DNA from: Octopus vulgaris
Taxonomy: Eukaryota
Assembly (NCBI GenBank): GCA_951406725.2
Contig: OX597816.1
Coordinates: forward strand, 27,280,001 to 27,344,000
Length of the DNA: 64,000 nucleotides
Direction: 5' to 3'
The translations under genes were made by a program, and so were the position numbers. Below the pieces are notes generated by a model. That model did no database searches. It was not told the origin of the DNA and was given only the letters and a program-made list of their open reading frames with translations. Positions 1-64,000 of the stretch are shown here, in pieces. Numbering within the stretch: position 1 is the first letter of the stretch; each line of letters starts with the position of its first letter.

Positions 1-410
1 ATCCTGCCTGAATAAAATCACTTTTCAAAGAAACTTACATTAGCAGGACGTAAAATTCAACATATTAAGAACTGGGTAAAACTTGTAAATATATTCTTCA
101 TTAAAGGATGCAAAAGAGATGAGCTTGTGATAGCAACTTGTTAATAAACACTTGAATTCCACAGTTTTTCATTTATCATCATTGTTGCTGTTGTCTTCCA
201 TTTTCTGTCCACTTTTCATGCTGGCAATGAAAGTGAACAGGCTGTTCTAATCAGTGATCACTGGATCACATTGTGTGCATACGTTCCAGTTTTGGCTTTT
301 TTTTATCTATGACTTGATGCTCATCCTGTAATCAACCACTTTACAGAATGTACTGGGTGCACTTTATTGTAACACCAGCAGTAGAGGGTAAATAAATATA
401 TATATATATC

Positions 411-662
411 ATGTGACCGACCAGACCATCAGATGTTGTTACACATTGCTGGTCACAATGCGTTCGCATTGTTTTAGCCTTCGAATGACACCACCCCGCT
501 GGCTAAGCAAGCAAGACAACAGGGATCACCACCCCCTGCCGGAGCCTCGTGGAGCTTTTAGGTGTTTTCGCTTGATAAACACAACGCCCGGTCTGGGAAT
601 CGAAACCGCGATCCTACGACCACGAGTCTGCCGCCCTAACCACTGGGCCATTGCACCTCCAC
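411..662 (-). mobile_element. tRNA-derived SINE family C
   Basis: Head GGAGGTGCAATGGCCCAGTGGTTAGGGC..GGTTTCGATTCCC. Related approximate copies: 33610-33900(+), 43383-43566, 47350-47860(+), 50635-50985(-), 53880-54317(-), 54400-54782(-). Confidence 0.8.
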
Positions 663-855
663 ATATATATATATAGTACAAAGTAAGATAGGGGTTATGA
701 GGGTAACCCACTATGGGATATCAGTTATCCAATATACTGCTGGGGAAGCACCCAAATACTAAATACATAAATGCTTATAATTGCAATGCAATTAATTCAT
801 TTATTGTATTGGATGGGCGAAGGTAAAGGAATATTTTACTGTAAATTCATAATAC

Positions 856-1093
856 AAATAAGAAAATTGAGGAACAAATTCATTTCGATCATCAACTTAC
901 AGATATTACCATTTGATATTATTTATTAATTATACAAATAGGAACATGAAAATCGAACAAAACAATATACAAATTAATAATGAAATAAAAATAATACAAA
1001 TAAACTGCCCCTTACAGCTGTAATAAATAATATGAAATTGTAATATCCGTAAGTTGATGATCGAAATGAATTTGTTCCTCCATTTTCTTATTT
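856..1093. repeat. Inverted repeat, ~73-bp arms (856-928 / 1021-1093)
   Basis: The arms differ at about 4 positions; spacer ~92 nt. Confidence 0.85.
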
Positions 1094-1104
1094 ATATATA
1101 TATA

Positions 1105-1427
1105 TCATCATCATCATCATCATCGTTTAACGTCCGTTCTCCATGCTAGCATGGGTTGGACGGTTCGACCGGGGATCTGGGAAGCCAGAAGGCTGCACCA
1201 GGCTCCAGTCTTATCTGGCAATGTTTCTACAGCTGGATGCCCTTCCTAACGTCAACCACTCCGTGAGTGTAGTGGGTGCTTTTTACGTGCCACCTGCACT
1301 GGTGCCAGGCGAGGCTGGCATTGGCCACGGTCGGATTGATGCATTTTACGTGCTACCTGCACGGAAGCCAGTCGAGGTGGGACTGGCTTCGGCCACGATT
1401 CGGATGGTGCTTTTTACGTGCCACCGA
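1105..1427 (-). mobile_element. RTE LINE 3' end / derived short element with (ATG)n tail
   Basis: Same sequence as 3170-3500, 5875-6155 and 8460-8775 (ggttggcgttaggaagggcatccagctgtagaaac...gttaaacgatgatg). Confidence 0.8.
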
Positions 1428-2111
1428 CATATATATATATATATATATATAAATTAATAAATAAAACATGCATATATACATATATGTACGTACCTACATC
1501 TACATGTATTTATACTCACATATATGGGTACAGGATACCAGAAAAACGTCGAACACAATGAGAAACGAAAACAAACACAAAACCAAGGAACTGGACATTT
1601 TTCTTAAACAACAAAAAAATAGAGTATAGGACAAATAACAAGGAAAATTCTCCTTCAGTCGCCATGATTTCATCTACTCTGCGTTTCGAAGGTGAAGGCG
1701 ATACACATCTTTGATAGAAACTTTCCTTCCCGCGAAAAGCAAATTAAATAAGGAGCTTCTGTGTTGTTTCAGTCTACGAATGTACTCCTCAAGTCACTGG
1801 TCAGTTTTGCGGTATTGTAAATGTTACTTGTCCAAGCTGCCTCAGTGAAATCAAACCTGTAATGTCAATTTCTTTAGACATCCATAGCTCCACATATATA
1901 TATATATATGTAGGTGCAGATGTAGCTGTGTGGTAAGTAGCTTGCTTCTCAATCGCATGGTTCTGGATTCAGTCCCACTGCGACACTTTTGGCAAGTGTC
2001 TTCTCCCATGGCCTTGGCCTGACCAAAACCTTGTGAGTGAATTTGGTAGACAGAACCTGAAAGAAGCCTATCATATATATATATATATATATCATCATCA
2101 TCATCGATTAA

Positions 2112-3165
2112 CCCTTTCGTTACGAAACCGCCCAAAAAAAATTTTGGTTAATGTGACCAAAGCCGCCCGAATTAACCTATTCATATTTAAATGAGAATAT
2201 CAGAGCAAATCTCTTTAGTACATTCGTGAAAATACGTATTATACTTCGTAAAGAGTTCAACTACAAAAATCGAATTGTAATTTTAATTCCGTGAATTTTG
2301 GGAGATTTTTTTCTGAAATTTGTTCCTATTGTGTTTTCAAAATTTGTAATTCTGACAAAAAATGGATACGAATTTCATTATATCAAGCAGCGAGTCAGAA
2401 TTCGAAGGATTTTCTACTGAAGACCTTCATAAATCTAACTCTATGACTGAAAAAAAAAAGCATGTGGCATTTGATAATGAATCTGATGTTTCATTTTCCG
2501 AAAGTGAAAACAGTGAATCCGAGAGCTCCGACAGCGATGAAGAAAATGAATTGGCACCTGAATGGAGTGAAAATTTAAAAACTGTTTCTTTCGGTGATTT
2601 TTCTGAAGAAACTGGACCAAGCCACAGACTTTCCCAGAAGAGTAAAGCCTTAGACTATTTCTTTTTACTTTTTCGAATGAGCCTATTTGAAATCATTACG
2701 GCGGAAACGAACCATTACGCTAAATGTAAACAAAATGAAAGAAAGGATAGTTTGTAATTTCCCATAACCTTAAATGAAATTAAGACTATTTTGCCATAAA
2801 TATTATTATGGGTATCAGAAAGTTACCCAGAATAACAAATTCTATCGTAAAATTTTGTTGTATACCCAATTGAATATTAGCTAATAACCCATTTTCTATA
2901 GCGATGTTTGAACAAAATTTTAATTTTATATTTTGTTGAATTTACCTGTATCTACCTGCAATTAGAGTCACTTTGTGACAAAAATTATAGTATAGAATTG
3001 GTTGAGAACATTTCATTAAATTATCTTCCAAAATTCACGTTAATATATTGATAAATAAAAAAGTTATAGTTGTTTAATGAAACCAGACTAAATTTATGAT
3101 TATGTTAGAAATTAATTGAAACACATAAGGGGTGTATTTTGGTCAGAAATATAGTAATGAAAGAG
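2112..3165 (+). mobile_element. Internally deleted piggyBac (PGBD4-like) transposon
   Basis: TTAA TSDs at 2108-2111 and 3166-3169; TIRs CCCTTTCGTTAC / GTAATGAAAGAG. ORF 2362-2757 has an acidic N-terminus and FSEETGP..ALDYFFLLF..IITAETNHYA, continuing past a stop as EIK..IIMGIRKLP. Confidence 0.88.
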
Positions 3166-5520
3166 TTAATGTGTTTTCCATGCTGGCATGGGATGGATGG
3201 TTTGATTGAGGTCTTGAGAGTCAGCAGCTGCACCAGGCTCCAATCTGTCTGGCAATGTTTCTACAGCTGGATGCACTTCCTAACACCAACCACTCCAAGG
3301 GTGTAGTGGGTGCTTTTTACGTGTCACCGGCACAGGAGCCAGTCAGGTGGGCCTGGCAGCGATCATGTTTGGATGGTGTTTTTTACATGCCACCAGCACG
3401 GGAGCCAGTGTGGGGATACTGGCATCGGCCATGTTTGGTTGGTGCTTCTTATGTGCCACTGGTGCAGGAGCCAGTCAGGGGGCACTGGCTCCAGCTATGA
3501 TGTTGGTTTTACTTGACTCAACATGTCTTCTCAAGCATATCATATCACCTGATGCATCAGGAGTATTCTTAACAGGGCTGGATATGCATGGCTGCAATCT
3601 CACTTTAGTTGCAGGGTCTTCTCAATTGCAGCATATCTCCAAAGGTCTTGGTTGCTTGTCATTGCCCCTCTGAAACCCAATGTTCGAAGGTCATGCTTCA
3701 CCACCTCATCCCATGTCTTCCTGGGTCTACCTCTTCCAAAGGTTCCTTCTACAATTAGGGAGTGGCACTTCCTCACACACAGCTGTGTTCATTCATATGT
3801 AACACATGGCCATACCAGCACAGTCGCCTCTCTTGTACACCATATTTGATGCTTCCTATGCCCAACTTTTCTCTCAGGCCGCTTACACTCTATTATGTGT
3901 ATGCACACTGACATTACACATCCAGTAGAGCATATCAGCTTCATTTCTTTCAAGCCTATGCATGTCCTCAACATTCATGGCCCATGTTTCACTGCCATAA
4001 AGTATGGCAGTTTGCACACATGCATCATACAGTCTACCTTTCACCTTGAGTGAGAGGCCCTTAGTTGCCAGCAGAGATAGGAGCTCTTTGAACTTTGCCT
4101 AGGCCAGTGCTTTTCAACATTTTTGCTGGAGCGGAACCCCAAGGAAACATTCCACTGGCTCGAGGAACCCCTGTGCAATAATTTAATAGTCTTTTGCACA
4201 CATATCTGCAAAGGAAAATTAAAAATTACTGCCGATTTTAGCAGTTTTGTAACTTCTTGCGGAACCCCTGGACTGTACTGGCGGAACCCTGGTTGAAAAC
4301 CACTGGTCTAGGCTATTCTTAATCTAGTTGCTCTGAGCAACTGACCCCACTACTGACTTGGTCGCCTAGGTAGCAACAAACCCCACTACAGACTTGGTCG
4401 TCTAGGTAGCAGAAGCTATCAACTACTTCTAGTTTCTTCCCTAGGCATGTGATGGAATCTGTTTTCTGTACATCTTCAGTGTTTATTGCCCCAGTGCCTT
4501 TGCCACACACAAAAACTATTTTCCCTGTTAATCTTCCTTTGATTTAGTTGTACCTTTTATGTGTCCATAACTTACACTGGGTACAAGGTATGGAGTTTCT
4601 ACCCATGCCTTTTCTACAGATTCAGCAGGGCCATCTACCTGAAGCGGGTTGTGATTTGACAGCCTTCCTACTTACTAAGACTTTGGTTATGGCTAAGTTA
4701 ACCCTAAGGCTCTTTGATTCTAGACCTTGCTTCCACACCCTAAACTTCGTCTCAAGTTCTGGCAGTGACTAGGCTATTAGAGCAAGGTTATCAGTATAGC
4801 GGAGCTCCCAGGGACAGCCTGTCTTGAATTTTTCTGTTATTGCCTGGAGGACTATAATGAATAAGAAGGGGCTGAGGACTGATCCTTGGTGAACCCCTAC
4901 TTCTACTCGGAATTCTTCACTATACTCATTGTCAACCCTCACCTTACTGACTACATCCCTATACATGACTTTTACAGCTCTTACCATCCACTCGTCTATC
5001 CCCAGTTTCTGCATTGACCACCAGATAAGGGATCAGGGGACCTTGTCAAAGGCTTTCTCCAAGTCAACAAAAGCCAAGTACAAAGATTTATCTTTGGCCA
5101 GGTATTTCTCCTGCAGTTGTCTTACCAGAAATATAGCATCAGTGTTGCTTCTGCCTGGCAAAAAACCGAACTGCATCTCATCTAGATTGCTGTCTGACAT
5201 GCCCATTAAAATCTCCAGCTACAAAGATGAGATCATTATCCCTCGTCTTTGAGGTAGCCTGTAGAAGAATATCATAAAAGTGATCCTTCTGTTCATTTGG
5301 TAGGCCTGCTTGTGGGGCACTGGCAGAGATAATTGTAGCTCTACCATTCTGTAAGACTAGCTTCACTACCTCTATGATCTTATCCACCCATTTCTCTGCG
5401 AGAAGTATTCCCACACCCCCTATTCCATCACTATTACCTTCCCAGAAGAGTTTATACCTATATGCTTTGCCTGCGAGGACTCTGGCTGAAGCTCCTCTCT
5501 TGTATGCAACATACTTCAAC
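3166..5520 (-). mobile_element. RTE-clade LINE, degenerate, with internal deletion
   Basis: EN motifs GGVGILLAEKW and VAGDFNGHV; RT motifs LAFVDLEKAFD, VGVHQGSVLSP and WELRYTDNL (decayed YADD). The 3' UTR and (ATG)n tail continue at ~2092-2111, on the other side of the piggyBac insertion. Confidence 0.9.
4105..4305. mobile_element. hAT (Charlie-type) MITE
   Basis: TIRs CAGTGCTTTTCAAC / GTTGAAAACCACTG; 8-bp TSD gcctaggc/gtctaggc. Inserted in the RTE LINE. Confidence 0.85.
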
Positions 5521-5874
5521 ACGTCTCTATTCAAGCATCTCTACAATATATATGTCTGTGGCTGTATTTGCCCCCCATCACCACTTGACAACTGGTGTTG
5601 GTACGTTTTTGTCCCCGTAACTTAGTGGTTTGGTAAAAGAGAATGATAGAACAAGTACTAGGCTTAAAAAATAAGTCTTGGGGTTGATTTGTTTGACTAA
5701 AGACCTTCAATGTGGTACTCCAGCATGACTACAGTCAAATGACTGAAACAAGTAAAAAAATAAGATTAAGCTAAAAGCATTAAGCCCCTGGGCAAGGCAA
5801 ACAAATGTACATATAAAAACACGAAGAAGTAACAAACAGAAAGGGTCTTTTTACTATTGGAAAAACGTAACATA

Positions 5875-6155
5875 AGCATCTGAACGTGGCTGATGCCAGC
5901 ACCGCCTTGACTGGCTTCCATGCCGGTGGCACGTAAAAAGCACCAATCCGATCGTGGCCTTTGCCAGCCTCGCCTGGCATGTAAAAAGCACCCACTACAC
6001 TCACAGAGTGGTTGGCGTTAGGAAGGGCATCCAGCTGTAGAAACACTGCCAGATCAGACTGGAGCCTGGTGCAGCCTCCTGGCTTCCCAGATCCCGGTTG
6101 AACCGTCCAACCCATGCTAGCATGGAAAGTGGACGTTAAACGATGATGATGATGA
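5875..6155 (+). mobile_element. RTE LINE 3' end with (ATG)n tail
   Basis: Copy of the same 3' UTR family, ending gttaaacgatgatgatgatg. Confidence 0.8.
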
Positions 6156-6339
6156 ATGGGCAAAAGCCTTTTGGCTATACATCAAAAGGAAAATAATTAC
6201 ACAGTTGCAACATATATATATAACGTGTCTTGAATGATACAACAATGCAGAGTGGGCTGTAATATCTGTCATAATTTAATAATTCATTGTCTGATATATT
6301 TCGAAATATAAAAATTCCTTCAGATATTGTTAAGAATTG

Positions 6340-6500
6340 ATCGAGTCACTGAAAACAACGGAAGAAGGAGAGATCCACATTGAGTTCTACATGAAAGCAG
6401 CCAGTAGAGATATGTTTGTTCACTACAATTCAGCCCTTTCACTTGGTGCCAAAATAAGACACACCAGAAATGAACTTACACACATCCAGAGAGAGGGCAT
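6340..6500 (+). mobile_element. Penelope-like element RT C-terminal fragment
   Basis: IEFYMKAASRDMFVHYNSALSLGAKIRHTRNE matches the PLE YxKPxxxxxxxHYxSxHPxxxK region. Confidence 0.65.
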
Positions 6501-6828
6501 GGCAAATGAAAAAGGCTCTTGCAGTGTGTAAAGTGGGTAGTGTAAGGTTTTGCTGACCTGATTTTGTATAAGTGTCCAAATAGGTAGACAAGAATGGTAG
6601 TTAGAAAAATATGAACAATTATAAACATAGTGTTATAATTATGTAAAAAGATGGACTATAAAAAAAGAAAAATACAATTATGGTACTGGAAAACAAAGAT
6701 ATATACATCTGTGTGTGTGTGTGTGTGTTCTCTCTTTTTTATTGATTTTACTAAATACTACAAATCTTGCCAATGCAGACAAACACTAATCTCAGAGTTT
6801 GAAGAATCTGTCTTGTGATTGTTTCCTG

Positions 6829-7240
6829 GGATCTTTTCGGTTTGAACGACAGTTTTTAACATAATTTCTAGGTAACTAAAAAATGTTAAACTTCGTATAC
6901 TGGTAGAATGTGTTTATAAAACATCTTTTTCTCTTGGCTTTATTGAGAAAATTCTATAGTTTGTAAGATATTTGTTGTTTTTTTTTCTTCAATTTCTGCA
7001 ATTTCAACCAATCATTGATATCTATTGAGGTAAAAACCATTCTGTGCCATATGAATATGTCCCTCGTTTAAGAAACAGATTGGCTTTATTTACATTTGTG
7101 AAGAAAAAAAGATACCCTTCCTCCCACCCCTGACCCTAAAAGAGATTGAAATGCAATAGATCGATACTAGGGTCATAATTATGGGTGACAATTTCATATG
7201 ACACTGCTAGAAAAAACTGCCGTTCAAACCGAAAAGATCC
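6829..7240. mobile_element. MITE family GGATCTTTTCGGTTTGAACGGCAG (8-bp TSD), copy 1
   Basis: ~27-bp TIRs; TSD gtttcctg/gtttcccg. Confidence 0.9.
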
Positions 7241-7708
7241 GTTTCCCGTGACATTCTAATCACCCTTTTAAGTAACATTACTCCAGAGACCCTTCAAAGG
7301 AGCCCCATTTTTGGCTGCTTGTAATCACAATCATGCTCTTTCAATCATTACACAACATTCCTAACCACAGGTGAGGATAGGCATAAAAACCCAAAATACC
7401 TGGAGCTGGTGCATTACTGTACCGGCCAGCACTTGCAATTCTAGCATTTAATTCAGCCCTACTTCCCATTTCTCATGAATATGGTCCCAAAACACTTAAA
7501 CTTCTCTTGCCTCAGTGATGTTCCACTAACATGCAGAATGAACTCTTGTGAGGACCAATGTCTTAGTCTTTGCAATACTAATTCTCATCCCTACCTTACA
7601 GCACTTGGGAGCAAACCCATTCAGAACATGATAGAGATCACCTTCTAATGAGCCAAGTAGCACCATTTCACCTGCAAATCCCTATCCTACATCCACCAAT
7701 TCTTATAC

Positions 7709-7942
7709 CTATTTCTTTACTACCCACAAGGGGCTACACACAGAGGGGACAAACAAGGACAGACAAAGGGATTAAGTCGATTACATCGACCCCAGTGCGT
7801 AACTGGTACTTATTTAATCGAGCCCGAAAGGATGAAAGGCAAAGTCGACCTCGGCGGAATTTGAACTCAGAACGTAGCGGCAGACGAAATACTGCTAGGC
7901 ATTTCGCCCGGCATGCTAACGTTTCTGCCAGCTCGCCGCCTT
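7709..7942 (-). mobile_element. tRNA-derived SINE family B
   Basis: Head GGCGGCGAGCTGGCAGAAACGTTAGC..GAGTTCAAATTCC; TSD accaattcttatacc. Other approximate copies: 17698-17911(-), 24282-24495(-), 25624-25830(+), 41598-41790(-), 41870-42100(-), 52601-53013(+, tandem), 55455-55665(-). Confidence 0.85.
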
Positions 7943-8244
7943 TTATATACCAATTCTTGTATATACCAATTCTTATACCACTTTTGCAACAGCTGTGTAT
8001 GGTACTCCAGTTCATAAAAATTATGAAACGGTGAGATGACAATACATATGCCTGCCAAAGTCCAACACCTACTTTGAACAGACATCTGGGCATTTATAAA
8101 GAGATTTTTTGGCAACTGGAGGTTGCCCATAAAACCTAAATTCCTGCAAAACCCTCCATATCATGTCCTGTAACGTGTGTTATGCTTTTTTTTTTGAGGT
8201 CTTCAAAGCAATGTACACCTTTTCACAATATTCCCACAATTTCA

Positions 8245-8775
8245 CAAAGATTTTCCATAGACCGAGACCTTTGGAAGTATGCTGTGCATGAGAAGACCCG
8301 GCAGGACAAGTGAGACCATAACCCGTGGCCTCTACCTGGGATGTTGCCAATCCTCTTATGCATACCTTTCCTTCTTGGGACACAAAACTCTTCTTGTGAA
8401 GACCTGTTGAGGCAAGTGAAAATCAAAATCAAAATCGATCAACATCAATGGAAATTGTAGCTGTGATACCAGTGCCGGTGGCACGTAAGAGAACCATCCG
8501 AACGTGGCCGTTGCCAGCGCCGCCCAGACTGGCCTCCGTGCCGGTGGCACATAAAAAGCATCATCCAATCGTGGCTGTTTGCCAGCCTCGTCTGGCACGC
8601 AAAAAGCATCCACTACACTCACGGAGTGGTTGGCGTTAGGAAGGGTATCCAGCTGTAGAAACATTGCCAGATCAGACTGGGCCTGGTGCAGCCTTCTGGC
8701 TTCCCAGACCCCAGTTGAACCGTCCAACCCATGCAAGCATGGAAAGCGGATGTTAAACGATGATGAGGATGATGA
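8245..8775 (+). mobile_element. RTE LINE 3' end with (ATG)n tail
   Basis: Includes the ORF C-terminus (DRDLWKYAVHEKTRQ) and the shared 3' UTR. Confidence 0.8.
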
Positions 8776-8779
8776 TTAT

Positions 8780-10745
8780 TGTCTGATCAGTTGTACAGCT
8801 AATTTCCCCAAAACTCTTCTCCAGACACCAAACTTATACTTTACTAGGGAGGCTCAGCCAGGAGATTCCTCTGTAATCAGACCACTCTCTTATCTCTCCT
8901 TTTAAAAATTGATATTATCTTCCCATATTGGTATTGTATTTCAGAGATCCTAGCCACTTGAAATACATGAGCCAGCCAGAGAATACTTTCCTTATGTAAG
9001 GCTTTTAACATCTCAGAGAGAATTTCATCTTCCTCAGTGACCTTTCCACATTTGAGAGCTTTAATCACCTCAATGGCTTCATCCTCTGTGAGGTTAGTCT
9101 TTACCCTTAGATGCACCTCGTATCTACTAGAAGATTTTATTGAGACTGGATTTAGAAGATTAGTAAAGTACATCTTCCAAGAATGGTCTTCTCTATAGAG
9201 AGAAACTCCCCACCCCAGTTGAATTATTAATGGCAGATGTGGAAAAAGGCTTCTTGTTAAAAATTCAGTTGATGGTCCACCAGAATACTTTATTGGTCAA
9301 TCTAAAGTCAGACACCAGCATTACCCCTAAGTCTTCCTACGACTTAACCATGGGTTTTTACTGTCTCTGTTACAACTTTTCACATCTCAGTGTATTGCCT
9401 GTACAAAAAGGAGACTTGTTTCCAAGCCAAGCTTTTTAAGTCTCCTTCTTTGCAGCGTTTTTAACTTCCTGGTTAAACCAAGTGGGGTTTTTTTACCACC
9501 TGGCACCACACTGAGACACTTTCATCCATAACATTTTATAGCTGAAGAAAAAAGTGACAAACAAAACAGTCTCCACATCATTTCAACATCCTCAGTCTGT
9601 TCAGGAAGGTCTCTGAATTGGATGCAATAGTGTTCACATATTTGTTTCTGATCCCATCTTCCACCATTTTATCTCATTTTATTTTGTAGGTCATGCTGGA
9701 CTTAGCAGTTTTGTTAGTTCTCTTTGCTCTAGTCTCAGGTTACAGATAACTAGGTGGTGATCAGTTGGGAGTTCTGCCACTGTCTCTTTACAGGAACATC
9801 CAAGTGCAGAATCAAAGAGGTCAGAGACAATAGCAACATCTGTCAGGGATCTCTGTCCAAAAGTATCCCTATACCAGATACAAACATTCCAATGCTGGAA
9901 GAATGGTTTCATAATGGAGTGTTCATTTCTAGCATAGAAATCTAGTAAGGCTTCTCTCCATTTGCACTTAGTTCAGGATTGTTATCCCTTCCAATTGCTC
10001 CTTTCCACATCTGGCAATCAGTGCTAGCTCGTGCATTAAAGTTTCCTTGAAGTACATGTAGTGTGATGGAGGAAGAGGACAAAAGAAAAAGAAGCAATGG
10101 GAGAAAGAAATACAAAAGGCCTTACCTCGGCAAAATCAGTGGTCTCTCACGAACTCAACACATCCTGTCACTTTGCCGTCTATGCTGGAACTGACCACGC
10201 TTCCACGCTGACTACACATGCTTCCTGCCATGCATGTGCCCTTCACTCTTCCACCGGCCCCTGCATGCCCTACTTCCGCCCACCTCAGCTGTCATCCTCT
10301 CCACCAACACCACATAGCTCATCACGGCCCATAACACCGACCGCCAACACCACAGTACAAACGACTGATCTTAAAGCTGCAGTGACTTTGTTGGTGGGGA
10401 GGGGGTGTATTTAGCTTTGCTGTTTGGTGCATTTATTAGCAATAGCCATAGCAAGGCTTCCTTTAGCTTAAGCTTCAGGAGACAACCCCTCCCATCTTGT
10501 GGATCCACTTCATAACACAATCTGACAGCCAAGGACTTTTGAGTATCTTCACTCTAGCTTGTGCAGACAGTTGGCACCACACCTGAATAGTGGAGTTTTT
10601 ACCCTCCATCCCACTCTACAGTACCAGAACCTCGGAACCTTGCAGAGGAGACACCAATTATATCTAGCTAGTAGTGTTTGGCCTCCTCCTCTAGTTCCTG
10701 TTCTTTACCCATGAAGATTGTGATATTCCAATTCCTAACCCTTGA
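8780..10745 (-). mobile_element. Second RTE/Rex3-like LINE remnant (endonuclease through start of RT)
   Basis: WNITIFMGKEQEL..LDIIGVSS..GSGT..KLHYSGV (~10735-10580), AELPTDHHLV and EAIEVIKALKCGKVTEEDEILSEMLKAL. An unrelated GC-rich block (~10060-10520) interrupts it. Confidence 0.75.
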
Positions 10746-10779
10746 TGGTTATCCTCTTCTGGTGTTCCGGGACATGCAT

Positions 10780-11330
10780 TCTTTGTACTTCCAGCACCTC
10801 ACAGAACAAGTTGAAGGCTTATTGCTGGTTATACTGGTGTTGGGTGGAGACTGCAATATATTTTTTGAATGGACCCCTCTCCTTAAGGTCTGAAAGCATC
10901 TCTTGTTGCCCCACATGACAAATGATGTAGTATGGTTGTTCCTTTGAATTGCTTTTACATCACAGATTTTGGTGGTCTTATTCATGTCAGACACCAAAAA
11001 GGTATTAGTATTTGACCTGTGGAATGAACCCTTTTCATAATGCTATTTTTTGTGGTCATACTCATGCCAGATACCAAGGCGATTTTTGCATTTGATTCAA
11101 GAAGGTCTACCTTTCCCACTATAAAATGAAAATTAATCTCCACTAGAGACACAGGATTTGGAATTCTATGCCCACGAAGCTCCAGAAATCTGGCATTTAT
11201 GGGCTGTTGAAACTCCCCATACTTTAGCATTAATTTCTTCCATAAAACTTGACCAATAAACTGCTTTTCTCTTACAGAAACAACATTTACCTTCCTCAGA
11301 CTCAGCATAAACTTTTGGATAGGATCTCAG
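10780..11330 (-). mobile_element. Possible L1/Tx1-type ORF1 remnant
   Basis: KYGEFQQPI..ELRGHRIPN..VEINF resembles the RRM of non-LTR ORF1 proteins, followed by a decayed knuckle-like KICDVK..H. Weak similarity, judged by eye. Confidence 0.3.
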
Positions 11331-12235
11331 TTAGACATGCACATGTAAGAGTGATATGGGGGAAAGGAAATGGCCCTTCAAACTGCTGCCCAAATACACA
11401 GTAATTTTCTCTTTAATATTTCCTCTACTTTTTTCTATTTGAAACCCACCCATATTATTTAACCCTTTTTTCTTTTACTATATTTCTAACTAAAATACAC
11501 ACACTATATGTTTCAATTAAAATTCTAAGATGGTCATGATTTTAGACTGGTTTCAATAAACAATTATAATATTATTAGAATATGTGTGTTTTGGAACATA
11601 ATGCTATGAAAGGTGCTTAAATTGATCTACTACATAGTTTTTCTCTCAAGCAAATTCAGCATAAAGTAAAATTACAAGTGAATTCAGCATAATGTAAAAT
11701 TATTTAAATTTAAACATGACCATAAAAATGAGTTGTCTAATATTCTCCTGGGTATCCAAGAAAAATTTTAAAACAAAAATTTGTGCATATAATTGAATTT
11801 TTAACTGAATTAGAATGCATATGATACAAGTGTACCATAAAAACAAAACAGAACTAAATACTGGAATTTGTTTGAAGAAAACTGCAAATTGAAGTAAATT
11901 CATACACACACATACATAAATACACACAATAAGGATTCACAAGTATAAATTAAATAGTATTACCCACCTGACAGGTAAATTAAAATGACAGGTAAATAAA
12001 ATAAAAATAGGGTTAATTTGAAAAAAAGTATTTTATAAAATCAAGTTATATAGGCTTGGTAATACAAACAGGAAAAATAGAACTTGAAACATAATTTCCC
12101 CCTTATCTCTGTATGCAAATTTGCTTGTCAATGTCTTTTCTGCTGTTGGATTATTTCACTTCTTTTTACTTTAATTTGTTGTTTTTTATAGCCACTGCTT
12201 TTTTCTTTTTTACCTGGAATCACTGTTGTATACAT

Positions 12236-12610
12236 ACAGGGTGTTCAGGCTAAAATTGACAGTTTGCATAAAAGGAAAAGAAAACAATATCCCATCTAAA
12301 AATAAAAGTATTTTAAAAACGATAAAAATATATCAACTAATTTATGACTGGGAGATAACAGTTTACACAAAGTAACTGCCCTTAGTTTCCCCCATGGCCT
12401 CAAGATGGCACTGGAACCTAGTGCATGTGTTTATTACTGTGTCCTTGAGAAGATCGTCAAACACTGACTTGATTTTGCCACCAGCTTGCCCTTGCTGCCA
12501 TAAGTTGAGTGGTTGGTGTCTTTTTCTACTGTGCCCCACACATAGTAACCCATGGTATTTTAATCAGGAGAATTAGGAGGCCAGAAAATGGGGCTGGTGA
12601 AGTCAGCTCA
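12236..12610 (-). mobile_element. Tc1-like transposon 3' remnant
   Basis: TA|CAGGGTGTTC terminal sequence; FWPPNSPD*NTMGYYVWG on the minus strand. Confidence 0.7.
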
Positions 12611-12671
12611 TCACCTTAAAAGAACTAAATAATAATAACAACATAATAATAATAATAATAATAATCATAAT

Positions 12672-13246
12672 CATATGCCCTGATGCAGTACCAGGCAGTG
12701 GCTCTCATGGCTTCTGATCTTAACTGATTGGAAGTGTTATCATGTACATTGTTTTGTCTTGGTATAAAAGATGGGCTACAGCAAATATTCTGCTCAATAC
12801 CACATATTTGCTTGTCAGTTGTTTGACCTTAACCAGTTGACCAGGTCCCTTAGTGGCAGACGATATGTGCATCTCTGATCACAAGCAGAAGTAGTGGGGG
12901 AGCATCATAGCCATGTGCTGAAAGGAATTCTTAGAGGTTTGGATAATTCACCTTTGGAAACATGGGTGTTTTGTTCAACATCCTTAAACAACCCTTAATC
13001 AGGGACCTTTTGAGTGGGGTGGGTTACTCGACCAGAAGAAAATTCTAACTGGGCCTCACCTGCAAGGTCATGTGCTGTTTATCTTGATATGAGATCACCA
13101 TGTTGCGCACATATGGCTGTGATGCATGTGCCTAGTGTACCCTTATCAGATGGGTAGTCATGACGGATATGCTGGGCTTCATATATTGTACCCCAGTGTC
13201 ACTTTGAGGGCATGCACTGCTCTCTCACTCAGTCAATAATAAAAAT

Positions 13247-13288
<42 letters not shown>

Positions 13289-13290
13289 TG
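12672..13290 (+). mobile_element. Non-LTR retroelement 3' end with (AAT)n tail, inserted in an (AAT)n array
   Basis: A ~560-bp non-coding block bracketed by (AAT)n on both sides; family not determined. Confidence 0.5.
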
Positions 13291-13502
13291 TTTTTAATAT
13301 AGATAGATAATTATGAATATTATCACTCTTGTGTCCACATTCTTCTTGCTAGTTCTCTCATTTTACAGGCAATGCATTTTACAACCAGAAAAATATCTAT
13401 TATTGAGGCAAAATTCAAAAACTATAAAAGGTAAGGCAAAAGTATAAAGTATGATTAAAATGTAAGTTCTGTAAACTGACAAAACATAATTATATCTGCT
13501 TT

Positions 13503-13706
13503 ACTGTTTACTGTTTTACTTGTTTCAGTCATTTGACTGCGGCCATGCTGGAGCACTGCCTTTAGTCGACCAAATTGACCCCAGGACTTATTCTATTGAT
13601 CTCTTTTGCTGAACCGCTAAGTTACGGGGACGTAAACACACCAGCATCTGTTGTCAAGCGATGCCGGGGGTCAAACACAGACACACAAACACATACACAC
13701 ATACAT

Positions 13707-13761
<55 letters not shown>

Positions 13762-13959
13762 TACATATATATATATATATACATATATATATACATATAT
13801 ATGACGAGCTTCTTTCAGTTTCCGTCTACCAAATCCACTCACAAGGTTTTGGTCGGCCCGAGGCTATAGTAGAAGACACTTGCCCAAGGTGCTACGCAGT
13901 GGGACTGAACCCAGAACCATGTGGTTAGTAAGCAACCTACATACCACACAACCACTCCT
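13503..13959 (-). mobile_element. tRNA-derived SINE family A (dominant repeat, probably one of the octopus OK/OR SINEs)
   Basis: Head GGCGCAGGAGTGGCTGTGTGGTAAG (A box)..GGTTCAGTCCC (B box), CORE-like CCTTGGGCAAGTG, internal (TA/TG)n and tail GACTGAAACAAGTAAAAGAGTA. Other approximate copies: 1911-2070(+), 5550-5765(+), 15399-15811(-), 17972-18380(+), 18832-19215(+), 20589-21030(-), 21650-22064(-), 22395-22790(+), 31431-31845(+), 32283-32660(-), 36669-37128(+), 40052-40430(+), 42117-42535(-), 46654-47066(-), 48110-48522(-), 49548-49940(+), 55972-56515(+), 60254-60660(+), 63207-63624(-). Confidence 0.9.
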
Positions 13960-14599
13960 GAACTCAAAGCAAAGGAGAAAAAGATGCCAGTCAGAAAGCA
14001 GTACAGGAAACGTGAGTTGATCAGTTTGAGGCAAAAGTGGTCTGATCTAGTTTACATTTTTGAGAAACACCCAACACCTCACAGATCAGGCTTCAGATGT
14101 GCTTGATGCCATCATGACAAACTAAGAATCAGACAACCAGCTTGGTGATGTCTTGGTGTTATCATATAGAATCTTGCAACTGTATCCGGTGTCTTCCTTG
14201 CAGTCATTTGCTGCCTTTGATCACCCAGACATGATGATTAGGAAAATGATAGAAAGACAAACAGAAGAATGACTAAAATAGCTATGTAAAAAATTTTAAA
14301 TATATTACCAAAACCAAAAGCAAGTTTTATAAAATCTTTAATATGTTTTTAACAAATTTGGAAGTGAATTTTTGTTCTAGTGATATTCAAATGCAAATAA
14401 TCATGCAAAGTTTAAAATTTTTCCTATAATTAATTTGGCAATGGTGAATTTTTAATGTCTAATAACATAATGTTATCAAATTTTACTATATTTTCATATT
14501 TTTTGAATAAGTCGTTCAAAACAAAGTGTTGTTTTGAAAAATTATTAAAATCTTAAAATTTAAATAAAATCTATATATTATAATTTCTGCATAAATAGC

Positions 14600-15306
14600 A
14601 CGGCATGATGTAGTTTAGGAGGAAATTTACCATCTTTTTGAAACAATATTGTCACTTATTACATTAAAACTTTTCTCTCTTTTTTTTAAAACTAAGGATG
14701 TAAAATAACCTACCATTGAAGATAAGTCCTCTGGGAACAATTGCAGCTTATACAGGGGGTCCCTAAAGTCTGGACACCTAAGAAATCTCAAGCATCGAGG
14801 CCATTTTTCTTTGATGAACACGTAAACTGGTGAGACTTACCTCACCATGTCGAGAGACTAGTTAATGCCCCAACTTGAAAGGCTAAGTGAAGGACTTCTT
14901 GAGTGGTTCCAACAGGATGGTGCCGCTGCCCATTTTGCCATGGTGGTAAGAGATTGGCTGAATGACAATTTCCCTGACCAGATCGGAAGACATAGTCATG
15001 TGGAGTGGCCTTCTTGCCTTTCTTGACTTCTTTCTCTGGGGTATGCTAAAGGAGAAAGTGTACTCAACGAAAATCACAGATGCAATGAAAATCAAAGATG
15101 GAACACATAAAGATTGAGCGTGTTCAGATTGATGGCAGTGTGGAGATATTGCATCAAGTTCACATAAATCTTGCAAATGGTGGAAATCATATTGAAGATG
15201 TTATTTGTTAATATTCTAATCGATTAAAATGTTGCTGAAAATTTTACATGTATTTCTTGAAAATATACATTTTGCCTATGTATCCAAACTTTATGGACAC
15301 CCTGTA
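14600..15306 (+). mobile_element. Tc1/IS630-like transposon remnant
   Basis: GPFFFDE..YLTM..WFQQDGAAAHFAMVVRDWLNDNFP..DFFLWG..KEKVY; terminal GGACACCCTG|TA. Confidence 0.8.
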
Positions 15307-15599
15307 GAGTAAAGATAGTACTAAATACTTGTTGCTGTTTTAGAATTAAAGTTCATTATATCACATTTAATTCTTTATTTCCCTTCATAATTTATATCTT
15401 ACTCTTTTACTCTTTTACTTGTTTCAGTCATTTGACTGCGGCCATGCTGGAGCACCGCCTTTAGTCGAGCAAATCGACCCAGGGACTTATTCTTTGTAAG
15501 CCCAGTACTTATTCTATCGTTTTTTTTTGCTGAACCGCTAAGTGACGGGGACGTAAACACACCAGCATTGGTTGTCAAGCAATGATAGGGGGACAAACA

Positions 15600-15641
<42 letters not shown>

Positions 15642-15905
15642 CATATATACGACAGGCTTCTTTTCAGTTTCCGTCTACCAAATCCACTCACAAGGCATTG
15701 GTCGGCCCGGGGCTATAGCTATACTTGCCCAAGGTGCCACGTAGTGGAACTGAACCCGGAACCATGTGGTTGGTTAGCAAGGTACTTACCACACAGCCAC
15801 TCCTGCGCCTATGAAATCCATTCATTTGTAGAACATGATATTTAAAATGAGAAGGAAATCTACTGTTCAGTATTTTCTGAATAAGTTTCACAATTTTTTT
15901 TTTAA

Positions 15906-16135
15906 TAAACCCTTTAGTGTTTAAACCGGCCCATATCAGGCCAAAATTGTCTTCCTGTTTTATGCTCAAACCAGCCAACTCTGACCTCTCACACCTACCC
16001 TACAAAGTCATTCTAAAAATAAACAGGAACAACATCAAAATCTCAGAGTTACAAGATGCTGTACAATTAATTAAAAATAAATATGATTAAACAGATTTTA
16101 CATTTGAGAGAGTAATCTGAATACCTAAGGGTTAA
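15906..16135. mobile_element. piggyBac-type MITE (degenerate)
   Basis: AACCCTTTAG ... CTAAGGGTTAA ends. Confidence 0.55.
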
Positions 16136-16329
16136 AGCAATAGTTGTTAAAAGCAAAGATTTAAATTACTGAGAAGCAATGATAGGATTCAAAATCAGTC
16201 TTTTATTTTAGTGGAAATTCTGTTTATTTCCACATCTAGGTGTGGAGTAACAGTCGCAAATGTCTTCGTTTAATCTTTGACAATTAATATGATGCATTTT
16301 TATGTACCTAACATTATCAATAGGAATAA

Positions 16330-16610
16330 ATAAAATTTTTTTTCTAAAATCAAAGTCTTGAATACTAAGAATTCTCTTTCCAAATTTCATGAACACATTT
16401 CTGATGCCATCATCAAATCTTCCTCGAATAATTCTTAGACTAGCCACATTATTGTATTTATTCAAAATAATGGTTTTTTTTTTTGATTAACTTCATTTTC
16501 AAGTCTCTCAGTTTATAATTATTCAATAAATCCAGGCAATTGATTAATAACTTAAATCATAGAACTTGTAAACAAGCATTTCTTAGGTTTAATGGTGGAA
16601 GTTGTGAAAT
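16330..16610 (-). pseudogene. Ubiquitin-specific protease (peptidase C19)-like domain remnant at the 3' end of the RepHel frame
   Basis: With one 1-nt frameshift the sequence reads NLRNAC(F)TSSMI*VINQLPGF, matching the USP Cys box NLGNTCYMNSVLQxLxxxPxF in exact spacing (catalytic TGT at 16574-16572). A downstream FDDG.QKCVHE resembles the QQDAxEF box. No His box was found. Confidence 0.65.
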
Positions 16611-16943
16611 AATATTTGCTTTATCATTCTAATTTTGTTCTATATATTCTTCAATATTTAATTTTTAACTCTCTTCTGAGGTATACTAGGTGCAATATCC
16701 ATGCAAAGAGGTTTTTTTTTTTTCTGCAAGGTGGTATCAGAAACAAATCTGGTTTTTTGAGTAATGACACACAATTTGTTGTACTCTTCCCATGCAAATT
16801 TGTCACACAATTTGCAAACTTTTGAAAGTAAGCACAGTAAGTAAAATCCCTATCTGGCAACTGGAAGGAAAGCTGTCCTCTCAACAAATATCCTGCTGTT
16901 GGTATAGCTGGATGACAAGCTCTGGTGATGATGTTATTCTTTC

Positions 16944-17359
16944 AGATCTTTTCGGTTTGAACGGCAGTTTTCAACATAATTTCTAGGTAACTAAAAAATT
17001 TTAAACTTCGTATACTGGTAGAATGTGTTTATAAAACATCTTTTTCTCTTGGCTTTATTGAGAAAATTTTATAGTTTGTAAGATATTTGTTGTTTTTTTC
17101 CTTCAATTTCTGCAATTTCAACCAATCAATTACGTCTATTGAGGTAAATACCATTCTGTGCCGTATGAATATGTCTCTCGTTTAAGAAACAGATTGGGTT
17201 TATTTACATTTGTGAAGAAAAAAAGATACCCTCCCCCCCAACCCTAACCCTAACACTAAAACAGATTGAAATGCAATAGATCTATGCTAGGGTCATAATT
17301 ATGGGTGACAATTTCATATGACACCACTAGAAAAACTGCTGTTCAAACCGAAAAGATCC
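16944..17359. mobile_element. Same MITE family, copy 2, nested in an RTE 3' fragment (~16867-17465) that itself interrupts the helicase
   Basis: Perfect TSD attctttc. The flanks translate as the RTE C-terminus RKTWVKQIEANL..RDQKE. Confidence 0.9.
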
Positions 17360-19720
17360 ATTCTTTCTGATCTCTGGTGCTGGCCTTAGCATGCTTGAGG
17401 ATGAGATGTTGCGACTTCAGGTTTGCCTCAATTTGTTTTACCCATGTCTTTCTTTGGTGTGCTGCCCTGGAATCTATATAAACCATGCAATCAGAAAATA
17501 GAGATCTTTGGTTTATAATCATCCCATTGACACTGATTCCTTGTGAATTGTTATTACATCAAAGAGAGTGTGGAAAATGATTCCTGGTGACAAAAATACC
17601 ATCAATAATTTCATAATCAGCTTGCTAATATAAGAGACTTGTTTTGTTTGTGGTCAAAAGCAATATTTTCAATATGATTCTTTCCTCCTGTTCTAATGGT
17701 CCTTTCTACAATAGGTACAAGGCTTGAAATTTTGGTGGAGGGGTGTAGTCATCTGCATCAACCTAGTGTTTCACTGGTACTTAATTTATCAACCCTGAAA
17801 GGATGAAAGGCAAAGTTGACCATGGCAGAATTTGAACTCAGAATGTAATGTGGGATGAAATCCAATACGTATTTCATCCAGCATGCTAATGATTTTACCA
17901 CCTCGATGCTGTCCTCTTGTTCTAATAATGCTATTACAAAAGTTTTGGTCTACATCATACTTTTTCTTCAACAGGCGCAGGAGTGGCTGTGTGGTAAGTA
18001 GCTTGCTAACCAACCACATGGTTCCGGGTTCAGTCCCACTGCGTGGCACCTTGGGAAAGTGTCTTCTGCTATAGCCCCGGGCCGACCAATGCCTTGTGAG
18101 TGGATTTGGTAGGCGGAAACTGAAAGAAGCCCGTTGTATATATGTATATATATATGTGTGTGTGTGTATGTTTGTGTGTCTGTGTTTGTCCCCCTAGTAT
18201 TGCTTGACAACTGATGCTGGTGTGTTTACATCCCCGTTACTTAGCGGTTCGGCAAAAGAGACCGATAGAATAAGTACTGGGCTTACAAAAGAATAAGTCC
18301 CGGGGTCGAGTTGCTTGATTAAAGGCTGTGCTCCAGCATGGCCGCAGTCAAATGACTGAAACAAGTAAAAGAGTAAAAGTGAGAGAGAGTCCCAATTTTC
18401 AGCAAAGTGTCTAGTCCAGTCAAAAAATGAGTAAAAATTTAAAATTTAAACAAAGTCTATATTTCCTTAAGTGTATTGCTGATTTTACTATTTTCCTTTC
18501 ACCTCCCATCTTTTTGTCACATGCCAGAATCTGGCTATAATATTAATAGTCATGATATCACATTTTTTTAAAAAAACCATTTCATTATTTAGTTCATCTA
18601 CTGCTTCACTTAGAAGAAGTATGCTAAGAAATTTCAAATCAGGTGTAAAATACAATTCAAATAATTTATCAGCAATTTCTTCAGTAGCTGTTTTTCTATT
18701 TGGAAATAGCATTGTCTTTGAAGAATGCTTTTATCAGAATCCATGGATTAACAGCTTTAATTCTTCCTTATATTTTACTGTAATTTTCTTTGTCTTATGT
18801 TTATATAAGTTCATCAGATCAAAAATATGTCCACAGGAGTGGCTGTGTGGAAAGTAGCTTGCTTACCAACCATATGGTTCCGGGTTCAGTCCCATTGCGT
18901 GGCACCTTGGGCAAGTGTCTTCTACTATAGCCTCGGATCGACCAAAGCCTTGTGAGTGGATTTGGTAGATGGAAACTGAAAGAAGCCCGTTGTATATATG
19001 TATATGTTTGTGTGTCTGTGTTTGTCCTCCCAACATCGCTTGACAACCGATGCTGGTGTGTTTACGTCCCCGTTACTTAGCGGTTTGGCAAGAGAGACCG
19101 ATAGAATAAGTACTAGGCTTACAAAGAATAAGCCCTTGGGTCGATTTGCTCAACTAAAGGCGGTGCTCCAGCATGGTTGCAGTCAAATGACTGAAACAAA
19201 TAAAAGAATAAAAGAAAAAATGGTTCTCTACTAATATCAATTTTTGTTCATTTGGAATCATATGAAATTCTTTGAATACTGGGTTTGCATTAACAGGTGG
19301 AAGTTGCAATGAATCACCAAACAAAAGGTTAGTCTATTCTGATCTTCAAAGATCTCATGTTGTATTTTGTAAATAAAAGTCAGCATCAAATAATTGATCA
19401 TACTGATTGCATCAATAGTAAATAGTCTGATCTCATCATCAAATAGCTTGCAACGTTTTCACTTTTTTTGTCAGTTCTCTCAAGTAGGAAATTTTCTTTG
19501 TTGAACACTAATCTTAAGTATTCTCTGCAAAGTATTGCCTTTATTTGAAAAGCACTTATGCCAGTGAACCTACAAATTATTATAGGAGACCAACTGCATG
19601 AATCAGACATGAAATTTTGTCTGATGTGGTGTCTATCAAAAAACTTTTTGGAGTTCCTCATATACCAGAAATGAATTTAAGCAGCTATGGGTACCACGTT
19701 TACATCTTGGAATTGGTTTG

Positions 19721-20144
19721 GGATCTTTTCGATTTGAACGGCAGTTTTCAACATAATTTCTAGGTAACTAAAAAATTTTAAACTTCGTATATTGGTAGAA
19801 TGTGTTTATAAAACATCTTTTTCTCTTAGCTTTATTGAGAAAATTCTATAGTTTGTAAGATATTTGTTGTTCTTTTTTCTTCAATTTCTGCAATTTCAAC
19901 CAATCAATGACGTCTATTGAGGTAAAAAAAACATTCTGTGCTGTATGAATATGTCCCTTGTTTAAGAAACAGATTGGGTTTATTTACATTTGTGAAGCAA
20001 AAAAGATACCCTTCCCCCTAACCCTAACTAACCCTAACCCTAAAATAGATTGAAATGCAATAGATCGATACTAGGGTCATAATTATGGGTGACAATTTCA
20101 TATGACACCGCTAGAAAAAACTGCCGTTCAAACCGAAAAGATCC
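19721..20144. mobile_element. Same MITE family, copy 3
   Basis: TSD ttggtttg/taggtttg; internal (CCCTAA)n. Confidence 0.9.
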
Positions 20145-20805
20145 TAGGTTTGTTCTTATTTCAATGAAGCTCTTCCAATAATACTAATAACTTCATTAAA
20201 AACTGTTTTTTGGTCTTCATTCAGCTGAAACTCCTTTTTGTCTTACAAATTCTTCAGTAACTTTTCTTTCAATTTTCTTTGCTTAATTTTCAAAAATATT
20301 TTTCCCCACCTTCTTTTTCTTCTTTGATTTCTAATTGTTTTACTAATTCATGGTTCAACCACATGTTTTTTTTAATATTTTCATACTGACTGAGTAACTA
20401 AATAGAAAATCAACATTATAATTCTTAAGTGATTCTTCATATGAATAAGAACCATTAACAAAATCAATTTCACTCTTTTTCCTAGATATAAACAACATTA
20501 ACAAATCATGTAAGTTTTGTTTTGTTTCTTTCAGTGAAATATTTGGAACATTGATTATTTTTCCCCTTGACCTTTGTTATTGACCAATACTCTTTACTCT
20601 CTTTTACTTGTTTCAGTCATTTGACTGCGGCCATGCTGGAGCACCGCCTCTAGTCGAGCAAATCGACCCCGAGACTTATTCTTTGTAAGCCCAGTACTCA
20701 TTCTATCGGTCTCTTTTGCCGAACCGCTAAGTGACGGGGACGTAAACACACCAGCATCGGTTGTCAAGCAATGGTAGGGGGACAGACACAGACACACAAA
20801 CACAT

Positions 20806-20865
<60 letters not shown>

Positions 20866-21863
20866 GACAGGCTTCTTTCAGTTTCCGTCTACCAAATCCA
20901 CTCACAAGGCTTTGGTCGACCCGGGGCTATAGCAGAAGACATTTGCCCAAGATGCCACGCAGTGGGACTGAACCCGCAACCATGTGGTTGGTTAGCAAGC
21001 TACTTACCACACAGCCACTCCCGCGCCTATGTTCACTTTTTCAGCTTCATTTTCATCACCTGCTGCAAGCTGATGCATTTTCTTATTGGCTGGCAACTTC
21101 ATATAATGAAACATTTCTCAGAAATACTGGTATGTTTGAATGATATGTTTCATTCATATTTTTATAAAGGATGCTTGTAGTTAGTAGTGAAAGTTCTTGT
21201 AATTCCAGTTTGGTCTCAACTTGTGACTCCTTTTACTAGGCGTATCAGCACCCACCCAATTTACTTGATCAGCTTTGTCAGCTTTGTCATCATTATAAAA
21301 CAGATGCTGAATGTTTCTTCTAAATCTTGGTTCTAGATGAAGTCAATTTTTAATATACATTTAAGGTTTTACTGTCCCATATGGTCTATTCTTGAATTTT
21401 ACAAATTTCTCTTCAGGGAATAAAACTGAGATGCACAATTATTCTAAATTAGGATTTTCATCTTTGATTAATGTTCCTGTGATTGTAAGTATTTTATAAA
21501 TCTCAATGTCTTTTTGTTTAGCAATGAATGTTAAATGCTGATGAATGCATGGTATATTCTTACAACTGTATGATGTTCATAAACATTTTCAGTGTCTATT
21601 TGAATTAGCAAAGGATCAGTATCATTTGAAATATTTTGTCTCTCTCTCTTTACTTTACTCTTTTACTTGTTTTAGTCATGTAACTGTGGCCATGCTGGAG
21701 CATTGCCTTTAGTCGAGCAAATCAACCCCAGGACTTACTCTTTGTAAGCTTAGTACTTATTCTATCGGTCTCTTTTACCTGAACCACTAAGTTATGGGGA
21801 TGTAAACACACCAGCATCGGTTGTCAAGTGATGTTGGGGGAACAAACACAGACACACAAACGT

Positions 21864-21894
<31 letters not shown>

Positions 21895-23689
21895 CATATA
21901 TACGACAGGATTCAGTTTTTGTCTACCAAGTCCATTCACAAGGCTTTGGTTGGCCCAAGGCTATAGTAGAAGACACTTGCCCAAGGTGCCACACAATGGG
22001 ACTGAACCCGGAACTATGTGGTTCGTAAGCAAGCTACTTACCACACAGCCACTCCTATGCCTATGTACCAATGTCATATAAATCCTTAGACACATTTGTT
22101 TTTTTCTTTGTGAAGTTCATTATTTGTTTCAAGCCAATTGAGTGCATGAAAAATATTTTTCATGTTTGTCAAGATCCTTAAATGATTTTCTTTCTCAATA
22201 ATTCTAATATTTGCATCTTCTTAATACATCTAGGTAGGTTCAGATGCAAAATATGCTGGTTGCTGTATTGTACATCATAGAAGATCAGCTGGTCCCTTTT
22301 ATGATGACAGTGTGTTCAAAACACCCAACTTATTGCTACTTGGCATTCTGGGACACCAGTGTCTCAACATGTTGAATCTTGTCAACCAAAAGTAACCGTG
22401 TGGTAAGTAGCTTGCTAACCAACCACATGGTTCCGGGTTCAGTCTCATTGTGTGGCATCTTGGGCAAGTGTCTTCTGCTATAGCCCCGGGCCGACCAATG
22501 CCTTGTGAGTGGATTTGGTAGACGGAAACTGAAAGAAGCCTGTCGTATATATGTATATATATGTATGTGTGTGTGTTTGTGTGTCTGTGTTTGTCCCCCT
22601 AGCATCGCTTGACAACCGATGCTGGTGTGTTTACGTCCCCGTCACTTAGCGGTTCGGCAAAAAGAGACCGATACAATAAGTACTGGGCTAACAAAGAATA
22701 AGTCCTGGGGTAGATTTGCTCGACTAAAGGCGGTGCTCCAACATGGCCACAGTCAAATGACTGAAACAAGTAAATGAATAAATGAAAGAAAAGAACTCTA
22801 AACTTTGTTTATACTTTTGTAATCTTTAATAAAATATGAAGATTTGTTAACAATGTTGGCCTTAGAATAGTCCTCTTCTATTTCATGCAATTCATGAATT
22901 TTTAAAGAACTTTTTACATCAAGAACTTCAAAAATAGCAGTGTCATATAAATGCATACAGCTCTTAATCTGTACACAGAGGTCACAAATATTCTAAGTCT
23001 TGGGCTCTGGAAAGCCATTGTTTTAATGAATTCAAGTGAATTGGTGAAATAGGAATGACTAACCAATAAAAATAATCACTCTGAATGGCAGATTTTTCAT
23101 TTTTTGCACATTCCCAAACCAATTAAACTTGTAAAATTTCATTAATTGAGTTATGAATTTCTCTAGTTTCAATGTCACACAGATGCCTCAATTTTCTTTC
23201 AAACTTGGATTTTTCAGTTTCTTTTTCTTGTCCATCGTTTTCCTCTCAATAACAATAACCTATTTACTTTTCATCATCAGATGGAGCATTTTTATACTCA
23301 CAATCATCAGAGAGACAGTCAACACTGGCAAAATCATGGTTGCTCAAAACATGTAGTGCTACATAATTTACAGAATTTGTAGGGAAAAAGTACTATTCTT
23401 TTACTAATGAACAACTGTTATACAAAAATATGGTACAAATTTTCATTGGCAAAAGTTTGGTACAAATTTTGACTCCAATAAACTGACAACAAACCTTGAA
23501 TCTTTTCGGTTTGAACTGCAGTTTTTTTCTAGCGGCATCATATGAAATTGTCACCCATAATTATGACCCTAGTATTGATCTATTGCAAAAGAAGAAATAA
23601 AGATAGACTTTTTTTCTATTCTAAAGAAAAACGATTTCCCATGGCTTTATCGATCGTATCCTCCCCAATAATCTAAGAGCAGTATGCAT

Positions 23690-24960
23690 TGTTATTTCTC
23701 AAACTTCATCAGAAATTTAGGATTTGATGGTAAGCTCTGATAAAAATCAATCCTTGCAAAATATTTCATACCTGACAGTATTTGTAATGCCATCTCAATG
23801 TTTCATGTAATTAAGGGTTAGAACACATCTGGAATTACTCTTATCTTGTAATTGACACAAATATGTACATCACCATGGGGTTCATGCTCCATGGCTATCA
23901 CTGCAGCTTACTTACCCTTTCCAGGTTCCATTATCTGGCATTTTCCTTAATTTTGCTACAACATGGGGATAAATATGTACAGCATTATTTTTAAAATTCA
24001 GTTTCAACTTTATAATCTTTTAAGCAGCTAATATAATCAGATTGCGTGTGATGAAGAAATGACATACTATTGCATCGCAATACATCCATTCTATTAAGAT
24101 AATACCTTTTATAAATAAAAGTGACAATTATGGAAGCTAAATCATTACTAATGTGTCCCCAATATGGTTTCAAACTTTCCCAAGTGATTGATTACTAAAC
24201 CATCGAACTGATTGAGAGTGGCATTGAAAATTCCATATTGGGAGATCCTAAATTCATTCAGAAAGTCTTTGATAAGATATTGATTTCAAATTTTGGTGCA
24301 AGGCTAATAATTTTGGGTGAGGAGCTAAGTCAATTACACTGACCCCAGTGTTTAACTGGTACTTATTTTATCGACCTAGAAAGGATGAAAGGTAAAGTCG
24401 ACATCAGTGGAATTTGAACTCAGAATGTGGAAACAGATGAAATGCCACAAAGCATTTTGCCCAGCATGTTAACAATTCTGCCAGCTTGCCACCTTAAGTC
24501 TTAGGCAAGATATTAGCATCACTGCCAGTGTCCACTTGCATCTACACATCAATATCCTTTAATTTAATGGAGGTCAATGAAGTAGAATCACTGTTCTCAA
24601 TGTTGAAGAAATTACTTGTTTCTTAATTACCAGTACAACTTGAAAATGCCTTCCAAGAAGACTGAAAATGGTTCTTCTCATAGATATTTTATGTCTTTCC
24701 AAAAGCAGGAGACTTATATTATTGGTGTAGCCACAAAACTTACATGTAACCTTTTTCTTGTGCACATGTGACACAGACAATTCTTTTAACATACTAACAT
24801 TATCACGAGAAGCATTTTCTGAAATTGAATGTTCAAATATTTCAGAGCAACATGCAGAATTTCATAGTGTATCAATTTAGTTGCAATTGATCATCTTCAG
24901 CATATCAAATTCATAAAAATGTGAATTTTCTTTCAATCATCACCATCACATGCATAGAGC
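23690..24960 (-). mobile_element. Ty3/Gypsy LTR-retrotransposon gag-pol remnant
   Basis: CKFCG knuckle-like motif (~24745), protease MQVDTGSDANILP (~24545-24505), and RT HGDVHICVNYK..LSGMKYFARIDF..AYHQI (~23880-23720). Interrupted by a SINE at ~24282-24495. Confidence 0.8.
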
Positions 24961-26480
24961 TGTCAAATTTAATAGCTGGTCCCTTTGTTGAGACAGTATC
25001 TCTTCCAGATCTTTTCGGTTTGAACGGCAGTTTTTAACATAATTTCTTGGTAACTAAAAAATTTTAAACTTCGTATACTGGTAGAATGTGTTTATAAAAC
25101 ATCTTTTTCTCTTGGCTTTATTGAGAAAATTCTATAGTTTGTAAGATATTTGTTGTTTTTTTTCTTCAATTTCAACCAATCAGTGACGTCTATTGAGGTA
25201 AAAAACATTCTGTGCCATATGAATATGTCCCTCGTTTAAGAAACAGATTGGGTTTATTTACATTTGGGAAGAAAAAAAGATACCCTTCCCCCACCCCTAA
25301 CCCTAACCCTAACTTACCCTAACCCTAAAAGAGATTGAAATGCAATAGATTGATTCTAGGGTCATAATTATGGGTGACAATTTCATATGACACCGCTAGA
25401 AAAAACGGCTGTTCAAACTGAAAAGATCCTCTCTTCCTCCTACATATTTTCCACATTTATCATCTCTCATAATGTCATTTTCAAGCCTCTTTCCAATCAT
25501 CATTGATGAGAGTAAGAGTGCCACCCATTTTAAACACTTTTTCCCAACTACGTCTTCATTTACTCTAGTATACTGCTTTGCAATATCTCATGCCTATGAA
25601 CCTTTCATTACTGAACACTATTAAGGTGGTGAGCTGGCAGAAACAGTATGTTGAAGTGCTTAGCGGTATTTCACCTGTCGATACGTTCTGAGTTTAAATT
25701 CTGCCAAGGTCGACTTTGCCTTTCATCCTTTCGGGGTCGATAAATTAAGTACCAGTTTGCGTACTGGGGTCGATTAAATCGACTGCCCCCTCCCAAATTT
25801 CCAGCCTTGTACCTATAGTAGAAAGGATTACTGAACATTATCAAAGCTCTTGCTTTCTGCTTGTTTTCAAGCAATGCTCACTTGTCACATGATGTAGTTC
25901 TTTGCTACTCACTTTCTTCTAGCCTTTCCTTACTTGTCTTTGTTTTTATTGCTTCATCCACAGTGCTAGCCCACCATCATGCTATCGTATATCTGGCACA
26001 AAATTGGTTTGCAGCTTGCATTGTGTTAACTCCAAGGAGGAGAGGAAAACCCTTTGAAACATTAAAAGTTCCTTTCTCCTCCTCCTTTTTGTCATATGCA
26101 CTTTCCAGAATTGCCCTGAGCATTTATTTATCTCAATGATGTTTCAGTCACCACACTTTTCTTCTTCATAATGTCTCTCAGCCCATCTGTTTTTTATTCT
26201 AAAATCTGAAGTTAGCCTGTGTTAAGGTGAGCATTCTTAACTGAAGAAGACCTTGGTATTTATAGCTATCTACTTAATCCATTTCCTGGTGAGAATGAAA
26301 TCTATTTCACGTCATGTTAATCTGACTGGAAGGTGATTAAATGGCAGGTTGGTTCCCTGAAGTTCATGTTGCAGATAGTTCCTTTGTATCACAAACTTCT
26401 TGAAGTCTTGATACCATAATCATAACCACCACGTACTTCTGAGAAGCTCTCATGCCCATTAAAATCCCCAACCAGAAAAA
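24960..26480 (-). mobile_element. RTE-clade LINE ORF remnant (endonuclease and linker)
   Basis: TICNMNFREPTCHLITFQS (~26380-26325), IAKQYTRVNEDVVGKKC and KEA*K*HYER (~25590-25460). Split by a MITE and a SINE. Confidence 0.7.
25007..25429. mobile_element. Same MITE family, copy 4
   Basis: Perfect TSD tctcttcc; internal (CCCTAA)n. Confidence 0.9.
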
Positions 26481-27086
26481 TTATGTTTCTTTTATTTATT
26501 TTTGAGGTGGTTTACTGTAGTATCTCATAAAAAATAATCTAACAGTCCTTTTTCTCACCAGAGAGTCATGATCGTGGTACACATGTTGAGATAACAGTTG
26601 CTGTTGCTTTACCTATAACTATTCTAAAGAGTAATCAACTTCACAATATTATAATTACTTTAATTGTATTATCAATCTTCTGTTTCTTCTACCAGTATGT
26701 CTACTGTACGTAAGCCAGTGTTATCTACTTAAAAGAATTTGTACCTTATACAAATTGGGAATTAAATGTGTAAATATCATTTAGCAACTATCAGAAAATC
26801 GTTCGCGGGTTCTTGAATTTTGTTACTGCATGTTTGTAATTTGTATTTCTTGCCTGTTAGCGTTCGGATTGATTATGCATCCTCGCTTATACAGTGTGAA
26901 TCTTAGGACTGCATTTATAGTGTGACATCATACGTAACAGAAAAAACAAAGCCCATGTTCTTTTCCTTTGTTACGGATGTGCTCTTCATATTATGTCGTT
27001 AAACTCCCCAGACTGCACAGCACTTCGGATTTTAACGTGACTAGCAATAAGAGCCAAAACGTGTCGCGCTGTGAGCGTATCGACTC

Positions 27087-27118
<32 letters not shown>

Positions 27119-27302
27119 CATGGTAAGCAGAAATAGGAAATTATCGCCGTTAGAATGTCTTTGAACATGTAAATCTCGGCCAGTATCCTCTGTTTCACAT
27201 AGGGATTGTGAAGGTGATGGGAAATGCTTCTTTTTCCAAACTGATTTAATAAATAAAAGAATAAAGAGCTGGCTGATCCCATTCCACCTCCGTTAAACTC
27301 AC

Positions 27303-27325
27303 TTGTCACTTTCCTCGGCAGCCAT
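27303..27325 (-). CDS. Probable first coding micro-exon (MAAEESD-K/N) of an unidentified gene running leftwards
   Basis: AATATGGCTGCC start context (YY1-type AANATGGC overlapping the ATG), 23 coding nt, then a strong GTGAGT donor at 27302-27297. It lies in a unique, repeat-poor, CpG-containing island. Confidence 0.45.
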
Positions 27326-27700
27326 ATTGTGTGTACATTCCCATTAAAAATACTACATCTAATCCTTCCTCCTCAGAATGTTGCCCTTATGGAATTCCTG
27401 CTCATGTTTTCCTGTACCCATTGACTTGCACTTATGCAAGAATGTTAACGACATAGATCATAGAGGGCCTGTTTAGGTCTTAAGCACAAGCCTTTTTTTA
27501 TAGATCAAACCAGGGAAAAATAAAAAGTGAATTGTCTCCGTCTATTTATAATTAGGTAGGCTGGACCATTTGACTGTTCAATTTCTTCACCAATGATGTA
27601 GTGAGCACAGCACTACACCAGATACGCACTTCCGACCTCTTCATGGACCATCCGTCACTTTGTCCGCTCAGTCACCCGTTTTTTCGTTTAGTGGGACAAG
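27320..27700 (-). promoter_or_regulatory. Putative housekeeping-type promoter
   Basis: YY1-like GCCATATT (27321-27328), ZNF143/Staf-like TACATTCCCAT (~27334-27344) and ETS-like CACTTCCG (~27627-27634) in non-repetitive sequence. Confidence 0.35.
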
Positions 27701-27817
27701 TGAAGTAAAGTAGTTGCAACTGGCAGTACTGGACTTTCTTCCACCAGAGCCTACTTCTGAGGTGTTGATAGTATATTAGAGTCATACACTTTCGTGGAAC
27801 TGAGACCACGAAATACA

Positions 27818-28928
27818 CAGTAACGTAGCTAATAGGGGAGCAAGGGTAGCAATCTCCTTCCCCTGAGCATATTTTTCAAAATTGGCGTCTTTTCAGTAAT
27901 TTCTTGAAATTCTTTAGTTCACTTGTGCGATAAAAGTCGAATCTCTCTCTTTTTTTTTTTGTTAATCGCATGGTCTTCGGTGAATTTTCTGGAGCCATTA
28001 CTTTATTTGACCGACCTTTAATGTTTTGAACTGTCGGATCTTTTCCTTTTGAACGGCAGATGTCAACACAATTTCTAGTTAACTAAACACTTTTAAACTT
28101 CGTATACTGGTAGAATGTGTTTATAAAACATCATTTTATCTTGGTTTTATTGAGAAAATTCTATAGTTTGTAAGATATTTCGTCTGAAAATCCGAGCATT
28201 TCGGCAATTTTAACCAATCGATTACCTCCATTCAACTAAAATCATTTGCTGCGTCTAAAACTGAGACAATATCTTGTAACTAACCCTAAACCTCCCCCCT
28301 AACCCTAACCCTAATGTTTTTTTCTTAATTGTTAAATTAATTTAATTCCATTGCTTTAGTTGTTTTTACACGTGTAACAATTAAATTAATTTAACAATCA
28401 AGAAAAAAAAAATTAGGGTTAGGGTTAGGGTTAGGGGGAGGTTTAGGGTTAGTTACAGGATGTTGTCTCAGTTTTAGACGCAGCAAATGAATTTAGCTCA
28501 AAAGAGAGCATAGGATTGGTTAAAATTCGAAAAATTAAACTACGTTAAACAAACAAATTACAATTTTCTTAAGAAAGCCAAGAGAAAAAAAATGTTTTAT
28601 TTTGACACATTCTACCAGTATACGAAGTTTTAAAGTGTTTAGTTAACTAGAAATTGTCTGCCGTTCAAAAGGAAAAGATCCGAACTGTCTGCTCAGTCTC
28701 CTGTGATGTGTTGGTGGCTGCTACCTAAATCAGTAATAAGTTTAGTATATAAAGACATTGTTACTGAAACATGAAATGAATGAATTTAGAATACATTTAC
28801 GTGTATTATAACTTATGAAATATTTCGCAGAGTATATGAGAAATGCGTTTAAAATTGTTTGGTATGTGTCACGGTGCCCTTCTTTATGTGCTCGCTTCCC
28901 TTAACTTTAGGACCTGGCTACGCCTCGA
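27818..28928. mobile_element. Possible hAT-type non-autonomous element hosting the fold-back MITE
   Basis: Ends CAGTAACGTAGCTA ... TGGCTACGCCTC resemble degenerate hAT TIRs; the TSD is ambiguous. Confidence 0.35.
28036..28681. mobile_element. Fold-back (almost fully palindromic) relative of the MITE family with TTAGGG arrays
   Basis: TIR GGATCTTTTCCTTTTGAACGGCAG and a perfect TSD gaactgtc. The left and right halves are reverse complements, with (TAACCC)n at ~28280-28315 and (GGGTTA)n at ~28412-28452. Confidence 0.9.
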
Positions 28929-29674
28929 GAAGTACTACGGTTTGTGATGAGAAACCATTTCAGTTCAGTGAGGTCACTAATGAGCTTGAAAAAAACTGCC
29001 TCAAAATCTCATTTTATTCTCCCTTCACAAATATGATTGAAAATAACGCACTCCGATGAAGGTCCCTGTTTAAAACAACAGATCTCTCCTGTTTCCCCAC
29101 CACAAACAATCTTATTCCGCTTAATGATCTCGCATTTCTTATTTGCCGGCAAGTGTTACATGATCTGCCAACAAGTTTCCCCTGAAATGCAATGTTTCCG
29201 AAGTTACCAGCGTGATGACTTGTTTGAAGAATGTTTCAATTAATATGTGTTATGATAATATTAATTAATCATACTCATTATGTTATTCGCTTGCATCTCC
29301 CAATCAGGAGAAATATATTTTTCTGACATTCTTACAGATGAAAAACATTACCACGTCCGATTCTTCGAGTGCTATGAGAATATATACATATGATATTCTT
29401 ATGAATCAAATAAGTTTATGTCACACCATGATGAAACCTAATCTGTCAGTGAATTGTCAGTTCTAATTCCTCTTCTTCCTTTTATCTTTGTTTCAGACAT
29501 ATTTCCTGGTTAACTATAGCATGCATAAGCACGACTATTTAATATGCATTTGTCTTCATCAAACTATATTTCAGTGAAAGCAATCGCACTAAATTTGTCA
29601 ATACCGACAATTCTACTTTTCTTGGTCTCGACTATTTCACTTGAAAACTGAAAACCAAATCATAATAATAATGA

Positions 29675-29680
29675 TTTATT
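29675..29680 (-). promoter_or_regulatory. Candidate polyadenylation signal (AATAAA) of the tyrosinase gene
   Basis: tttatt on the plus strand ~270 nt downstream of the stop codon. The context is AT-rich, so this could be chance. Confidence 0.4.
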
Positions 29681-29947
29681 ACTTAGCCCCCGTGTTTTAC
29701 CCAAACGACACATTGTATATATGTGTGTAAATACTGTATATGACACACACACACGTCTAATGGTATGTACATGTGTGTTTTCAATTAAAGTTAACATTGC
29801 ATTTATAACTAGTCTAATTTGTTCAATCAAATTTTCTGATGGTAATCCATGAAAAAGATAAAGAAAATGACAAAGATGACACAAGTCAAAATATTTTATG
29901 CATTGCCTGACTATTTCCCTCCTCTTCGTCTTTTACTGGCCATCCTT

Positions 29948-30641
29948 CTACAAGTTCGGTAGATTCACTAGCGGGACGCAAATATCACGTGTTAGATCAC
30001 ATTTCAGATAACTAGAACCGCAGTTTGGTTGAGATCTTGAGCAAGAAGGTGTTGGTGCACATTGGTAGAAATTATGTGAGAAGTATTCATGCACAGCATG
30101 TCGTACTAGCAACCAACCAAATCCAATTTGCGAATTTGGAGCATGCGTCTGTTTGCCGTAAGAAAAGAAAGGATAGTCGCTACTGGGGTCAATATCATGC
30201 ATTCGCTGCTTGGTACGGAATTTCTCCCAAATGCAGTCAATATATGCATGGTGCATCCAAAACATTGGGTCATAACACGCTGATTCTACTTTACCCATTT
30301 GCCCACCGACCCATGTGTGAACATGGTTGTGCATTTTCTCAATATTTGTCCAGTTCGGAGCATGTGGGTACGTAATGTCTTCTAAATAAAAACGCAACAT
30401 AACGTTTCTCTCGTCTCTGGTTGTCATCAGCCGGTTTACACGTCCAAAATTGCGATGTAAGGGTCCATGCGGTGTAAACCATCCTGCAAAAGGACCAACT
30501 GTGACCAGTCCACGACCATTTCCAATAAAATGGTCTGAAAATATTGAAGATTGAGTCGGGTCAAACAAACTGTTATCAAGAGTATTATTCCAGTATGGAA
30601 TGTTAATACCAGGAATTATTTGGTTCAGTGCGTTTTCTAGC
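29948..30641 (-). CDS. tyr: Tyrosinase coding exon 3 (PYW motif, CuB site, Cys-rich C-terminal tail)
   Basis: Acceptor tttccctctag at 30642+; the phase-2 join CT+G gives Leu and WHRIYLILLENALNQIIPGINIPYW. CuB motifs are IEKMHNHVH and YDPMFWMHHAYID, followed by a Cys-rich tail CAPTPSC..CGSSYLKC..C. Stop TAG at 29950-29948; the spliced protein is 337 aa. Confidence 0.95.
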
Positions 30642-30738
30642 CTAGAGGGAAACAAAGAAAGAGAGAAAATTTAACCGATTGTTGTGTTAGGAAAGAACCA
30701 ATAATACGTGGGTTGTTAATACACAAATATATACAGAA

Positions 30739-31237
30739 CTAGCAGTATCGCCCGGTGTTGCTCGGTTTTGTAAGGGAAATAACTATATAAGCATTTTTAG
30801 AGAGTTATAGCCAAAAGATAGCAAAAAAATGCATTAAAAATGGAAAAAAAATTATGGTAAATTTTTTTTTAAATCGTTGACTCATCGTAGACATTTTTAG
30901 AGAGTTACTTCCCTTATATAATAGCGAAAAAATGCATTAAAATGGAAAAAAATGATGGTAAATTTTTTTTTAAATCGTTGACTCATCGTAGACATTTTTA
31001 GAGAGTTACTTCCCTTATATAATAGCGAAAAAATGCATTAAAATGGAAAAAAATGATGGTAAATTTTTTTTTAAATCGTAGACTCATCGTAGACGCACGC
31101 TAATACCCAGAAGGGCTCGATATGAATCACGACTATAAGATACCCGCTTTTGGTTAAACTGCACCGCAAAATGTGGGAGTAGTTAGGAATCTAAATCGTA
31201 GGAGACAGACACACAACTTCACTTTTATATATAAAGA
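30739..31237 (-). mobile_element. Non-autonomous Helitron in tyrosinase intron 2
   Basis: 5' A|TCTTTATATATAAAAG and 3' GAGCAACACCGGGCGATACTGCTAG|T (AT target, no TSD). Contains three ~90-bp tandem repeats. Confidence 0.85.
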
Positions 31238-31257
31238 TTACATATCGTAAGTTTGAT

Positions 31258-32202
31258 GTGGCATTAAAACGGAGTGCGGTGAGGTGGAAGCCTCGGAAAT
31301 TTTATCCACCCCTACCCCCATTGATCTTTTCACCAGCACGATTTTCACGCAGGAAAAAAAAACATCCATTTCCCTAACCCTAACCCTAAAACCCTAACCT
31401 TAACCCCAAAACCCTAACCCTGAAAACATCATAGGCGCAGGAGTGGCTGTGTGGTAAGTAGCTTGCTAACCAACCACATGGTTCCGGGTTCAGTCCCACT
31501 GCGTGGCATCTTGGGCAAGTGTCTTCTACTATAGCCCCGGGCCGACCAATGCCTTGTGAGTGGATTTGGTAGACGGAAACTGAAAGAAGCCTGTCATATA
31601 TATGTATATATATATATGTGTGTGTGTGTGTATGTGTTTGTGTGTCTGTGTTTGTCCCCCTAGTATTGCTTGACAACCAATGCTGGTGTGTTTACGTCCC
31701 CGTCACTTAGCGGTTCGGCAAAAGAGACCGATAGAGTAAGTACTGGGCTTACAAAGAATAAGTCCCGGGGTCGATTTTCTCGACTAAAGGCGGTGCTCCA
31801 GCATGGCCGCAGTCAAATGACTGAAACAAGTAAAAGAGTAAAAGAGAGGTAGAGGGGATGGGTAAAATTTCCGAGGCGTCCACCTCACTCCAATCCATTT
31901 TCAGACCCCCAAAAAGGGTTTTGTAACATATCAGGATGTCACAAGAATTCATTTAACGAAAAAAATGTTTCCTATGAATCTAGGACCTGGGGGAGGGGTT
32001 CCCCCCTTTCGCTCCTCACTTTCCGAACCAAAGTAAGGGATTTGCAGCATATTAGGAGGTCAGAGTACTCGATTCCACGCAAAAAATCCGAGTTTTTTTT
32101 CTTAGTCATAATCGTGCGGGTGTTACTCTGAAAAATTACCTAAAAAATCATGGGTTGTCTTAGAGCAATCCCATACAGATATGGGATTCCATGAAATGCC
32201 AC
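31258..32202. mobile_element. TIR-type element with internal inverted repeat and (CCCTAA)-like tract, interrupted by a SINE
   Basis: GTGGCATT/AATGCCAC ends; 31278-31320 is inverted at 31848-31890. Confidence 0.45.
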
Positions 32203-32722
32203 TTATGTTTAAGTGAGAAGTCCTTTATCTTGTTTCAGGACAACTCGTAAACCGAAAATCCGAATTATTTGGTTGAGATCTTTTACTTGTTTCACTTATT
32301 AGACCGTGGTCATACTGGGGAACCGCGTTGAAGAACTTTTAATCGAATAAATCGACCTCAGTACTTATATTTTTAAGCTTGGTACTCATTCTATCGATGC
32401 CTTATGCCAAACCGCTAAGTTATAGGGACGTAAACACACCAACACTGGTTGTCAACCAGTGGAGGAGTATAAACACAGATACAAAGACACACACAAACAC
32501 ATAGATATAGATATTTATACGACGGGCTTCTTTCAGTTTCCGTCTACCAAATCCACTCACAAGGCTTTAGTCGGCCCCAGGCTATAGTAGAAGACACTTG
32601 CCCAAGGTGCCGCGCAGTGGAACTGAACTCGGAACCATGTATACCACACAGCCAGGCCTGATTCTTCAAAATTTCTTGTATCGAGGCTCCTTCCATTGAA
32701 ATAACTATTTCTTTCTACTGCA

Positions 32723-33135
32723 AGATCTTTTCGGTTTGAACGGCAGTTTTTCTAGCGGTGTCATATGAAATTGTCACCCATAATTATAACCCTAGTATCG
32801 ATCTATTGCATTTCAATGTTTTAGGGTTAGGGGTGGGGGGAAGGGTATCTTTTTTCTTCACAAATGTAAATAAACCCAATCTGTTTCTTAAACGAGAGAC
32901 ATATTCATACGGCACAGAATGTTTGTATTTTTACCTCAATAGACGTAATTGATTGGTTGAAATTGCAGAAATTGAAGAAAAAAACCAACAAATATCTTAC
33001 AAATTATAGAATTTTCTCAATAAAGCCAAGAGAAAAAGATGTTTTATAAACACATTCTACCAGTATACGAAGTTTAAAATTTTTTAGTTACGTGGAAATT
33101 ATAAAAAAAAACTGCCGTTCAAGCCGAAAAGATCC
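32723..33135. mobile_element. Same MITE family, copy 5 (inverted); a partial copy lies at ~23497-23586
   Basis: Both TIRs present; TSD not evident. Confidence 0.85.
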
Positions 33136-33909
33136 AATGGTTCCAAGACGCAACTTAATTCGTTAAACAAAAACACATTAAAAGAATATTAGTTCATCTG
33201 TTTTAACAAATGGTTTGTACATATTTTTACACTTTTTGATATACCACTTCAGTATTGTTCTTTAGGTGCCTTTTCAATTTTTATGCTTTTACAAATTTAA
33301 TGACACCGTCATTAAGTCGGATAAATCAACTGAAGTTGAGATACGTTTTTTCCATTAATTTCTTAAAAAAAAGACGCAACTCGAAACAACGAAGTTAAGT
33401 TAAGCCTGTATAGTAACTACACACGTGCTGTTGACGATTTCTTTTCTTTCTTTGAACTTTCCCTTTCTTCTTTCCGATGAAGAGTTATGCTCGAAACATC
33501 AGAAACTCTTTTTACTGAGCATCAAACTAATACATTCCTTGTGCACGTCCTTTTGTTGTCTGTTATTGATAATTTTGATGTTCGTTTATTAGAATTGGCT
33601 TTATATATTGCTTAGTGGTTAAGGTGTTGCATGCATGATTGCGAGATTAAGGGTTCGATTTCCAGACCGGGCTCTGAGTTGTGTTCTTGAGCAACGCACT
33701 TCATTTCACATTGCTCTGCGATCATTTCGTCATCTGACATGTGGCACCTAGTGCACCTGTACAAGTAATGCCGATTTGATGGAGGGAGTGCGCTCATGTG
33801 GACACAAACATTTGATCACTATAAAGAAATCATCTGTGCGGTTGTTTGACAAGAAATTGGCGAACCTTCATACGTCGTCTAACGACAGGAGAGTCCGCGT
33901 GTGTATCGT

Positions 33910-34086
33910 TGGTGATTTTCTTTCTCCGTCTTCCCTTCCTTGGACCTTTCCTTTTTCTATGTTTCTGACGAAGAGCTCCGCTCGAAACGCTAAATCCTCC
34001 TTCTTTCTTTCCTTTCCTGAGCGTCCAATAACATTATACTTGTTCCACGTCCTCGTGTTGTGTTTTCTCTTTGTTCATGTTTGGAT

Positions 34087-34090
<4 letters not shown>
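33910..34090 (+). ncRNA. Penelope pLTR-type repeat with a minimal hammerhead motif
   Basis: GUUU-CUGACGA-A-GAGC(UCC)GCUC-GAAAC-GCU-AAAU at 33961-33995. A more decayed copy (CCGAUGA-AGAG..CUC-GAAACAUC) lies at ~33474-33505, and related pLTR pieces at 34370-34490 and 1450-1750. Confidence 0.55.
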
Positions 34091-34144
<54 letters not shown>

Positions 34145-34312
34145 TTTTTATTTATTTATGCGCCCTTTTCAAGCCTAACCAGGCTCATGGGCCCGGTTTT
34201 CCGGTTTCTATGGCGTATGTGTTCCCCCCAGCTGTTACTAAATGGCACGAGGAACATTCTAGTGAAGTTGAACATATTATCTATATTATCTTGGCTACCG
34301 AATAATTGTCAC

Positions 34313-34366
<54 letters not shown>

Positions 34367-34515
34367 TATATGGATACAGGACATCACCAACTGTGTAAAC
34401 AACCTGAAGTACGAAAACAAACAGTAAAATATGCAAACTACGAGTGAAAAAATGGAAAACAGGACAAGTAACACGGAGAACGCCACGCATCAATTTCCAA
34501 GTATATATCTATATA

Positions 34516-36182
34516 CTAGCAGTATCGCCCGGCGTTGCTCGGGTTTGTAAGGGAAATAACTATATAAGCATTTTTAGTGAGTTATAGCAAAAAAATAGCA
34601 AAAAAATGCACTAAAAATGGAATAAAAAATTATGGTAATTTTTTTTTAAATCATTGACTCATCGTAGACATTTTTAGAGAGTTACTTCCCTTATATAATA
34701 GCGAAAAAATGCATTAAAATGGAAAAAATTATGGTAAATTTTTTTTAAATCGTAGACTCATCGTAGACTCGCGCTAATATCCAGAAGGGCTCGATATGAA
34801 TCACGACTATAAGATACCCAGTTTTGGTTAAACTGCACCGCAAAATGTGGGAGTAGTTAGGAATCTAAATCGTAGGAGACAGACACACAACCTCTCTTTT
34901 ATATATAAAGATTTGTGCAACAACTAAAAAATTCGGTTGTGCATATTGTTTGCACAGGAAACCTGCCCTGTGTGGCGGTTTTTGCCGTTTTTGTGGATCT
35001 GTTTCAGCTTTTTTAGCGATTTCTGTTTTGGCGACTTCAAGCCATGAAGTCGTTGTTCTAAAAGAACGCTGGTCTCCTTGACAACGCTTTACGACGTTAA
35101 TTTCCCTACCCTGCCTTCCCCACAGCTTCACGAGGGAGAGAAGAAGGGGAGGAGCTACACAGGTGCAGGTGCGAGCATGAACGCCAACGCCGCCACCGAC
35201 ACACGAAAAAATTGGAAGAACCCAGACGACAGCTTCAGCCACCACCACCACCACCACCACTACCACCATGACCACCACCACCACCACTACCACCATGACC
35301 ACCACCACCACTACGCCCATGACCATCACCACCACCATCACCACCACCACCACGACCACCACGGCCACCACCATCATCACCACCACCACCACCACCACCA
35401 CCACAAACACGACGACCACCATCGCCACCACCCCCACCACCACGACCACGACCACGACCACCAACAACACCACCACCACCACCACCACAAACACGACGAC
35501 CACCATCACCACTACCAGCACCACCGCCACCACCGCTGCCACTACCACCGCCTCCACCACCACCATAATATGCCTCTGCTCTCTCCTTTTGGCTACTAAA
35601 TCCATTACCATATTTCACAAAGTATCATCGCCATACAATATTGCCTTCAAAAGTTTGTGTTTGGATAATATTTTTTAAGTAAAAGTTGTGCAACAACTAA
35701 AACATTCGGTTGTGCAAATTCTTTGCATGGGAAACCTTCCCTGTGTGGCGTGTTTCCCGATTTTGTAGAATTTGCTTTCGGGCTTTCCTAGCCTTTTCTG
35801 TTTTGGTGTCTTCAAGCCATGAAGTCGTTGTTCTTAAAGAACGCTGGTCTCCTTGACAACGCTTTACGACGTTGATTTCCTTACACTCCCTTCCCCAGAG
35901 CTTCACGAGGGAGGGAAGAAGGGGGAGAAGCAACACAGGTGCAGGTGTGAGCGTGGACGCCAACTCCGCCGCCATCGACACACGAAAAAATTGGAAGAAA
36001 GGGAAAAAAATGATGTTAAATTATTTTTAAAATCGTAGACTCATCGTAGACGCGCGCTAATACACAGACGGGCTCGATATGAATCACGACTATAAGATAC
36101 CCGAATTTGGTTAAACTGAACCGCAAAATGTGGGAGTAGTTAGGAATCTAAATCGTAGGAGACAGACACTCACACAACTTCA

Positions 36183-36200
<18 letters not shown>
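34516..36200 (-). mobile_element. Composite non-autonomous Helitron: complete inner copy 34516-34911 plus a second 5' end near 36190
   Basis: 3' CTAG at 34519-34516 and 5' TC at 34911. A second copy of the 5' ~180 bp lies at ~36010-36190. A ~310-bp unit is duplicated (34913-35222, 35686-35999) around a (CAC)n tract. Confidence 0.8.
35239..35565. repeat. Imperfect (CAC)n trinucleotide array
   Basis: Directly visible; source of the poly-His/Thr/Val/Gly ORFs. Confidence 0.95.
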
Positions 36201-36262
<62 letters not shown>

Positions 36263-36830
36263 GGATACATGCTATCAATGTAGTTAGTGGCGTATCAATG
36301 CGTAACACTTATCTTTCTTCCCAACATTGCATTTTATTTTTTCTCTCCTTTTCTTTCCCTTTGTCTCATACAGGATCGCAATTACTCCTTTTTCATTGCA
36401 GCAAACTTATTTATTTTGTGATAATTCGCCCTTGTTAATTTTTAATGACTTTTTCTGACTCATTTTTCTTAAATTCTTAATTGAGAATTGAGAGAGAGAG
36501 AGAGAGAGGTGGGGAGAAGGAGGGTGAGATAAGAGGAGTAAATGCCTAACAGTATTTAAATTCGATCGTCTGTTTCGTGTTCAAATTCTGCCCAGATTGA
36601 TTTTGTCATTCGTACATACGGTAATGATTAAATTATATAGAAGTTATGTAGTAAGGTTGTTTCATTTAACAGGAGTGGCTGTGTGGTAAGTAGCTTGCTA
36701 ACCAACCACATGGTTCCGGGTTCAGTCCCACTGCGTGGCATCTTGGGCAAGTGTCTTCTGCTATAGCCTCGGGCCGACCAAAGCCTTGTGAGTGGATTTG
36801 GTAGACGGAAACTGAAAGAAGCCTGTCGTA

Positions 36831-36902
<72 letters not shown>

Positions 36903-37615
36903 TGTGTATGTTTGTGTGTCTGTGTTTGTCCCCCTAGCATTGCTTGACAACCGATGCTGGTGTGTTTATGTCCCCGTCACTTAGCGGTTCGGCAAAAGAG
37001 ACCGATAGAATAAGTACTGGGCTTACAAAGAATAAGTCCCGGGGTCGATTTTCTCGACTAAAGGCGGTGCTCCAGCATGGCCGCAGTCAAATGACTGAAA
37101 CAAGTAAAAGAGTAAAGAGTAAAGAGTAACTATATTCCATACCTGAAAATATCTACGATAATCGAAGAAACCATCACCAAATGATGGCCCGAGCTGGCTC
37201 ACATTACTATAGCCTGTTTCATTCGCATTAATAGCTTTTTAGTTTACCTTGTAACAGGCATAAACATCACATGATTCCATCAATATACAAAGCGTTTGTA
37301 CTCCGTGGGAAAAGAATTAATATTTTATTACTGCTTTCAGGAGGCGGAGTCAGCTGAATCAATATAGGGGCCTGCATCATAGCACTGCCATGATACTTCA
37401 CTTTAGCTGACTAAGTTCTCGCATCTATCCTCAGGTGTTGAAAGTCGATATATTTTAGTGTTGTAATTAGCAAGAATAGTGTATGGAAAATAGACCATAA
37501 TAGATCTGTGTTAAGATTACAGTGCTGCTACTAGGACTTGCCTGTATTTGACGTTGTTTCAACAAATTCTATCAGCTTCACATCGAAGAAGATTCAAAGT
37601 AAATGTGTTACTTAC

Positions 37616-37725
37616 AGAATTAAGTATATTCGGTGCCATCCGAGAAAACCTGGTCCTTCATGGGCGATATTCTTTAGAATTGCATGGAAATTACAGAGAG
37701 CATCGTATTTATTGGGCCTGAGGGA
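37616..37725 (-). CDS. tyr: Tyrosinase coding exon 2 (CuA site)
   Basis: Acceptor tcctacag at 37726+ and GTAAGT donor at 37615-37610. The 110-nt exon (phase 0 to phase 2) encodes SLRPNKYDALCNFHAILKNIAHEGPGFLGWHRIYLI, with the three CuA His (NFH, AHxGPxFLxWHR). Confidence 0.93.
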
Positions 37726-38189
37726 CTGTAGGATATAGGAATAGAACGACATCAAAACTACAATTGTATTTCTTTTCAGACAACAACTAAAAATAGAACA
37801 AGAAAGTTTACATCCAACATGGTGTGGTGTAGTTTGATGTGGTGTAGTGTTGTGGATGCTGTTTGTGGTTGTTGTGTTGACCGAGTCAACTGAAATTGAC
37901 AAAGTGCGACGCACACAGTCAGAAATGCCCTTCATTTATTCATATCGCCGTCCATCAAAACAGTAGCCAAATCTGATTCAAATTATATGCTACCGTCTTA
38001 AAGATGTGGTACCGTGTGGTGCCATGTTGTACTGTGTGGTACCATCTGATATCGATGAAACACTGTCTACTTCCTCTTTCTCTCCTCGTTGTCGTTGTTA
38101 TTTAAACCCAGGTCAGCATTAATTGAGATGACCTATCATCAAAACATTGCAAGCTTGATTATATCTTCTACACCAGACATAGTGAATAA

Positions 38190-38283
38190 AGACCCATCAT
38201 TTGATATCGTAGATTTCTATGCATCTATTTCTAGGAAATTGCTAGATAAAGCCTTCACTTTCGTAAGCGGATTTATAGAGATC
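38190..38283 (+). mobile_element. Penelope-like element RT fragment
   Basis: SFDIVDFYASISRKLLDKAFTF matches the PLE RT motif FDIxxFYPSI..LLxKAL. Confidence 0.65.
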
Positions 38284-38284
38284 C

Positions 38285-40127
38285 TATCCAGGGGCCGTAT
38301 TATCGATTTTTTCAACAATCTAAGTATGCCATGAGGTTTCCAGACATGAGTTCTACTCACATGTCAAGTTTCCTCAAAATCAATAAAACGATGTAGGAGG
38401 AGTTAGCTAACAACGCCACAAACACCGACTTTTCACATATGTAGTAGACAAGCTGGAGTACCCGGTAATTCCCGGGGGTGAAGATGTTCGATTGAAACTT
38501 CTTATTACTCTGATATAAGAAAGCAATTTCGTTATAACTGCCACAAAAGGTGTATTTTCCGTCACGAAAAAAGTACAAAAAAAAAAAACTGTCAGCCGAA
38601 GGAGGGAGAGATTGTTGGGGGTTGGCGAGAGAGGTTTTTAGAAGTTGGCGAGAAAGATTGTCGGAGGTTGGTGTGAGAGGTTGTCGGAGATTGGTGAGAG
38701 GCAAAGACATTATTCTGCTTAACGAAGGCATCTGTCAAATGTATAACTGCTGTTATTCACAGAGAAACTATTGTTTTATCGTGAGAAAAGCGCTGCTGAA
38801 GTGTTAAGTAAAATTTTGCAATCGAGGATCGAATCCACGCTATGCCTGCATGAAGCCACTACATATACGTTGTGGAATAAAAAAAATTAATCTGCTGTCA
38901 TGGAAAGTGTAACTGTAAAAATGCAGAATTATCGAAGTAATGGGCATTCAGAAAAATAATTTAGGTATAGAAAGGTATGAATGAAGTTTTTAATGTGTAA
39001 GATTCAAATTAAGGAAGTGCAATAATAATGTTCAGTAGTTCAAAACTGAGTAATGAAATGCAGAATTAGGTCGGCTGATTGTGAAAATCCAATAGTGATC
39101 GCTTCACTAAAATCTGCAGGTAGTATTAGTTATTTCCCTTATGTTGTTTAAAGAAAATATTCGTAATATGTAGTTGATAGAAGGATCCATTGGAAGGGCC
39201 CTATTATCGATTTTTTTCAACAATCTAAGTATGTCAAGAAGTTTCCAGTCATGAGTTCTACTCACGTGTCAAATAAAGTATGAAAGTGATATTGTCTGCA
39301 AAAATTAAAAATAGGTCACACAAAAAAATCAATATTCAAAGTAATCGAACATTGAGTGTTTTAAAAAAATATTGTACATGTGCTACGGGTTATTTCCCTT
39401 GGGTGTTTAAAAATAGTTATATGAGGTAGATATAAAGGTCTTACTTCGGGACTGGTAACCAATTTACAAGAGTTTTCCAGACCGTCTACGCGTAATAATA
39501 ATAAAGTCAACATTTGTTAGTCTTACATTATATTATGTTCTTAAGTTGATTATTCAACTGTGGAGTAGATTGGTTAGTTTATGATTCCGCTGGGTAATTA
39601 AAGCGGGGTATATATTATTTTGGTGTGGAATCCTGAGTTTGACTAAGAACATTTTTTGCGCATGTGTGCATTAAATTGGTTTTAACCAGTGGTGAGTTTT
39701 AGTCACCGACGGTGTAAGTGAAGGGGGATAACTCTAACTTAAGGCGAAAAGGGAGCTAACTCAAACCGGATTATTTACACTAGGGAGGGTGGTTTAAAAT
39801 TATATTATGGGTAAAGTTTAGTAAGTTCATAGAGATAAAAGGGGCCCTATGTAGGTGTAAAGTAAATTATAATGGAATGTGGAGGGCGAGTGGGGTTGGG
39901 GGTGACCGTTTATGTCTAAGTGTTTAAGGTGGTTCCCAGCTAATTAGACTTATATAGATGAATATGCTAGTGTGGGATTTGTAGAAGGTCCTACTATTTT
40001 ACCAATACTTTGAAAAGACACAGAGGCCTACATGAAGACAAAAAATGTCGTTCTCGGGCCGAGCAAAGCTTTGTGAGTGGATTTGATAGACTGAAACTGA
40101 AAGAAGACCATCATATATATGTGTATA

Positions 40128-40161
<34 letters not shown>

Positions 40162-40479
40162 AGTGTTTGTACCCCCACTATCGTTTGACAACCAATGTTG
40201 GTGTGTTTACGTTCCCATAACTTAGCGGTTTGGCGGAAGAGATCGATAGAATAAGTACCAGGCTAACAAAGAATAAGTTCTGGGGTAAATATCCGTCGAA
40301 TGTAAATAACGTAAATAATGTACATAATTCCTCATCTCTTAAATATAGAACTGTACTGGGGTAAATTTGTTCGACTAAAGGCAGTGCTCCAGCATGGCCG
40401 CAGTGAAATGACTGAAACAAGTAAAAGAATATGAAACTATGCCATTTTAACCCTGAGCAACGCCGAGTATCCCTGCTAG
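38285..40479 (+). mobile_element. Helitron-like element in tyrosinase intron 1 (5' boundary uncertain)
   Basis: 3' end GAGCAACGCCGAGTATCCCTGCTAG|T at 40479. A ~75-bp direct repeat occurs at 38292-38367 and 39196-39272, and a SINE is inserted at ~40052-40430. Confidence 0.55.
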
Positions 40480-42590
40480 TATATTATATAATTTTAAAAC
40501 TTACCCTCAGGTAAGTACTTTTTGTTTCTTTCTCTCTATTCAACAAACTTTTTAACCAAGTAATTCCCTTCAAGTCTCGAACATTTCTCTCTTTCTCTTT
40601 ATCCTCTCACTTCCACTAACCACATAAGTAACACATTATAATGCATCGACTGGCTATATGCTCCCTCACTCACTCTCACATTCCCTCTTCTTCTCCCTTA
40701 CGAATTAATGCATAAAATGGGAATGAACAGGTAGAAGAATAATATAGATTTAGTTAAAAAAAATTTCACCACTGCCGCCGCCGCCACCACCACCATCACC
40801 ACCACGTCATCATCACCTTTACTACTGCTGCTACTACTACTACTACTACTACTCTGACAATACAAACGCTACCTACCTCTCTCTCTCTCTCCTCTCTCCC
40901 TCTTTCCTACCCTATCTCTCTCCCTCTGTCTTTTCTCTTCTCTTAATGTAATTTCCTACCGTGTCCATTTCTCTTTATCTGTCTTTCTTTAACCTCACTA
41001 CCAGAACATCAACCTCTGCCAAATATTGTATCCTAAACATATCTCTTTCTTTTTACCGTTCCCTCCTCACGCTACAGCACGTCGTTAACACTTTTCTCCC
41101 TCCCTCTTTTTTCTCACTCTTACTCTCTCGCTCTTCACCTCTCGCTTCAACTAACCACGTGACGCATTTTGCCTCATTTCCTCACTTCTTTCTTCTCTCT
41201 CTCAAATTTGATCCACCTATTACTCACTTCACCCTCACCTCTCTAATTAACTAAAGCATGACGGGAAAATGAACGAGCAGATTATTATATATACTAGTGG
41301 GACCAGGAAAAAGGTAAGTTAGAAAGAAAGAGAGAGAAGAATTGACCCCCACTGTAAAGCTGGTAATATATTTATCAACCCCGAAAGGATAAGCGGTAAA
41401 GTTGACTCCGGCAACATTCAAATTTAGCCTGAACAATCCATCATCATCATCATTGTTCGACCGTGGTCGAGACAATGGAATTTACCATGCTACGCCAGAC
41501 TTCTTTTTGAACAATTAATGTCTAGTGATCTATCCGACACTCTAACCACCATACCAACTGACCGTTATGTATGTGTGTGTGTAAGAGTATAATATATTAG
41601 TTTCAAATTTTGGCACAAGGCCAGCAATTTCGTGGGAGGGAGTAGGTCGATTATATCGGCCCCAGTGCTCATATGGTACTTATTTTTTTAAAGACGACCT
41701 CGGTAGTATTTGAACTCAGAACGTAAAGACGGATGAAATACTACGAAGCAGTTTGTCGGCGTGCAAACCATTCAGCCAGCTCGTCACTTTGTGTAAGAGT
41801 AATATATTTAAGACCGTATATGTATGCATATGTATTCAGAACATATAAATATAAATGTTTGTATATATATTTCTTTATTGCCCAGAAGGGGCTAAACATA
41901 GAGGGGACAAGCAAGGACAGACAAAGAGATTAAGTCGATTACATCGACCCCAGTGCGAAACTGGCACTTTATTTATCGACCCCGAAAGAATGAAAGGCAA
42001 AGTCGACATCGGCGGAATTTGAACCCAGAACGTAGCGGCAGACGAAATGCGGCTAGGCATTTCGCCCGGCGTGCTAACGTTTCTGCCAGCTCGCCGCCTT
42101 TAAATGTTTGTATATATCTCTTTTACTCTCTTTTACTTGTTTCAGTCATTTGACTGCGGCCATGCTGGAGCACCGCCTTTAGTCGAGCAACTCGACCCCT
42201 GGACTTATTCTTTTGTAAGCCCAGTACTTATTCTATCGGTCTCTTTTGCCGAACCGCTAAGTAACGGGGGACATAAACACACCAGCATTGGTTGTCAAGC
42301 AATGCTAGGGGGACAAACACAGACACACAAACACACACACGCATATATATATATATATATACACATATATACGACGGGCTTCTTTCAGTTTCCGTCTACC
42401 AAATCCACTCACAAGGTTTTGGTCGGCCCGAGGCTATAGTAGAAGACACTTGCCCAAGGTGCCACGCAGTGGGATTGATCCCGGAACCATGTGGTTGGTA
42501 AACAAGCTACTTACCACACAGCCACTCCTGCACCTATATGTGTGTGTGTGTGTGCAACATAAGTGAGCATATACAAATAATAGCACTTAC

Positions 42591-42800
42591 CCGATCGTTC
42601 TTCATAATATTGAGGGCTCTGAAGAAATCATGAAGGTTCTTTCTTGGCATTTCTCGAATTTCCCGCCTCATTTTTAATCTGTTTGGCTGTATTAATAATG
42701 TCTGGATCCATTGGTTAGTGGCTTCATCAATGATTTGTGTACCAGCTGGTGGGACTGAGCCTATCACCGCTAGCACCGCAAGCAGTGCAAAAACATTCAT
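42591..42800 (-). CDS. tyr: Secreted tyrosinase (type-3 copper protein), coding exon 1: signal peptide and N-terminal RREIR motif
   Basis: ATG at 42800-42798, then a hydrophobic leader MNVFALLAVLAVIGS and the motif RREIREM..LHDFFRALNIMK typical of tyrosinase N-termini. The exon has 70 codons and ends at a phase-0 GTAAGT donor (42590-42585). An acceptor (ttattgcacag) lies 3 nt upstream of the ATG, implying an upstream UTR exon. Confidence 0.9.
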
Positions 42801-42989
42801 TACCTGTGCAATAACAAAATAAAATGTATCTGTGTGGCATAGATAGATGACTGGTTGGTTGGTTGAGGCCTTACACTATGGCATGCATTGTAATACTTGG
42901 GGATGGTCATATCTTGTCAATTAAACACACACATACTATATGCTTGGTTTTCACTTCAGCTTTATAGTGCGTGTGGTTAATTGGGATAA

Positions 42990-43382
42990 TATTGGGTTGT
43001 CCGGAAAGTTCGTGCCGATTTTTAAAGGAAAGAAAAAGGTCAATAAATACTTGCCATTACATTTTTAATCAACCAAATATGAACCATTTTGTTGCACAAT
43101 GCATCTCCATCTTTCCTTTAATTTGAAAACACCCTCTTCCCAGAATTGAGGTGGTTTCATGGCAAAGAATTCATCAAGGTATCTTTTTACGTCATCCAAG
43201 GAATTGAACATTTTACCATTAAGACTATTCTGCAGAGACCTGAATAAGTGGAAATCCGAAGGAGCAATATCTGGTGAATATGGAGGGTGGGGTAACACAT
43301 CCCAGCGGAGCTGCAGCAATTTTTGTCTGGTTCCCAAAGAAACGCGCGGTCTTGCATTATCATGTTGGAAAACAACACCCTT
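42990..43382 (-). mobile_element. mariner transposase 3' half with right TIR
   Basis: FQHDNARP..WDVLPHPPYSPDIAPSDFHLFRSL (D34D spacing)..RWRCIVQQNGSY*, with TIR TA-TTGGGTTGTCCGGAAAGTTCG. Truncated by a SINE fragment at 43383-43566. Confidence 0.92.
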
Positions 43383-43714
43383 CCGGCAGGGTGGTGGTGG
43401 TAGCGATCCCTGCTGTACTCTTTCGCCGCAACTTTCTCTCACTCTTTCTTCTGTTGAACTCATGATCTTGCATAAAGCGGGGTGGCGTCATTTGAAGGCC
43501 AAAACAATGCAAAGCGCATTGTGACCAGCGATTTGTAGCAACATCTGATAACCTGGTAGGTCACGTGATATATATATAGTGTTAGATTGTGATGTACAGA
43601 AATTAAATATTGAGAAAAAAAGTCGTCAGAATTGAATTTTGGAAAAAAAAAACACTTTATTTATTCATTTTTATTAACGCTTTCGTTTCTTTCTCGAACT
43701 TGTCAAATAAAATT

Positions 43715-43750
43715 TTTGTGAATGTACAAGCAACTTGTTCATTTATATAA
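43715..43750 (-). promoter_or_regulatory. Possible TATA/Inr core promoter of the tyrosinase gene
   Basis: Minus-strand TATATAAAT is followed ~26 nt later by an Inr-like ACATTC, ~900 nt upstream of the exon-1 acceptor. No strong donor site was found. Confidence 0.2.
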
Positions 43751-44132
43751 AACAGATGTTTTTTGGAGGTTTTGTTTAGAAGAAGAGAACATTGTTTTTG
43801 TTTTATTTTTGGGTGAGGCTCCAAGACAATGGAGATGGATAGATAGAAATATAGGTAGGTAGAAAAATAGATAGATAGATAAACAGATAGACAGATAGAT
43901 AATCAGACAGATAGACAGATAGGTAGAGGGAGAGAGAGTATTCTCTTCCTATTCACCATTCATTTATTTATTCATGGATCTATATTTCATCAAAAAATTC
44001 TCTCCAGAATTGAATGTTTGCAAGAAAAGCGGAGACAGTACATTTTGTGTTATGCTAATGTTCTCTAATACAAAATCATGAAATTGAAAGAGGCGTGATC
44101 GAAGTTACACAATATAAATATGGACATATTTC

Positions 44133-44244
<112 letters not shown>

Positions 44245-44367
44245 CGCACGCCCCTAAATGTTTGAAGGTAGAATGGAGAATTTGCATTTTTTATTCCAAA
44301 TGTGGCTAATCTCTACAAAGGTTCAGGTATATATATGTATGGCATCACTTGGATGTTCTAGCTTTAC

Positions 44368-44411
<44 letters not shown>

Positions 44412-44770
44412 CATTTTATTTTATTTATTTATTTTTTAAATTGTTAAATTGCAAGTATTATACTAATGTTTTTTCATGCAGAACTACATTTCATCAAAAA
44501 AATTCCCTCCAAAATTGAATGTTTGGAAGGGGATACAGTACATTTTCTATTCTAAATATAACTCAAAGAGGAGAAAAAGAAAGAAAGAGGGAAAAAAGAA
44601 GGAAAAGGGGAAAAGGGAAAGAAAGCAAAATGATTTTCAGTGATGACCAAACCACACGGTTTATTTTTGAAGAAATCGCCATCCTTAAACTCATTCCAAT
44701 ACAATGGTAAACTACTAAATAAATAAATGAATCGTGAATAGGAAGGGGATACCCCTTCTCTTTCTCTCCC

Positions 44771-44852
<82 letters not shown>

Positions 44853-45741
44853 GACCTATGGACAACTTCCAGAGATCCCTGGCCTGGCAGTGCTACCGAG
44901 AAGCGCTACCCATTCGGGATAAGCTCTACAGATATGGCTCGAGAAACACGGGGCCGACCTGCCCGAGATGCGGTCAGAGCGACGAAACCGTTCTGCATGC
45001 ACTCGTGCAGAGTCCATTCATTTCCGACCTGTGGGCTTATGTCGAACGACTGTTGTCAGGTGGGGGACAAGTCGGTTTATCAGCCGAGTCAATCGTCAAT
45101 ATCGTCAGCTCTCCTTCCTTCAAACGGGAAGGAAGAGCTATTTTCATCATACATGTGGCTATGGTGAAAGAATGTATCTGGTGGACGCGTCTGAAAGGAT
45201 TAGAGACAGACACTTTCCTCTCTGGTCAATCTCTCATCAACTTCTTCAAGTTTCACTTGAAAAAGAAAGTGAGAGTAGAGAGGCAAGTCTTATCTAGCGA
45301 ATGTTTCAGAAAAAAAGATGGGTGAATGTAGCAAGGATGGCACGTATGATTGTCGAAGCCACCTTGAGTATGATCCTATGAACCCGGAAAAATTTAAAAC
45401 AGAAAGTTACTTACTTGCAAATAAATGTGTTAACATGTGACATTATTGACCGAGGTTATCGAGATCTTTTCCGTAGGCTTTTCTTTCTACGGTTAATCCT
45501 CATCTGTTTCCCCTTTTACACTTTATATCATGACATTTCTGTGATACACGATCCCTATCGATCCATTTTTTTCTCCCTTTTTTCTTTTCCTTTCTTTCCT
45601 CTTTCTCTTTCCTTTTTCTTTCCTTTTTACGATGCCTTTTGATCGAAAACCTACCCCCTATTTTTTTCTCCCCCAAAAGAAAAGCTCTACCTTGTAATTT
45701 GTCTCGTATGTGTACAGCCCTGTGTGGCTAATAAAGAAACA
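44853..45741 (+). mobile_element. 5'-truncated L1/Tx1-clade LINE inserted in a (TATC)n microsatellite
   Basis: zf-RVT-like LAWQCYREALP..CPRCGQSDETVLHAL, a pyrimidine-rich 3' UTR and AATAAA at 45730. (TATC)n lies on both flanks. Confidence 0.85.
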
Positions 45742-45806
<65 letters not shown>

Positions 45807-45831
45807 ATCTATCTATCTATCTATCTATATA

Positions 45832-45888
<57 letters not shown>

Positions 45889-46072
45889 TAAAAATAATAA
45901 GGGTGAAAAATTGAATATTAATTTGATTAATATCAATTTAAAACAAGTGGTCTAGCATATTAAAATCTGAAGATTCAGGAAAATTATATTACATACATAG
46001 TTTCTTTCTTAGTGGTAAGACCAAAGCGGATCTACTTCTAGCATAATGGATGTCCACGTAGTGGTCATCCCT

Positions 46073-46125
<53 letters not shown>

Positions 46126-48912
46126 CTTAGGCACATGGTGTGTAAATAGACGCGTGTGTGTGCGTGCGTTGTGTGTGTGTTTGTGCGTGTGTGTGTATGT
46201 GTGAATGTGTATTAAATTGGTGTATGTGCAAGAATGTCACCAAATTACCCGAGATATTCCATCAATGCCATAAAGAAGTAAATACTTTAAAAACGACAAT
46301 ATAACGTGACAAAAGTTGGTTTGTAGAAAGTCAAGTCTCGGTTAGTTGAATAAATGACCAACATTTGACTTTTAGTAGCATTTTGAATTCACACATGTCA
46401 CTAATGGCTTTGAAAACATCATGAAGGCCATGTAATAATTTCTTTCCTTCTCACAAATTTGATGCCTTGTTGTTGTTTAGCCCAAGTCAGCCACGATCAA
46501 TCAGCTTTATGTGCTCAATGTATTTTAGACAAAATCTTCTCCATGATGTTTTTTAAGAGTTTTCGACTTTTCAAGACTATTGTGTGACCTGAGAGAGATT
46601 TGGTTGTTATTTCCGATAGCTCTGGCAATTACTTTGATCCATCTGGCGAAGAGTACTCTTTTCACTCTTTTACTCTTTTACTTGTTTCAGTCATTTGACT
46701 GTGGCCATGCTGGAGCAGGGCCTCTAATCGAGCAAATCGACCCCAGGACACATTCTTTGTAAACCTAGTCCTTATTCTATCGATCTCTTTTGCCGAACCG
46801 CTAAGTTACGGGGACGTAAACACACCAGCATCGGTTGTCAAGCGATGTTGAGGGGGAGACAAACACAGACACACAAACACATACACATGCATATATACAT
46901 ATATTCGACGGGCTTCTTTCAATTTCCGTCTACCAAATCCACTCACAAAGCCTTGGTCAGCCCGAGGCTATAGTAGAAGACACTTGCCCAAGGGGCCACG
47001 CAGTGGGACTGAACCCGGAACCATGTAGTTCGTAAGCAAGCTGCTTACCACACAGCCACTCCTACGTCTTTATGTAAAACCTGGGAAGGACAAGTTACGT
47101 AGAACAAGAAGACAAAATAGTTTCAATTCATTGTTATAGAAGGTTGGCTTTATCTGCATTTCAAATTTCATTGGGAAAGGAATGAATCTTACAATATCCC
47201 TTTCGTATTTTCTTTAAATGTGTTTTTTCTTATCTTCTACTCAGTGAAAATTAAATCGATATCTTTTGCGGAGTAAAAAAATAGGGAGAAAAAGACAAAA
47301 ATAGCCTTGGAATATTTTGTAGCATTTTATTAACGACCTATCTTCGACAGGAGGCGCGTGGCTTAGTGGTTAGGGTGTCAGCATCAAGATCGTAAGATTG
47401 TGGTTTCGATTCCTGGACCGGGCGATGCGTTGTATTTTAGACAAAAACTTCTCCATTATGTTTTTAGGAGTTTTCGACTTTTCAAGACTATTGTATGACC
47501 TGAGAGAGATTTGGCTGTTATTTCTTATAGATCTAGCAATTACTTTGATCCATCTGGCGAAGAGTACTCTTTTTACCTGTTTCAGTCATTTGACTGTGGC
47601 CATGCTGGAGCAGGGCCTTTAGTCAAGCAAATCGACCCCAGGACTTATTCTTTGTTAGCCTAGTAGTTATTCTATCGAATAGTACAAGTGGTTAGGGTGT
47701 CAGCATCATAATCGTAAGATTGTGGTTTCGATTCCTGGACCGGGCGATGCGTTGTGTTCTTGAGCAAAACACTTCATTTCACGTTGCTCCAGTCCACTCA
47801 GCTGGCGAAAATGAGTAACGCTGCGATGGACTGGCGTCTCGTCCAGCTGGGGAACACATACAACCAACAAAAACGTTGGCTATGTAGCAAGAGTTAATGA
47901 AACGAAATTATTTCGCACAGAATCAATCTGTATGGCAAAACCATCCCGTTTTTTTTTGGTTAATCAGCAATCTACAGAGCCATTGTACCTTTGAACAATC
48001 AAGTGCATCTACACACTTAGAAGCTTAGTACAAATATTTAACTCTAGACAATCAAATACCAAAACAAGATAGTCGCTGAAAGTGGCTGAAAGGGGATATT
48101 AAAACTATTACTCTTTTACTCTTTTACTTGTTTCAGTCATTTGACTGCGGCCACGCTGGAGCACCGTCTTTAGTCGAGCAAATCGACCCCGGGACTTATT
48201 CTTTTGTAAGCCCAGTACTTATTCTATCGGTCTCTTTTGCCGAACCGCTAAGTTACGGGTACGTAAACACACAAGCATCGGTTGTCAAGCAATGCTGGGG
48301 GGACAAACACAGACACACATACATATACACACACATACATACATATATATACACATATACGACAGGCTTCTTTCAATTTCCGTCTACCAAATCCACTCAC
48401 AAGGCTTTGTTCAGCCCGAGGCTATAGTAGAAGACACTTGCCCAAGGTGCCACGCAGTGGGACTGAACCCGGAACCATGTGGTTCGTAAGCAAGCTACTT
48501 ACCACACAGCCACTCCTGCGCCTTTATGTAAAACCTGGGAAGGACAATCAAGTGCATCTACGCACTTAGCAGCTCAGGACAAATATTTAACTCTAGACAA
48601 TCAAATACCAAAACAAAATAGTCGCTGAATGGCTGAGAGTGGCTGAAAGGGGATATTGATACTATTGATGATGATGATGATGATGATGATGATAATGGTG
48701 ATGAGCTGAATATAATGATAAGAGTCAAATATTTCAGATAGAGGCAGAAATATATATGCCATAGATACATAAAAAAACGAAAGAAACTTGAGTCGGTAAC
48801 CAATTCTCAGGTACATGCGTACCTACAAATATATGTATATACAGTAATTTATAAACCAAACAACGTTAAACAAACAACAGGCACTCACGATTCAAGAGAT
48901 GCGACTAAAGCA

Positions 48913-48922
48913 GTAACTACTA

Positions 48923-48998
<76 letters not shown>

Positions 48999-49068
48999 CA
49001 CCACCACTACTACTACTACTACCACCACCACCACTACTACTACTACTACTACCACCACCACCACCACT

Positions 49069-49115
<47 letters not shown>

Positions 49116-49167
49116 CATCACCACCACCACCACCACCACCACCACCACCACCACCACCACCACCACC

Positions 49168-49217
<50 letters not shown>
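48913..49217. repeat. Compound (TAC)n/(TGC)n/(CAC)n microsatellite
   Basis: Directly visible. Confidence 0.95.
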
Positions 49218-49219
<2 letters not shown>

Positions 49220-49515
49220 GTTGTTGCACAACAGGCTATGCAATTTCAGCATATTCAAATATTTACTTTGATACACTGAACATTTTTGTTATTACTTTTG
49301 AGGAGGAGATCGGGGGCATATTTTATTTGAACACACACACATATATATATGTGGGTTGGTGTTGGTATGTGTGTGTGTGTGTGTGTGTGAGCAAATCGAC
49401 TTCAGAACTTTTTCTTTGTAAGCCTAGTACTTATTCTATCGGTTTCTTTTGCCGAACCGCTAAGTTACGGGGACGTAAACAAACCAGCATCGGTGGTCAA
49501 GCGATGTTGGGGGGA

Positions 49516-49550
<35 letters not shown>

Positions 49551-49939
49551 GTGCAGGAGTGGCTGTGTGGTAAGTAGCTTGCTCACCAACCACATGGTTC
49601 AGGATTCAGTCCCATTGCGTGGCACCTTGGGCAAATGTCTTCTACTATAGCCTCGGGCCGACCAAAGCCTTGTGAGTGGATTTGGTAGACGGAAACTGAA
49701 AGAGGCCCGTAGTATATATGTATATATTTATATGTATGTGTGTGTTTGTTCCCACAACATCGCTTGACAACCGATGGTAGTGTGTTTACATCCCCGTAAC
49801 TTACCGGTTCGGCATAAGAGACCGATAGAATGAGTAGTAGGCTTACAAAAAATAAGCCCTGTGGTCGATTTGCTCGACTAAAGGCGGTGCTCCAGCATGG
49901 CCGCAGTCAAATGACTGAAACAGATAAAAGAGCAAAAGA

Positions 49940-50005
<66 letters not shown>

Positions 50006-50040
50006 ATATAGTCCACTCAGCAGTGAGAGAGATGAGGAGA

Positions 50041-50082
<42 letters not shown>

Positions 50083-50297
50083 GGAAACCAGAAAGGGTGA
50101 AAAATAAGGAGAGAGACAGGTAAAGAGGAAGACAGACAGGAAGGAAGGAAACTTCAAGTGAAGGGTTAAAGAGTTCACGTCATGATTATATATAAAAACT
50201 TACTTGGAGAAATGAAACGAAACGACGCGAGGGTGCTCAGTCATATAATAATTTAATAAATAAAATATATGCATACATACATATATGTAGGTACCTA

Positions 50298-50352
<55 letters not shown>

Positions 50353-51189
50353 TGTATATATACATATATACATATAGAGGCTATAGCAGAAGACACTTGC
50401 CCAAAGTGCAGTGGGACTGAACCCGGAACCATGTAACTTACCTATGTATTGCTAAAACCACATGAACATTCTCTGCACATTTCAAAGAATAGTTGACGGT
50501 AGCACTTGATGATATGTGGAGTGAGGTTTTCTGTATCAGTTGATGGGTGGGGTAATATGTTATACTGGGTGCTGTTTTTAAAAAGTGAAGGGGTGAAGAG
50601 AGACGCTCAGTTAGTGACACACATCTGTCCAGAGACTATCGGGACCCCTTCGGTCACGACACTGACCATGGGATTGCTCCTAGAAAGTTACCTTCCTAGT
50701 CACAAGTCTGGGTAAGGTTGTTTATTGAAGACCAGCAGTCACCCATGCATACCGGCCTCCCCTCTCCACGCCACCAGTGTTGTCCAAGGGAAAGGCAAAG
50801 GGGCCGATACAGCTTGGCACCCGTGACGTCGCAACTAATTTCTACAGCTGAGTTAACTGGAGCAATGTGAAATAAAGTGTCTTGCTCAAGAACACAACAC
50901 GCAGCCCGGTCCGGGATTCGAGCTCACACCCTCACGATCGTAAGCTCGACGCTCTAATCACTGAGCCATGCGCCTTCCAGAGACTAGTGTCACAACAAAA
51001 CAACTTCGTCACCGATGTTAAAGTCATCGGTCACAGCGTTGACCCCTGCACAGTTAGAACAGGTTGTTATCAACAACTTGACTTTTGATGATATGTAGTA
51101 GAGTGATATGTCTCTGAGGACAGGTAAGTCTCCATGACCTCACAAGAGGCCCCGGAGTTGTGTCCGCTGATGTTTACCTAGATAAAAGT

Positions 51190-53140
51190 ATCATATTCAG
51201 GGCAGAAAACCCAGCTGCTACACATGTGATGATATGGATAAATTTAAGGGTTTTCTGCTCAGAAGAGTTAGAAAAGTTCAGGAAAATAACAAAACAAAAC
51301 AAAAAGAACAAAAACAACAAAACATAAGATAAAAAGAACAACTCCCGCCAAACAAAAACAAAGCACAAGACAAAAAGAACAAAAGAAAAAGAAAAGAAAA
51401 GAAAGCCCAGTAACCGCAGGCCACAGAAGCTGCTGTTGCTTGTTGTTGTTGTTGTTAAGCAACAAGACTGATAAGGGTCATTAGGTGATGGTCTAGGGCT
51501 TAGGGGCGGGAGACCCCAGACCATGGGAAAAAAAATTTGGTTGTCTTGTTGTAGTCGAGGGCTCTTCGTTGACACCCGACACCACTGGGAGGTGGCCCTC
51601 GAAGTCGCTGGAAATGGAGATCTCCAGGTCCAAATTCTTGGACGGCTGCTGTTGCTTGTGTACCTCCAGGTACATCTCCAGAAACATCGAAAGAGGCGAT
51701 TACTAAAGGCATAGCAACCGACGTGCTAGCAGCAAGAATGATCTTTGACACGATTACAGACATGGCTGGTGTAGCACACACCTTCCTGAATGCTAACTCC
51801 CCAGTTGATGCATCTCAGGAATACAAGCATCATGAAATGAGATATTAGCACGAAGGATGACCTTAGCTTTCTCGTCAACTTTGCACAACATGTAAGTATG
51901 GAGATGACCAGCAACAATATAAGATTATTTCAGAGTTACAGTTCACTGAGGGAGCAGAGATGGGGGTCAGTCATACAAATTGGTACAGGTCATAAAGCTC
52001 TATATAGGTTGGAGTAAAGGTCATTTAAGAGCTTTCACTTCAGAAGATGTGGGAAAGCGCAAGAAACAAGAGGGTGGTAGACATTATCAGAGGCAACAAT
52101 TACAACCACAATAACAATACAAACAGGCCCCGGAGGAGAAGGTTATGGCTGCTGCTATTAATGTTTCTAAAGCACTTTTAATTGGGGCTGCAAGGATAGC
52201 CAAAGAAGAGGCAAAGGCGAGCGAAATCATATCAGGCAAGGGACGATGTAGGGTACTGATAAACCAAGTGATATTTTCCTTTAGAACAGGGACGTCTAGA
52301 GGGCTGCAAACTCTATCTCTTTCTTGTTGTCACTTCTCCAGGCTCCATCATCTTCTCATCGTCTTGGCGATGAGATGATAGAACTTGGAGAAAGGCAAAA
52401 GAAATGGGAATAAAAGCGAGTAAGCTACTGGAATCAGCCTGTTAAGGACGTGTGTAAACCCATCAAACCCATGTTTCACAACTATGAATGAGAAGTGGAA
52501 AACTGAGGAGTTGTTATGTTGATGGGAGACGATTATATCGAACACCAAAATAATAAAGACTAGCGGGAGGGGTGAATGGAAGAAGGTATCTTCAAACTGG
52601 GGCTGGCAGAAACGTTAGCACGCCGGGCGAAATGCTTAGCGGTATTTCGGCTGCGTTACGTTGTGAGTTCAAATTCCGCCGAGGTCGACTTTGCCTTTCA
52701 TCCTTTTGGGGTCGATGAATTAAGTACCAGTTACGCGCTGGGGTCGATGTAATCGACTTAATACCTATGTCTGTCCTTGTTTGTCCCCTCTGTGTTTAGC
52801 CCCTTGTGGGTAATAAAGAAATAGGTATTTCGTCTGCCGTTACGTTCTGAGTTCAGATTCCGCCGAGGTCGACTTTGCCTTTCATCCTTTCGGGGTCGAT
52901 AAATTAAGTACTAGTTACGCACTGGGGTCAATGTAATCGACTTAATACCTATGTCTGTCATTGTTTGTCATCTCTGTGTTTAGCCCCTTGTGGGTAGTAA
53001 AGAAATAGGTATATTCAAACTGGAGACCTGGCCGAGTGTTTGCAACAGAATGGACTCTACTAAAGGCATCCAAGACGCAAAGTACTGGACCAAATACCGT
53101 CAGGTATCTAGTTCGACATTCCTACCTTGGATTGGCACAT
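51190..53140 (-). mobile_element. Highly decayed L1/Tx1-like LINE 3' part
   Basis: PFTPPASLYYFGVRY, W..ERDRVCSPL and LRCINWGVSI..C (zf-RVT-like), with a T-rich 3' UTR. Interrupted by a tandem SINE at 52601-53013 with TSD ttcaaactgg. Confidence 0.4.
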
Positions 53141-56100
53141 TTTTATCGACCTCGAAAAAAGATGAAAGACACGGTTGACCTCGGCGGATTTGATCTCAGA
53201 ACGTTGACAATCAAAGAAATTACCACGCAGTATTCTTTCCGACGGTCAACGACTCCTATCGTTGCTATTGTTATTGTTTCTTTGTTGTTCCGTTCGAGTG
53301 TTGCTTCGTTTTGTTTTTTGTAAGACCGACAGTAAAATGTACACATCTGTAGCGTTATGTGTACATTATTGGAAGTAGACTTGTCTTGTTAGCAAAGAAG
53401 GACTTCAAGTATGACACCTGCTTGTTATTGCTCACTTAATTATTCTCTCTCTCTTTCCGTCTCAAATTACTCTCCCTCTTTCTCTCCCTACTTTCTTTCA
53501 CAAACGCATTCAATAACACCGAGTACAAACACACAAACTAACACTCCCTAGAACATACACAAACGCATAAACACTAATACATACTCAAAAAACACAGACG
53601 CGCGCACACACACACATGGAGTCACTCGACCTGTTAGAAATAGCAGCAACAACTTCCACAAATCAATCCCGCTGTCTTAAAAAAAGGAGGGATATATGGG
53701 ACAATGTTGTTTCGATATAGCTGAATGAGAACTGACGTGATTAGAGTAAGGAGTGTTTAGGATGAATATAGAATTGAGTCAGGAGAGTCTGACGGTAGTG
53801 AAAGTGTTGTTGCTGTATTCTTCTTCTTCTTCTTCTTCTTCTTCTTCCAACCAGGACTCACGTCATTAGCCACAAAGAATAATCTCTGATTCGAGCCTAC
53901 TCTAAGCTACTAAGAATGAGTGTGGCAACTTGAAGATCCACCCACCACACGCGATAGACTGGCGTTTGCACGGGCGCGAAAGCTACGTTGTTATCTTCAT
54001 TCCGTAAACGATGGCTTTTAACGGGTGGAGAGCTGAACCATCCTGGGGTACAGAGCATTCGCAATCTAGACTAGGGCGTGAAAGTTTACCACACCATAGT
54101 GGGTTACACCATGGTTCCTCTGCAGAAGTAGGAAGAAAGAGTGCGAGAAAGTTGTGGTGAAAGAGTACATCGGGGTTCACCCCACCCCACCGGAGCCTCG
54201 TGGAATTGTAGGTGTTTTTGTTCAATAAACACTCACAATGCCCGGTCTGGGAATCGAAACCGCGTTCTTACGACTGCGAGTCCGCTGCCCTAATTACCGG
54301 GCCATTGCGTCTCTACCGTTGCTGTTGTTGCTTTGTTCCAGGTCATCACTCTTATCAAAAGCGTTCTGGTCGGGACCACTCTATCTTTCTTTTTAGATAT
54401 GGATGGAAGCACTCCGTCGGTTACGACGACGAGGGTTCTGGTTGATCCGAATCAACGGAACAGCCTGCTCGTGAAATTAACGTGTAAGTGGCTGAGCACT
54501 CCACAGACACGTGTACCATTAACGTTGTTCTCGGGGATATTCAGCGTGACACAGAGAGTGACAAGGCCGGCCCCTTTAAATACAGGTACAACAGAAACAG
54601 GAAGTAAGAGAAAGTTGTGGTGAAAGAGTACAGCAGGGATCACCACCATCCCCTGCCGGAGCCTCGTGGAGCTTTAGGTGTTTTCGCTCAATAAACACTC
54701 ACAACGCCCGGTCTGGGAATCGAAACCGCGATCCTACGACCGTGAGTCCGCTGCCCTAACCACTGGGCCATTGCGCCTCCACCTTTTTAGATATAGTGTA
54801 TCCAGGACCACATTATTCAATGCTTCAAAGGTGGTGGAATTCCACAATAACGCTAATTTTCAACAATAATGTTTAGAAATTAGAGTTTTATAGTTTTACG
54901 AGCAAAACGCCCCCCGTTCAATGGACGCGCTGAGTTGTCAAACATTTAAACCAAATTTTCTCAAAACAACTTGTCCGACCGTCACATAGGTCCGCCCCCT
55001 TGAGAAACACTGATTTAACCTAAATTTGAGACACCAGCAAAAGAAGAAATAAAGATAGGCTTTTTTTTTTTTATTCCAAAGAAAAACGATTTTCTACGGC
55101 TTTATCGATCGCATTCTCACCTGGACTCGATTTTTGTAATTTTTTCAAGACTTGTACACGCCCTGATACATATCAAATTTGAGCGCAATCGGATGGAGCA
55201 TGTCCGAGATCCTAAAAGTCACACACACACACACACAGACAGAACGGATTTAATATAAGAGATGTACATCAAACTTTTGCTCAATCTCTCTTTCTTTTCG
55301 ATTATGCTAGTAATCAATTCTTCAGATTCGAAACTTTTCTAATTTTTCATATTTCTCAGTATCAAACTCAACATTAATTAACGAAATTAATTAATGAAAT
55401 ACAGTTTGCACGACACTCTAAGGATTCTACTACAGTCAGTTTCGAAATAGTTCGTTTTAATTTCAGCACAAGGTCAATAGTTTTGAGGGGAGGGGGCAAG
55501 TTGATTACATGGACACCAATACTTGACTGGTACTTTATTTTAGCGATAATGAAAAGATGAAAAAACAAAGTTGACCTCGGCGGAATTTGAAACCCAGAAC
55601 GTAAATAACCAGAAAAAAATTTCGCTAAGCATTTTGTCCGACGCGCTAACGATTCTCTCAGTTCACTGTTAAGTCAGTTTCAAAATAACAATTGCAGCAC
55701 GATTACAAGTTTGTGGAAGACACAATCGATTGATTCGATACCAATGCACCGTTGATTTTACTATGAAATTGATTTCGGTAGGTTTTTTTAAAACTCGAAA
55801 TGGAAAAGATGACAAAATTCTCATTACGTCCGGCACTTCCCACCACAAACAACACAACATACACACTTATACACTTACATATATACAAATAGACATAAGT
55901 ACATTAGCACGTACTCAAACACAAACACGTACCCCAAAGGTTTTATGCTATGTGTTTCTTAGAGTCAACATGAGGCGTAGGAGTGGCTGTGTGGTAAGTA
56001 GCTTGCTTACGAACTACATGGTTCCGGGTTCAGTCCCACTGCGTGGCACCTTGGGCGGGCCGACCAAAGCCTTGTGAGTGGATTTGGTAGACGGAAACTG

Positions 56101-56283
56101 AAAGAAACCTGTCGTATATATGTATATGTGCATGTGTATGTGTTTGTGTGTCTGTGTTTGTCCCCCGCTAGCATCGCTTGAGAACTTAGCGGTTCGGAAA
56201 AAGAGACATACATAGGTACATACAGACATGCACACATACACACATACACACACACATATACGTATACATATATATATATGTGT

Positions 56284-56329
<46 letters not shown>

Positions 56330-57225
56330 ATGTACTTGTGTGTGTGTGCTTGACGACCAGTTTTGATTTGTTTATATCCTTGTAAAGTAGTGTTTGAAAG
56401 AGGCCGATTCAATAAGTACCGGGCTTATGAAATAAGTACTGGAGACTAAACCCTTCAAAGCGGTGACCCAGCATGGTCGCAGTCCAATGACTGAAGCAAG
56501 TACAAGACAAAAGATAATGTAACATATTACCACAATACCTATTACGTAATATTGCGTCTTTCACAATGTCATATTTTATGTAATGTCACAGTGTACAGAA
56601 GATAGTGCACGAGTTGTAAAAATGTGTGCACAGCAGAAGTATCACATTATGCAAAAGAGCAGTGTTCTAACATAAGGTGCACCTGTTGACCTATAGTCAA
56701 TCAAGATTGTTCTCTACTAAAGCAGTTTCCAATACTGAACATACAACCTTGGTTATATTGTAGCTATGTTGTGACTATAAGTGATCTCTAGAATTTGTAA
56801 ATCTTACCAGTTATGGGCTCGGTTTTCAGATGCCGCTACCCTCAAATTCTCTTCGCCGGTCTGCAGTTGTTTGTGAAGAGTACCTCTCCACATGGTTCGG
56901 CCGGCTGCGAGAGATCCTCCCTGGAATTGGTGTTGATGCCATGTGCCTTCATATCCCTATACGTATACGTAAAGGTGTGACCTCTGCAAACGAGACTGCC
57001 ACTCTCGCATCGGTCTCTACAACCACAGGAGGCGTTGCAAAAACTGAATAGAGAACTCAACGGACGGATGACATCATCCATGGTCAGCCATGACCGACGG
57101 AGGCCCTAACGAGCCAGTTATGGGCACCTTCTAGTCTACGAAGGTTGTGAACATTATAGGCATATTATTTTGTGTATCCCTGATCAGTTCTGCGTCAGGA
57201 GATATAACTATTGTATGTTACCTTG

Positions 57226-57249
<24 letters not shown>

Positions 57250-57257
<8 letters not shown>

Positions 57258-57904
57258 AAAGGGCTTAGTAAAATAAATTACTTCGCCGCATACTGAACTC
57301 ATTAGAAATAGCAGCTAAAAAACTTTTTAAAGCTATTTCTAATACTTAAAGAAAATCTCTCTCATATATAGCGCTTGCCTAATTCAACTCACAAAAGTTT
57401 GGGGGTAAGGACATTAAAAAATCAAATGCTAAGGTTATTTGAGTACGTACGTTTCAAGATTAGTCAAAACAACACTTCTATCTTCAGCTCAGAAATTCCT
57501 TGGTTTGGATTTGGAAACACTGAAAGTAAGAACATACCCTTTGGAAAGGGGAGGACAGAAATTCTTCACTTGCTTATTTTGGGTTTGTTGGCACTGTTAG
57601 TAACGAGCGAATCTTCGAAAGGGTATGTTCTTACTTTCAGTGTTTCCAAATCCAAACCAAGGAATTTCTGAGCTGAAGATAGAAGTGTTGTTTTGACTAA
57701 TCTTGAAACGTACGTACTCAAATAACCTTAGCATTTGATTTTTTAATGTCCTTACCCCAAACTTTTGTGAGTTGAATTAGGCAAGCGCTATATATGAGGA
57801 GATTTTCTTTAAGTATTAGAAATAGCTTTAAAAGTTTTTTAGCTGCTATTTCTAATGAGTTCAGTATGCGCAAGAATTTATTTTACTAAGCCCTTTTATA
57901 TAAT
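57250..57904. repeat. Near-perfect palindrome (~295-bp arms, ~67-nt spacer)
   Basis: 57250-57546 is the reverse complement of 57614-57904, apart from a few 1-nt indels. Confidence 0.92.
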
Positions 57905-57997
57905 GTAATAATTTGAATTCGCCTTAAATGGTCCCTTTGCATACTGAACACTTGGTGAAATTGATTAATAATTAATTAATTTTACCCTCAATTGTTG

Positions 57998-58150
<153 letters not shown>

Positions 58151-58198
58151 AATGAATAAATAAATAAATGGAGTTGAACGAAGATGTTAAGAAAATTC

Positions 58199-58297
58199 TT
58201 TTACTTTCGGCATATGTTTATATGTTTCGAAGACAACATGGTTTTATTCCAAAGGAATAAACGCTGTAATATGCAATCTTCTCACCAGGAAAGAAAG
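58199..58297 (-). ncRNA. Type I hammerhead ribozyme fold with two core substitutions (probably inactive)
   Basis: The minus strand reads CUUUC-CUGGUGA-GAAGAUUGCAU..AUGUUGUCUUC-GAAA-CAUAU(AAAC)AUAUG-CC-GAAAG. Stems I, II and III all pair. The core CUGAUGA has A6>G and the cleavage triplet GUC is GCC. Confidence 0.6.
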
Positions 58298-58428
58298 AGA
58301 GTCTCTCATAACAACAAGACATTATAACAATTACGATGACTGCCTACATGATAAACAGAACGTTATTAAGTATTTAAAAAGTATTTAAAAATTATTCATT
58401 CACCCATTGAAATATATATATATATATA

Positions 58429-60098
58429 TCTCTTATTATAAAAGGCAGATTTTATCTGCCTCCCTTTGTAACTTATAGAAATCTACAATATAGGATTTCT
58501 TCAATTACAATTTACCTAGCATTTTTAAGAGTAGAATGCATCGGATCATGCCAGGTCCAGTTTTTAAAATTTAAACTCCAACTAAGCAAAATTTACAGAA
58601 AACTCACATTCTGGTGTGTATGTCAAATGCTTTTCTTAATGTGGTTTACACCACACGCACACGCACACACACAGTGTGCAACGAATAAAATGAAAGTAAA
58701 TAGCGACAGAGTGATTTGAGGAAGACTAAACTGAAAGTATTTAAACCACTACTCAAAAAAAAAAAAAACACAGCAAACAGAAACAAATAAATACATAACG
58801 ATTTACTCCTCACACAATTTCTTCAATTAGAGTTTACCTAAGATTTTTCAAAGTACTCCATTCGGTCATGCCATAATATATTTCTTTCAATTTCACCCCC
58901 AATTAAGACAAAATTCGAGAAAACTCAATATTTTAACATTTCACTCCGAAAGCATTGATGTACATGTGTGCGTGCGTGAGTGTGTGTGTGTGTGTGTGTG
59001 TGTTTTGATGGGTTGTGCGACACAGAAAGTGTGGTGTGTAAGTGAAGTGCTTTTGTTAGTGTGTGTAAAGAGACAGACAGAGTGAAAGACAGAAATAACT
59101 GAACTTTTTTTATTCACTTTTTGTAGTGAGTGACTGAGAGAGAAAAGAGAGAGAGAGGTTATGTATGTATATATGTATGTATGGCTTCAGTGACACACAC
59201 ACACAAAAACACATACCTACGTACACCTAAAGCACGCACACACACACACACACACAAGCGGAGCGCGAACTTCAAAATTTTGGTAGTATTAATTTGCGAG
59301 CGTACTTCTAAGCGCGCGTAATTGAAAGTTTTCACTATGATATCATCACGTGCGAAAAAATTCGAAGGGTTTTGAACAATTGAGATACAGATGTCACGCC
59401 TGTATTGAAACCATTGCTAAGCTGCCGTAATTGCTTAATTAAGACTTTGTTTAAATTGAAAGGGGCAAATATGTGACGAGGTTGAAAAAAAATACCCCAG
59501 AAAAAAAAATGTACTGCTGGTATTTATATAATTCACTACTATTTTGCTACAATGTCATGAAAAAGAAAAAATTTAGGTATGTAAATCGAATTCGCCACCC
59601 CCTTTTCCCCGTTCGCGTTTGTGTAAAAAAAATTAATATTTAAGTTTTAAAAATTATTTACTTCGTTCAAAAAATATTAATATTAATTAATTTTCAAGAA
59701 TTATTTAATTTTATTCTGTAAAATAGTAATTAATTCATTTATCTGTAAATCCGCGAGGTTGTTACTCAGGCACCTAGAATGGTAACCTTCAACTAACACT
59801 ATCTCCTCCGAGACCCTGCGGCGCAAGTTGACCAAAATTGAGAGTATGATAGAAGAAGGGTTGCTCTTCCTTCCGTAGAACATAAAATTCAAATCGGACC
59901 ATGTTAACACCAAAAATTATTTACATCAAAAAGATGCTTTTTTCTATGAAAATCCCTATTTTTTACGATTTTTTCACTGCTGTGTCGCCACTTTTCGGTG
60001 TATTTCGACCAGAAAAATGTTCACAAAATTTTTACTTTTCAAAATTACAATTCCAGCGGGTCGAAACAAACCTGAGCAACGCCGGGCGATACTGCTAG
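58429..60098 (+). mobile_element. Non-autonomous Helitron (~1.67 kb)
   Basis: A|TCTCTTATTATAAAAG 5' end and GAGCAACGCCGGGCGATACTGCTAG|T 3' end, shared with the intronic copies. Confidence 0.85.
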
Positions 60099-60771
60099 TA
60101 TATATATATTTGTATTGTGGTGTGAGATATTGTATAGTGAATAATAATAAAAAAAAAGAAACGGTTAAAGTGATGTTATTAAAACATTAAAATGCATGTT
60201 CACTTATAACTTAAATTTGTTATGGTACCAAGTATTTAAAAAAAATATATTCGTAAGCGCAGGAGTGGCTGTGTGGTAAATAGCTTGCTTACCAACCACA
60301 TGGTTCCGGCTTCAGTCCAACTGCGTGGCACCTTGGGCGAGTGTTTTCTACTATAGTCTCGGGCCGACCAAAGCCTTATGAGTGGATTTGGTAGACGGAA
60401 ACTGAAAGAAGCCCATCGTATATAAGTATACATATGTATATGTATGTATGTTTGTATTTTGTTATTTGTGTCTGTGTTTGTCCCTATCACTTGACAACAG
60501 ATGTTGGTGTGCTTACTTTCCCGTCACTTAGCAGTTCGGCAAAAAGAGACCGATATAATAAGTACTAAGCTTACAAAGAATAAGTCCTGGGGTCGATTTG
60601 CTCGACTAAAGATGGTGCTCCAGCATGGCCACAGTCAGATGATTGAAACAAGTAAAAGAATTGATGAAAATGGATTATGATCAAACAAGGCACTATATGA
60701 TCTCAAAATGTGGATTTGATGACACAAAAAAGCTAATCATAAATATATATATATATATATAAATATGAATA

Positions 60772-61985
60772 CAGGCATTCCCCGCATTACGGTTACCTCA
60801 GGTAGATATGGTTTGTAGTTTTCCCTTTACGGAAATTTGGATAAATTTTAAAAATTTAAGAACTATACTTTCCTATTAAACAAAAAAGCCGCTACTTTAT
60901 CGGTGGCTTAGTTAAGATCAAAGTAGAGAAGTGGAAAAACGCGCGCGCGCGCGTGTGTGTCCATGCGCGCGCGCGTTTGGTTGTGCACAAATGTCTCTAA
61001 GCGTTTGTGCATGAGACACAGTGAACTCTTACGGAGTATGGAATGGAATTTTTCACTGTATATTCGTATATATTTTCGTGGATCACAATGAGTCTATCTG
61101 TCTATCTGTCTGTGTGTCTGTCAGTCTGTCTGTTTGTATGTATGTATGTGTGTCTGTCTGTCTGTCTGTCTGTTTGTCTCTCTGACTGTATGTATGTATG
61201 TATGTCTGTCTGTTGCCTTATGTATGTATGTATGTATGTATGTATGTATGTATGTATGTACGTAAATCAACCTTCACCACCCTCTTACTGGAAGCTCATG
61301 CCAGCTAAAATTTATATTTCGGGGTGGAAAAAAATCGTCTTACAGTTTTGGGTGGAAATGCTACTGATACGAAACTAACGCTGTTGGTGTATAACTCCGA
61401 AAATTCAAAGGCTTTCAAGGGTTACACAAAGCTTAAATTACCTCTGAGTTGGCGTCGTTCAAATAAGAAGGCATGGATGATAACGAATCTTTTTCCAAGA
61501 GTGACTTACAACCAGTTTTGTTCTGCTGTAGAAAGATAGAGTGCCAGACATATTTACAACAAAGCATTGCTCCTTCTAGATCAGTGGTTTTCAACCAGGG
61601 TTCCGCCAGTACAGTTCAGGGGTTCCGCAAGAAGTTACAAAACTTCTAAAATCGGCAGTAATTTTTAATTTTCTTGTGCAGATATGTGTGCATAAGACTA
61701 TTAAATTATTGCACAGGGGTTTCCTCGAGCCAGTGGAATGTTTCCTTGGGGTTCCGCTCCAGCAAAAAGTTTGAAAAGCACTGTTCTAGATAATGCACAG
61801 AAACACCCATGAACTCAAATGAGTTTTCTGATAATGTAAGAGTAGAATACATCCCCAAGAATACAACTTCTTTGATGCAGCCAATGAGTCAAAGTGTGAT
61901 AGCTTACTTCAAGGTATATTATCGGAGAAGAACTTTTGAACAGCTTATAAAGTCAACTGATATGGAAGATAAGATTTTTGCTAAT
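60772..61985 (+). mobile_element. Tigger/pogo DDE_1 transposon remnant
   Basis: TA+CAGGCATTCCCCGCATTACG TIR-like end. Protein motifs KNRLTVL.GNA..LPLSWRRSNKKAWM, KALLLLD|NA (split by the hAT MITE) and YIPKNTTSLMQPMSQSVIAYFKVYY. Confidence 0.85.
61582..61783. mobile_element. hAT (Charlie-type) MITE, second copy in opposite orientation
   Basis: Near-identical to 4105-4305, with a perfect 8-bp TSD ttctagat. Confidence 0.9.
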
Positions 61986-62329
61986 GTGCGACGGAATAGC
62001 TCATTCGTAATTTAATTTATTTTCGCATGTGCTTCGCCGTAGCCCATCAACAAATAGTTTCCACTCTATTTGTATCTAAATCATAGACCAGAGATTTTTA
62101 GATGCTTTCACAACCTGAGAACATCACCATTTAATGAGGTTTCCGTTCAGAATGCTGTAATATCATTTGATAAAAGAACACGGTATAATGAATTCACATA
62201 ACAAGGCTGTAACTTCAAATACCTTTACTCGAGGCCTGAAACATATACAATTGAACAATAAAGGGAAGCGTTTGATGAATGGAGGCCATGTTCATCTTCT
62301 GTTTACTACCTCAGATCTGCTATCTGGCG

Positions 62330-63115
62330 TGTGTTGTAAGAGATCGAACTAGATCATGTCTTTGCTCTCCGACGCCTAAATGCCAAAAGAGGAAGTCGCA
62401 AGACCTCGTGTGAGAATCTCTCCGCTGCATGCGCTATCTAGCGTGAGCCTGTCTAAACCCGCTGTCAAGGGAGGTAACTGCGCCTACAAAGGCCTACCCC
62501 ACAGACCAGAAGCGGTCGATTAAGAGTAAGGCAGGCGAAGTACGTGTGCGCTAGGAAGGCACAGAAGAATGAAACATGGCAAAACAGTTGTATGAACAAT
62601 GCAAAGTACAAATTTGGAGGAAGCATGCAGAAAAATGTTTGTTCTTGTAGAAAAAAATGTGTGATACACAGAATCCGAACTATGGCAGAACAATTGAAAA
62701 ATACAATACAAGTATGTACAAGAAAAAAAGAGGGATGGCTTCAGGCCATCTGGAGAAGCGGTCGATGCAGGTCAATATACAAATCCGCAACTGACCGGCC
62801 AAGGACCAACCAGGTCGATGTGAATATGATGGAACCTGGTGTCCGGTGGCTGGAAGTGCCCAAGAGGTGCTCTCACGTGAAGATGCACCTTGGAACGCTG
62901 ATATGGTAGACAGGCACGTGACCAAGCAGTAATAGACCGTTGCATATTCGGTCAGGAAAAGTAGGCTGAGATAAGCTTTACTGTGGCTGCAATGCCGGGT
63001 TGCGACAGTGAATGCAGTGCTTCGAAAACAGCACGACGGTGATGTTCAGGAACGAGGGGTCGTAGTGACCCGGTAGAAACATCACAGAGAATAGTTTCTT
63101 CGCAAAAAAAGCAGA
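62330..63115 (-). mobile_element. Ty3/Gypsy integrase-region remnant
   Basis: RAVFEALHSLSQPGIAATVKLI (H2C2 region), HIDLVGPWPVS and LTCIDRFSRWPEAIPL. Confidence 0.85.
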
Positions 63116-63158
63116 GGCAGTAACTATAAATTTATTATTATTTTGCAAAATAATTCCA

Positions 63159-63196
<38 letters not shown>

Positions 63197-64000
63197 TATG
63201 GGATTTACTCTCTTACTCTTTTACTCTTTTACTTGTTTCAGTCATTTGACTGCGGCCATGCTGGAGCATCGGTTTTTTATCGAGCAACTCGACCCCGGGA
63301 CTTATTCTTTGTAAGCCCAGTACTTATTCTATCGGTCGCTTTGCCGAACCGCTAAGTGACGGGGACATAAGCACACCAGCATCGGTTGTCAAGCGATGTT
63401 GGGGGGGGGGGGGAACAAACACACATATACAAACTCACACACACACACACACATATATATATATACGACAGGCTTCTGTCAGTTTCCCTCTACCAAATCC
63501 ACTCACAAGGCTTTGGTCGGCCCGAGGCTATAGAAGAAGACACTTGCCCAAGGTGCCACGCAGTGGGATTGAACCCGGAACCATGTGGTTGGTAAACAAG
63601 CTACTCACCACGCAACCACTCCTGGATAAGAATATATGCCTTGAGAAGTCTTTTGTTTGGACTAGCTCCTTTTTTGTATAGTAATTAACTTCCAGTGCAA
63701 ATGTTCAATCCTATACATTGATAATTGAAATCGATATGACTCTGACCTTACTGAAATTAACCTTTTCTTGATAAAAGCTAAGAGTACTAAATTATTTAGA
63801 GAACTGAATTCTCTCAAAATACAAGCACAATTGAAGAATCAGCTCATGAACATGTAGTAGCCTTCCATAGATACACATGCATAACACACACACGAACATA
63901 CATACATACCTATTTGCCTGTCCCAAAAGTCATTGATGGGTTTCAATTTTTAATAACTTCCTTAACTTTACAATTAAATGCATGAAATTTTGATACAATA

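Follow-up and report, generated by a model that had tools for sequence, protein, structure and literature searches.

Remnant of a probable HLE2-type rolling-circle transposon in Octopus vulgaris with a USP-like deubiquitinase domain behind its broken helicase

Results

Layout of the locus

The window analyzed here is the whole 64,000-nucleotide stretch of Octopus vulgaris DNA (contig OX597816.1, positions 27,280,001 to 27,344,000), and all coordinates refer to it. On its minus strand, remnants of an HLE2-type RepHel protein extend from about 22240 to 16772, followed by a USP-like domain that begins at 16616 and continues to at least 15345. The pieces, in reading order, are as follows.

22104..22237, minus strand: DUF6570-like remnant of an HLE2-type RepHel
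21295..21459, minus strand: remnant of the stretch just before Helitron_like_N
20577..21294, minus strand: site where the Rep core, with its HUH and Tyr motifs, is missing; it holds a SINE-like insert and 267 unique bases
20421..20576, minus strand: remnant of the pre-helicase segment of RepHel
18575..20344, minus strand: N-terminal half of the PIF1 helicase from motif I through Ia, II and III onward, in broken form and interrupted by two inserts
17476..17615, minus strand: PIF1 helicase motif V to the start of motif VI, in frame with the tail once 16836..17475 is skipped
16772..16835, minus strand: last part of motif VI and the helicase tail, which closes with EEYNKL
16590..16771, minus strand: Lys-rich linker of 182 nt with a 13-A run
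16151..16616, minus strand: N-terminal part of the predicted USP domain, with Cys box, QQC box and first Cys/His cluster (residues 23-181 of the relative P0001)
15820..15858, minus strand: predicted USP continuation past an insert
15345..15374, minus strand: predicted USP continuation past a second insert, to the last residue of P0001
14642..14750, minus strand: candidate His-box remnant

Nested among them are inserts, given here without strand; those from 16836 onward are supported by repeat matches.

14751..15306: insert with TA ends whose terminal inverted repeats measure 35 nt, tentatively labeled mariner-like
15386..15815: repeat inside the USP part, which we take to be SINE-like and for which the window shows up to 20 matches
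15916..16132: high-copy repeat inside the USP part, marked by depth and loose ends at 16132-16136 and absent at this place in a second species (organism E), whose contig diverges from the window beyond 16132
16836..17475: multi-copy insert inside motif VI, LINE-like by eye, containing a MITE-like element (16945-17359); other contigs span 16836-16939 and 17357-17475 without the MITE
17700..17910: insert with a flanking 15-nt near-direct repeat
17973..18401: SINE-like repeat lying within the helicase part
18832..19220: another SINE-like repeat in the helicase part
19722..20144: MITE-like repeat, 93% like 16945-17359
20587..21037: SINE-like repeat
21627..22067: SINE-like repeat

The first-pass annotation had confined the feature to 16200..20230, which proved too narrow at both ends: the USP part continues to 15345, perhaps 14640, and the RepHel remnants reach upstream to about 22240. 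The ends of the element, which in autonomous HLE2 elements comprise subterminal inverted repeats, a 3' palindrome and a TT insertion site, were not found when inverted repeats were sought within 13900-15400 and within 22800-25000, each separately, and there is no second copy to fix them; one 10-bp hairpin turned up at 14515-14538 in that search. No Rfam family matched in 13000-25000, and a tblastn match at 35242-35583 was set aside as low-complexity DNA.

A decayed HLE2-type RepHel

The helicase was detected by frameshift-aware alignment after the inserts were skipped. Its N-terminal half (20344-18755, motifs I-III) scored 86.5 bits against a profile of 14 HLE2 RepHel ORFs, with a maximum of 20.3 in 40 shuffles, and L071 was the best of the 14 single helicases (76/231 identities; score 136, maximum of 20 shuffles 46). 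At the C-terminal end, 17615-17476 and 16835-16772 aligned jointly and in one frame to L010, with 26 of 68 identities and a score of 92.5 that 0 of 100 shuffles reached; joining the pieces around the LINE-like insert in another way lowered the score and cost two frameshifts. Taken alone, the tail ranked first among 912 pieces by a thin margin (42 versus 40) and failed to beat shuffles with the RepHel profile, and the 2B part between the two halves was not above shuffles by profile (13.4, shuffle mean 13.7). The frameshift-aware alignments uphold the earlier call of a Helitron-type PIF1 helicase, whereas a Pfam scan of raw single frames found PIF1 or UCH in 0 of 24 frames at E<=1. A word-indexed protein search with the helicase frame returned no relative among 77 candidates.

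Upstream of the helicase, the pre-helicase segment scored 25.5 bits (shuffle maximum 22.4) at the best place among 212 window pieces, and the stretch just before Helitron_like_N scored 25.3 bits (maximum of 40 shuffles 21.7), ranking first of 212 pieces with the next at 23.7. A by-eye match just after the remnant at the Helitron_N start failed, as 17 of 100 shuffles reached its score. The DUF6570-like remnant scored 40.3 bits against a shuffle maximum of 24.5, a value inflated because the reference ORFs had been fetched with the same motif; DUF6570 had no direct Pfam match in the raw window frames. The four RepHel remnants and the helicase share a strand and are arranged as in intact HLE2 ORFs. 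In the HELIANO survey of Helitron-like elements (Li et al., NAR 2024, PMC11417382), DUF6570 upstream of Rep is a marker of HLE2.

The Rep core, with its HUH motif and catalytic Tyr, gave no match above background in 126 window pieces; its site at 20577-21294, where 484 profile columns were expected, holds 267 unique bases. Since this core is absent, the stretch is filed as a deleted derivative and not as an autonomous HLE2 member. Behind the helicase there is no OTU remnant in the window, and two AP endonuclease tails aligned there no better than shuffles (scores 31 and 38, reached by 23/30 and 11/30), in keeping with the first-pass report that no endonuclease follows.

A USP-like domain related to P0001

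The assignment of the segment behind the helicase to the USP/C19 class is indirect: P0001 passes the Pfam UCH model (PF00443; E 3.2e-8, 33.9 bits, curated cut-off 23.9) and aligns to the window, which is therefore predicted to hold a USP domain, as had been proposed. Among 1.84 billion proteins, P0001 was the one good relative of the window (E 5e-11). Over 16616-16151 the two are identical at 54 of 156 positions, and their score of 206 compares with at most 49 in 100 shuffles. By itself, the Cys-box part scored 53, a value that none of 300 shuffles and none of 266 other pieces of the window attained. The Cys box was also recovered with an independent viral USP profile (0/200 shuffles and rank 1 of 850 in local mode; rank 24 of 1590 end-to-end). 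The whole domain did not beat shuffles against a giant-virus USP profile (23.2, maximum of 60 shuffles 24.5), and a PDB sequence search with three window frames found no USP.

Beyond the inserts, 15820-15858 matched residues 210-222 of P0001 at 8 of 13 positions (0/500 shuffles, 0/1108 other pieces; E 0.36 in the initial search) and 15345-15374 matched at 8 of 10 (0/500 shuffles, 0/684 other pieces; initial E 1.1). Overall, the pieces are collinear with P0001 to its last residue, with 84 of 216 identities and no intron-sized gaps. The candidate His box lies past the end of P0001 and reads Tyr at the His position (14707-14705). It was not above shuffles with a local profile (13.4, mean about 12), ranked 5 of 1581 and 14 of 1585 in an end-to-end retest with other settings, and 0 of 3 frames across it had a PIF1 or UCH match in Pfam.

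The relatives also corrected the residue-level reading of the motifs. In the Cys box, the Asn codon lies at 16589-16587 and the codon of the catalytic-position Cys, at 16574-16572, is intact. The proposed Asn>Ser and Gln>stop changes agree with P0001 and with the second relative, P0004, whereas the proposed Gly loss (GGA>AGA) is unsupported because neither has Gly there, P0001 reading Asn and P0004 Lys. A box resembling QQD is present as described, but its Cys is no deviation: both relatives read QQC, so the Cys of the window is native. The family appears to have an extra conserved His/Cys cluster, which may bind zinc.

Relatives are few. The search with the USP frame gave two matches at E<=0.001, the divergent P0001 and an unrelated repeat protein (P0002, E 6e-4) that was dropped; no ordinary animal USP was among the matches, making a copy of a conserved host USP less likely. 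Of 299 candidates of similar length, two were related: P0001 and P0004, the latter a protein of 74 aa; they are encoded on contigs of 1181 nt and 1475 nt, respectively. A word-indexed search found no longer relative of P0001 among 361 candidates, viral contigs held no relative, and a search of P0001 against the PDB gave no USP. Its single-sequence AlphaFold model was unusable (mean pLDDT 38).

Damage and drift

The copy is dead: it carries many stops and frameshifts and eleven nested inserts, and it drifts neutrally relative to its orthologue in organism E. Damage is similar in both parts, with 4 frameshifts and 5 stops in the 466 nt of 16616-16151 and 6 frameshifts and 5 stops in the N-terminal half of the helicase; the single 1-nt frameshift first thought to suffice thus falls short. 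The breaks are real, because two independent runs carry the same stretch with only 4 and 5 differences. No second copy at 80% likeness was found in any of the four sequencing runs. Among the differences listed for organism E, 6 of 29 changed codons were synonymous, against 0.28 expected; run X11 has 56 differences, of which the count, indels excluded, used 35 after 3 of the 38 listed were dropped as present in X11 and absent in X19. Organism E has two additional stops, and four of five stops have no listed change there. The present copy does nothing and makes no protein able to act.

The linker

Past the helicase, the linker stays open for 37 codons, and the shortest path on to the Cys box then runs through a single frameshift and a single stop; 182 is not a multiple of three. 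It has no repeat cover and shares one contig with the helicase tail and the USP part in all four runs. No intact helicase-USP relative was found among the 361 longer candidates, the 299 near-length candidates or 1127 ORFs of 120 HLE2-motif loci. The proposed helicase-deubiquitinase fusion therefore stands as to order and strand and is not borne out as one reading frame. Between the USP as a C-terminal domain of the ancestral RepHel and the USP in an ORF of its own, we lean slightly toward the former. This leaning runs against the published placing of UCH in an ORF separate from RepHel (PMC11417382).

Discussion

The locus is very probably the remnant of an HLE2-type (Helentron/Helitron2-group) rolling-circle transposon, dead and internally deleted, whose broken PIF1 helicase is followed after 182 bases by a broken USP-type deubiquitinase domain likely of the same element.

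That the USP segment instead inserted separately just behind a dead Helitron helicase, as a host USP retrocopy or a piece of a virus or other mobile element, is unlikely. The region takes inserts readily, as the eleven found there attest, the linker is not open, and the Atlas clusters nearest P0001 are giant-virus USPs (features 0.93 to UCH clusters), though likeness in the Atlas is no sign of transfer. However, the two parts share a strand and similar damage, lie 182 nt apart without repeat cover, and were never joined without the USP in four runs; no conserved animal USP matched, and in L010 and L023 the site behind the helicase is occupied by OTU, in L018 and L021 by an endonuclease. A non-Helitron carrier of both domains, for instance a large DNA virus that had integrated or a Polinton-like element, is very improbable: it would fit the lack of the Rep core that defines rolling-circle elements and the compact USPs of giant viruses (55 ORFs), but the pre-helicase remnants agree with HLE2 RepHel in their order and came first in the ranking of 212 pieces, viral contigs hold no P0001 relative, and 0 viral stretches carry the DUF6570 motif. 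That the USP part represents a functional host gene after domestication, its breaks being introns or assembly errors, is largely refuted; its catalytic Cys codon is intact, yet the breaks recur in independent runs, the sequence drifts neutrally with extra stops in organism E, and the His position reads Tyr.

With the transposon remnant as the preferred reading, the pairing of helicase and USP is not new. Its possible novelty, raised in the first-pass annotation, fails because UCH is listed among the domains captured by HLE2 subgroups c and d in PMC11417382, where these subgroups come mostly from lungfish and axolotl and the endonuclease is enriched in subgroup b. The window resembles those elements in its HLE2-type RepHel with a DUF6570-like remnant, a UCH domain (PF00443) near RepHel and an endonuclease outside the usual cargo, and differs in its invertebrate host and in a USP lying 182 nt behind the helicase and possibly fused to it.

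Helentrons in the strict sense have an AP endonuclease fused to RepHel; the window shares their HLE2-type RepHel and PIF1 helicase and lacks an endonuclease remnant behind the latter. A deubiquitinase in the endonuclease's place does occur: of 14 intact HLE2 ORFs scanned, two (L010 and L023) lack an endonuclease and instead have an in-frame OTU domain at their end, behind the helicase. The tail of L033, 380 aa long, shows no likeness to USP. Such OTU-bearing elements (PMC4067079) likewise carry a cysteine-protease deubiquitinase domain, of OTU rather than USP type. Zebrafish Helentrons carry VTD (Herpes_teg_N) deubiquitinases, whose activity was shown biochemically and which were proposed to guard transposition proteins from the proteasome (Nat Commun 2022, PMC9741609). 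They, too, are Helitron-borne and share the proposed role, but belong to another protease class and to endonuclease-bearing elements, with VTD N-terminal to Rep in L021, L055 and L069. In the literature found, no activity is demonstrated for any Helitron USP.

The ancestral element would have encoded an active, intron-less, divergent USP behind its helicase. By analogy with that VTD work, this USP would strip ubiquitin chains off RepHel or off host proteins where transposition takes place and fill the same deubiquitinase slot as VTD and OTU in other HLE2 elements. Protection of RepHel from turnover, as suggested in the first-pass annotation, is an idea already in print for VTD, and one this copy cannot enact. 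More tentatively, at somewhat under even chances, an invertebrate HLE2 lineage would have its own highly divergent USP family, with QQC instead of QQD and the extra His/Cys cluster, fused to the RepHel C-terminus, and the RepHel end would be an exchangeable slot for endonuclease, OTU or USP.

The copy itself is an ordinary fossil that adds one host lineage for UCH-bearing HLE2 elements, and the window draws attention to an unnamed, thinly populated USP family (P0001, P0004). If the exchangeable-slot reading is true, ubiquitin removal near the transposase would be a general need of rolling-circle transposition. Should intact members prove active and joined to RepHel, these transposons would have taken up USP as a third deubiquitinase class, after VTD and OTU, and why they need a deubiquitinase would become testable in a transposition assay.

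A dead HLE2 element with remnants in order

On the minus strand of the window, an HLE2-type RepHel remnant (~22240-16772) is followed by a broken USP domain. The stretch is a dead relic in which the parts described here lie in the order described, a dead derivative and not an autonomous element. Our reference set came from 22 of the 64 parts of the collection and comprised 120 loci from metagenomes that carry a DUF6570-type motif. Among 14 long ORFs of such HLE2 loci scanned with Pfam, DUF6570 was detected in 13, PIF1 in 11, OTU and Herpes_teg_N in three each, an endonuclease in two and UCH in none.

No single frame of the window was intact enough for Pfam (0 of 24 matched), though the PIF1 helicase claimed by the first-pass annotation was recovered by the route it had recommended, a frameshift-aware profile alignment with inserts skipped. 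Positions 20344-18755 scored 86.5 bits against the RepHel profile (maximum 20.3 among 40 shuffles), and the helicase of locus L071 was the best of the 14 against the window (76/231 identities). The C-terminal end, 17615-16772, matched another such locus, L010, in one frame after skipping 16836-17475, and ended at EEYNKL (26/68 identities; 0 of 100 shuffles as high). The helicase 2B part did not rise above shuffles in the profile alignment to the window. Three further remnants are ordered as in intact ORFs:

Upstream of the helicase, minus strand: DUF6570-like remnant, its profile score inflated by the selection of references
Upstream of the helicase, minus strand: start of the Helitron_like_N region, best of 212 window pieces by a small margin
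Upstream of the helicase, minus strand: pre-helicase segment, best of 212 window pieces by a small margin

The Rep core is gone: its place holds 267 unique bases against the 484 profile columns belonging there, and no match above background was found anywhere in the window. Just upstream of the Helitron remnant (~23700-24560, minus strand), broken motifs recognised by eye point to the aspartic protease and reverse transcriptase of an LTR retrotransposon; single frames of this stretch gave no Pfam match.

The window is AT-rich and dense in ~420-base repeats. It has the look of animal DNA, with SINE-like repeats that may resemble those of octopus. Inside the element, between 14750 and 22100, we counted eleven inserts, of which, by eye, we take five to be SINE-like, two MITE-like, one LINE-like and one mariner-like; the others are a high-copy repeat and one of 210 nt. 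In organisms A and B the inserts at 16945-17359 and 15916-16132 are far commoner or occur at this locus, and they are apparently missing at these places in organism E, a second species with an orthologous stretch, which makes both younger than the dead element. Elsewhere, an open frame at 29948-30670 (minus strand) holds a tyrosinase domain (Pfam E 2.5e-22) and probably represents a host-gene exon.

A USP domain behind the helicase

Searching 1.84 billion representatives with frame 16879-16150 (phmmer) returned two matches. One, P0002, was an unrelated repeat protein and was dropped. The other, P0001 (244 aa, E 4.9e-11), lies over the curated Pfam cut-off for UCH. It aligns with 16616-16151 at 54/156 identities (score 206, shuffles at most 49) across four frameshifts and five stops, more damage than the single 1-nt frameshift initially proposed. 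The Cys-box part, which is outside the stretch through which P0001 was found, passes alone against this protein (0/300 shuffles, 0/266 other pieces), bearing out the USP Cys box read from the sequence, and two more pieces, 15858-15820 and 15374-15345, extend the match up to the last residue of P0001. With an independent profile built from 55 ORFs of viral USPs, the Cys box narrowly took first rank among 850 pieces; the entire USP domain was not above shuffles with this profile. Beyond the mariner-like insert, a His-box-like stretch at 14750-14642, with Tyr at the His position, failed a local test and ranked 5/1581 and 14/1585 in a second one, and is thus a candidate His box only. About 100 nt further, a hairpin with a perfect 10-bp stem and 4 nt in its loop (14515-14538) may represent the 3' palindrome of the element, or may have arisen by chance, the DNA being AT-rich.

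P0004 (74 aa, 65% like P0001), the sole other relative found, falls under the UCH cut-off (E 0.008); both relatives are single-member, unnamed clusters. At the box where USPs typically carry QQD, both read QQC. P0001 (H132, C136, C144, C146, C152; residues 130-152) and the window (16300-16230, minus strand) share a His/Cys cluster that is bigger than one Cys pair and may form an extra zinc site. No endonuclease or OTU remnant was found behind the helicase, in agreement with the annotated lack of an endonuclease.

Fused domain or following ORF

The 182 nt that separate the Cys-box Asn from the helicase tail stay open for 37 codons, after which one frameshift is required and one stop crossed. 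Since the flanking domains are damaged at least as densely, these breaks neither show nor exclude a fusion. Four runs with 16060-17700 at 80% likeness found the tail, linker and USP N-terminal part in one contig, and no second family member.

Two of the metagenome loci, L010 (1408-8205, plus strand) and L023 (4104-9857, minus strand), carry intact HLE2 RepHel ORFs ending in an in-frame OTU domain behind the helicase, without an endonuclease. A deubiquitinase can thus sit fused behind the helicase, replacing the endonuclease. In L033 (3998-7207, plus strand), the HLE2 helicase leads into a tail of 380 aa that matches no Pfam family and does not resemble a USP.

Passages of the HELIANO study (PMC11417382) list UCH as one of 20 captured domains, nearly restricted to HLE2 and enriched in its subgroups c and d, and place UCH and RepHel in different ORFs; its preprint agrees. 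The same passages put OTU upstream of RepHel, whereas in L010 and L023 it lies behind the helicase in the same frame. How Helentrons are defined, their OTU cargo and the structure of their ends are taken from passages of PMC4067079. Among titles and abstract starts, with most subscription journals, Repbase and Dfam outside the scope, we found no report of a Helitron USP that was fused or tested. Between an ancestral USP fused to RepHel and one in the next ORF, we lean slightly towards fusion. The first-pass observation is confirmed and reaches further than stated, and its interpretation is partly supported.

Age of the copy and its proposed ancestor

The orthologous stretch in organism E shows 56 and 54 differences over ~800 bases. 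Using 35 of the 56 differences, 29 aligned codons changed in E, six of them synonymously, against a share of 0.28 expected under neutrality; two changed codons are new stops, and four of the five window stops have no listed change. Consequently, the death of the element most likely predates the split between the two species.

The ancestor would have been an autonomous HLE2 element that expressed its USP together with RepHel, either in one protein, by a narrow preference, or as a following ORF. According to passages of PMC9741609, K48 as well as K63 chains are cut by three VTD domains from zebrafish Helentrons; its authors propose protection from the proteasome. By analogy with these domains, the ancestral USP may have taken ubiquitin off the transposase or nearby host proteins.
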